Positions 1 through 64,000 of a DNA stretch of 64,000 nt are shown in pieces. Each line of letters begins with the position of its first letter. The stretch's first letter is position 1. Below the pieces are notes generated by a model that saw nothing but the letters and a program-made list of their open reading frames with translations, ran no database searches and was not told the DNA's origin. Where the stretch lies: contig NC_087436.1 in assembly GCF_036321535.1 (NCBI RefSeq), positions 42,720,001 through 42,784,000 on the forward strand, read 5' to 3'. The position numbers and the translations under genes are program-made. This DNA is from Camelus dromedarius. Its lineage: Eukaryota.

Positions 1-475
1 AAATGCTAATGGACCAGAAGTAGGTGTAAAAGTAATACAAGGTGAGCCACCTCTCCACTGCACTCCTTTATCTCATGCTTCCTCTAATTTCTGCCAACTC
101 ATCCATAGCAAACAACATTTTTCACATATCAGCCTATTCACAAAGTAATCTTTCCACTCCTTGGTTTTAACCAAAGTTACCACTTTCCCTGAAGTCTCTT
201 CAGGTAAGCCGTTAATTCTCCCCAGCTCCCTGTGCTCTGATTTAAGCTTTCTCCTTCTGTAGTTGGTACTGCTTCCTGTCTTACTCCTCCCATCAAACAC
301 AAAACTTTCTGCTCCTCTGAGATTCAGACTACACAGTTATCTCAACTTTTGTCCCTCTTGCGCTCTGTTCTTACTTAGTAATTCCCCTGCATTTGTTAGA
401 CTTGGGTATCTTGTTTATTCTGTCATCCTGGAAATTTTCAAAATCGTAACAGCCTCAGAGTTTTGTTCCTAACCA

Positions 476-945
476 GTTGAGGCAGACAGATTTTAAGGTG
501 GCCCCTGTGATCCCCTTCTCCTGATGGTCCCATCTTTGATTAAGTCCCTCTCTTTAGTGTGGGCAGGGCCTTGACATACTGCTAACCAACAGAATATGGC
601 AAAGATGATGGAATGTCACTCTATTTTGGCTCCTTTGTTGGCTCGATGAAGTACGGAGCCGCGCTGGAAAACTCACATAGCAAAGAACCGCCTACAGAGA
701 TCTTTGCCACTAGAAGAGAACTGCCTCCAGGAGCTAAGGGAAGCCCCAGCCCACAGTCAAGCCCTGGCTCTCAGTCCTACAGCCACAGGGAAATCTGCCA
801 ACATTCTGAGTAAACTGGGAGATAGACTCTTCAACACTCAAACCTCCAGAGGAGAACGCCTTTCAGCCGACACCTTGATTGTGGTATGCTAAGACTCTAC
901 ATAGAGGACCCAGCTAAGCAGTGCCTGGACTCATGACCCACCAGA
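476..945 (+). mobile_element. MaLR LTR fragment (MLT1E/F-like)
   Basis: Hallmarks aaggtggcccc..gatcccc, gtgtgggcagg, ctaaccaacagaatatggcaaagatgatggaatgtcact, gaggacccagctaagc. Confidence 0.75.
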
Positions 946-1689
946 GAAGGTGGCTACTTTCTATCCCAGAGGGTAACTTTACTTAGAAATTCACCATCTG
1001 CAGATGGAAAGACTAAATCTTTTTGGATGTGTGTTTTTGACATCATTACATCAGTCAAAACCAGAGGATTGTAGTCCATGACAGCGACAGAATTGACAGT
1101 GTGCGTGTTGCCTGTGTTAACAGACAATCCATTGGCTAATTAATCAAAGACATTGCTGAGAACATTTTTATCTTATTAGAGTTTAACTTCCAGTTGGATA
1201 TAATGAGCAGTGATACTATTCTCATTGCTTTGAGTGGTTCAGCCCTAATGCACAAACATTTTAACCTCCAACTCTAATCTCTCTCCAGTACGACTAAGAA
1301 CATTTCAGTCAGCATGTCAGCAGCCAGCATCTCTTTTCTCTTCCTCCTTTCAGGATGGCAGCTTCAATTAGTAGTTTGTCATCCTACTTTCATATGCTCT
1401 CTGTACAGTAATATTTTACTTGCCATTATCCCAGCCCTCCTACTGATTCCATTAAAGAGTAAGCCAGGAGCAGATTTTCTTTGACTCAAGCTTTTGGTTC
1501 TTACTTTGTTTTTCCTGGCAGATACAGTTCCTTTATTATATGTAACACCTATGGTAATTGCTGCCGCTTCAAAAAATCTTTTCTGAACGTTATTAAGACA
1601 TGAAGAAAGAAAAAGTGTTCACAAAATAGAGATATTATCTTTATTTACATTCCAGTATTCTCTGAGGGAAAAAAGAAGTGGAAAGCTTT

Positions 1690-1900
1690 CACCCTGGTGT
1701 CTCATTAATTCTGACAACATCCCTAGAGGCAGGGAAGTGACGAGAACCATTATTCATGTTATAGAGGAAGAAACACCAAAAAACCCAGAGAGGTTAGATA
1801 TCTTGTTGTAGGTGACACAGTTATTAGGAGACTGGAGGGAAAAAACATACACACAAACCTCAGATTTCTGACTCTGAGGTAGTTCAGTCATTTCTCCACT
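1690..1900 (-). mobile_element. MIR SINE relic
   Basis: ctcattaattctgacaacatccc..gttatagaggaagaaac..cccagagaggttaga resembles the reverse MIR core. Confidence 0.6.
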
Positions 1901-3434
1901 CTGCTTATAGGTATCTGTTTGTAAAGCCCACCTTACTTTTAAATGTTGTAGGCAATTAGTTACATGACAAAAATGTAGGGTAACTCAAACCTCCAAACCT
2001 CAAAGATCTCAGACAAATCTCTGCTTGTCCAGACTTAACAATATGAAGTACCAGATTTCCAAGTGAACGTTCAAACGTACAGTACTAAAGGTACCATGAT
2101 GCAATGGAATGACGAATATGAAGGCCTGGGCTGCTCAGAATGTGTCCCTCCTGCTGGCATGTCATCATTTATGGCTAGAGACCTGAAAGCTACGTGTACT
2201 CAGAGTCTGTTGCAGTTACGGTTCTGAGTGCAAATTAGGTGCTGACAATAAAATGTTCTTAAGCAAAATGTGGAGGGCAGAAGTGAGGAGGAAGCCATTT
2301 CTAGGCTCATTAATTTGCTATTGCTTGCAAACATAGTTACAGAAATGGTTAGGGTTTTGAATCCCCCACATGAGGAGAGGTTAGCTGAGCTGGCTTTGGC
2401 AGTCCACGCTTCATGGAGGCACCCAGTGCAAAGGTTCTTCTACTCCCAGCAGCAGTGGTAGTTGTGGTTTCTGGTCCATGGGTCACAGCTATGTGTTTCT
2501 TTTCCTGTTTGTGGGACTTGGATGATGTGAATGGGAAGGGCACAGAATTAGAACAGACCTGTACTCTGCATTCTGCCTTTGTCCTTTATTTGCTTTACAA
2601 TCATTACAACTTAACTGCCCTGAGTCTTAGTGGGGAAAAGAGGTGTTCACTTCCGCCTCTGAAAATAAACATAATAATACTTACTTTGAAAAAAAAATAC
2701 TTACTTTGAAGGATTGTCACAAAGATGAAAGAGAATCTACACTGAAACAACAAGCACAGGCCCTTGGATGAAGCGCCCACTCCATCTAGACCATAAGACC
2801 TGTGAGAACAGAACAATGTCTGATTCACCACTCTGTTTACAGAGGGTACTCAATAACTCTCTGTTTAATGAGCAAACAGTCCTATCAAATATGGATGTAG
2901 GAGTGATGTTATGTTCAAATATTGCTCCATGGAATCTGCCCACCTTGTGACTGAGTTTTTGAGTACAAGTAAGGGGATAATTTTGAGCCTGACAGATATT
3001 CACTACATTTATTCCCAATCTAGAAATATAAGGCATCCTCCCATCATCTTCAGCATTGTTAACATTAACCATCAGTGGAGTACTTCTTCTGTTTCTTTGA
3101 ATATTGTTTCCCTCCACTCACGGCTCTAAGTTTGTGTGAACTGTATGAAGAGGTTTCTTTTACCTTCTAAGATTATAAATCTTCACTCAACTCTCAACTC
3201 TTAACCTGAAGCCTGTTTCTTCCCCTGAGCCCATGCTGCCCTAGTTATCCAGTCTAGAATATTAATTAAATTTATTTTATTGCAAGCAACAACAACAACA
3301 AAATACTCAGAACATATTAGGAAAATGAGTAATCTAGTGTTACAGGGCTTCTCAAAGGACAAGAGAGTGAATGCAGCCCAGCCTGTAGAAGGACTAAAAT
3401 CTATAAATGTAAACATATTAATAATCATGAGAGT

Positions 3435-3640
3435 ATTATCTCTTTGTGTGCTTCATTCTCTCTGTGCAGACTGGACTCCCCAATTCATGTGGCAGAATTT
3501 GATTTCCAGCAGTTCCCAGTTTGCATGTTATAGCTCAGTCACATAGAAACTAAATCCTTCTCCAGTCCCAGTTCCAAAATCCTAGGTAAGAAACTCTAAT
3601 TGGTCGTGCTTGGGTCCAGACACACTCACACTGAGCTGCA
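3435..3640 (-). mobile_element. MaLR LTR fragment (MLT1J-like)
   Basis: cttcattctctctgtgcagactgg..gttccaaaatcctagg..ctctaattgg..cttgggtc resembles reverse MLT1J/K. Confidence 0.5.
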
Positions 3641-3884
3641 TAACTCCACAAGGGCAGCACTGTATGTGTTTTGACTACCTACTGCACAGTGCACATAGCC
3701 GATGTTCAGTAAAGGTTTACTGCATAAAGGAATGGTCTGATCAACTGTAGTAAGGGAGGTGGACTCATGTACCAGTGTGGCTGCCAGGAGCCTATCCTTG
3801 TGCACTGAGTCTGGGATGCAGTTAAGAATGCATTCATGAGCTGGACTGACCCTCCAAAATGTGCTCACTGTGCCTATTCCATAA

Positions 3885-4358
3885 TGTGGCTCCTGTTTCC
3901 TCTCCAGCTCTGAACCACTCCTCTCTCACTCTCCACAAATCCATCCACACTAGCTTGCTATCTGTTCTCTAACAACAAGTCTTGCCTTATATCCAAGCCT
4001 TTCCAGTTTCAGTTTGGCCTGGACTGCACGTACAGTTGCCTTTTAAATGGCAATATATTCTCATGTTTTAACTGTAAGGTCAGTGTCTCCAGATCACCTA
4101 ATCATCCTACCATAAATGGCCTCCTCCAGTTCCCCACTATCTTACCATGCTGTTTATTTCTTTCATAGACAACACTTACCAAGATTTATTAAAAAATCCT
4201 ATATGTTAATTTCTTTTTTGTTTATGCTCTTTCTCCCAAGTAGTTCACAAGCTTAAGGATCATAGGAAACTTACCTGTCTTGGTCACTGTTTCAGCTCCA
4301 ATGTCTAGTACAGTGTCTGAATTACTGTACGGTTCCACACATATTTGTTGAATCAATT
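3885..4358 (+). mobile_element. L2 LINE 3' end
   Basis: Pyrimidine-rich body ending tcttggtcactgtttc..ctagtacagtgtctg..atatttgttgaat (L2/MIR tail). Confidence 0.7.
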
Positions 4359-5454
4359 TGGTAAAACTCTAGGCTCTTCCCATGGCTCTTGAGTTGTCAC
4401 AGAAGAGATAGTAATAAAACATAAGGATAAAATCAGAATACTTGAATTTATGCCATTTCATAGCCAAGATTTTTTTTTTTAAATCAGTAGCTGTCTGTTT
4501 CTTGATTATAAAATGTCAAAATCATGTTTAGCTACCTAACTTTTCCAAGGCATTACTTAAAGATCGAACAAGATGTTACATAAAATCATTTTGTGATTCG
4601 AAAGTGGAATAGCAATGCTATTTATATTGTAGGTATTACTACCATAGAAACATTAATTATTTAATTAAAATTAATAGTAATAGTTATTAATATTAAACAG
4701 ATTGCCAAGAGTCAACCCTTAACCTATCCCAAGTCGATAAGACTATTAGTTGTACACTTTCCATATGGAATAACACTTGATTACTTTTCAATTTTTTTTT
4801 TTAGAAGAGTCATAGCACTCAAAATCAACAGGGTAGCCACTTACTGGAAAAGGTTCTTTCCAAAGGAACTAATAAGAGTGCTATGTATTGCAGCTCATTT
4901 GCTTTTACTATGTCCGCTTTCCACAATGCTCTTCCACTTTTGCTTAGATCTATTGCCCCATGAAGTGATACAATTCCCAGCTGGAAATAACTTCTCCCTT
5001 TTCTAGCTTACTTCAGCACTCTATGTGTTTTCCCATGGGCACATCCCCCTTATCACTGTGTGAAATACAGGGAATCTGAGGAGGTAGGAGGGAGAGCTCA
5101 AAGCCACCAGTAGGAGAGCGTGGCCAACTCTGTGCTGCAGAACTCTGGGCAGGAGCAAGAATGGGCAGCAGAGAGAACTTGTCGTCATTATCGTTGGATT
5201 GCTTTTCCCCAGGAAGACGGAGAGGCTAATAGGTCAGTGGCACAAGGGAAGAAAAGAAAAGTGATGTTAACCAGGAAAGGAAATGAGCCACAGGAAAACA
5301 AAAGACTGTCACTAGGATGACCATATCCCACATATTGGTTCTGGAATTCTGGGGGGAAAAAAAAGCATCTACTATGGTTTCTGAAAACCTGGAGAGAAAC
5401 ACTAAGAAAAACAAGACTCTGTGTTTCCATAATTTACTTAGATGTGATAATGAT

Positions 5455-5695
5455 AATACAGTAACAGCAACAACTACTTTTTATTGAGTATTTATTATGT
5501 GCCTAGCACTGTACTGAGTATTTTATCAGTATCACCACCTCATTTAATTATATAGCAATTCTTCAAATAAGTACTGTTATTATATCCATTTTGCAGATTA
5601 AAAACAGATGCCCATAAAGGTGAAGTAATTTGCTCAAGCTGATAGGTGACTGACTTTTAAGATCCTGCTCTTAACCACTAAGCCATACTGCCTCT
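5455..5695 (-). mobile_element. MIR SINE
   Basis: ttattgagtatttattatgtgcctagcactgtact..ccattttgcagat..aggtgaagtaatttgctcaag..gctcttaaccacta. Confidence 0.8.
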
Positions 5696-5974
5696 CTACA
5701 CTGAGATTTGACTGGAAGGCGTCATTAATTTCCAAATAGATCTCACAGATATTTACTAAATGTATGATATTTTACATTTAATTATTTTCTATGGCCTTAT
5801 TTTACACATATTTGCAAAGAGGAAAGAAGAAAAGAATTGTTCAATATTATATTCTGTATCTTAAGTGGCCTGGATAGAGGTATTTCCAGCAATGGGGACA
5901 CTGCTAAGCAAAATCCCCTTGGGCCCTTTGTGGTGTCTTGTTATAATCATATTTTATCTCAACTACTAGACAGG

Positions 5975-6190
5975 CTGCTCCTGTGGGTTGGATTTGAGCC
6001 CAGGTTCAAATCAATTTGCAATTTGTGTGAACTTGGAGAGGTTACTTAATCTTTCTATCCCTTAGCTTCCTTATGTGTAAATGGGGATAATATCATTGAA
6101 CTCTTATAAAAACTAAATTTCTATCTCCTTAACCCTTCACTGTGCTTTGCTCACAGAAAACCCCCAGTAAATATTATCCTGTGGTTGTTG
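5975..6190 (+). mobile_element. MIR SINE
   Basis: gtgtgaacttggagaggttacttaatctttct..tgtaaatggggataata. Confidence 0.7.
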
Positions 6191-7164
6191 TTGCTGTTAG
6201 TAAACCATTCACGGGTGATTGAATATCCTTTGGTGAGAACACAGGCTAGTTCCTCCCTGATGTGTTCTTTCTTAGTCCACAATATTGCTGCGCATGGCAA
6301 GTGTGAGAGAACAAAAAGGAAGAGAAAGAGAAATTGGACTTTTGATTTTAGCCATATACTGGGATTTAGAATAAAAATGTTAGTTTTAATAATCTACTGT
6401 CACATTGTACACAGAGTGAGGTGCATGAGTTCATGTTTTAAAAGTACATTTTCACTGAATTCTTTTTCTTAGTTACCACTGCCATACCTATACTTCAGGC
6501 GGGGTAGTGTATAGCTTTTTTCGTTTCCCTCATTTGCACAGTGAGAAGCTAATGAAATATTTAGAATATTTATTCTTTCAATATCTAAATTTAATCAGCT
6601 TTGAGGAAAGACAAAATGATCCAAAGAGTAAACATTTAATAAGCCAAACCTGCATATGCCATGCGTTATCCAGACGACTGTAGCTCCTTTCCCTTGGCCC
6701 CCATCAAAGAGCTTGCATGTTCTTTGCAGCCAAATGGGTTCAAATGCAATCAGTGCACATGCTCACATATACCAAATATAATGAACAAACTGTCAAAGAT
6801 TTTTAAACTTTGACACAGAATTAATTTTTAAAATATGTATGAAAAATTGCTGATATAATAAAGTAGAAATAGAGAAGGGCTATGAGTTAGATGGGTGAAG
6901 AAGCCAATCCAAGGAAAGGTAGTCCAGTTTCCAAGCTAGCACAAAGTCACATTTTTATTTATAATTTAAGCAGCCACTGTAGGTAGAACTTGGATAACTC
7001 ACTGTGGAAGATAGGTGAGTAAATAAAGGTAAGTACCTCTTCACAGAGAACCTTACAATATATATCATTAATTAGCATTAAAAAGTAATGAATCAAGGAA
7101 AATGGACACTAGGGCCTTCATATAGAGTCCAGATACTGTTTTCTTCTCCCCGTGATCACCATCA

Positions 7165-7350
7165 TCATCCTCATCATCACAGGTAGCATACTTACTATAT
7201 ACATGATTTACTTTACATGCTTTATCTCAATCTTCACAATGATCCATTGAAGTAGATTCTATTATAATTTTTATTTCTCTTTTATAGATAAAGAAATTGG
7301 CTTCGTGAATTGAATTTACTTGCATAAAGTTCACACAGCAGTTAGTAATC
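7165..7350 (-). mobile_element. MIR SINE relic
   Basis: ttacatgctttatctcaatcttcacaat..tttatagataaagaaattgg..aaagttcacacagca. Confidence 0.6.
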
Positions 7351-9995
7351 ATTATAATTCCTCACAAAGAGTCTTTGGTTTGCTGGTTAGATGATTGTTT
7401 TTCTTCAGTAACTCCTTTAAATGTTAGGCTCTTGTGTATTTTGAATGAGATTTCAACTTTCCTTTTCTTGACAAGAACAAATGTCTGGAGAGACTTCATT
7501 TTTCTTTATATATAAAATGAAAGAAATGGAAGGCCATATCAGATTTTCCTTCCTATTTTGAAATTTAACAGATATTAAACTGCATCGACATATGAAGTAA
7601 GCATTATAAAAGGCTACATGTAGATTTCTATGGATGAAAAGCACTAATTTTCTCTGAAATGATCTGAACACTTATCCAATGAATATCAGAATTTTATGAA
7701 ACATCCCAATAATCAAAATAAAGGTAATATTGCTGCCTATGAGTCCCAATCCCTAACTTAAATTTACTGTACAAAGGAAAATTATTTAATATTGCATATA
7801 TTAGGAGTCAAAATACTGAGTTAAGGAACACTGTCAGACTATCAAGAATATGGAGTTGAATAGCCTTTCTGTTGTGGTTGTTTATATCTGTTTGTTTAAG
7901 TGTTTCCCCCACCCAAATTCTTTTAAATTATAGGGAATTAGAAAAAGTTAAAAAAAAAAATCAAAGAACATTTTGTCACAACTCTTGTGACCAATTAATG
8001 CATGAAGAGATCTCTGTGCTTCGTCTCTTGTTTCTTTGTGAGAATATTAATTTTCCACCTGGTTTCCACTCAGTTTTTCCGTGCCTGCTTACATACATAT
8101 CCATTTGTGAATTAACAAAGAAATATTTAAACATTTAAAATACGCAAGAAAACCCAGGCCTAGAAAGAAACATGTTCATCTCTTGGAGGAATTCTATATA
8201 TTTCTTGATAACTGATGTTTCAACTGCAGCTTTCCTCAGAGCTCAGTCTTTTTTCAACAAAAGACAGAAAATCAATGATTGGATGTTGTAACTTTCCACT
8301 TCAGAGGGTGCAGCTTGTGTTCTTATGCGTGCCAAAAGTCTTAATTCTTAAGTGCTGACAAATTGTCTGTGTCAATAGCTCTATGATTCAGCTTAATTTA
8401 TAAATGTGTGTAACAGTCCGTAAAGTTCTAAAGCTGCTTTGCAAGCAGTTTGTAAAATATCTAGCGTATACAAAGGTTTATCCCTGTGGAATCCCTTCTG
8501 GCACTGTAATTTCTTTCCTTTCATTGTAATCTCTTCCTTGTTTAAATAGAACACTTAAACAATTAGATGTTTTGCTAATTGTTCCTGAATTTGCACCAAG
8601 ATTGGTTCGTATTTCTTGCATCACTGGGACAAAAGAAAACCAACAGCCTAAGATACTCTGGCTTCATTTGCAAATTGCCTAGACAAGGTCTTCCTCGAGA
8701 AGGGACTTGGTTCTTTTCTAAAAGACTCCCCTGAAGACTCCCCAGTTAGATTTCCTATGTTGAACTTTATTCTTGATAGGTTTTCTCCAAAAATATCACA
8801 AGAAACTGGAAACCAGAAAGTGTGAAAGGGGAGGTGAGAGAATTCTGTCATCATAAATAATGACTGCCATGGAATGATTTCCTAAATCAGATTGATTTCT
8901 AAGGTTGGCAGAATATTATCTAATTTTCAGTAAAACCACCTAAAGGGCTGAGTTAGAGATGGTCCCTGACAGGCATTGGGAAACTTTTGATATTACTGTC
9001 AGCTTATAAAAGAAAGTATAAGGGGAAATATAATAAATTGGTTCTGCAAAGAGACGTTTAAAATTTTATATTATAGAATTGGCAGAATAAAAACACATTT
9101 TAAGGAGAAGCTTTGATTATATAATGCTAAGTGCTTTGCCAGCTATCTCCCTGAAATGCATCTTTCTAACATATTTGTTCCAAAATTCTTTCCACACAGT
9201 AAGTATTCATTTCAATTAATGTAAGGATGATTCCAGGATTCATGTATGATGTAATTATTCCAGGGCCCCTTTCAAAGTACTAAATTTGACTCAAAAACAT
9301 TTTATTTTAAGCAACTTTCAAAGAAGAAAGGTTTGATTCTTGGCTTTTGCTTCTAGCAAATAACATGTTAAAAATGTATTACAAATGAGACAACTAGATT
9401 TTTTTTTCTTGGTTGTTTTCTTCCTGTGAGTTTCTTATTTAATTCAGGCCATGAACAATAACATCATAAAGAAGTGTATTAAAATATTAGTGAAGGTAAA
9501 AAAAACCTATCTTTTATGAGCAGAGGATAAAGAATTAAATAATAGACTTTTTAGCTAACAAATGGTGTGTTTTAATTTTTATCTTTCAACTTAAAAAAAA
9601 TCCAGTTGAATGGCTTAATTATTTAAGTTAAGAAAAATGATTACCTTTAAAAAGGGGAAAATGTTTTTAGTAGACAAAATATTTTCTCACATTTTTCACC
9701 CAATTATTTCTACCGAGGCAGTTAGCAAAGAGAAATTGGGATTACTATAGTGGAGGGTTTTAACTAAACAAGTAATAGAAAATAGGAAGAAAAGAAATTC
9801 TGCCTCTCAGTACTTGAAAACTTAAATTTGTAGTTATGGGAAAACTCTCCAGTAATACCATCAAAGTTACCACCAACCATTTTTAATGTACAAAATCACT
9901 CACCACCAAAGTACAGTGCTTATCCTAAGGCTGGTATCCCATTTCAGTATGTAATTTGATTTAGTGTATAATAATATCACAAAGAAAATAAATGA

Positions 9996-10000
<5 letters not shown>

Positions 10001-10035
<35 letters not shown>
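10001..10035. repeat. (AC)17 microsatellite
   Basis: Perfect dinucleotide run. Confidence 0.97.
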
Positions 10036-10038
<3 letters not shown>

Positions 10039-11719
10039 TTCTATTTACAACATATCAGAATGATTCCAGAAGTAAAAAGAGCTGTGCTTAAGACAAGATT
10101 CTTGACAGTCAATAATAAATTTTACATCATTCAGTATCTCATAAATCTTCATAGCACTCACCCTGTCAATACTAAGGCAAAGTAAAAAACTATATAGCTA
10201 CATTTTTGTAGCACATTGCTGCAAATCATACTAAACATTTGCGAAAAGAATCTATGGATCAGAAACTTCTATTAATATCCAGATAATCACTGCTAATGAG
10301 GTGATTGTTCAGTGCTATTACATTGAGAACTGCTGTAATTTGAATTTTATGCTTGCAATTACTCAAAATGATGAAAAGATTTTTGTTATATATTACTCTA
10401 AGGGCAAAAAGGTCTTTTATTTTTTAACCTAAAAAAGTCAGGCATAAAGAATTCTGTCAAAATTCAACAACAGAAAAGGAATATGTTCAAGTTCATTTTA
10501 AAATCTGTTATCTATAACAATAATAACTAATAGTAGAAATTCAGACACTATGAGTTCTTGTTTATAAAATAATTTATTCTAATAAACTTGTAATTTTTTT
10601 TCTAAATGTATCCACCTTAGGGCTTTAAAAAAAAAAAAAAGACCGTGAAAAAAAATTCCCTGTAACATTATGCTTGGCAGCTCTCAGAATTACTCTTCTC
10701 TCTAAAAGGGCAACATGGGGAGGTCGGGGCAGTGGGATTGCAGCGGCAAATTTGATGTGGCAGATAAGATACCTCCATGCCCCCAAAATGCCTCACTAAG
10801 ATAATGCCAACTCTGGGATTGGTCAAGACTCTAAAGTGGTGACAAGCACAGCCTACTTTCCAGGTGATGGGACACTTCACCATTGGCCCTACTTGGGAGT
10901 GAGACCGAGGGTGAGAAGAGTGGGGCTCCCCAGTCCTATAACAGCAGCAGCCTCCCTGTCTTCCTTCAGCAACCTTTCTTCCTTCACGCTAAGATTTTTT
11001 CTACTTCCCTTTTAAAGGGCCACACAAGGAGGAAGCTGGCAGCTATGAGAAATAATTTTTTTGCCCTTTTTGATTTGAGTTACTTAAGTCAGTTCTCAAT
11101 TCATACAAAGGAAGGCAACATTTTGGTGATACCATGCATAGTTTATTGTTCTGCAGCTATCCTAGGAAAAACAGTCTCCTTCATTTTATTTCCCAGGGTT
11201 TCAAAAACAGATGCTAGAAGAGCATACCTATGAAAGCTGGTAAAATTATCAAAATAAGTAATATATTCCACTTAGAACATTATTTTAAATAGGACTTCGG
11301 TTTAAGAAATAATTAAGGTATATTTAATTCATTGGCCTTTCAGCTGTGTCTTTTTAAATTCTAAGTATACTTTTTCAAAATTACACATCCTATGGGAACA
11401 GAAACAGAAGATTTTTAAAAGTCAGATAAATTTTAACTTAGAAATGTATGAATATATGTTCAATTCCTTACATGGTGAACTGAACTAAATGAGAAAAATA
11501 TGATCAATAATGGCACGTTTTTGGCATAGCATAGAATGATCACAGTACATAATAACTTGCTGTCTATACTCCAAAACATGCAATCTTAGAATTGAAATTT
11601 GCAATCTGGAGTTCACAGATATTGTACAGTTACCAATTTTTAGCATTCTTATTTTTTCAGCTTTGGGCAAACCATAAACACGTTTTGTCTTTGGGCTCCA
11701 CTGCTTGGCAGTGGGCACA

Positions 11720-12110
11720 TTAGAAACGTGCTACTCTTGCTGAACAATTTCCTCAGAGAATAAGTTCCCACTCACGGCCCCTTTTGCCGCACACTAACCT
11801 ATTCATTGTCCCTGGGCATCTCAGGTGGCCATGTTTTAGTAATTTAACTCCACTACCCAGACCACAGCTGTTTTCCAGCACTGGACTCCAACTGGAGGGA
11901 ACCCAGTCTATGGGCTGAGGGACACCAACTAGATTACCTCAGAAGAATTTAAATAAGAGACAGACTCTGGTTGTCCGCAGGCAGGGCAACCAATACCCTG
12001 AACCAGCAATTCCAACAGCTCCCCTTGCTCCCCCGGGTGCCAACACAGCTGCTGTAAGTTTCTGCTGGTTAATTTATTTATCTAATATGCTTTCAGTCAG
12101 CGGGTTTTTT
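11720..12110 (+). mobile_element. Degenerate old MaLR-type LTR fragment
   Basis: cccagaccacagctg..gacaccaactagatt..agaagaattt resembles MLT1J/K. Weak similarity. Confidence 0.35.
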
Positions 12111-12561
12111 TTTTAAATTTTCAAAACGTACACTGACTATATCACAGGTTATATGCAAATCACGTGAAATAGCACTCCTGAGGCTGCTATGGGAGAAAAA
12201 CAGATAACCTAAAAGGCTGCGCGTCACTGAATGTGGTATTGCATGAGGGAAAAATTAGGTACCAGAAATAATTCACCAAATATGGAAATGTGGAGACTTA
12301 GCAATTCAAATCAAAAGACGGCAGACTCTGTTTCTTATCCATGAAAGTAAATTAAGCTGGCAAAGAGTGGGAAAGCTAGTAAAGATGACACAGATTCCTC
12401 AAAAATCCTTTGAGGGGAAAAAAGTAGAAGAATAATAAGTTTTCTCACTTGCAAGTATGCTGTACTGAGATTCAGCTAGCAATTTTGGGAAGCCAACTCT
12501 GTGATAGGTAAAATGTGCTCTCCTGGAGGTAGAAATTTTAACAAGAACAAAATTAAAGATT

Positions 12562-12774
12562 AAAAAAAGGTAGTGGCTCTATATACTTTTTCATGGATAG
12601 AAATAGGACTGAAATAAAATAATCCAAAATATCAGTGTTGCCTCTGGGTAGTAGAAATTATGAATCATTTCTTTTGTCCTTTTTTTTTTTTTTAACATGC
12701 TTCCACCTCTTCCAAAATTTTAATAATAAACATGTAATGCCATTAAAAAAAAAGGGAAAAAAAAGGTAGTGGCT
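12562..12774 (+). mobile_element. Short retrotransposed insert with poly(A) and 17-bp TSD; body resembles an L1M (ME-type) 3' end
   Basis: TSD AAAAAAAGGTAGTGGCT at 12562-12578 and 12758-12774; AATAAA 12725-12730; A-tail from 12745; TT|AAAA target site. Confidence 0.75.
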
Positions 12775-14309
12775 TTCTTGACACGCTAAAGCTAGTAACC
12801 ACAGAGTTGGGATTCACTATTTTCTGACTCCAGGTACAATACTTGAATATTCTCTTCATTTTCTTACTGGGGTCTAGCAAGCCCTGGGCCTCCATATACA
12901 TTTTTAGCCTTTAAGTCATATAGACTGTTCATCACATGGCTGCCACATAATTTTATAAAGCAAAATGAAATTTTTTGAGTGTTTAAATGAGCTCAACATC
13001 CTCATTTTGTATCTGAGAAAAATAAGATCTGGGGGTGAGAACTGATTTGCCTGTGTGGACAAAGCTAGATGATGGTCAGGATTAGAGACCAGGTATCAGA
13101 CTGCCAGTGGGCTCCTCACATTCACCTGGTAGACAATGCTAGCCACTTCCACGAACACAGACTTTGAAGGCAAAGTGGATCTAGATGTCACACATCTGAC
13201 AAACAACTTATTCTGATGCATTGTGTATCCTTAAATAAAATACATCAAAGGTGTACACCACCCTCTTAATTATGTCAGTGTTTTCACGAAAAGGAAATAA
13301 ACTGGAAATAAAATGCAAAAGAGGTAAGAGGCTTCTTTATTCTGTGTTGAGCCAGACTTAAGATGACCACAGCAGAGAATGTTTTCCCCGCTGCCATCTC
13401 TGATGCTACATTGGGGTGGAGATATGTGTGCCCTTACTTTCAGGATGCTCTGCAGGATCCTAAATAACAATTATGTGCATAGTCCTGTCATCCTTGTTCA
13501 TATAAAATGTCATGTGCAAATAGAAATTTTAAATTGTTAGCTTTTAAATACTTTTTTCTTTTATTAAGCCAGAGTGTAAGTTTTCATATAGGAAGAGAAA
13601 GTTATAGAGGCATTATAAAATTGGGTTACTGAATGTCAATTATCTAATATTCTAATTAAAGAAATTTATTTTCAGAAATGTTTAAAATATGATAAAACAT
13701 TGCCAGCACCTAGTTCTCTGTCTATAATTAAATCTTACATAATAAACAGCCACCCCCTAGTCACCCATCACACATACACAAAAGATAACGTTGTATACTA
13801 GTCATTACAACTATTTTCATGCATGGTCCATGTACTTGCATTTAAAGATTTTCTCTCAAATCTTAGGACTATGTAATTGTCATTAAAAGTTAGTGTGACT
13901 TAAAACTTATTTTAGAATATTCACTTCATTTAATTTGTGGCTCTCTAACATTTTAGATACTTTTAAAATTCTCCAGCTATATTCATCAGACTTGCTTCTG
14001 TGAATAAAAAATCTACCACTACAAATGAAAGAGGTCAAGACAGCTTAAAACACTACTGTTTAGAAGTGACAAAACTCTGAATACATCAACTACTTATATG
14101 TATTTTAAATGTATTTAAAAGTAGGCAAAGTTTTTAAAATGTTTATTGTTTCAACAACTTAATTTTCTTCAATTCATTGATTTGGTTTGTCATTTTTAAT
14201 AACAGTACTCTTTCTAGTAGGACTAATTTTTCTTCTACTGTATGCTTATAAACCTGATCTGTCAATTATCTTACTAGCTACCTATTAACTAGGTCATCTT
14301 TTGCCCTAA

Positions 14310-15915
14310 TACAGCATCTCTTGTTGAACTTTATATAGATGAAATTACATAGAACATATTATTTTCTAACTGGCTTCAAGAAGACGTTTGTAGAATCATC
14401 CCTGTTGTTTTGAATAGCAGTAGTTTGTTCTTTTTCCTGGAATGTATCATGTTTATTGTCCATTCTACCAATTATGGATATATATTTAGATGGTTTCCAG
14501 TTTGTGGCTATTAAAATTATACTGATCAGGGCATTCTTAGATATATATTTTGTACCAAATTTTAATGTGGTATAAACTTAGGATTTCCAGATCATAGAGT
14601 AGTATATGTTCACCATTAATAGAGTATGCTAAAGGGTTTTCAAATGTGATTCCACTAAAGTATAATCCTACCAGCTTCATATCCTTGTCAATGCTTGTGA
14701 TTATCAGTTTAATTTTGTTTAATTTTAATCATCCTACAGGTATATAATTGTATCTCACTATAGTTTTAATTTGCTTTTGCTTATTATGATTGAAGTTAAT
14801 TCTTTTCATCTGCTTATTCACCATTAGGGTGTCATATTCTGAAGTACCTGCTTAATTCTTTAGCTCTTTTTTTAAATTGAGCTGTCTTTTGCACTCACAT
14901 TTATTTGTAAGGAATTCATTATATATCCTAGATAAAAGTCTTTTCTCAGTTATAAATCTTGTAAATATCTTTTCTACTTTGTAGCTTGTCTTTTCACTTT
15001 CTGCTGATGTCTTTTGATTAATGGAATTTCTCAGTTCCACTGTAGCCCAGTTCAATAACCTATCCTTTAAGATTTGTGCTATTGGTGTCCCTTCAAAGAA
15101 ATCTTTGCCTAGTCCAAATTCATGAGGATATTTTCCTATGATTTCTTCTAAAAGATTGGTGTTTTACTCTTTGAATTTATACTTACAAATTGATAATTGT
15201 ATACAATGTGATTCACTTTGTTTCATATGGTTTTTCAACTGACCCAGTACCATTTGCCAAAAAGACACTCCTTTATCCATTGCTCTGAATTGCCAACATC
15301 ATCAAAAACTAAGTGACTGTATGTGTGTGGGTCTGTTTGGGGGGTTGTACCTTTGATATACTTGTCTAACTAACATTGGACCAGTACCACATGTAGTTTT
15401 ATGAGCTTCATATCAAGGGTAAATCCTCCAACTTATTCTCCTTCTTCCAGATTATTGTGGCCATTCTTGGCCCTTTGTATTTTATAACACTTGATCAATT
15501 TGTGCACGCGCACACACACACATGCTCACAAAACATTGGAATTAATATTTGGAATGCATTTAATTTATAAATCAATTTGGAAAGAATTAGCTTCTTTACA
15601 ATATAGAGTCTTCCAGACCATGACCATGATATATCATTTGATTTATTTTGGTCCTCTTGAATTTATCTCAATAATGGTTCAGTAGTTTCCATAGTGTCAG
15701 TCTTGCATGTTTTATATTTATTCCTAGGTGTTTAATTTCTATGCCTTCTAAATAGTATTGTACTCTTATTTTATTTTCTTAACATTTTTGCTGGAAATTA
15801 GAATTCAATTAACTTTTTAAAATTTTTGAACAAACTTTCAAAATTCATTTACTAAACTCTAGTATGTATAAGACTCATTTGAAATATTTATATACCCAAC
15901 CATGTCATATGATAC
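14310..15915 (-). mobile_element. Ancient L1M LINE fragment (3' UTR plus ORF2 end, degenerate)
   Basis: T-rich L1 antisense motifs: ggtttccagtttgtggctatta, agttttaatttgc, aagaaatctttgccta, cagtaccattt, ttggaatgcatttaatttataaatcaatttgg. Confidence 0.85.
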
Positions 15916-16083
15916 ATTTGGTTTCTTTATCTACTATAAATAAAAATAATACATTTTCTCTGGGCTTACCTCTTGAATTACAACCTAGCTCCTTTAAAAA
16001 TTCTTATTAATATTGATGCTTCAACTTGTTCCAGCGCTTTCCCAGGTCACTTGAACTTATTCTTTCATTATCACAAGGTTGCA

Positions 16084-16830
16084 ATGTGTGGCAATGAAAA
16101 TATTCTGGGCTTTGAACTTAATCAGACCTCAGTTTTAATTCTAGCTTCTACATTTACTATCTGTTTTGCTCAATGTTACTAAAACTCTCTGGGTGTTTCA
16201 AGTCTACAAATGGGCATGTGGTGAGCAACTTCTAAGATGCCCCCAATGATCCCCACTTCCTCATATTCATGCCCTTGTGTAATACACCTTCCTCCTGAGG
16301 TGAGCTGGACCTATTGACTCACTTCTAATTAAAAGGATACGGCAAAAGTAATGGTATAATACTTTCAAGGTTAGGTTACAACGAGACTGTGGCTTCTGCC
16401 TTGGTGCCGTCTTGCTTGCCTATTCACTCATTCTGATGGAAGCAGCTGCTGGGTTGTGAGCTGCCCTACAGAGAAACTTATATGGAAATGTTCTGAGGGG
16501 GGTCACCAGTCAACAGCCAGTGAGAAAATGAAACATCAATCCAAAAGTCAACAAAGGACTAAATCCTGCCAACAACCACATAAGAGAACTTGAAATTGCA
16601 TCCTCCCTGAGTCAAGCCTTCAGGACAGATCATACCCGTGACTTCCATTTTTATTATAGTCTTATTAGTGTCTTTGTGGCAAAAGCACACAGCTAAGCCA
16701 CCCATGGATGCCTGACCCACAGAAACCAGGAGATGAATGTTTCTGTTATTTTAAGCCACAAAATTGTGGGATTATTTGTTATTCAGCAATAGATAACTAA
16801 TGCAGAGTATAATCCACTACAGAGTGTATG
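16084..16830 (+). mobile_element. MIR split by the LTR at 16217-16804
   Basis: gggctttgaacttaatcagacctcagttttaattctagcttct..ctacaaatggg on the left; short continuation tataatccactacagag on the right. Confidence 0.55.
16217..16804 (+). mobile_element. Full-length solo MaLR LTR (MLT1F-like)
   Basis: TG..CA termini (tgtggtgagc..agataactaatgca); internal cccaatgatcccc, ctaaatcctgccaacaaccac, ttttaagccac..tttgttattcagcaatagataactaa. Confidence 0.88.
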
Positions 16831-19800
16831 ACCCTTAAAAGGCATTTAATATTTCTAGTTAGTGAAAAATTTTATTGATTTTGCACAGACTTTAGAATTC
16901 AATTTAAAAAAAGAGTGAGTCAGGTAATTGAGTAAGTAATATAATCTCTTATCTACAGATGTGTTAAAGTGACCCTCCTAACATTATGCTTTTAAATACT
17001 AGAGGAACTAGAAATACCTGCAATAGAAGAAATTTTGTTAATTTTAAAGGAATGAGCTGATATATCAGCTCTAGGTGACCACTTCAGTCTCCCACTAGAC
17101 CCATTTGGTTGTGGTATTAACCCAAGAAATTTTTCCTCATTAAGCTGTGAATGGATTGTTCTTGAATCTCATTGCAGATTTTCCATCTTACAGAGTAATT
17201 GCAGAACCCAAATTTATCATGACTCTGGTATAAAACCTGAGTGATAGTCATTATAAAAATAGAAACTCATAGCTCCTACATGCTATGGTTCTCTTTGTAT
17301 ATCCTACTGCCACATTATTTTTTTCTATCAAGCATTGACTATTACATTTAAATTTAACTTCATTCATTTATGACACACTGATCTCAGTTCCTTTGTGTCA
17401 TGTCTACTCAAAAGTAGTTTGGTCCCATCACACCTTTATTGCTTCAATTTTTTTTCTTCCCTAAGCAATATATGTAGTTTTTAAATTCATAAGTATCCAG
17501 TTTTCTTGACTGTTTTAAGATATTTTACATTTTTAATTAAATTTCTAGAATAGTACTGACAAATAATAGTATTTGAAATATGTATACATATACGATTCCT
17601 TTGAATGTTAATAGACATACAGTCCCTAAGAATGTAATATGAGGGTGATGAATAAAACTGGGAAGGGAAGTGAGCTAAACTCTATATTATTACAAATATT
17701 TATTGCAATGATTATTACACTGATTACTACAAATATTTATTGCAATGATTGAGATGCTTACATTCTGAATTGTAAAACATAACCATTAAATTCAATGGAA
17801 ATAATCCAACGTAAAGCCTTGTATATCTTCTGACACTTTTCATGACTCTGTTGAAAAAATATCACCTAAAATGAAAACTACCAGTAAGCTCATTAAATCA
17901 TGTCATGATTTCCCTTCCTGTGTCATGGTTTTATCAAATGGGCTGTTCCCTGCAACAAGGAAAACAACAAATATGGAATGCCTGGCGTGTCCAGGCTAGC
18001 AAATGTCATTAAAGCTATCTTTCTGCTTTTGTGCCTTCTTTTTTTACAGTTTTAACTTAGATAGCTGCGATGCTGGCATAAATTTTTAAAAATCATGTCC
18101 ATCATGACTCAGACTATTTCTGAATTGGGGCCTGTGGGCCAGCCATAAAAAACATTTTTCTTTCCTAGAACATGAAAGGTCTGAATTTTGCCAGAAGTCT
18201 GTCTGCCAGCTAACCAGAACCTGCCAGTGCACAGGAAGAAGGCCTATTATTTGAAGGTTTGGCTTTTCGTAACTCTGGCTGTAAAGTAAGACTTATCAAG
18301 ACAAGGAAGAACTTGGGTTGGCTGCTGGATTTACTACCTAGCTGCTCAAGAAATTCTCAGGGTTCTTCATCTTTGACCGTATTAGCAAGCAATACCAGTT
18401 CACATTAACAGCCAGTTTTAAAAGCAGAGTGTAACATAGTGACTGTCCTGTTCTATTAATGTGTTTTTTACCTACATCACATTTCTGAAAATCTTCGGCT
18501 GTGTCTGAGATCCTTTAAATACACATACATACACACAAAACAAAGCAGTTGATTAAATGCATCTTGCAAATATTTTGAACACTTTCTAGCAAAGAATTGC
18601 TTCAATATTCTTAGTTTGTTTCTAGTTCTTGCATAAATTTGGATAAGCATAATATATTCCCAGGGGCTATTGGTGTGTTAAACACCCAGTGGAGTTTAAG
18701 TGGGTGTTTTTGATCACATCATCAAATTTAACTTCATTTTATTTTTCTACTCTGGAGGTAAAGAGAATTCATTGAATTTATAAAATGATTTGAGCTTGTG
18801 AACTAAGAAACTTTATGTAAACCTGCTGTGTGTCCTTTATGTTGCAAATACTAGATTTATATAGGTCTTAACATCTTTACTGCAATTTCACCTTAGTCGA
18901 TGAGAAAAACTTTAAAAAATCCTGCATGAGGAGAGTAACTACCTCCCTTAGGGAGTGAATTTTGATCTGGACTTAAAGAATATGTAGGATTCTCCCAGCC
19001 AGGCATTGCTGGATGGGAAAATGACCTTAGCAAAGATCTGGAAGGACAGTTAGGGGACAGCTATTTTATAGCTAGAAGTACAGAAGTGGACAGGTGGTCA
19101 GGGAAGAATCTTAAAAAGTAAGAGTGTGCATCCCCCTTCCCCAGTGGATTGTGGGATTGATTCTTTGGTTGCTGAAGCACAGCACATACTTTTAAGCTAG
19201 GCAGTGGTATGTTACAGACAAATCACTGTTTGCTGGGAGGGAGAAGAGAGAAAAAATAATGGCAACAAAGAAGACCATTTAAATGGCTATTCAAACAACA
19301 ATGGTATAGGTATTTGAGCCGTATCTGAATTTATTTCCTCTAATTTTCTTGGAACCTCTCTTTCTGACCAGGATTTTAAAAAATCTTTATCTTTCTGACT
19401 CTCCATTTGTTTCATTATCTTTAAACTTAAAATCACTATGAACACCAATAGACTTTCTAACTTAATATAACCTGCCCAAGCTGTTTCTAAGTTTATATAA
19501 TTTGGGACTATTAATATGAATTGTCATGCTTCCATTTAGCATTGATTAAAGTCTTCTCTTCTTGAATAATAATTTTCTATTTTTGCCCAATTCCTGATGT
19601 TATATACTCTCACTCATATTTATGAGAAATATATTATTTGAATTATGTCAACATAAAGTTTATTTCCTGGGCACAGTATAATTCATTTGATTTACTAAAG
19701 GAATTCTGGGGTAAGACTAGAATCTATTCAAGGCATATTATGAAGCCAAGCCTGGTCAACTGGTACACCTAGTTCCCTGTTTATCCTATCACTGCTGTCT

Positions 19801-20128
19801 CTCCTACAACCCAAAAAGTTGTCCCTCTTTCATCATCAGAGTTCAAAGCTACAGTAATAATCATAGCAATAGGGGAGAACAGGCTAGAGAAGTGAGTTGC
19901 CAATTTGAGGAACTGCTTCAGGGGACAGCTGGTTTTAATTATGGTCAAAGTTAGACTGGGCCAAGGCTAGAGCTGGCAGCTAGCTGTCGAGGTTAACTGG
20001 AGTCAGGAAAGATAAGTTGCAAGGCAGGCATTAGATCAGCTTCTGAGGCCTACGCTGTAAGTCAGTAAGCCAGAGATGACTACAGTCCAGTGCCTTAAAG
20101 AGCTTCATGGACAGGTAGGGTCTGGGAA

Positions 20129-20610
20129 AGATGTTAATGTCTCACAATAAGATGACATTTAAGCAGAGGCAAGAAGGAAATGAGGGAAGAAAATCATGCT
20201 TTGACCTTCTATGTCTTGGGCAAAGGTAATGACAAGTGCAAAGGCAGGAACTAACAAGGAGGCTAGTATGGCCAGAGCACAGTGAACAAAGTGGAGAGTG
20301 GGAGCAGCTAGACTCAGAGAGGTGACAGGATCACGTAGGGCTTTGAGGGTCATGGAACCGCCTTTAGATTTTACTCGATGCAGGAAGAAATGGCAAAATC
20401 TGTCATATTTCTTTAAAATCTACACCAACTGCTGATGGAAAATAGATTCTATATATCTAGAGCAGAAGTAAGGAGACCAGTTAGAGACTCTTACAGTAAT
20501 TGAGGTGAGAGTTGATGATGTCTTGAACCAGAGTGGTAGCAATGGAGATACTGAGAAGTGAACAGACTCAGGATATATTTTGAGATATAATCAACAAAAT
20601 TTGCTGTAGT
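20129..20610 (-). mobile_element. L2 LINE fragment
   Basis: gatgacatttaagcagag, gaggctagtatggccagagc, ggagaccagttagagact, cttgaaccagagtggtagcaatggaga. Confidence 0.8.
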
Positions 20611-21701
20611 GATCTTTGCCATGGTAGTTGTAGTATAAAGCTAATAAAAGTAGTTAAGGATAGCTACTACTACTGCTAAGATCTACAGCTACTTAGACTC
20701 TGTGCTTTAGAGTCTAGCCTCCTGCTACACACACTCGTAGTATTAACTACCCAACCCATCTTGTTTTCCATCCCTTCTGGGTCTCTGACCATTTTCATCC
20801 CAATCTCTCAGCCTGTTATTTTGATCTCTGGCACCTGACAATTCTAAACCCTGACTTTTTCGCATTGTCCTTCTGTTTCGTAGCTGACCTCTCTGGACAC
20901 AATCTCTTATTTTTCTGATTTTACTGTATCAGCCAGTATCATTCCTACATGGCCAACCCCAAATCTTGACTTCTCCTATCCCACCCTACACCCTCAGCAA
21001 CCAAGTCTAAGCAGGATAGTTGATTTTAGGAAAAGGCTTAAAGCTCTGCTGAATAGAATCAGCAAATAAAGTTTAAAGGTAAAGATAGGAATCTGAGATT
21101 ATAGCTGATAAGTTTATTAGCTCCTGATAACATCTAGTAGCTCTTGTTATTCCTGTTTCCTGTTCAAAATTTTAAAAACTTAACAGGATAAATTCTATTG
21201 ATACATGTCCAGAAGAAAGAATCTGCCTGGTCTTGTTTAGTCTAGACAGAAATTGTTGGGTGTTAAAATAGTGAAACCTGGATTAGCACCCAAGGATTCT
21301 TTCAGAGTTCAGTAGTTTTGGCAGATTAGCCAATGAAACTGAAGTGTCATTCTGTCAGAGGTTATGACACACAGAGTTAAATTCCAATTTTGATAGTCTG
21401 GCCTCTTCCACAGGCTTTAAATTATATAATGAACCAACTTCTGCTCCATTTGTCTGAAAACCTCAAGATATGCCTATGAAGCATCAAATGAAGTGAAGAT
21501 TTGCAAATCATCTGCATATCTGGACATGAATCACCCAACTATATAATTCGAGACCTAGTGTTTTACTGGCTTTAGTTATTGTACTAAATCATAAGATTTA
21601 GCTGGCTACTTGGATCAAGTTAATTAAATAAATGCTTTATCTATTAAGGACCTATTCACAGACACCAGCGCTTACAACCATTCCCCGTTCCAAAAAAATA
21701 C

Positions 21702-21721
21702 CTGCTGCTGCTGCTGCTGCT
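21702..21721. repeat. (CTG)6 trinucleotide repeat
   Basis: Direct read. Confidence 0.9.
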
Positions 21722-22609
21722 ACTTCCCTTGTCTCCCAGGTACAGTCACGTTCCTGTCACATGTACAGTACCCACAACGGACTGTTGTGATCACTGAGTA
21801 CATTGTTGGAATCCTTTTATTTGTCCAGATTGAACCTGATGCTCCCATGAACGCCCCCAGAAGATAAGAATAAAGAAATAGGGTGCTTTGTTGCTTCCAA
21901 GATCTGAGAAAGTACTCAAATCTTTCTTTCTCCAGAATGACAGGGAGCCCCTACCCTGGCCTTGCACATCTAAGCTATTGCCAATGAAGGAAGTTTTTAT
22001 GATCTTCCTGTGCCAGTCAGAACATAGGATTCACATCAGAGGGCCGTCTGGGATTCTCACTTGGGCAAACCCAACCCGGGCCCTGGTTAGCAGCATTCAA
22101 CTCGGGGAAAGAGTGTGTTAACAAAGGTAAAAGTGCATGAGGCCACTAGGCCTTTCATACTCTAAAAAGTGTGCTATACTTTAAATAATTTAAATGCAAA
22201 ATAGAGTTTCACGTTTTATTACCTATGTCAGGATTTACTATGAAACTTCATGACACTCTAGGACATTTCCATATTTCTTTCTGTCTGGTTGGAATTAGTG
22301 TTTGAGAGTTCTTTGCATTTTCCAAGCTGAGCTCCCTCTCAAACAGTGTAATTTGCATATTTTGTCCTGTAAACCAAAGTAGGTTCTGATCAAATCTGAA
22401 TTATATCAGCCATTTTTTACTTTTCTATTTTTTTACCTCTCCAGAAAGATTTTTTAAAGAGTCACATTAATAAAGAGTAAATATTACAATAAAATAACAA
22501 GCTTCATTTTCTCTCTTTTTGTCACCATGGTATTAGATCTGCACTGGCAATAATTAAACTCCTATATCTTAGGATGAGAACATAAATAAAATGAGGAGAG
22601 CCATCTGAT

Positions 22610-23200
22610 AGAACTGAAAGGCTTTAGTATCAAATAAACTAGGACTGACTCCTGGTCTTACATCCTCCTGACTGCACAACCTTCAAGACTGAGTCCCAGC
22701 TTTTTTGTTGGTAAAATGACAATACTATCAGCTACTGTTGTGAACTGAACATTTGTATCTCCCCCAAATTTATACATTAGAATCCCAATGCTCAGTGTGA
22801 TAACATTTGGAGGCAGGGCCTTTGGGAGGTAAGTAGGCCATGAAGATGGAGCTTCCATGAATGGGATGAATGCTCTTACAAGAAGAGACACACACAGGAG
22901 AGAGCTTGCTTCCTTCCTCTCCCTGCTCTTCCCCATGTGAGGACACAATGAAAAGAGAACCATCTGTAAACCAGCAAGAGGGCCCTCGCCAAGAACCCAA
23001 CCGTGCTGGCACCCTGACCCCAGACTTCCAGCCTCCAGAACGATGAGAAATAAGTTTGTTGTTTAAGCCAGCCAGTCTGTGGTATGTTTGTTACAAACCA
23101 ACCTGAACTAAGACACCTACCAAGTCAGATTTGGGCATATGCAATATCTAGCACAGTCTTTGCCCACAGGAAACTCTCAACAGTTAGTCATAATAGTAAC
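22610..23200 (+). mobile_element. MIR split by the LTR at 22736-23115
   Basis: aaggctttagtatcaaataaactagg..gtaaaatgacaatacta on the left; tatgcaatatctagcacagtc..cacaggaaactctcaacagttag on the right. Confidence 0.55.
22736..23115 (+). mobile_element. Full-length solo MaLR LTR (MLT1A-like)
   Basis: tgttgtgaactgaa..aactaagaca termini; gggcctttgggaggt, ccatgtgaggacaca, gacttccagcctccagaa; 5-bp TSD gctac/cctac (4/5). Confidence 0.92.
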
Positions 23201-23899
23201 ACTGCTGAAGCAGTCTGTTAATTCACTTTAAGTCACTTTTCAGAAACTAGAGAGCACTTAATAATTCCTATGTTTGTTACCCAATTGTGTGGATATGATC
23301 TACTTTGCGGTACAGTTACAACGTAAGTCACCATTTGTAGGTCAAAGAGTTTAGTGTGTACTGGCAGGGACAGATACATAAATAATTATAATAAAATGTC
23401 ATACAGGTTCAAAGAGCTATTGTGCAAAGTGATTTGAGTTATAGAAAAAATGACTAACTATGAGATATTGGAATCTGGAAAGGTTCACAAAATGGGACTT
23501 TGGGGCTTAGAGATTCTGTAGGAGTTCACTTCCCAGTAAATGGAAAAACTCAACTTAGTAGAGAGGGTCCTTAATGGCAAGCAAAGGGCACAGAATTGCT
23601 CTATTTCTCCAGCAACATAGGGCCCAAGATTTCCAGCTATCCCTTGCTTTAAAACCCCAGGGATGAGGCTATGTCTTCCCCATCACTCCATCTGCAGCTG
23701 CAGGCAAGACCAGCCACCCCATGACCTTTAATCATGGTGTCCTGTGGCTTCTGAAACAAATCCCATCATGTCTCCACCACCAGTTTTCCTGTATTGCTAT
23801 GAGAAGTCCAGGTTTCCCAGATCACTCAGTTTCACACAGATATTTATCACCATCCTGCTCTCAGCCTCCACAAATCTGGCCACATTTCCCACACTCTTG

Positions 23900-24490
23900 G
23901 CCATCTAAGCCCTTCTGCCCAAACTTGTTTCCTATCATCAGAAAACATTTTTCTCTTAATCTCCTCACTGAACATTTCCTTCAGAGTTTTGCTGAATTTT
24001 AACTTGGCTCCTGAAAACACTGCTTTCCCTGGAGCCCTTGATTTATTTTTACTTTTTCTTCTCATACTCAAAGTACCATAACGTACCTGGACTTACAGGC
24101 GGTGTCCTCTCCACTCCCTGTTCCTACTTCCAAACTGCCACTCTTCTTTCCCCCTTCAAGACTACCAATTCACTGACCCTCTGACTTACCTTTATTCATC
24201 ATAACCCCATGTCTTCACACGTCACCCTATCCAGCTTGTTTTTCATGGTTTTGCCCTATAACTACTTCCCAACAAATGTCCTTAACTCTTTTTCCTTTTC
24301 CCTCAAGCATTTTATTCCTGACAAAACCTAAACTCTGGTCAAATCCAACTATCTGTTAATCTGTTCCTGCATTCAAGTGACTGAATACTCTAGAGAATAT
24401 TACATAATTCTGTTGATTGAAGTCACCCATGAACGACAACTTGCCCAAGACAATGTCTAAGTCAGTGTCTTCATTGGTCACTTTCTCCTC
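23900..24490 (+). mobile_element. L2 LINE internal fragment, degenerate
   Basis: ctcactgaa..acttggctcctgaaaacactgctt; caaaacctaaactctggtcaaatccaactatctg. Confidence 0.55.
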
Positions 24491-25189
24491 TTAAATATTT
24501 TTTTCTCTATATTATATTATTATTATTTATATTGTGTTATAGCCTTGAGTGTGTTTGTGTTTAAAATCATCATAAGCACATTTTTACATAGAATTCCTCT
24601 AAGTAATGGATCACTGGCATGATCTCTCATCACCTCCTTTTCAGCTCTTCAGCAAGTGTCATAAATACAGGATTTCTTCACCACTAGCTGGACCAAGAAA
24701 TTTAATTGCCAGAAATTGCTACAAAACACCCATTTAGTCCATAAGACATTTGTTTTCTATTGTGTTTTGCTTTGTTTCACTACTTAAAGCCACTAAGAAC
24801 CTATGGAGAATCAGCCTTTAAGTGTCTAGTCATCTAACAGTGCAGTTTACTAACATTTTTTCCCCCTTGGTCCCCCATACAAGATTTTAGACCATGTGCA
24901 ATTTCCCAGCTTCCAATTATCAGATATTTTTAATGGCATTTCACTTCCTACTATCAGATATCATTAAATGCACTGACCTCAGTTCTTCCAAAGCTCATGA
25001 AGAATGCATCCTCATCTGGGATCAGTGCTTTGTCCTAGATCTTGAACTCAATAAGTTTCAAACCCTGGATCTGTATAGAATTCATCTGCTTTAGGAAAGC
25101 TGCTTTATATTGCTACAGCCTTCATTGAATGTGTGTTTTTTTTTTGTCTTGTTTTGTTTTTTTAGAGGGGAAAGGCAAATGTCTAAGAA

Positions 25190-25345
25190 GGAAGCATCTG
25201 TTTCCTTATTTGTAAAATAAGAAAAAGAGCAAATATTCTGAGGTTTGTGAAATGTTTCAATGAGTTAGTATATGTAAATGCCTTAGTAGAGTCCTGGCAC
25301 ATAGTAAAATTCCAAAAACCGTCACTTTATTATGATTATTTTTAT
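25190..25345 (+). mobile_element. MIR SINE 3' part
   Basis: ctgtttccttatttgtaaaat..aatgagttagtatatgtaaatgccttag..cctggcacatagtaa. Confidence 0.75.
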
Positions 25346-26150
25346 TACCTAGATAAGTCTCTCAAACACTGACTTCATATTGCCAAGTATGCCAGTCCCT
25401 CCAAGGAAAGAATACTCAATTTTTTGGTTGGTTTTCTTTGCTCCTTTGTCATCTTTTTCTTTTCTTTTCTCCAGAGGTTCTCTTCAAGTCTTCTGTTGGC
25501 TTCTCTTCCCAACAGGTATTCTTAAGGGTCTCTCCTTATTGTTAATTCCAATACTTCAATTACATTATAGTCCAATTACTCTAAGATTCTCTGGGAAATT
25601 TATCAAGTAACAGTTGTAGAATAACCACCCTAACAGCATAATTGTTTAGAAGTAAAGAATCCAACAAACATTAAATTAATTTTAATTATAATATTTTTTT
25701 CACCACATGAGATTGATCTATAGAGTCAGTGTGTCTATCTCCCTTTTCAAAAATGACCAGAGCCCATAATGAAATGTCCATTAGTACTATTAGATTGCTA
25801 ACAAGGATTGCAAATTTTAAGCCCTCTAGTGGTCAACATCGTGCTCTAAAATGGACAGTATTCAAAGAAAAAATTACTATAACTTACAAAAATGTTTCCA
25901 CCAAAAGATGACTGACAAGTCATTATCCACGTCCCCTAAACAATGTGCCACAGTTGAAACTGAGTAATTCACTACATCAAAAAAAGTTGTTGGAAAAAAA
26001 AGTTAGTGAATACCAATGCTAATTAATTCTTAAAATCATTACTTTTTAGTAATAAAGGAAAATTAAGATTTTTCTCTAATTTCTTACAAAAGTCGTACCC
26101 TTACTGAAATTACCGAATTAAATTTAAACCCAAACACATTTATGTGTACC

Positions 26151-26250
26151 TAATAATAATAATTAGTAATAATTATTATAATAAAAGGTAATAATAATAA
26201 TAATAGGCAATAATAATAATAGTAATAATAATACCTAAAAAATAATTATT
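26151..26250. repeat. Imperfect (AAT)n tract
   Basis: About 100 nt of interrupted taataa repeats. Confidence 0.9.
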
Positions 26251-26870
26251 CCAAAATTTTAAGTTGTAGATGACTTAATAAGATAATTACCTTCTTTCAG
26301 AATTCTATGATTTAAGTTTTTAAGTTTAACACACATACCAGTGTGCCATTTTTTAAAAGCGGGACTAGTTCTCAAGGACTAAAGTCAGCATTAGGTGATT
26401 TTTTAAAAATGACTATAAAAAATTGCAGTGATTCTATATAATTATAAATAAAAATAAGAAATAAAAAGGTGTGACAATATTAATATATGGAAATATCATC
26501 TGACTTCTTCCAGCTCTGAAAAAGTAAATTAGATTTCTGATGAAATTATGTGCTATTTTGTTAGTTATATTTTACTTAGAAAATATTCTGCTCTATTGTG
26601 TGATTGGGTACATATAAACACTCTAAAAATAATACAATACATTCTTCATTTATTTTCTTTCACCAAAGAGAACATAGACCTTTTTATTCATGTAGGCCAG
26701 GTGATCATATATCATATTTCACTATAAGGTCACCAAGTCAAGCTTTAATATCCTTCACATGTAAGGATAGACATCTGCTTCTATTTCTTTAACTCCATCC
26801 CTCTGCCAAAATTAGATCTAGAAATGTCTAGAAGTAATTCTATAATGTTCTGCTTATAATAAAAAGGAAG

Positions 26871-27083
26871 TAAGGTTGCCATTTCCAGGTAAAACAAAGG
26901 ACACTCAGTTCAATTTGTTTCAGATGAGCAATGAATGATTATTTAGTATTTGTCCCATGCAATAATTTTTAGTATATCTATGTTCCCAATACATGGGACA
27001 TACTTGTTCATTATTTATTATTTGTATGAAATTAAAATTTAACTAGTACCCTGTATTTGTATTTGCTTAATCTAATAACCATA
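26871..27083. mobile_element. MER53-like palindromic non-autonomous DNA transposon (hAT-type)
   Basis: Termini taaggttgcc / aataaccata; internal ggacactcagtt..tttcagat, gtcccatgcaata/catgggacatactt, aaatttaact..cctgtattt; 8-bp TSD aaaggaag (26863-26870) / agaggaag (27084-27091). Confidence 0.82.
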
Positions 27084-28264
27084 AGAGGAAGACAAAAATT
27101 ATTTTGGAGGAACTATACAATAATACAGTCTTTCATTTTGCTTAAGGTAGCTCAAATTCATTCTTGACACTTGAAAACAGAAAATTGTAATTAGTTATAC
27201 AAATACTGGCTTTAAAGTAATGTCTTAGCGAAAAAATGATGTCTTAGGAGTCACTGACAGATACTGATAAAATTCTGGCAATAATCTATATTGAATTGAC
27301 ATCTGACTACACCAATGTGCCTTCCTTTTATTTCTGGATTGATCTTGGCTTCAGAGGCTGACAAATCCTCCGGTGAACAAAAAGGATTGCTTTCAATTGC
27401 ATTGAGAATGAATTTAATTTTCATTCACTTCCTATGCCTAATGAGTTCCTCAGGCTGGATTATAAAGTGTGTTGTTTGATATAAAACGCCTTTTCTTTCA
27501 TTGGAACAATTTGTAAATATAGAATTGGAGAGGTGGTAAAGAAGGAACCAGAAACGTTTATACAGACACTGTATAATGACATGAGGGCAAAAAAGACAGA
27601 AACAGAGGAATAAATAAGAAGAAGGAACCACTTAATGTATTAATAAGACCTACTGGGAAGTAGCTTATAATTTATCAGAGCTTTGTATATTGTTTTGTTT
27701 TTATTATGGTGGAGAAAAGCTCTGCTTTTTCATAAATTGTAGCCTCTTGAGCCATTTTCATAGACATATTTACTTTCCTTCCAGGTGGCCAACTAGGGAG
27801 TTGTCTTTTGGCTGTCTTTCTGTCATTTCACATGAGAGGCAAACTCACTCTAGCACACGGTTCATTACAGGTGTCTTTTGTGTAGTCATGTCCTGACAAG
27901 CATCCATTTCACACAACGTTGTCCAGAGGGTGTCCCTGCTATTGTCTGTAATGAGGTAGATAGTTTTCCTTCTTACAGTGACAATCACAGTTTGGGTATA
28001 AATAAAATACTTGGCTATTGGAGAAATTTAGATTAAAGTCTTGATATTTCTAAGTATCAGTTTCCAATTTAGAAATTTAGATTAAAGAAATTTAGATTAA
28101 AGTCTCAATATCTATTTTCTTGTACTTAATGTCATTCTGTATCAATAAAACTCCTGAGAATTTCTTAACATCATTGGATTGACTTCTAAATTTTTTCTGC
28201 TATATAGTCACATATAAAACAAAATTTTTCATTTTTATCCAGTGATTACCTGATTTATGCATCT

Positions 28265-28525
28265 TTGTAGTATCATGTGTTAAATTCTTAGAACAGGCTT
28301 TGGAATCCAAGAGACCTGGATCAAATGACAGCTCTATCTGCTTTCTAAGGTGTGACCTTATGAAAGCAAACATTCTGTTAATTGAATTTTGTTTGCCCAG
28401 GTGTACACTAAGTATAGTAAGCCTTACTTTTCATGATTGTTGAAAGGATTAAAAACAATATATGTAAAGTGGTTAGCAAAGTGTTTGGCACACTGTAGAT
28501 GCTAAGTAAATAGTAGTTATTATGG
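28265..28525 (+). mobile_element. MIR SINE
   Basis: aggctttggaatcc..gacctggatcaaat..gtgtgacctt..aggattaaa..tatgtaaagtggttagcaaagtgtttggcaca. Confidence 0.78.
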
Positions 28526-28649
28526 GAGGAATGCAAACGAGCCTGAAAATTTATTTTAGGGTCTCATTTTTTTAACATGGCCTCATTTTTGATATAGAAT
28601 ATGACTAATGGAAATCATAAAAGACTGGGGAAATGATCTGATGGTTTGG

Positions 28650-29235
28650 AGGAGAAGGCTCACTGGGTGAAACAGTCAGGAGGCCATTGCACCAATATAA
28701 TAGAACCCCTCTATGATGGCACAGAAGTCAGAAGGAATAAATTCCTGTAGGTATTTTGTAGAATCTACAGGATGTGATAATGTTGGAAATGGGGAATATA
28801 ACGAAGAGATCAAACAATACTCCAAGGATTGAATCTGAATAAATGGTGAAATGGTACCATTCACATAAATTGAGACTTTGACATCCAGGTCTCTCTGGAT
28901 AGCTAAGGGGCTAACTATATGGAGGCAAGAGACAAGGGCTTTGGCAGTGCTATCCACTCCAAAGTGGTGGGGAAGGCCTACATTTAAAGAAAAAGAAAAG
29001 GAAGAAGAACAGGCAGAAAAATGAATAATGAGTAGTGAGAAAACCAGAAGAATTGAAATTGAAGACGTCAAAGGAAGACAGTTTCAAGAAAAGGTGGTAA
29101 TTGGTTATATAGATTCCCACAGATTCCTGTGAAGATGATGCTTGGGTCAAGGCCTGGATTTAGTCATTGGGAGACCTTGGGTATTAGTAGGATCCTCAGA
29201 GTGGCAGAGGGACAAAAGCCAGGTTGCACAGACTT
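28650..29235 (-). mobile_element. L2 LINE fragment, degenerate
   Basis: ggaggccattgcacca, ggtgaaatggtaccattcac, gaagacagtttcaagaa, aggcctggatttag, gagggacaaaagccaggttgca. Confidence 0.6.
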
Positions 29236-29944
29236 CAGCAGGGAAGTGGCAGCTATGGATGGAACACACACGCGGGTGAGTTCTCCCTTTTGTTTCTGCG
29301 ATCACCTGGAATCTGGCTTTGCCAGCCCATTGGAAGAGCCTGGACCAAAGTTCAGGAAGCAGACCTTGGAAATGTGCTAAGGACATGACACTGGCTGGGA
29401 ACATTATGGGAAAGGGTTTGCCTCCAGACACTGAAATATCTTAGTGAATACTTTGGATTTAATCATTAACTTCCCCCCTTAACATTTAGTCAGATTTGCA
29501 GATCCTAACCTGGATTAGCCCTGAGATGAAATAAGAAACTAACTTGAGGAATGGGGGTACCAGAGCCAGGGAGAAGCAACAACTGAAGATGAGGCCTCCA
29601 AAGGAGAGAGGACGGATAGGCTTAGCCTGTGTAGCAGGAGGTGACAGCTACAGAAGCAGTATGTTTAGCAAATGAGTCACCGATCTCTGGAAAAGCAGCT
29701 GTTGACTGGCTAATATAATTTGACACTTGGGGATTGGTGCAGTTAATGAGTGAAGCAGGACATTCAGCTGGTTTTCCCCTGAAGACAAGAGACTTCCATA
29801 ATTCATTTGTTCACTCCACACTGCTCCTCCCCTTAAAGAGTGGCCACTCCTGAGGAGCTAAATATTTTCAGAGTTTCTCATTTGAAAAATATAAAGTATA
29901 TACAAGAGTTTCTAGCTGTGGTGTGTAAAGTGAATAAAAATAGA

Positions 29945-30140
29945 GACAATAACATATAGTGATTAAAAATACAGGCTCTGGGGCTCAGCTCACCTGGGTT
30001 TGATTCCTTACCTTGTTGTCTCCTTTGGACACGCAGATCTGTTCCTGTCTCCTCATCTGTAAGACGAAGGTAACAGAAAACTCTCTCAGAGGGTTCTGAG
30101 TCATAGTCAACACTCAACAAATGTTACCCGTTAGTATCTT
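29945..30140 (+). mobile_element. MIR SINE
   Basis: atagtgattaaaaatacaggctctggggc..cctgggtttgattcct..ctcctcatctgtaa. Confidence 0.78.
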
Positions 30141-30784
30141 AGACACTCCTGAGAGCAAACCTTGAATTTGCTCTTGTTTCTAGTGAGAAATAAAGTTACC
30201 TAGACATTTAGTGCTCCAGTTTCCTCATCCATAAGATGAAAAATATGATGTATCTTCCATGATTACTGTGAAATTATACCATGAAAAGAATAGTTCTTAC
30301 TATTCCTCCATCCTACTTCTCCATCAAGAAACAAGGAAACTTTAAGGGAGAAACCACAAAGTTTATAAATTCTAAACTTTATATTTTGGAATCCACATTC
30401 CAGTTCTCAAATATGAGCAGATTCAAAAGTTTTATCTCTTTATAGCATTCATTGCCCTTATTACACAAATAAAACTTACTCAATGAAGGAAAATCTGGAA
30501 ATACAGGGGAAAAAAAATTCATTTATAGTCTTACCCTCAAAGATAATCACAGTTAAAATTTAGGAAGTTGTCCTCTGAGAATTTTATTTATCTGTCTACT
30601 TATCTATCTATCCAAACAACCAAACATAACAAACTGGAATTTAACTAAATTTAACTGAACTGGGATTAAAATAAATTCTTTAGTAACTTGGAGTTTCATT
30701 TAATATGTGACAATTTCCCATGCCAATACTTTGCTGTAGCATAATTTAATGCAATAATGGCTGCATATATTTCATTTCACTCAC

Positions 30785-31180
30785 TGCACCCTGATCTATT
30801 GGGCCTCTTCTGGTTCCTTGAATTCGCCATGTTCTATCTGCTAGGATACTTTTCTGTGTACTTTCTTTTATCTAGTTAATTCATACTTAATCTTCAGATC
30901 TCATTATGCTCAGCCTTTCTCCTACCCACTAAGACAAATATATATTCACATAGCTCCCTGTATTCTTCCTTCACAGTATTTAATTTTTTTATGAATAATT
31001 GATTTAATACCTATCTTCCCTACTCAAAAGTAAGCCCTACAGAAGTAGGGGCAATATTTTATATTTTATATTTTTTATTTTTTGAGATAGTATTTATTTT
31101 GCTCTACATTACATCCTCAGACTCCCTGGCCTAATATATCAACACACAGTTTATAGAATAAATGTTGCAAAATGAATGGC
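30785..31180 (+). mobile_element. L2 LINE 3' fragment
   Basis: ggcctcttctggttccttgaa, ctagttaattcatacttaatcttcagatctca, tatcttccctact..gtaagccc. Confidence 0.6.
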
Positions 31181-31513
31181 ACAATTCTTCACATTTAAGC
31201 TGCAGAAATTCTTTGTTTTGTTTTCTGTGTACTTTGATAACCCAGCTTAATTGCCTCCACCTTCAAAAACACCTTTTCACTGTTAATTTGAGGGCACATG
31301 TTCTTTGTTAAATGAAACAATCGTGAAAAAGAAGTGTTGCTCACAAATAAGCTACTAATTGAAGCTTTTGTCCCCCCATGGGTATAATAAAAGAGAAAAG
31401 CATGAAAAATGGGAGGGTTTTAGAGAGAAATGTGCCCGGCTCTTTGCAGGGGTATTGCTGTTGCTTCCAGAAACTCTAAACATTTGCTTCCCCTATTGAA
31501 TGAAAACTGCATT

Positions 31514-31536
31514 TGTGTGTGTGTGTGTGTGTGTGT
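31514..31536. repeat. (TG)11 microsatellite followed by short (TAG)n
   Basis: Direct read. Confidence 0.95.
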
Positions 31537-32184
31537 ACTAGTAATAGTAGTAGTAGGAGTGAGAATGGTAAAGTGGTTCTTATTTTTACTTTTTAAACTT
31601 GAACCATATAGATATTTGTTCTGACTGGAGCTGGGCTGTTCTATAACATAGCTAACTTTGAATTACCACACTAGTGGAAACTGGCAATGTGGAAAAATAA
31701 AATATGGTCATAATCTAAATCACCTATTTCCAGTCACTTACTAATTGTACTTTTATTCATAAGCATTGAATTATAGTGATATGTTATATTTGTCCAGGAC
31801 TTGATTTTAAGAGTTTTTTGCATAATTGGTTTACAGTAGGTTAACTCACAGAAATAGACAGAATCCTCAAAACCCAGTTCTCTTAAAACCAGAAGTTTAT
31901 TCTTTTGGTCTAGAGCAGGCGTTCCAGGTGAGCAGTACTCAGCTCTTACGAAGGCCTTCAGGGACCTAGGCTGACTGACAGAGGCGTGAGGACAAGAGAG
32001 TTGAGTCTATGTAACTAACCAGGCCCAAACTAGGAAATGTAACACATTACGGTAAGATGTACTAAGGAATCGGGGCCCTTTTTCCCCCTAAGGATATATA
32101 TGAGCTAGTAACAGAATCTACACTGAGAGACACACTAGATTCCTTTAGTGTGAATTCACTAGAGAAGGGTGATCTCATACCTTA

Positions 32185-33185
32185 ATCCAAGTAAGAAAAG
32201 GTGATGGCCTAAAACAAGGTGTTTGCAGTGGGAATGGCACGAGGTATGAGGACTCGTGATTGGCTGTGGAAGTATGGGAGAGGGACAGTTACAGGTGACT
32301 CTTAAGTTTTGCTGAGATCTGGAGAAGGTGCAGGTGCAGAGGGAATCTGGGAGATTACTTTTTGACGTATTGAATCAGAGGTAGAAGTGGACAATATGGG
32401 AGGAAATTTCCAATAAGAAATTTGCCAACACAAGTCTGAAGCTCACAGAGTGATGGGAGTTGAAGATAAAGATTTCAGTCACCAGCATTTTGATATCTAG
32501 CGTTTTTCCTTTCTGCATTCTCTATGTGCCTGCAAGGAAAGAGGGCCCTACCTGACCCCTTGGGAGTTTATGTTCCTTCTTTCCCTTCTCCCCTATAACT
32601 GGTGGTCAATGACCCACTGGTGAAGAATAGGAAAGTCCTTGCCTGGAGGGGAACAAAATCTGGGTGTAATTTGCACTCAGCTGCTGGTAAATCAGGCTGA
32701 GGCTGGGACTTTGCCTGAAGGCACATGCTGTGGTCTGTTTGTTTTTATTTTGCTTTTGTCCTGCTTCACTTTCTTACCCTTCTCTTTGAGAGCACTGCCT
32801 CAATGAATCCCCATCTTGTCTAAGGATCTATATATGGAGAGTCAAATTTAAGACAGACAATAATCAAGATAATGAGAGTTATTAAGGTAGCCCAGGGAAG
32901 GTGTGTAAAATAAGGAAAAGAGCTGCCCAAGATGGAATCCTAAGAGCAACTATCTTACCACAAAGGTGGAGAAAAAGAGCCAGGAATGAGCCTAAAGTAA
33001 AGAGGAGATAGAAATGTGCATGTGTGTTGGGGGGAGGAGGAGAGTGAGGTGCTGTGAATGGAGAATGTGGTATCAGACATGGAAACCAACAGAGAATTTC
33101 AGGTCAAGAGTATGAAATGATACAGAGAAGTCAAGTTACATAAGAAGTGAGAGGATCCAGTATATATGGCAACAAAGAGGACTCA
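32185..33185 (-). mobile_element. L2 LINE fragments interrupted by an ERVL LTR
   Basis: ggtgatggcctaaaacaagg, gaagataaagatttcagtcaccagcat, acagagaagtcaagt..ataagaagtga. Confidence 0.55.
32500..32855 (+). mobile_element. ERVL LTR 3' part (LTR16-like)
   Basis: gctgaggctgggactttgcctgaa, gtcctgcttc, gagagcactgcctcaat, ends taagaca. Confidence 0.55.
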
Positions 33186-34974
33186 ATACACCCTATTAAA
33201 GATTGGGCATTTTTAATATTTTGGAAGACAAAGACTAATATTCATTAAAAAAAAAAAAGAGGAGACATTTTTGAGTAACTATTAGGGCACAAGCTCTGTG
33301 ATAGTGCTGTGAGGAGGGACTGAATGGCAGTTCCTTGCCACAAAGGGGCCAATAGTCTAATTACAGGAGTGATAAGTGTTGCAACAATAGTAAGTGAAAG
33401 TCGTTACTAGTGCACAGAGGAACACTCAACATCTACTAATGTTTTCTTTACCTTATTGATGACTCCAGAATAATTTATACAGTTGTTTTGATTTATACAT
33501 CATATTTAACATAATTTCCTGCTACAGTTCTTTTAGCAGTGTTACGTATGCATGTATGTTCATGGAGAATCAAGTAGGCTTGATTTCAGTATACTTGAAA
33601 GTAACGGGAAAAGAGCCACTTCTTGATTGTGTGGATATTGCTTATTTTCTTGTTTATTTACACATTTATTCTTATAATTTTTAGTAAAAAATAAATTCTT
33701 TTAGCATCAGACAGAACAAAGAAAGCTTTCATTTTATGAATAGTTAATTTCTTCATCTGCAAATTCATCTTGCACAAATGGATGGTCTGGCATTTGATTA
33801 TCCACTCACTTGTAGACTATCTTTGTGTCTGGCTCTATGTGGCTAAGTTATTGTACCTTAGGAAGACTAACTGGAAAAAGCAACAGCAAGTTGCTTTGTT
33901 CTCCTTGCCTCTAAATCTGCAGTGAACAGCGGCTTATGGTATAGACACTGCTACAATGCTCACAGAAATGTATTACTGAGGGAGTCTCCACTTTGGGGAA
34001 CCAGAAGACAGTCATCTCTTCATTGTTTCTTGTCTTGTAACTTTGTAGCAAGCGAAGTCAATGATTTTGAAAATCTGCTTCATTTATTTAAGTATTAGAG
34101 ACTTACCTCTTCTTAATTGGGCCATTGAAGTCCTGCAATTTTTAATTGCAAGTTTTCTGTCTTCTATCTCTTTACTACTGTTTGTCAGTTGAGGAGGTGC
34201 AGGTGCAGAGGGAATCACAAAAAAACGGATGGGATACATTTAGAACAAAATTTAGTCCTTGTCTTGGCACTAACATGATTTCAACTTATGGAAGTCTGGC
34301 AATCTAGGTAGTGACAGCGCTCTACTTACAACTACTTTTCAGATGCTCCCCCAACCCCAGACTGCCCCTCGCCTCTTCTCCCTTGTTTGTTGCTATTGCC
34401 ATTCCAATATTAAAGGGTAAAAATTTAAAGATTATATAATTATGAATGCTTTGCTTCCACCTTAGCAAAGTACAGTTAGGAGCTGTAAACAATATATTGA
34501 GTAATCTCAATTTCTGTGTGATTAAATAAATTGCGAAACCAAATATGTTACTGTTTAGAATTTTTTTTTCCATTTTGCACTTGAAAAGTGCAAATGCTAT
34601 TTTAAAGCTATATGTTTTGTTTCCTTACATTGACTTTTCCCACAATGAGATCTAATTATTTAAAACCTTTGGCATCTGCCTTTCATTTCAATGTAAAATT
34701 TAGTAAGGCCAATATATCTGAAAAACAGAAATTCCTTCCTCCTTTATGAACTTCAACGACAAGAAAATTATTAATAGATCCTTTTCCCTTGATGCCAATT
34801 ATTAGTGTATTTTTAAAATCCATCTCTGTGCATAAACACTCAGTCATGGGATACTGTGACCATCTTAATTGAAAATGATCACCTTTATAGTAAGAAGTCT
34901 TGTCAGTATGTTAATTATCAACTACCAACTTTAATATGAAAATCGTGATGAATCTACATCCCAAAATAATTGCC

Positions 34975-35655
34975 CATTCAACAAAATTCATTGAGCAGCT
35001 GTTATATGCCAGACAATATTCTAGTTGCTAGAAACAGAACAGTGAGTAAGAGACAATAATTCATTCCTTGAGGGAGCTTATATCCTGGTTGGGAATATAA
35101 ACAATTAAGGAAAACAAATGTGTAATATACTAGATAGCAATAGGTGTTAAGGTGAAAAATAAAGATGGGACTAGGACTAGAAATCATGTCTGAAAGAGGT
35201 GCAGTAATGATAGAGTGGCCAGGGAAGGCCACATTGGTAAGTTAATATTTGAGAAAATATTGGAAGGAGGTGAAGAAATGAGACAGGAGGGTAACCAAGA
35301 GATGAGCATTCTGGGAGAGCAGAGAACAGCACATGCAAAGGCCCTAATCAGGAGCATGCTCCAGGAACAGCAGAGGCCACTATGGCTGGACTAGAGTGAG
35401 CCCGGGCACAAATTGAGGTAAGAAGCCTAATTGAGGGTAGAGGGCAGATCCCCTAGGGGCTTGCAAGCCATGTTCGGGATCCTGGTTTTAGTCCAACTGA
35501 GATGGGCTGAATCCTTCAGAAGGTTTTGAGCAAAGGCATGGTTTGTTCTATCTGGGATTTTTAAGGGGATCCATTCTGGTTGTTTGTTCTGAGACTTGAA
35601 TAACGGGAGGCCAGGGCAAAAGCAGGAGATCAGGAAGGAGGCAAGAGATGAGAAA
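34975..35655 (-). mobile_element. L2 LINE 3' end
   Basis: cattcaacaaaattcattgagc..tatgccagaca..ctag; agagtggccagggaaggcc; cagcacatgcaaaggccct; ggttttgagca. Confidence 0.88.
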
Positions 35656-36959
35656 CCGAATGGAATTTCAGCATAACTTTAGAAGGATGAATGTCTTCAG
35701 GAGGTCCAAGCTTCAGAAAATATCTGTCTATATTTGTTAAATAAGAGAAATAATTAGTCCAAGATACAGATCAAGGAACAGTACAAATACAGATTAAGCA
35801 GACAATGATTGCTTAAAAGTACACATTGATAGTCTTTTACATCAGCATTAAAACTCAGTTACATTTCCTTTATTCTATCACACAATTATCATAACCATTT
35901 ACAATTATAGGTAGTTTAAATAACTGAGATAAATACAGTAATTATGTAGGTCTCATTACTTGAATATTTAAAAGACAATTTTCTTCCCCAGAGTTGTAAA
36001 ATTTCATATTACCTTTATTTATTGTTTTAATTTTACTTCTGTTTCCTTTTTAGATTCAGAGAATATTAAATCATTGTATTAAAACTTGGAACCATATTGT
36101 TAAATATTTAAGATATATATTAAAAATCTTTAGCCTAGATCAAAAAAATTTTTTTTAACTTTCTAGCCCGATTATTAATACTTCGCTTGTTTCTTTACAT
36201 AGTTTTTGGTATCCTGTTTTCTTGTACCACTACACTTTACACAATATTTGCTTTTTATGGTTAGGAAGTAAAATATCTACAAAGTCCAATTTTGTTATAA
36301 TAAGTGTCAAAAATCGTGAATATTTTGAGAATTCTGGTAAAAGCCCACTTATTGGCAGAATAGCCTTCCCCAGACCAGGAAATGAGGCAATTAGGCTTAC
36401 GCGCGACCGCGGACAAATTCACTAATACCAGCCCTTGGGAGCTAACAATAACTCCTTTAAATCTCAGATTCTCTGTATCTCCTAGTTATCTTTCATCTTC
36501 CTGCTCTGAAATTTTGAGTCTCTGATGTAATGCTAACGGTGAACAAATTAGCAATAGAATTGCCAGGTTTTTAGAGTCCCTGTGCTGTAAAACAAAAGGC
36601 AGTAATTTGGCAAAGAGCATTCACAACGCTTTCGTTTAGGGCCTGCCTCTAAATTTTGCAATTGCATAGTTTATTGTAAAGACACAGGACTAGAAGGAAG
36701 GCCCAGGTATTGTTTTAGCAATCAGCAATTCAAGTATTTAAATGTAATGCATAACTTTTTTCTCGTATTCACTGTAAACAATGGCAGATACGCTAATAAG
36801 TAGGACGCTTTCTTTAACTGTTAAGTGCTTTTTCAGATAGCCATTTATGGAGTACACTCAGGTGCCACTATCCGACCAGATCTTAGAGCATGCAGGCAAA
36901 TAACACACGACCTCTCTTTTTCGTTTTACAAAGCGTAACGGACTAGACCTATTCATGTG

Positions 36960-37053
36960 ATGCAAATGACGTCAGCCTCTACCAGGTCGCGTGACCGACA
37001 CTCAACCTTCCCACTGCCCCGCCCCCTCCACCAGAGCAGGAAATCTCGCGAGA
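36960..37053. promoter_or_regulatory. Motif cluster: octamer, CRE, E-box-like palindrome, GC box, ETS, BANP/ZBTB33 motif
   Basis: ATGCAAAT 36960-36967; TGACGTCA 36967-36974; GGTCGCGTGACC 36985-36996; CCCCGCCCCC 37017-37026; CAGGAA 37037-37042; TCTCGCGAGA 37044-37053. Confidence 0.75.
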
Positions 37054-38279
37054 AACCGCCTTACTATCAGAACTTACTGAGGTTACAGGGGAGTTACTCA
37101 GAAGGGAAGGTGTGGCTGAGTGGTAGTTTTTGCTTTTATTCTGTTAACGTTCATGGCCGAAGTAAAGGCCTTTGGGAATTGCCAGAGTCTGAGCAACCCA
37201 ACCTAGAAAACGGCGGGGGAGGCGGAGAGTGAGGTGGCAGTCATATCAGAAGTGAAACGTGGCGCGGCGGGCGTCGCCCCTCGCTTAAGAGGCTCTGAGG
37301 GAGGGAGAAACTCTGCGCGGGGCGCTGCTTCTGGGGTGGGCCCGACAGTCACTGGGAGGCTGAGACCCTTCTCTGGAGGCAGGCCATTGCCCACATCCGG
37401 CTCCCGCTGTGTCAACACGGAGCCGCGTAGAGTTGAGTGGCTGCGCCCCTCGCCCTTCCACGGAGGCACAGTGGCTGCCGCGCCCGTGTGGGGCTGTCCC
37501 TAGTGTCCGGCGCCCCGAACCGGGCTGGGGGCTTCCGTGACCCCGGCGGCAGCGCCCAGCAGTCCACGGGTTACCCCGCATCTTCCCGCTAAATCAGCCC
37601 CACATTTAGGCAGGAGCCTAATTGCGGGCTTAACTGTGTAATTTTGACGTCTCGCCTCATTTACCTAAACCTTCTCCAGTTTTCTTCCCCGCACCACCTC
37701 CTCCACCCACCTGGTCTCTCTCTAGACGGGTGTGCGCGTGTGTGAGACCGAGGGTGGGAGAGAGAAATCCACGAAGGGACAGGGTTGGAGTCGCTAGAAG
37801 GAGGTGTAGGACCAGCGGGGAGGGGGCTTTGCGAGGGAGGGGTGCTGGCAGGCGGAGGGAGCGGCGGGAGGAGGCGGAGGCCTGGGGACGGCAGAAGAGG
37901 CTTCGCCTGAGCCGAGCGCTCTTTCTTTCTCCGCGCAGTCTCCAAGCCGCGCGGGCTCGTGGGGAGCGCGAGGCCGCCGAGGTGCCCGCGGGAGGGAGGC
38001 CCGCTCCGGCGCGCCCCGCGCCCGCGCCTGCTGACAGCTGCAGCTGGGCTTGAGCTGTCCGCTCCCGGCTCCGCGGCCTCCGCCCCCTCGGGCTCCCTTC
38101 CCTCCGCCCCTACCCCTCCTGCTCCGGTGCGGATCGTTTCGCAACCGCTCGCTTCTCGCCCCTTGCCCTGCTGTTTTCTATTTCCCGGCCCCACTTCTTA
38201 AGTACTTTGCCCCCTGCTATTGGAGGGGCTGGAAAGGGGGCGGGTGGAGCGTCCAGAAAAGAAGAAGGAAGCGAGGCCC

Positions 38280-38307
38280 GGAGGAGGCGGCGGCGGCGGC
38301 TCGGCGG
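38280..38307 (+). repeat. (GGA)2(GGC)5 repeat in the probable 5' UTR
   Basis: ggaggaggcggcggcggcggctcggcgg. Confidence 0.9.
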
Positions 38308-38519
38308 ACCGTAGGGAGGAGACCCCACGCCACCCTTTCTGGTCATCTCCCCTCCCGCCCCGCCCCTGCGCACACTCCCTCGCCGGCAAGCTACTTTCGG
38401 ACGAGGAAAGTGACGGCGGCCCTGGGTGACAGCGCCGCGGGGTTAGTCCCGGGGAAGCCGCGCGTCTGTTCGCGTCTTGTCTGCCGCGCTCCCAGCCAGG
38501 GGGACAGCCCGGACCGAGG

Positions 38520-38584
38520 ATGGCTTCGACTGCAACCTGCACCAGGTTCACGGACGAGTATCAGCTTTTCGAGGAGCTCGGAAA
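38520..38584 (+). CDS. CAMK2D: CaMKII delta coding exon 1 ([21 protein letters not shown] + AA of Lys codon, phase 2)
   Basis: ATG at 38520 in strong Kozak context (AGGATGG). Translation matches the CaMKII N-terminus; [15 protein letters not shown] is diagnostic of delta. Ends at donor AA|GTAAGC. 65 nt. Confidence 0.98.
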
Positions 38585-40192
38585 GTAAGCGCCTTTGCCG
38601 GGCACCCGCATGTCCCCTTTCCAGCAGAGGGCGGGTCGCGTTAACCCCGACCCACCGGCCTCCCGCGTGGGGCTAGGGAGTTTGGGAGACGCGAGGAGAG
38701 GAAGGAGGGTCCCTGGGGTGTCAGCTCTGAAAAAGGTGCTGTCTTGCTAAGGGGAGGGGACGAAGAAGGGGAAAGACCCCTCATCCCAGCTGTAGCCCAT
38801 TCGGATAATCCTTAGCCCACCTTCTCCCTCTCCCCCACCCTCTTGCACTAGAGACTTAGTGGATTTACGATCCCTGCAGTTGTAGCTGTCATCCTGAGAA
38901 GTGTGCGAGTGTGTGTGTGTGTGTGTGTGGAGAGAGAGAGGAAACAAGAACCCATGTAAAATGCAACATAGATCATGTTTTCTGTAAATAGAGATGCCTT
39001 CTGGTTCGCCGGCTGTCTGCCGTATGAACCACGTACAAATGAGAACTCACTGCCACAGACGGTGCCATATTTATTGATGCCGAAAGTTCAACTTGGCGTA
39101 GAGTCTATTTCTCATCCAGTAGTTGTTCTGTCCAGGAAAAGGGCCACCCGAAGGAACTCGACCCCCTGTCCCATATCCACTGCTATTCTTTGTACTGGGT
39201 TACGCGCTCATCATCATCCTTCCTAGGACTTACGTGTGCATCTTCGCGTTCTCTGGGAGGATTTACTTATACAGGCAGCGGAAAAGCCCTCGAGACCGGG
39301 AGAGAGCTTCCCTGGGGTAGCCTAGCATTGTATAAAACGGCCTCCTACACCTGGCTGGCAGAATTACTTGATGATGTTAAGGAAGGGGCAGGAGACCTAG
39401 TGAAGACCTGAGTAAAGGGACCTAGGGGCCCAGCTGTGAGCGTTGATTTATGTAGCATCAAACCCAAACCCAATCCGGCTATCGCTAGTTTCCAACATTA
39501 CTTGAGAGGGGTGCGTTTAGATATATGTTATTGTTTTATACAGTTGAATTAAAGGAAATGTAAGTATATTTTAAATGTAATGAAAATTATATCCTTATAT
39601 ATTTATGTTGTCTGCTGTTAAAACATGGAGAATATGTCGTGAGAGCAGCTTAATTCAAATCTCTCCCCTCCCCCAGCCCAAAACAGGGCACAGAGCAATC
39701 ACCATAGCAGGATTTGTTAAACCACACTCACATGTTCCTAAGGTTTATATTTTAATGAAAACAATGGTCATATTTACTTACTTGGAGCCACATTAATTTT
39801 TTTTCCCACCAAAATAAATAGGCAGCAGATTTTTACTGCTCCTCCTCAGCTCTGGTCTTTGAAGGTTTTTTTTCCCGTCAGCATTTGGTGCTGTCTAAGT
39901 GTGAATTGTAAAATGTTTTCAGATTTCATGTACAAACAAGAGCCGTCGTAATTGGCAGTTCCTTTCATTTTGTTGATTAATAATGGGTGCTCCCAGTTAA
40001 ATAAAATCGAATTTTATTCAACATTAAAGAAGGTCTGAGTTTCTAGGAAGAATTGTTCATTTTTTGGATATTACAGTGGTGCACTGATGCTTGACAATAC
40101 ACCAAATTCAATAAAAATACTCAGATGTTGTAATTTTGTAATAGAATATCAGAGCTGATTATATTGATGACCTGCTAATTATTGGTTTTCAG
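38585..40192 (+). other. CAMK2D: CAMK2D intron 1 (1608 nt, GT-AG)
   Basis: Starts GTAAGC, ends TTTTCAG, branch-like GCTAAT at 40174-40179. Confidence 0.95.
38901..38940. repeat. Compound (GT)n(GA)n microsatellite in intron 1
   Basis: Direct read. Confidence 0.93.
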
Positions 40193-40287
40193 GGGGGCAT
40201 TCTCTGTGGTGAGAAGATGTATGAAAATCCCTACTGGACAAGAATATGCTGCCAAAATTATCAACACCAAAAAGCTTTCTGCTAGGG
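40193..40287 (+). CDS. CAMK2D: CaMKII delta coding exon 2 ([32 protein letters not shown]): glycine-rich loop and catalytic Lys (AAK)
   Basis: Acceptor ttttcag| at 40191-40192, 95 nt, frame continuous with exon 1 (AA+G = Lys). [13 protein letters not shown] is delta-specific. Donor |GTGGGT at 40288. Confidence 0.98.
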
Positions 40288-42099
40288 GTGGGTATTTTCA
40301 AACACATTTATATTAATTTTGTATTTGTCATGTTGGTTGTTCTGTTGTATTTAAATATTTCTCTTAGTTATAATTGTAGACTTAGGTATCATATTACATA
40401 TTAAGATTATTTCCTTCTTGAATGCCTCTTGGCCTGTACAGTTTAAAAATGACCAAATACAATTGCTATTTATTAATTTACTAAATTCTATCTGTCTTGT
40501 GAGCAGTAGCATAAATAACTATATTTTAAAGCAAATAAGTGTCACCAAGTGCATTTGCCTTTAGCTGTAGTGTGAAATAACTTTCAGAAAAACCCTGGAA
40601 TGGAAGAATCTAAGTCTCACAACTGTCATTATTCCCTTTTGCTTTTGAGAGGAAAAATAGGTCATAGCTCAGTTGAATCCTATATTTCAATTGTAGTTAC
40701 ACTTGAACTTAATTCATTAAGGTATATTTAACAGTAATGGCTTTGGGAGGAAAATTTTATGGTTGCTGTATTCTAGGAAGTTTGGCTTGTTTGTGATGTT
40801 TCTGTGTGCAGTTCAGACCTTTACTTGATCATCTGCTGTAAGGCTTCTCACAGACTCATGTAATGTATTTTACACATGCTTTATAACCGCAAAGATAATT
40901 CATACTCATAAAATAGCTGTTGACATAAGCAAAAAACTTGGAGGGGCCTCATTGCATTCTTTTTATTTTGTTGAACTCATGCAAAAGTACTTACACTTAA
41001 AGGTTAGGCATTCCAATTATTGTGAGCACGTGTCTAAGGTATTTCCTTGGGAATTTATGGTTTGAAATTAAAATGAACGAAATGCCATAGTGTAAGCCCA
41101 TTTCAGTGACCTGGTTTATTTTAAGTAATGAGAGAAGAAATTCCATTAGGGTTACTTTTCCTTCTTTAATTTGTCTTCTAAAAAGTGTTGCTTCCTAGTA
41201 TCCTGGTATCATTCTGTTTGGGCTCTGCCATGATTTTTTTTATTTGTTGCAAATTCTTCTAACATGTACTTAAAGATTAGGTTGACATTTCAGTTTATTC
41301 ATTTAAATGGGATTTTGTTGTGATTTCCTTTATCTGATTTTAAAATGATTCTGAGGAAGATCTATGTGTTAAAGTAACCAGCACTACAAATTCATGACAT
41401 AAACTAATGAGAAGCTCATTATGCTCAATTATGTCTCACTTCCCCTCTTTCTATTCCACAGGAATGTTTTTAACTGAAGAGGAGTTGCTAAACTTTAAAA
41501 AAAAAAAAAAAACACACTAAAATGTCATTAAAAAAAAAGAAAGATGAAAATGTGTAGTCAGATTCTTTCAGTGCTTATATAATTTCTTCCTGTGTGCTAG
41601 GTAAGAGTAGCGCACAGGAAGGTAACGTTTGGCAAGAGTGGGGATACCAGTTCTTTTGGAGGTGTTAAAACACCTATCCTGTATCTTTTAGTGGCTTTAA
41701 ATTTTCTCTCAAAATAAATCAGTCCTCTGTTTCATCTTTGCTAATTTCCTTAGTTAGAATCATCCCTTTTCATTCACCCTAATTCATACTACCTGCACCA
41801 GAATGGCAAATAAGCGTCTCTCTTCTCACATACATTTTACTTTCTTTTGCCTTCAGTTTATGGAAGATAAATCTTCTCCAGCCTGATGGAATTCCTTCTA
41901 GTGTTCCTCACCTGCTTCATACTCTGCTTTAAAGACCAATCTACTCCAAAGCCACCTTGCTCCTTTTGGATTTAATGATCTTAATTGTTCCAATTACATT
42001 TAGGGAAAGTAGGGTGAAGAGCCAACATGTGTGCTTCTTGTTCTCGCTCTGCAATTTTCTTTCCTTGTGATTACCTGCTTTATGTTAACCTGCTTTTGA

Positions 42100-42340
42100 A
42101 GAATGAGGTGAGGAAGAACGTGCTGGAACTAGATGCTCTGGATTTAAATTCTGATTCCCCTACCTATTAACTGTGTGATCTTGGGAAGTTTACATATTTT
42201 CCGTGAGCCTCAGTTTTCTTATCTGTAAAATGATTAATAACATAATCCTTCCTTTTATAGGGTTTTGTAACAGAGTGGGTTAGTATAGTAGAACAGCGCC
42301 TGCTATGTAATGTGCATTCAGTGAATATTAGCTGCAGTTA
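42100..42340 (+). mobile_element. MIR SINE
   Basis: ctgtgtgatcttgggaagtt..gagcctcagttttcttatctgtaaaatg..agaacagcgcctg. Confidence 0.85.
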
Positions 42341-42419
42341 TCTCATTGGGTTTTTGTAAGGTTCAAGTGAAATTATTTATATGATGGAACTTGAATTATA
42401 AATCCAGTGGCAGCCTTGA

Positions 42420-42615
42420 TTTAGCTATGAGAACCCAATTTGAATCTTGGCTCTACTACTTTGTGTGTAAATTTGGTTCAGTCAATTACCTTTTCTTGAT
42501 CTCAGGTGGCTCCTTCAATAAAATGAGGGTAAAAAATCCCCGTAGGGTTTCATGGGTGGTTTTGAGTAGTCAGCGGATTTTGAGAATCACTTCTTAAATT
42601 GCAAAGTGCTGTGTC
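42420..42615 (+). mobile_element. MIR SINE relic
   Basis: tttgaatcttggctctactact..tgtgtaaatttgg..taaaatgaggg. Confidence 0.6.
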
Positions 42616-45600
42616 AATTTTACCTATTACGTCTCACCTGTAAAATATTATAGGACTTCTTCAAAATGTTCAATTTATTTTATATTGCCACACAAATTAG
42701 AGCTATTTATAGAATGTTTATACCTTTGAAAGTGTACGTTTGTTAAATCTATACTCATATTAAGCTACAAACTCTTAAAGGAAAAATACCATGCTTTCAC
42801 TTTTTCAGTATAACATTTTACAACATTGAGGACATAGGAGGGGCTCTGTACAGAGTGACTAGTTATCAGGTGTGGTTATTAGATGTTTGTAAAGGAATTA
42901 GATACCTAGTTCATTCCTAAGAACAAACAAATACTGGGTGTAAAGAAATCTGTAAAGTAGTGTATTGAGAAAACACGCTTAAAAATATGAATTCTTTCAA
43001 AACACTCCCTTCTCAGAATATAATGATCCTAAAAAAACTTCTTTTGCAGAAAAAAATTTAAAATAATATATATAAAGGGAATTGTAGAATGAAATGCAAA
43101 ATAGAATTTTTCCCCCCTAAGGTAATGATTTTTTTTTGGTTGCAAATGGCAGTTTTTGTGGAACATGTAATTTTTTGTACAGATTTTTGTTTGTATTATT
43201 TGAAATATCATGCCTTTGTAAATCCAAGCTTTAAGCTTACTTATTTTGAAGTCTAAGCAGGTCCTGCAACTCAAAGTAATATTCTTTAAATGTAACATTA
43301 CAGGTGAAAAAGAAAGGCCATTGTCAATAAATCTAAGACCATGAGGGAATTGCCAAAAATTTGGCTATATTCCTGCATAAATTTGCACATCCAACTATAC
43401 TGTCACCCAGTTTTTCTGTGCCTAGGTTTTAATGGATTTCCAGCAGACAGTTTCAGTTGCATTTCCTCTCAGCTGTTAGTCACACACACCATATTTGGGA
43501 GACTCAGTCTGTTGAAGAATTTCTTCTGCGTTAGCACGTGCATGCAAAGGGCATTCATTACAGGATACTGATCAGATAGATAAATACATTCATGTAATGT
43601 AGCTTGTTTTTAAAGTAAAAAATAGCGTAGAAATGTTTCAGGCATCTGATAGGTTACATGTAATTTCTGTCTCTTAAACATTTTTTTGGTCAGCTAGGAA
43701 TAGAATGCTTAGTAAATGGTGGATAGTGATAATAGGATTTCCTCATATTAAATTGAGAATTAGAAATTATATCATTTTGATCAATTAGGTTAGCACTTAA
43801 CAAGTGCTAATTTGCCCTGCTGTTTTGATATTTTGTCTACTTTGACATTTTTATAACTGTAAGGTATTGTCAGATTATGTAAAGTCCATGAAGGGCTGTG
43901 ATTGCAGTTGAGAATCCAGTCAACTCCTGGTTCTGATGGCAGATGTCTTCAGAAGCTGTACATGTGTTTTATTTTGCATTTTAAAGCCTCCCTGTGGTAA
44001 AAGATTTTTTTATGGTACTAATGACTTCTTGGTGTTCATCTCCCAGTGTATTTTTTGATAATTAGAAACCACTTCTTATTACATAGAGTCGGTGATGTGC
44101 CACAAGTCATTTTTTTGTAACATATAATAAATTACAGTAGAAGCTTGAAATAATATATGTTATTATAATTATATTTTACCTCTGTTGCTTAAGTTATGAA
44201 GGGGTTTCATTTTACATTCTGTAAAACTTCAGATACAGCAGTTAAATGATTTTGGCCATCTTTGATATTGCTAGTTTTGTTAACTCCTAAATTGATGGTA
44301 TTACCAGAACATGAGTTAGGACTTTATAAGACTATTTGACCATGAACACAAAGTTAGGTCTTAGCTATGAAATCTGAATATTGCATTTATATCCCTAAGT
44401 AGTCTTTGTTTTAATAGGGATGTCAGTAACTCTTGTTACATTTTTTTTTTTTTTCCTTTTTTGGCGTCCAGACAGCCAAGAAATTACTGTAATTTGTCAG
44501 CCTCATGGTCACTTGTCTTGAATTGGAAGTAGAACTGAGACGATATAGGTGAATCAACTTGTTCTGATTACACATTATTGATTTGGCAATATGGAACTAA
44601 TTGGGCAAATAGTATTAACTTTTGCAAGTTTCTCGGCTCAAACAATACTTTCAGAAAAATTAGTAAATCATTTTATTTTTGTATTTGGAATCTCTACAAC
44701 TCTTCAATTTTTGAGACCCAAAGTGGTATATCATCCTTATCCTTTAGTGTCCTTTAGTTATGTTTAGTTATATTTACATAGGCTTTAGTATTAGACATTT
44801 ATTTTCCTCTTTTGATGAATAAAATTATTTCATTCAAAAGTAGAAGATTAAATATATATATATCTGTCTGTCTATCTATCTACATTTCCAGGAAATAATA
44901 AAAACACTTTCAAAATTCTAGCATCATTAAATAAGGAAAACTTAAACAATGTGGTTCTTTAAGAATTTAAGAATTCGTAAAGAATGTGGTACCTTTGTCA
45001 GGTACTTCACTGTGGTGTTAAGCAGTATCACTTCTACCTGACTGATCATTCAGTAGGAATTGAACACCCTGAGAACCTTGATCGTCTATACAATATTAAT
45101 CTATACTTTATATTTTCATTGAAATATTAAATCAACTCAGTGTAAAAATTTTGTTTTTATGAATTTTTTCAATTGTAATAATCATGAATTAATATTAAAC
45201 ATATACTAGGATTTTCTTAGGCACTTAACTTCTTTTGTTAACTCGAATTTTAATTAAATTTTAAGTCTTTTCCTTGGGCTGATACTGAGGCAGGCCAACT
45301 CCTAGTGTCTCTAGGGCTAGGCTGATATTTTTGTTGACATCTGACCCTCCTCACTTATTAGGGTATAGTATGTACAGTGTTTTTTATGAATTATTGGCAG
45401 TTAGTTAATGCTTGTTTACATGGAAGGCTAGGTTAAAGCTTTTACGTTATATTAGCTTCATTTAGTAAACTTTACTGTGAGATATTAAATGGAATCTTAG
45501 CAAAATATTTTTACTCTAAAATATACCTTTATACTTCATGTGTCATGCTACTTTATACATTACTAAGCACATTCACAAAGGTGACCTCATTTTATGTTTC

Positions 45601-46269
45601 TATTTTATAAATATATAATGATTATAATGGGCAGAGTGTTAGGAAAAATAAGGTCATCTACACAAATAGACATCATGGAAGACGTAAATGGTGTTTTAAG
45701 TCTAGCATGAATAAAGTGCTGTGGATTTTCAAAGGAGGGAAAGATTACTTTTATCTAGGGAGGTGAAGGAAGGCTTTTATATATTATGGATTTAAATTTT
45801 TTAAAAACGCAATGCAGATGGGGTTCAAGTACCAAAGTCTAGGTAAACAATTTGGAGAAAGTGTTCAAAATAGTTTAAATATCTATTACAATGAAATGTT
45901 ATTTTACTCACGTGGTGTGTTTGCAGCTATCAGTATAAAGTTACTTTTGTGGTAGGAAATTTTTTTGGTGACAAAATTCCTATGCTCCCAATTAAAGTAA
46001 ATATAACAATACTTCCTAAGGTGAATTCATAGACCTATCATTTGCAATAGCCTGTCTCTTATTTAGGATGGGGAAACTGGTAGGTTTGGAGGGTAGAAAG
46101 CACTACTTTGGTTTGGATTTTAAATATCAACTATTGTTATAATTATACTCAGTCACTGAACAACATTGTTGATTTTTTTTTTGGGGGGGGTTAGGTGAAC
46201 CGCTTTTCTGATACTACATTCTCGTTTTAACTTCTTAGAACTTTGCTTATTACTACCAAAATCAACAAT

Positions 46270-46480
46270 AATAATAATAAAATAGAAATGTTAATAACCA
46301 TTGTTTAAAGAGAACCTTCTAAGTGACAGATACATATTTATGACACTTTATTTAATCCACACTGCAGCTTTCCAGATAGACAATATTACCTCCATTTTTA
46401 AATAGAGTTAGTAAATGGTAGAGGCAAGAATTTCAACCCAGTTTTCTCTGGCTCTAAAGCTTGGATCTTTTCACCATCAC
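46270..46480 (-). mobile_element. MIR SINE relic
   Basis: atttaatccac..tattacctccatttt..tagtaaatggtagaggcaagaatttcaacccag..ctggctctaaagc. Confidence 0.7.
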
Positions 46481-48159
46481 ATCCCATTGATTGCTGTTAC
46501 AGAGAGCTTACAACCTTTCTGTACAGATCTGTATGTGCTTGACTGATCTCCCTACTAAATTCAGGGTCCTTTATAGAAAGAACTATGCCTTATACATCTT
46601 TAAATTTCCAATGCAATGTATGGAATAGAGTATTTCTTTGGGGAAAATATATCTTGGATTCCAGCTTGTGAGAAAGGAGTGTTTTAATTGCTGCAGTAAC
46701 ATAAGATTAAACTGAAGATTCAGAAGGTCTTTTGGTGTTTTTTGTTTTTTTGTTTGTTTGTTTTTTTTAGGGAAAACAATGTAATGAAAACTCATTAAAA
46801 TGGTAGGAAAATGACTACAGAAGAAATGTTTTGGTGAACTTAGTTTGTTAACTGATTAACAATAATTCGTCGGATTACTTCTAAATAATTTACTTGTTGC
46901 TGAAAAGAAAAACTCAGCCCTTAACCAAAGCCCAGAGAAACCTACTCGGAGAGCCATTCTCCTTCTCTGGCTCATCTTTAATCAGAAGAGTGGAAAACAG
47001 TTGTTTGTTTTGTTTCTTCTCAGACAGCACTGCTGTGTGTGTCACATTCACACAAAGTTGTGGCAACCGAAAGAAAAATATAACATTAAGTTGATTTGTT
47101 GAAAAAATAACTCAGGAACAGCTAGTAGTATAAAGATAAACATAAAAAATTGGTACATATTCTTTATATGCAGTTCATTGTTCTACCTGAGGTTCACTAC
47201 TTTTTGTTAGGTTACATAGGGATTAAAATGTTTTTATTACATAAAATTTGACTTATGCAATTATACATATCTAATTATAAAACAGTAATTATGCACACCC
47301 AGTAAACTTCCACCCAACTTAATAACTAGAACATTCCTTCTCCTTTTAAACTATTTGTGTGCCTCTTGCTGATTCCTATCCCTTGCCTTGTTCCAAGAAT
47401 TTATCAATATACCTAACTTTTTTAGGAGAGACAGCTCTCATTTCCCTGTACTCTGGGATTTTATAATTCACTGGTTGATCTTAGTTGATAAATTAGTTGC
47501 CAGTGGAAAAACTATGCACTCATTAGGTAAACTGTATCCCATTTTGAGTTGTATATGTATGAATTTATGAAATGTATTAACTCTCGTATTAGTATATAAT
47601 TTTACCCCCTCCCTTTAGGGAAGGCTTAGATTATTTGGAATATTTTTAGGAACAAGAAATTACTTTTGAAAAAATGTCATTTGTGATATATACACATTGG
47701 AGTCAAGAGTAAGTTATGTAAAACTAGCTTAAGATAAATACAGTAAGTGAAATTTAATCAGATTTTTATTCTGTCTTATAAGAAAGTTATAGAGGTTTCA
47801 GATATGCCATATTATGGCATTAGTGTTTAAATTAAAATTTGATGTTTTGGCAAATAAATAGTTCTGTGATTTTTGGAGGCTGTGCTCTGGATAACTTGAA
47901 TTTCTGCTGAAGTGTGTTCATTAGTAATTCAGGCCCAAACTATACGTCCCCAGGGGACTCACCAATGTTCCCCTTCTGCGAATGATGTCATGATTTCCCC
48001 AGGCTTTCCAGCAGGCTTGATTCCTTTCTTTTCCTTAGCTCATTTCAACTCCATTTCCTTCTCTTCTTTTTCACCATTCTAATTTGAACTCTTTTCCTCT
48101 TCAGCTCTTTTGAATAGCTTCCTACACAGGTTTTCCAGTTGATAGCTGCACTGGTTTTT

Positions 48160-48500
48160 ATTCATTTATTCACTTTATCATTAGACTTCTAAGTACTCAC
48201 TGTTCTGAGCATTTGATAAGATATGGAGATAGAGGTCTTGAAAGATAGACTCTACCCTCAAGGACTTCCTAGTCTGTTAATGTGGATGGCAGCCTGGCAA
48301 ATACAGTATACGTAGCTTTTGAGGGCTCTAATGGAGGTATGCACAAGGCTTTCAGTGTAGATGTGGGTTAGAGGTGGTTGGTATCACAGATTTCTTGAAG
48401 AGATTTCTGTGTGAGATTGTGTTTAGAATGGTAAGTGAGCCTGATAGAAAAGGGAGAAATGGTTCCCCAGGCAAAGTAAGCAACATGGTCAAAGGAAGAA
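48160..48500 (-). mobile_element. L2 LINE 3' end
   Basis: attcatttattcac..agtactcactgt..ctctaccctcaaggacttcctagtct..caacatggtcaaagg. Confidence 0.6.
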
Positions 48501-48509
48501 AGTCTGGCT

Positions 48510-48860
48510 CCACCCTCCAGATGGATTGAGTACACCTAGTACTGTTGAAATCCTCTCTCCTTTAAGACCTAGTTCAGGTGCTGCCTCCTCCTTGAAGCTG
48601 TCCCTAACTTCCTCTCACCCCTCCTTCCCTTCTCCAGCCAGATGTGACTCCTTTTTTCATCCTTTGAGTAGCTTTTTCATGTTCCTTAAGGAGCTTATCA
48701 CATTTCTCCCTTTGCATTGCAGTTACTTATGTGGTAGTTTTCAAACATCTTGTGGACATTTTTAAACTTATCTTTGAATCTGTGCCTGGCATGCTAATTA
48801 CAGTATTGCATATACTTGTTAATGTTTGCTGAATGAGTGGACAAATGAACAAATGAGCAA
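48510..48860 (+). mobile_element. L2 LINE 3' end
   Basis: tcctttaagacctagttcaggtgctgcctcctccttgaagc..tgtgcctggca..aatgtttgctgaatgag. Confidence 0.68.
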
Positions 48861-49859
48861 ATGTTTCTGTCTCTTGAGATAGACATATGATTAACAAAGA
48901 GAGACCCTGACACATGAAATAATGCAAACTGAGTTGAAGCTTTGTGTCAGATAGCTTACACTAATTGAATAAATTAACTCCCAATTATTCATAATTCCCA
49001 GTTTATTCCATTAGTTTTCTGATGACAAATTACTCTTTGTTGGAGATAATTTTGTTTAATTCAGTAAACTTTTGAGCAACCATGTGCAAATTCTTATTGC
49101 TTTCTTTAACTGTGTAAAGTGAAGTGGCTCGATACCAAGGGGTAACATTTGTGTCATCAGTACCACTTCAGTAATGCCAGATTCATGTCAACATTACATT
49201 ACTTTGACATGTTTGGGTTTTAAAATTTTTGATTCATTCTCCAGAGATGGTTACTTTTTTACTTATCTTTTAACCAAACTCATTTTTAAAAGCATTTTGG
49301 TGATAATTTATAAAGTTTGGATATACAAATCATGGATATTATTTGTTTAGAGTTATTATATGATTTTCTAGGAAAGGCAGTTAGAGGCCAGCTGTTAAAA
49401 CCACTGTGTCCGTAAATTCAAAAACTTGGTAAAAAGGACTGGAAAGTGCACTTGTTTCAATATTGGAAGGTCTTTAAAACAGAACACATATTTTAAAGCA
49501 CTTTAAAGTGTATATTATATAATTAGGAAATATGCTCTTCTCATAAATGTATTCCAATTATATTTTTAAATGGCAGTGTAAAGGCTGTGATCATGGGGGC
49601 AGAAGTGATTTGTGAAATTAGTTCAGCTGAACCTTCTGGCCATTTTGTAGAAACTTCATTTATGATAAATCTTATTTTTGCAAAGTAAATTGTATATTGA
49701 AAGTTACATATATATTCATATTTGTTAGAGAATTGTACACTTTGGACATACTTCTGATGCATTTATTACCAATTTGGTTAAAAATATTATTTATATTATA
49801 CATATATATTACTTATATATAAAATATTATATTATTATATTATAAAAAATACATATTCT

Positions 49860-50300
49860 AATTACAGAATCTGAGGAATATACAGAAAAAAATAAAGGAG
49901 ACACATTCATAGTTCAGTTACCCCAAACAATCACTGTTAGCATTTTGTCTTCTTTATTTTTGTCTTTTTAATTTGTCAGAGTACTAGACTAAAATATACA
50001 ATTTTGTGTCCTACTTCTTTGCTTAATATTATTAAAATTCTCTGTGATACTACAATTCCTTTGAATTCCACTTCACTGAGAAAAACATCAGTTTTAGTGT
50101 TGCTAGTTTTTTTTAAAATTTGTTCTTTGCTGTTATAAATGACATAATGGTAAATATTGGTTTGTAAAACTTTTTCATATTTCTGATTCTTAGGAAATAT
50201 TCATGAAGGGGAATTAATGGATTAGAGGATTGGATTATCAAATTCTTGATCAATGTGGCTAGATTGCATCCTAGAAGTTGTACATTTCCACCAGTAATAT
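49860..50300 (-). mobile_element. Very old L1M 3' fragment
   Basis: atcactgttagcattttg, tgctgttataaat, gattcttaggaaatattc..ggaattaatggatt. Confidence 0.5.
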
Positions 50301-51615
50301 TTGTACACTAACAAGTATGCTAGTGAAACTGAATTTTGGGGAGCATAATTCTACATTTCAATTTCAATTTAACAAAAGAACGGTTACTAACCTTATTTCA
50401 CACCCTCTGCTAAGTGCTGGATAAACAAAAGTACAAAGATAAGGTCCTTCATTTCAAGGTGAAATGGATATGGAGTCAAGTATATTACCAGAGAGACTGA
50501 TGAGTGTCACAATGGAAGAGTTTACTCATTCTGGGTATAAGGAGGTAACTGTTGGATTGCTGAAAGTTTAGGGAAGACTTACTGGAAGAGCTGATGTCTG
50601 AACTGGGTTTTGAAAATAACCACTTTTGAATTTAAAGATGGATAGAAAAGATGTAATTTAATAGGATATTATTTTTTAAAAAATCATGAGAAGCAAGGAA
50701 ATCAGAAAAAGTCAATAAAGAGAGAACTGAAAAGTAGGTAAATACTTTTTAATATATTTTAAGATAAATACTTTTTAAGATGATCAATTTACTGGGTATA
50801 AAGTTTCATGAAAGCATGCAAAAACTGATGGAAAGAGATGGAAATTTTTTCTTTCAGTGAATCATTAAGTGTAGCAAGATCTGTTGGAAGGTATTAAATA
50901 AGGTGGGTTGAGGGGATTTTACAACTCTGAGTCATAAGGGATAAACAGCTGATAAGAGAGGAATAACAGCTTCTTATCTCTTATCTCACATTTTGTTTTA
51001 TTTAGCTTTGGGGCAGTACAAAAAAAATCGAGTGACTAAGTGAAAGATAAAAGGACAGAAGGATTAATTAGAGAGTTCTTTAAAAAAAAACCCGATATTT
51101 AAAGTGCCCTAGGGAATTACGTTTGATTTATAACAAAGAAAACTACATAGTCTCTGCAGTTGTGATTTAAGATTAATGACTGTTATAAAAAAAAGTTTGT
51201 AGGTTTTGGTTTAAAACCAAAAGATGTCTAAAAATGGTATCGACATTATTCATTGCCTGAATTCCTAGTGTCTAGAATAGTGCCTGGCACCTTTCAGATA
51301 TTTATTGAATAAGTGAATGAATAAATGACTCTCAAACTACATCATATATGATAAATATTTAGGGACCCAGAACTCTTAGCAGTAAGATTTGTATACACTA
51401 TACTATTTTATGAAAAGTGCGAAGTTAGCAGGTAAATTCTGTGATGTATGTAATTTAGCACGTTTTGCTTGTAATTTAGCATAAGCTCTTGATTGGAAAA
51501 TAGTCATTTATTCCTTTCACTTAAATAATGGAAAAGTCTCTCATTCCCTTAGAAGACAACTTCAATTTAAATATTTAGCTCCCTACCTAGGCTTAACCAT
51601 ACAGCATTCCACCTG

Positions 51616-51630
51616 CCCCCCCCCCCCCCC
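51616..51630. repeat. C15 homopolymer
   Basis: Direct read. Confidence 0.95.
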
Positions 51631-52664
51631 GTTTTAAAGGGATCTTAGCATCTATAGAATTTTGTTATTTGTAAGGTCCCACCAGTTTTATTAGTGTTAT
51701 AACTTGTTTAAAGGGGGAAGTATTGTTTTACTCAATGTATATACATAATTTATAGTAGATTTTTTTGGTGTCAAGGAAGGGCTTTGTTTATACAGGAGAA
51801 GGCCTCCTATTGACTTCAAAAGTAATGACTCAAGTTTGGTATAGTTAGTAGGGTGGGAAAAATCCTAATTCCAGATTGCAAGCAGAATTTCAGGGTCAAA
51901 GTCTACTCCTGTTACCTGAGTGTAGAGCTCCTGATTTCAGTCCAGTTTTCATTCTAGTAGAGTTGGAGAAGGGAAACAAAAAATGGTGTCAGAGAACTAT
52001 TTGTCTCCTGTAAATTGGATTGAGGCCTACTTTCACTAATATTTATGTGCTTTGGAAATTATTTTTGGAAAAAAAATTCTTTGGATTGACCTTGCTTCCT
52101 GCTTCCTATGTATTTTACGGTCAGGAAAGGGGAAAACAAAATTTAATTGTTAACCTTAAGTCTATTTGATAGGAAAAAAATGAAATGTATATCATATCTT
52201 GTATTGACAGAACCAATTATTGATTATGTATAGCATTGTATCCTTTATTTAGTGCTAATAATCACGGTGTCTATATTCTGCCAGTGACTTGATGAAGAGA
52301 AGACCCTAAGGCATGCACAGGGATGGCTAAAGGATCACTGAAATCCTTTGTTTCAAAGTGAAAATGACTCTCTCAAGTGAAATTAGTATTTGTTGACCTT
52401 TTGCAAACTTTAAGAAACTATTTTAGATTTTATATTTTGGAATAATCTGAACCAAATAAATCCAAATTTAGAGATATCAGTATTAGAAATATACAATGAA
52501 TGCACACAGGGTCAGTTTTAAAAATAGCACTTAGCTTTGAGAGGGTGATTTTTCCTTCATCCTGCATGTAAATGCTTCATTCAGAACTCCTGTAGCAAGC
52601 TTTGGGGGAAGAGGCGGGAAGGGAAGTGCGAAATGAGTTTTGAAGAATCCTTGTAGCCCACACG

Positions 52665-52970
52665 AATGCTTATTTAACATCTTTCATTCAAGGATCTAGG
52701 ATGTTTCTTGACTGACTCCCACAGGGCTTGTGGACTGTGGGTGAAGGACCCTTGGATTCCGGTGCCCAGTGCTGTAAGGCCTGTCCTCCTGAGTGGCACG
52801 TTGCAGCTGTTTGTCACAGTGCACATCACATGCCCTCCCGGGCCAGGGAGTGCAGGAGGCAGCATTACCCAGCTGAAATAGCAGAGAGATTTAGGGAGCA
52901 CGGAGTAAATTACCTGGACTGGAGTTTGGCTAGGTCTGTGGCTCAGTAACCCCATTCCTATAAAAATGTT
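52665..52970 (-). mobile_element. AmnSINE1-like (Deu-domain SINE) relic, 3' half
   Basis: Minus strand reads cctagccaaactccagtccaggtaatt..cctaaatctctctgctatttcagctggg..tgtgcactgtgacaaacagctgcaacgtgccactcaggagg..gatccttgaatgaaagatgttaaataa. This is collinear with the AmnSINE1 consensus as I recall it. Confidence 0.72.
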
Positions 52971-53194
52971 CTATCTGTAAAACATTTTATATCCTGTTTT
53001 GTCCCAAAGAAAATAAAACCTACCTCACTTTCCATCTGCATGATTCTGTACATTTGGGAGCTTAACATAATAACGAGGATACAATAGCTTGTATCGACTG
53101 TTGATGATGAAGGAAAGTCAGGTTAGCACTGGGCATAAGGAACCCATTTGCATTGTGCCTGTCAAAAGCAGGCTATGGGAGGCATGAAAACAAT

Positions 53195-54910
53195 AAAATA
53201 TGCTCAGTTCCCAGAAAAAAAATTTACTGTTTGGCTTGGAGAATAGGAGATACACACAAATAATTATAGAGGAGATAAAGATGAGTAGCAGAAGAATGCA
53301 TTAAGATCATTCAGTGTACCAGGTAGTGGCATTTAGTTGTGGAAGCAAGAAAGGAAGCATTGAGGGAGTAGAAGTTAAGATGACTGGAAGGAAGGAAGAA
53401 GGGCAAGGACATAGAGGTGCAGAAAGTCATGTAATGTTTGGACAAAAGATGGAGAAACAGGAAAAAAAGCTTGAAAAGATGTAAAGGTCTTTGACTGACA
53501 GGTTGAGAATATTGTCTTACATATGGTGAAGACACATTAAAGAGGGCTTCTAAGACATTACTTGGCAACAGTGAATAAGCAGGGTGGATTGGCATTGAGC
53601 GTGAGATACTGAAATTCTGAAACTGTAGGACAGTAAAGGGAAAGGAGTGAGAACACAAGGATGCCTGGGGTTTCAAGGTTGAAATCATGGGGAAAATTGT
53701 GATTTTCATATAACAAATTGAGGAGTCAAAATCAAGAACTGATTTGGATGAAGGAAGATGATGAATTGACTTGTGTTTAAGGTACAAGCTATATATTCAG
53801 GTGGAAACATCTGAGAGACCATTGAAAATTGAGTGTGGTCCTTGAGAACGGGACTTGGGAAGTGGTGCCATGTACTGTATAGGTTAAGAGCATCTGCTCT
53901 GAAATCAGACTGGCAAGGTTCAAGACCTGTGTCTGCCACTTCCGAGTCCTTGTGATCTTGGATAAACTTCCTAACTTCTCCAAGCCATGGTTTTCTTATC
54001 GATAAAACTGCAGTAATCATTTTAGCTGCAATTTGTGACTTGTCTGCACAAAGATGATGGTAAAACCTGTACTAGTGGAAAAGATCACAAAGGAGAGAAA
54101 AGATAGACAGGAAAAAGAGCCCAGGACAGTGCTGTGGAGGGAAACCTGCATTTTGATGAATGAGAGGAGGAGATAGAACTATTTGAAGAGAAGCGAAAGG
54201 TATGTCAGAAAGGAATAATGCAGTGCTTTGAACTCTGAGGGAGAGAATTTTTGCGAAGGAGGGGATGGCAGGTGTGATGTTCAATGTTACAGAGAAATGG
54301 GAAGAAATGAAGACTGGGAAAAGGCCTTGGTTTTCCATATAGCAGAGTTTCAGTCATGTTAGGGAAGTGACCATGAGAATCAGGCTCATCTGTTAAGTCC
54401 ACATCATTGTAGCTGAGTGTACTGCATGAAGTAGAATGGTATATGATGAATACTTGCTAAATGAATAGAAGAAAAAACTTTCTTGGGATTAAAGAATAAA
54501 TGGAGATAACATGTAAAACCTTGCTGGTTTAATAAAATAGGAAAAGAGAGACGGACACAGTGCTAAGGAGTAATTTCAGGGATTAACCTGGTCAAGGGAA
54601 TTAACTTTGGTGATAAATAAAACTGAAGCTTATTTGACAGAAGAGGAAACAGGATTACTCAAGAATAGAAAGACTGATAATGTAAGGGAAGAGAGGAAAA
54701 ACTATGGGGCCAAGTGATGGAGACTGTTGGGTCTGAGTGGGAACAAGAGATTAGTCTGGGAAAAAATCTTCCTCACAGAGGACAGCAGGAGAGTGAGAAG
54801 ACAGCACGGTGCTGAGACATTTGGGATGGAGAATACAGTTACAGTTCAGCTGGGAAGAGAAATGGAAGCAGGATTGAGAGCTTGGAGAGAAGAGATTTGG
54901 GATGGTCTTT
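53195..54910 (-). mobile_element. Long degenerate L2 fragment with a nested MIR
   Basis: Purine-rich L2 antisense motifs: ggatgcctggggtttc, tcaggtggaaacatctg, gagcccaggacag, ttcaatgttacagag, gcagagtttcagt. Confidence 0.65.
53865..54020 (+). mobile_element. MIR SINE 5' part
   Basis: ggttaagagc..gctctgaaatcagactg..ggttcaagacct..tctgccactt..tgtgatcttggataaacttcctaacttctc. Confidence 0.82.
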
Positions 54911-56154
54911 GGGGATTGTAGAGAGGAAGCCACGAAAAGCATCGTGCAGTGGGTGGTAGTGGGTATAGCTACCATGGCCTTGAATCTAGCCCCAAACTGC
55001 CCGAGCTCTGGGGACCTAGGGCTTTAAAAGGTGAGGCGACCGGAAATCTGGCACTTTTTAAATATTTAAGGAAGAAGGTTTCTTTCTTTAACATTCATTT
55101 TCTTTAATTTGTACAGATAGTAACAATCAAACTGCTAGAATTTAAATCCAACCCTAGGTAATAGCAGAAGCCCTTGCTGTTGTCATTCTATTATGTTCTT
55201 TCTAGGGTGCATCCAGCAGGAGAGGTGGTGGGAAGGAAGTTAGGAGGCAAAGAGTTGGGAAGAAAATTTTATTCTACAGGAATGACAGCCAGAATGACAT
55301 CATTTTAGAATGTTTGGTAGCAGATTTCTTTTTCTACCTGGAAGGGAAGTCTGAGGAATCTTTAATTCACAAATTAAATCGGCTATTTTCCTTATTTCTA
55401 TCAATTTTATTCAATTTCTGTACATAAACAGAAGACTCCACAGGCAGCTTTTCATGTTTGACTTGTACATAGTTTCATCAGTATGGAAAGCACTGCTTGT
55501 GGAGAAAAATTATTACATGTCAGGAGTATGAAATAAATATTATAAAGCCATAGCTGGTTCATCCTGGATTTTTTATGACCAACATTTAGTGAGGTTTATC
55601 ATGAATACTCGTTTTTATGTGCCTTGCTTACTTTCCTATCTGCATACCTCTAGTTCATTCACTGTGATGATAAGGACTTTTGGTTTGATGAGTTTTCCCA
55701 TAAGCATTGGTGTGTTGAATAATTTTCTTAAAAGCCTGTGTCATTTTTCAGTTTGCGTTTCTAAGTTCACTACAAAGGCAATGAACCCAAAGATTGTTAC
55801 TAAGATAGTTGTAATCAGAATGTTTCATTATTTTCTTTTTACATAAAATGTTTTTCCTTTCCCTTATTCATTTCCCCATTCTTTCTCCCTTTGCTATTAC
55901 TGTTGATGTTTGATATCTAATTACTCTTACTTTTCTTTCCCTCTACCACCCGATTGCCCACAAATAAAATTGTCTTGAGTTCGGACTTCTAAGTTCTAGA
56001 AAAGAAGACATCTTTTCACCTTTCTGAGTTACTGGCTTTTGTCTGGTAAATGAAAATACTGGATATCTTTTATGCTGAGGTTTATGTAGTTCTGGACTTT
56101 GTTCTCTAGTTCCCAAGGGATTTTATGTCTTATTTTACCCTCATTATATCAGTC

Positions 56155-57045
56155 ATCATTCATTCATTCATTCATTCACTCATTTATTGAACTATGAGCA
56201 GGTACGCTTGCAGATTCTAGAACTTGGTTGAGCGGCTACTATGGGTAGGCACAGTTCTAGATTCTAGAACTTGGTATAGGATGTGAGCAAACTTGGTATT
56301 TGAGAGGCTGGAAGAGTCATTTGGATGGGTAAGTGCAATGCAGTGAATAAAACAGGACTATAAGTTAAATAGTGACCTCAAGCAGGGTTACTTTGGATAG
56401 ACCTCTCTGAGGATGTTAACATTTGTGCTGAGACATTAATGATGAGAGGAAGCAAATCATGAGAAAATATGAGAGAAGAACATTCTGGGCCAAAAGACCA
56501 AGGTGACAATGAGCTTGCACAGGGATAGAAAGAAAGTCATCACATTTGGAGTGTAATTAGCCAAGAGGAGAGATGTACACAGCGATCTTGGGAGGTGGGC
56601 AGAGGACAGATTAGATAGAGCCTTACAGCCAAAGTTAAGGAATTTGGATCTTACTTTGAAAGCCGTGGTACGCTATATTGATGAAATGGAGCAGGGAAGT
56701 GATGTAACCAGATTTTGTCTTGAGAAAATCGCTCTGGCTGCCATGTGCAAAATAAATTGAAAGGATATGTGAGTGAAAACAAGACTAGGTTGAAGATTCT
56801 TGCAGTCTAAGGGAGATGTGAAGGTGGCAGTAGAGATAGTGAGAAGGATACCTTTTGGAAAAGTATAGGACTTGCTAATGGAAAGATTGTGAGGTGTGAA
56901 GGACAGTGAAGAGGCATGACTACTAGTTTTATAGCCAGATCAACTGTCCAATAATGGTGCTAATATTTGAGATGGACGATACTGGAGTAGAATTAGATTG
57001 GGATGGGAAACTGAGAGTTCAGGTTTCCATGTGTTAAACGTGAGA
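56155..57045 (-). mobile_element. L2 LINE 3' end with (TCAT)n tail
   Basis: (tcat)n-ttattga; acctctctgagga..acatttgtgctgagac; gagcagggaagtgat; gctctggctgccatgtg; gagttcaggttt..catgt. Confidence 0.85.
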
Positions 57046-57460
57046 TTCATCATCTGCCAAAGAAACCTCTTACCTATTAGCAGTTTTTCCTCATTCCCAC
57101 CTTTCCTTCTTCCCTTGCCCACTCCAGGCAACCACTAGTCTACTTTCTATCTCTATAGATTTGTTTATTTTAGACATTTTATAGAAGTATAATCATATAT
57201 TATGTAGTCTTTTGTGACTGGTTTCTCATTGTGCATAATATTTTCAAGATTCATTTATGTTGTAGCATGTTTTATTGCTGAATAATGTTCTGTTAGGTGG
57301 ATATACCACATTTTGTTTATCCATTCATCAGTGGATGGGTCTTTGGGTTTTTTTCCACTTTTTGGCTATTAGTATAAATAATGCTGCTATGAACATTTGT
57401 GTCCTAGCTTTTTGTATAAACCTGTATTTTTATCTATCTTGTGTATATACCTAGGAATGG
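57046..57460 (-). mobile_element. L1MB-type LINE 3' UTR fragment
   Basis: ccaggcaaccactagtctactttctatctctatagatttg, ggatataccacattttgtttatccattcatcag, aataatgctgctatgaacattt, atacctaggaatgg. Confidence 0.9.
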
Positions 57461-58859
57461 AGGAAATACTGTACACACACAAACACATATTCAAGAAATA
57501 AAAAATAGTTTATAAAAACAACAGTACCCCATAGTGTAGTTATAAGAATTATTGATTACTAATCTGATTAATTTGCATTGTAACATATCTGCAAGTGACA
57601 CATACGTAAGAAAAGTATTGTAATTTAGGTATTTTTATGTGTGAGAAAGAAATGAAAGTAGGGTTTCAGAATAAGAAAGTGAATTATGACCATTTTCCTT
57701 TGTGTATAAGGAATAGAGATATCATACCAAGTAGGAAGTTCTTTATTTAACCATTATTTTAAATTAACTGTGCCCAGAGTTGAAAGGAACATCTGTTTCA
57801 TGTCAAAGAATCACCAGCCCAGCCTGTCTATTCCTGTATCACGTTGAATGTTACTAGAAAGAATCTGGCATCAGGATCTTTATTTGTGTCATGGATTTTT
57901 GTTAAAATATTAATGAAAATTGGTATTTTTCTTTTGGCTGAATAGAAGGTGTGGTAATATTCTTAAACTAGACCTTCCCTTCCTGTGACCCCTTTGTAGG
58001 AGAGGTGTCTGTTTCTGCATATTACTTGCCAGGCTGTGGCAGTTAGCCCTAGTCTGTGGACACTCATATAAAATTTGCTAGATTTTTTGTTTTTGTGGTG
58101 GGGAGCTGTTCTGGGGAGAGATTAGGGTGGCTGGGGGCTGCTGAGAAGAAGTAGGATGAAGTTGTCTTTCACTAAAATCCTAGATTAGCTTCATAATCAG
58201 TGAGAAGTTTCCATTTTCATTTTTTAAATTGAAAAGTGAATTTAGGGTTCATTAAAGGCCTAAAAATGCTGCCTTTCTTTCCCATGAAATTTGAATGATG
58301 ACTTTCGGTTGTCTTTTACAACATTGAATTTTCTTGATCTGGCAATGCAAGATTAACCCCTCTGTTGGAGTATTTCCATGTACTGTGCTTCTAAGTGCTG
58401 TGGACAGTTTTAGGAATGGAAAAGAACTAAGACTTTTTTTTTTTTGGTGGGGGAAGGATGTTCTAATTCACAGTTAATGTTTATGTTTACTACATTAAAA
58501 AGCCCACTTTGCATTAATGGCAAGATATTTGTTGGATGGGTTCTATATTGTCATGTATATTTACAATTTGATGGATATTTCCAAGTGAATTAAAAAGTAT
58601 TGTCTCTCACATTTTTCATATAATTTTTTAATTTTAAGGCCTTGGTTGGATTATTAATAGCCTTTTAAGCCTTTCAGTCTCAACTCTTCTCAAGAAATTT
58701 TTAGTGACATGGAGAAATTCGTATTGGAAAAGTTTGCCTTAGCATTTGAAATAGTAAATATCTTATGTTTTTTCATTATATATTTTAGTATTATATTTTT
58801 ATTCATATGGGGTTTAAATGAAAGTATATAGAATCATACATTATGTAGTCTTTTGTGAA

Positions 58860-58877
58860 TACACACACACACACACA
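58860..58877. repeat. Short (AC)n microsatellite
   Basis: Direct read. Confidence 0.9.
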
Positions 58878-59811
58878 AAATTCCAAAGAAGGAGAAAAAG
58901 GATTATGAAAAGTACCATGTATGTTTGCCAGAATCTGAATAGGATGACAACACATAAAAAATATTTTGCATTTACTTACTGTGCTATATCCTATTTTCAT
59001 TAAAAAATAAAATCAGGTTGGTAAGTTAACTAGAAATGTGAGACTGGTTAACTTTCCCACACATTCTTTCTCCCTTGTGGGTTTTTGTATAGGTATATTT
59101 AAACAGCCACATGAAACCATTATTTGTGGAGGATGGACTAAAAGGGAACATGTACAGACCATCTTGTATATTCAGATCTAATTTAGTGAAAACTATCAGA
59201 AAACAAAGTACAGTGATTTCATAGATAAGAGTTTAATTTGTTAATTCGTCTAACTAAATTTTTCCTCCTCACAATAGTGATTTTCAAAGAAATACTTTAA
59301 TTTGTCACTTATTCTTGTGAGTCTGTGATATATAAAAACTGATGTATCAATTCTTTTATAGAAAGTTAGAAACTTTAATTCTTAGCATCAGCAAGATGAC
59401 CTTAGATGATTTGCTTAACTTTCTGTGATTTGAAAGGCTAACTTGAAGTTGTGAGAAATAATGCGGGAACTGACAAGGCACATGGTCTTTGGTGCAAATA
59501 TTCCATCTGGTAAGGCTTCTCAGATGGAGATAATATATTGCAACTGTGTGGTTCTAGGCCTTGCCCAGATTCACTGACCCAAATGCCATCTTCCTGCCCC
59601 TCTTTCTCAGTGCATGTTCTCATTTATTAGTGAGCTTGATGTTTTATTTTGGACCTATTTCCAATTTTAATTATTATTGTAAAGAAATACTTCCTTTTGA
59701 AGATATTTATTGACTAGATGACACAAACTATTAAAGAATTATGGAAATGCTGTTATTCCTTAAAAAAAAGCATAAAGGAGAATGAAAGATAGATGTAATA
59801 AGTAGAGTTTC

Positions 59812-60281
59812 TTCTTTAACTGTGGTAAAATGTATATAACATAAAATCCACCATTGTAACCATTTTAAGTGTACAGTTAGGTCAGTGGCATTAAGTACAT
59901 TCACATTGTCATGCAACCATCACCACCATCCATCTCCAGCGTATTTTCATCTTCCCTAACTGAAATTCTATACCCATTAAATAATAGCTCTTCATTTTCC
60001 CCTCCCTCAGCTCCTGGCAACCATTCTGTCTTCTGTCTCTGAATCTGATTACTCTAGATACCTCATATAAGTGAACTCATTCCATATTTGTCCTTTTGTG
60101 ACTGGCTTATTATACTTAGCATGATGTCCTCAAGGTTCATCCATATTGTAGTGTGTGTCACAACTTCCTTCCTTTTTAAGGCTGAATGATACTCTGTTAT
60201 ATGTACATACCACATTTTGTGTATCCATTCATCTGTTGTTGGACACGTAGTTTACTTCCATTTTTTGGCAATTGTGAATAG
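59812..60281 (-). mobile_element. L1MB-type LINE 3' end (5'-truncated)
   Basis: tgtggtaaaat..taaccattttaagtgtacagtt, gtggcattaagtacattcacattg, tacctcatataagtg, tcctcaaggttcatccat, ttccttcctttttaaggctgaat. Confidence 0.92.
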
Positions 60282-61942
60282 TAGGGATTTTTAAGAGTTT
60301 ATCTAAAAAGCTATATATGATCATTAAGTTGAACATTCTAATTGGGTCAAATAAAGGAAGGAATACATATTATATATTTATAATTTTTATTTCTTTATTG
60401 TACATAGAAATGTGTGGGGTCATTTTTACCCTCAAATATTTTTTATTACTTTGTAAGCTGTTTACCTTGAATATTCTACTACGTGAATAGAAGTGTTGCA
60501 GTATATATCATTTATTTACCTGGAGGGGAAAATGGCATTCTTAATAATATGTATATTTGATATTATGATGGGTTTGCCAATTTTAAACTCTCATTTGCGT
60601 TTTGACTTTTGTAGTGTTTGATAATGTGATAATAAGTGAGGAGAAGCCAGAAGGATATTTTTGCCTTTCTTTTTAACCCTTAGCTTTTCAGTATATATAT
60701 TTTTCTTTAGCACTTGGCTTGGCTTTTGTAGTTACTTCACATTTGACTAGTTTTATCATATACATTTTAATAGGACCAAAGGGCCATAATGTTTGTTGTA
60801 TTTTCAAATCTAAAATATTGTTAAAATTTTTCAGTTTGTTGAATACCTCATTGCAGCTATATGGAGTATTGTTCATGCTCTAGACTTTTTGCAAGGTATC
60901 TGCAAACTTCATTAAGCTTTTTCAGGTACTAATTTAAATATTAAAGGAGAGTATATGCCATTGTATTACCTGTGGCTTCCTTTGTTTCACTTGTTTTAAA
61001 ACAAAAATGAAACAAACTTTGGTTATCTAGTTATTAACTTTTGCAGCGAATTGCCTTTCTAAATCAGTATCTTTTAAGTGCTAGGATATGTTGAAGCATG
61101 GTATGCACAGTGTTAGCTTTTGGGGTTAATCTAGATGAAGAGTTTAAGGTTGAATATGTTTCATTGTATACTTAATGTCTAATACTAGATAAAATGATAT
61201 TTAAAATATGTCAGCATTGAAGAATATCATCTAAAAAGCCTTTAGAATAAGTTGGATGACTTGGAAGATCTGATTTTATGTGCATATTTCAAAGTAAAAT
61301 TACAATTATGAGTGGGAAAGAAAACCTTTTTGAAAAGCTCTTTGCTTGAGGTCTGTTTTGTTTAATTTTTGTTTTTGTATTTTTTAAAGGATTTGTTTGA
61401 CCAAGTGATCAGATCATAGCTGTATTGCTTTAAAGTGATAGATTTGTTATTCAAAGATGGCGGTAAACTCAAATACTCTCTTAATATAACTAGGGGGATG
61501 TTAATGGGTGAAATTGTTTTTATTTTAGTTGTGAATCAGGAAGACTTCTAATTGAGTATGTTTTAGACGAGGAGATGCTTCTTTCCAAATAGTCTCCATT
61601 TATATGTTCTTGAGTAGTTAAATAAAGTTGATGGAGTCTTTTAAAATTTGTCTGCTCTAACAGTGCAAAAGGATACTTCTCATTTTAATTTTGATATTCA
61701 TAATTGTAGCTATTTTGAAGAAAATTATGGGAACTCACGTTCTGTTGCCATTTGCAGAGGTGATAGTGCTAATGTAGTTAGTTATATGAATATGCTTTCT
61801 TTAATGTCATTTGGTTTTGTCTACTTGAGTCTCCCTTTTGTTTTTCCGTTCTTTCAACTGTTTTATTTTCAATTTAAAAATTTGTCAGTTACCTTATTGT
61901 TTCTTATAAAATTAATGTTTATTAAGTTACTATAGCTATATT

Positions 61943-62240
61943 TTAACCTTTCTGAGCTTCAGTTCTTCGTTATTAGAACAGGAATAATGGAGGAGGTTAT
62001 AACTCAGTGGTAGAGTGCATGCCTAGCATGCACAGGTCCTGGTGAAGTTCAATCCCCAGTACTGCCATCAAAATAAACAAACAAACAAACAAACCTGATT
62101 ACCTCCCCCAACCAAAAAAAAAAAAAAAAACCCCAAACCCAGGAATAATAACCCTTGTTCTGTGTTGTCTCTTAGGGTTATTGTGAAAGTCAGATACTTG
62201 AATATGAAAGCACTTGGCAAACTGGTAAAGCACCATACAC
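61943..62240 (+). mobile_element. MIR split by the SINE at 61989-62139
   Basis: ttaacctttctgagcttcagtt..ggaataat on the left; tagggttattgtgaa..tatgaaagcacttggcaaactg..taaagcac on the right. Confidence 0.75.
61989..62139 (+). mobile_element. tRNA-derived SINE, Vic-1-like (camelid), inserted in a MIR
   Basis: A-box-like TAACTCAGTGG, B-box GTTCAATCC, gtgcatgcctagcatgcac, tail aaacctgattacctccccc + A-run; TSD CAGGAATAAT at 61979-61988 and 62140-62149. Confidence 0.88.
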
Positions 62241-64000
62241 TTTATTTATGTCTATAAATTATATATTGCGTATCACACAAGTTTTTTAAAGGCAGAATTT
62301 TTAAATATAATATTCCCTATGTATTATTCTACCTTAGGCTCCTGTATACTATTGGTGTTGCAGTTTCTCTGATAGGCAGATAATTTCTTTGTGAGGTGTG
62401 TGTGTGTTCTTAGGTTTTTTGGATCATTTTAGGAGTCTACTTTGTTAATTTGATGATTATGCATTATAACCTAGAAGTTTGTCATATAAGAATAAAAAAT
62501 CCTGGCTCATTTTAGTTGATTTTTTTTTCTTCCCTGTTAGTTTTTTACACTTCCCTAAAACTGTTAGGAGTAAAATTGCTTTAAAAATTTTTTTTTTCTT
62601 TTTTTGAAGCATTTTAAAGGAGGGAAGTAGAGTGTTCACATTTTATTCCTGTTTTCCCTTTGTGTTAACATGAATGCATATATTGCATTTAGAGAAGTAT
62701 AAATGTGTTCACAGTAAAACTTGTTTTCCCATCAGCTTTTCAAATTTGTTGTATCTTGTTGATTATGAAAGTGCTGTCATTTTAATAACCAGTCTTTCTA
62801 GACTGTCATCTAATTCTTGAAATGGTGAAGCTGCTTTGTCATTAATGCTAAGACCTCCCACTCTCTTACTGTCAATAGATAATAGTGAACAATTGAAACT
62901 GTTTGATTTGCATACTCATTAAGTGACTTGTATTTATGCCATCTACCTGGAAAATTATTTTTGAGAAGGTTAAATCTAAGTGATAATCATAGGAATGAAA
63001 AAGAACAATTTTAAATAGCCTATTTTAGTCTATTCTGTAGTATATTCTAATTAGTCTATTCTGTAGTATATTAGCATGTTGTAAAATATTCTATACATTT
63101 GTTACTTGTGCTTCAGTAGGTGGTTGTATGACCTTTCCTTCCAATTACCAACTCTGTATTCAAGCAAGTAAAAATCACCACACGATTCTCCATGCCCATA
63201 TAATGTATTTTAGAAAGAGCTAAGGAAAAAAGAAATAAGAAAGTTTAAACAACTGAGCTAAACTCTGGTAACCAACATCTAGAATAAGGCTTTTATTATT
63301 ACTCTTGAATTTCTGTGTTTCTTAGGAATTTTGTGTGCAAAGATTTTTATACCCTCAGCTGAAAGCTGAAACACATCAATTACCCTTATTTAAAAACAAA
63401 TTGTTAAACATGAGAATTCCAAACAAAATTCCAGTTCTTTCATTCTATTATAGGAGTCAGGTGAGAATCTTTCTGATATTTAAAATTGAAAGTTGTTTTT
63501 CCTTAAAATTTTTTGTCAGTTCTGTTGAAAGGCAGAATGAAAACTTGTTCTCATTTGTACATACTTGGCCTACTCTTTGGCTTACCAGTGGTTGAGTCAT
63601 GAACAAAGTAACTGTGTATGTATTTTAAAAGGCAGATGTCAAGTAATCACCTTATGAAAAGGCCCATTATAATTAGATGTGTGCATCACAGTTTACTCAT
63701 TAAGAAAATGCCATTTATATGATTTCATACTTTAAAAGCTACATGCTTCAGCAGAGCTTATATTTCTATATTTAAAAAGTGAAATGACCCTTCACTTTTA
63801 TGTAAAAACATGTTGAGCAACTCTTATCTTTTTCCTCTATCTCTTCTTTTAGAATGATAGTCAGGCTTTCAGTAGAGTGGCAGATTAACTTTTGGTAATT
63901 GCAACATTATGGGTATTTTATTTGAATTTGTGATTGTTGCCTGATCACTTACCTTTTCTTCTCTTTATTTGGGGATTTTTAACTTACTTAAAAGAAAAGT

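Follow-up and report, generated by a model that had tools for sequence, protein, structure and literature searches.

Intron 2 of the dromedary CAMK2D gene probably harbors a headless relic of the Deu-SINE AmnSINE1, a block of about 300 nt lying antisense to its host gene. This assignment draws on a published list of human genes that contain AmnSINE1, on a collinear match in a metagenome locus (L025) and on apparent agreement by eye with the family consensus. Whether the block is under regulatory constraint appears, on family-wide figures, to be a roughly even call. The analysis covered a 64,000-nt stretch of Camelus dromedarius DNA (hereafter the window), and the coordinates of its relevant features are collected in Table 1.

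On its plus strand the window carries the 5′ portion of CAMK2D, a very large gene (about 300 kb) whose product, CaMKII-delta, is the CaMKII isoform that predominates in the heart. The exon 2 peptide (40194-40286) shows 31/31 residues identical with CaMKII delta (54.5 bits); its scores for alpha, beta and gamma are lower, at 38.9-45 bits. A motif search for exon 3 found no match up to 64000, the end of the window, which places the block within intron 2, 14,145 nt (14.1 kb) from the ATG. With the delta-identical exon 2 peptide and no exon 3 by 64000, the position that an earlier note on this DNA gave for the block, about 14 kb into CAMK2D and inside intron 2, holds. The N-terminus encoded at 38520-38534 reads MASTA, as against MASTT in the solved delta chain of human type.

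Table 1. Features of the window in and around the block (positions counted from the first nucleotide of the window)
Feature	Position	Strand	Remark
CpG island	about 37-39 kb		contains CAMK2D coding exon 1
CAMK2D coding exon 1, CDS	38520-38584	+	GT donor
CAMK2D exon 2	40193-40287	+	AG acceptor and GT donor, read off the sequence
MEF2-type A/T-rich decamer TTAAAAATAG	52518-52527	+	outside the relic
Probable 5′-truncated AmnSINE1 (Deu-SINE) relic, 3′ part of Deu and tail	52665-52970	-	antisense to CAMK2D; ends approximate, from the earlier note
CAGCTG E-box	52804-52809		named in the earlier note
Second CAGCTG E-box	52870-52875		missed in the earlier note
Stretch collinear with L025: 33-nt motif and about 29 nt beyond	52892-52953	-	score 11

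The GC content of the block is 0.507, where sliding windows over 40-64 kb average 0.338, and over 52665-52950 it rises to 0.521, a value reached by 0/80 equal tiles elsewhere in intron 2. The description of a GC-richer block of some 300 nt in an AT-rich intron is thus borne out, the block ranking first of 81 tiles. An L2-like stretch near 54.7 kb attains a GC content of up to 0.50, so the excess is modest and puts the block at the top of the range, not outside it. The block is present as a single copy within the 64-kb window, and none of the 12 tandem-repeat entries for the window falls inside it. Its CpG observed/expected ratio of 0.21 is equaled or exceeded by 20/80 tiles, an ordinary value that gives no sign of a germline-unmethylated element.

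AmnSINE1 is said to have been described by Nishihara et al. in 2006 as a 570-bp 5S-Deu-L2 SINE. Read on its minus strand, the block appears by eye to agree, in the same order, with AmnSINE1 over the 3′ part of Deu and the tail; this comparison is the same kind of evidence as that of the earlier note and is not independent of it. Compared with the published structure of the family (PMC3234267), the block resembles AmnSINE1 as a single antisense relic of about 300 nt and differs from it in lacking a head derived from 5S or tRNA. Rfam matched neither 5S nor tRNA in 51500-54500, up to E 10, and ARAGORN found 0 tRNA genes in the window. Published exapted copies are also headless, so a headless block may still be an AmnSINE1 relic; the missing head is compatible with such an origin, and membership of the family is probable, not demonstrated. 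Taking the human gene list, L025 and the by-eye agreement together, the family named in the earlier note is probably the right one, and the 5S/tRNA head is the part of the element that did not turn up.

Human CAMK2D stands in row 428 of Table S1 of PMC12015672, which lists 1,416 AmnSINE1-containing loci from the UCSC Table Browser at gene level, without coordinates. Given this and the size of the gene, the listed human copy may sit elsewhere in CAMK2D; the block is most likely its orthologue. The same list places human CAMK2B in row 666, and a search of it for CAMK2A and CAMK2G found no row for either (PMC12015672). That CAMK2D is entered under AmnSINE1 specifically (PMC12015672) argues against an origin in a sister Deu-domain family (AmnSINE2, DeuSINE or LmeSINE1-like) whose distinguishing head is missing. 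Such a sister would account for the lack of a 5S or tRNA head at the block, since a 330-bp Deu domain is common to vertebrate DeuSINEs (PMC4824008), several of which are annotated in mammals (PMC6904449); we regard it as very unlikely.

A degenerate 33-nt motif taken from the block was used as the query for scans of metagenomes, which returned 35 loci. Of these, L025 extended best, matching the block for about 29 nt more than the motif itself (score 11; the runner-up scored 6); 3/300 random stretches of L025 scored as well, and L025 was itself picked as the best of 35. It is unannotated, contains no long reading frame and is the only one of the 35 with vertebrate-type CpG depletion (observed/expected ratio 0.11; the next value among all loci compared was 0.63). 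Comparison of the block with L025 by blastn gave no match at E<0.5, and no 5S head was found in L025. The collinearity may be read as weak support for the AmnSINE1 family.

Around L025:790-860 the contig resembles vertebrate host DNA and bears a short Deu-like relic. A second short match, between 52862-52876 (minus strand) and L025:829-843, lies around the second CAGCTG of the block and suggests that the relic contains an internal near-repeat. The other 34 metagenome loci yielded no useful extension, and most of them lie in long bacterial reading frames. Motif matches in three viral-contig scans (1, 0 and 1 loci) and in GTDB genomes (6 loci) were rejected as chance, none extending past the motif, and a blastn search of plasmid sequences gave no match.

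The human gene list and L025 both point to AmnSINE1 and thereby away from the proposal that the block is no Deu-SINE at all, being instead a chance GC-rich patch or another old repeat, for example the DNA transposon MER6. Like the presumed relic, MER6 is an old mammalian repeat bearing a module of fish-SINE type; unlike it, MER6 has a V domain in place of Deu, together with 24-bp terminal inverted repeats, and its reported hosts among 85 genomes are primates, bats and eulipotyphlans (PMC6887750). No long arms flank the block among the 25 longest of the 59 inverted-repeat pairs in 51500-54500. An origin outside the Deu-SINEs is quite unlikely.

A role of the block as RNA, whether as a structured intronic element, a small RNA or a cryptic exon, would find some encouragement in the abundant AmnSINE1 reads of ribodepleted human cortex RNA (PMC12015672) and in a 60-nt window at 52850-52791 (minus strand) that folds at z = -3.1. 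Against it, the other 11/12 windows range from z = -0.3 to +1.4, the windows overlapping the stable one do not share its low value, and the block as a whole gives z = -0.31 on the minus and +0.47 on the plus strand; the value of -3.1 is probably chance among 12 windows. In the region of the putative L2-related 3′ tail, the folding windows over 52671-52750 were no more stable than expected (z = -0.21 and +0.34). Rfam recognized no family in 51500-54500, where its only output was a pair of chance matches with E about 7, and the longest stop-free frame in the block measures 91 codons. A function of this kind is extremely improbable.

Other repeats of various ages surround the block. Three purine-rich, strongly G-skewed stretches occupy 53200-53850, 54050-54450 and 56200-57050 and by eye resemble L2 relics; one such L2-like stretch lies just past the inferred 5′ side of the relic, where a head would be. 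By eye, 42130-42330, 42420-42640 and 53860-54010 are MIR-like relics. At 61990-62130 lies a young SINE of tRNA origin that ends in an A-rich stretch and looks like the camelid Vic-1 family; it has apparently been inserted in an older MIR-like relic at about 61940-62240. The lone long self-match in the window pairs 57103-57370 with 59991-60273 (66% identity over 292 columns), and the two look like old L1 3′ fragments.

The earlier note had argued that an element of this age, if still recognizable, is likely to be under purifying selection. The human genome contains about 1,500 AmnSINE1 copies (PMC12015672), of which 626 overlap conserved elements (PMC5065162). At this base rate of ~40%, recognizability does not imply selection, and the argument was too strong. 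The remaining 60% or so, outside the 626, are consistent with an AmnSINE1 relic that evolves neutrally or nearly so, is functionless and has stayed recognizable through a slow lineage and region. The ordinary CpG content of the block, its named motifs, which occur at chance level, and the finding that >95% of ancient transposable-element insertions common to human and mouse evolve neutrally (PMC3649676) favor this reading as well. It fits less well with the unusual enrichment of AmnSINE1 for constraint and open chromatin, and with a block that is long (about 300 nt) and has the highest GC content of intron 2. Neutral decay is a possible explanation, and one to be taken seriously.

Family-wide data supply the case for a regulatory AmnSINE1 relic. 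Across 41 cell types, nearly half of AmnSINE1 copies coincide with open chromatin (PMC3757057). Enrichment of the family is also reported in ectodermal enhancer states and in fetal H3K27ac (PMC6904449), and RELA binding is enriched on it in both human and cow (PMC12212084). Neocortex p300 peaks overlap only 16 AmnSINE1 instances, and the main text of that study makes no mention of Camk2d (PMC3757057). S3 Table of PMC5065162 has two chr4 loci, neither of them near CAMK2D; the table covers 54/626 conserved copies, so the absence of CAMK2D from it says little. Judged from these base rates, that the block is a constrained regulatory AmnSINE1 relic has a little short of an even chance.

The E-box CAGCTG and the MEF2-type decamer TTAAAAATAG to which the earlier note had drawn attention are both present in the sequence (Table 1). 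As support for an enhancer active in heart or muscle they do not stand out. The window contains 29 matches to YTAWWWWTAR, and a MEF2-type decamer lies within 150 nt in 465/2320 random placements of the block (20%); similarly, of 2000 dinucleotide shuffles, 21% contain at least one CAGCTG. Both the MEF2 site and a lone E-box are thus no more than chance would give. Two copies of CAGCTG, as found in the block, occurred in 1.85% of 2000 shuffles and in 0/80 tiles, a comparison made post hoc. We assume that the CAGCTG at 52804 belongs to the ancestral AmnSINE1 consensus, in which case it would have been inherited, not gained. That the block is a conserved enhancer of CAMK2D, active in heart, muscle or neurons by way of its two CAGCTG sites, is in our estimate rather unlikely.

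Under the preferred assignment, the relic would be an old insertion, antisense in CAMK2D intron 2, that was copied by its partner LINE. An L2-type partner is suggested by the family label 5S-Deu-L2 (PMC5065162). With the Pol III head (5S- or tRNA-derived) absent, the element would be neither transcribed nor mobile as a SINE. Its function, if it has one, would be at the DNA level, where it may serve as a modestly constrained platform for transcription factors, an intronic enhancer module. The two CAGCTG sites could be bound by bHLH factors, and the target would be either a neighboring gene or the promoter of CAMK2D at a distance of 14 kb.

Published exapted copies of AmnSINE1 are partial as well. 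AS021, near Satb2, corresponds to consensus 257-570, the 3′ half (PMC3234267); AS3_9, near Wnt5a, corresponds to consensus 391-501 with an identity of 71.4% (PMC5065162); and AS071, near Fgf8, measures 204 bp (PMC3427154). All three measure 110-310 bp, and the span of AS021 is close to the part that we infer for the block. The three differ from it in their conservation among mammals and in having been assayed in transgenic mice; the motifs named for the block are at chance level.

Intron 2 also contains an antisense transcript in the mouse, the lncRNA Gm15551, which is like the block in intron and orientation. The exon 1 deleted in its knockout presumably lies about 70 kb into the Camk2d gene, and we rejected Gm15551 as the element of the block because it is probably another site. 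The deleted exon 1 spans 3:126462197-126463309, and Gm15551 carries promoter and enhancer marks, with binding of PPARG and PRDM16 in fat (PMC9149892). Its expression is uncorrelated with that of Camk2d, and its knockout is without phenotype (PMC9149892).

The block is probably an ordinary, already annotated copy of the AmnSINE1 family. The presence of AmnSINE1 in human CAMK2D has been published at gene level (PMC12015672). Our search of the literature, which extended to few subscription journals, found no paper with both CAMK2D and AmnSINE1 in its main text and no study of the site or function of the block.

To the about 1,500 known copies of the family the block adds one probable orthologue. 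Its weight would be greater if it were a working enhancer, as the cis-regulation of CAMK2D is thinly described in the literature found, and only three animal-tested AmnSINE1 enhancers were found there. Such an enhancer would be the first documented AmnSINE1 role on a calcium-signaling disease gene outside embryonic patterning and, together with CAMK2B, would amount to two independent co-options in CaMKII paralogues.
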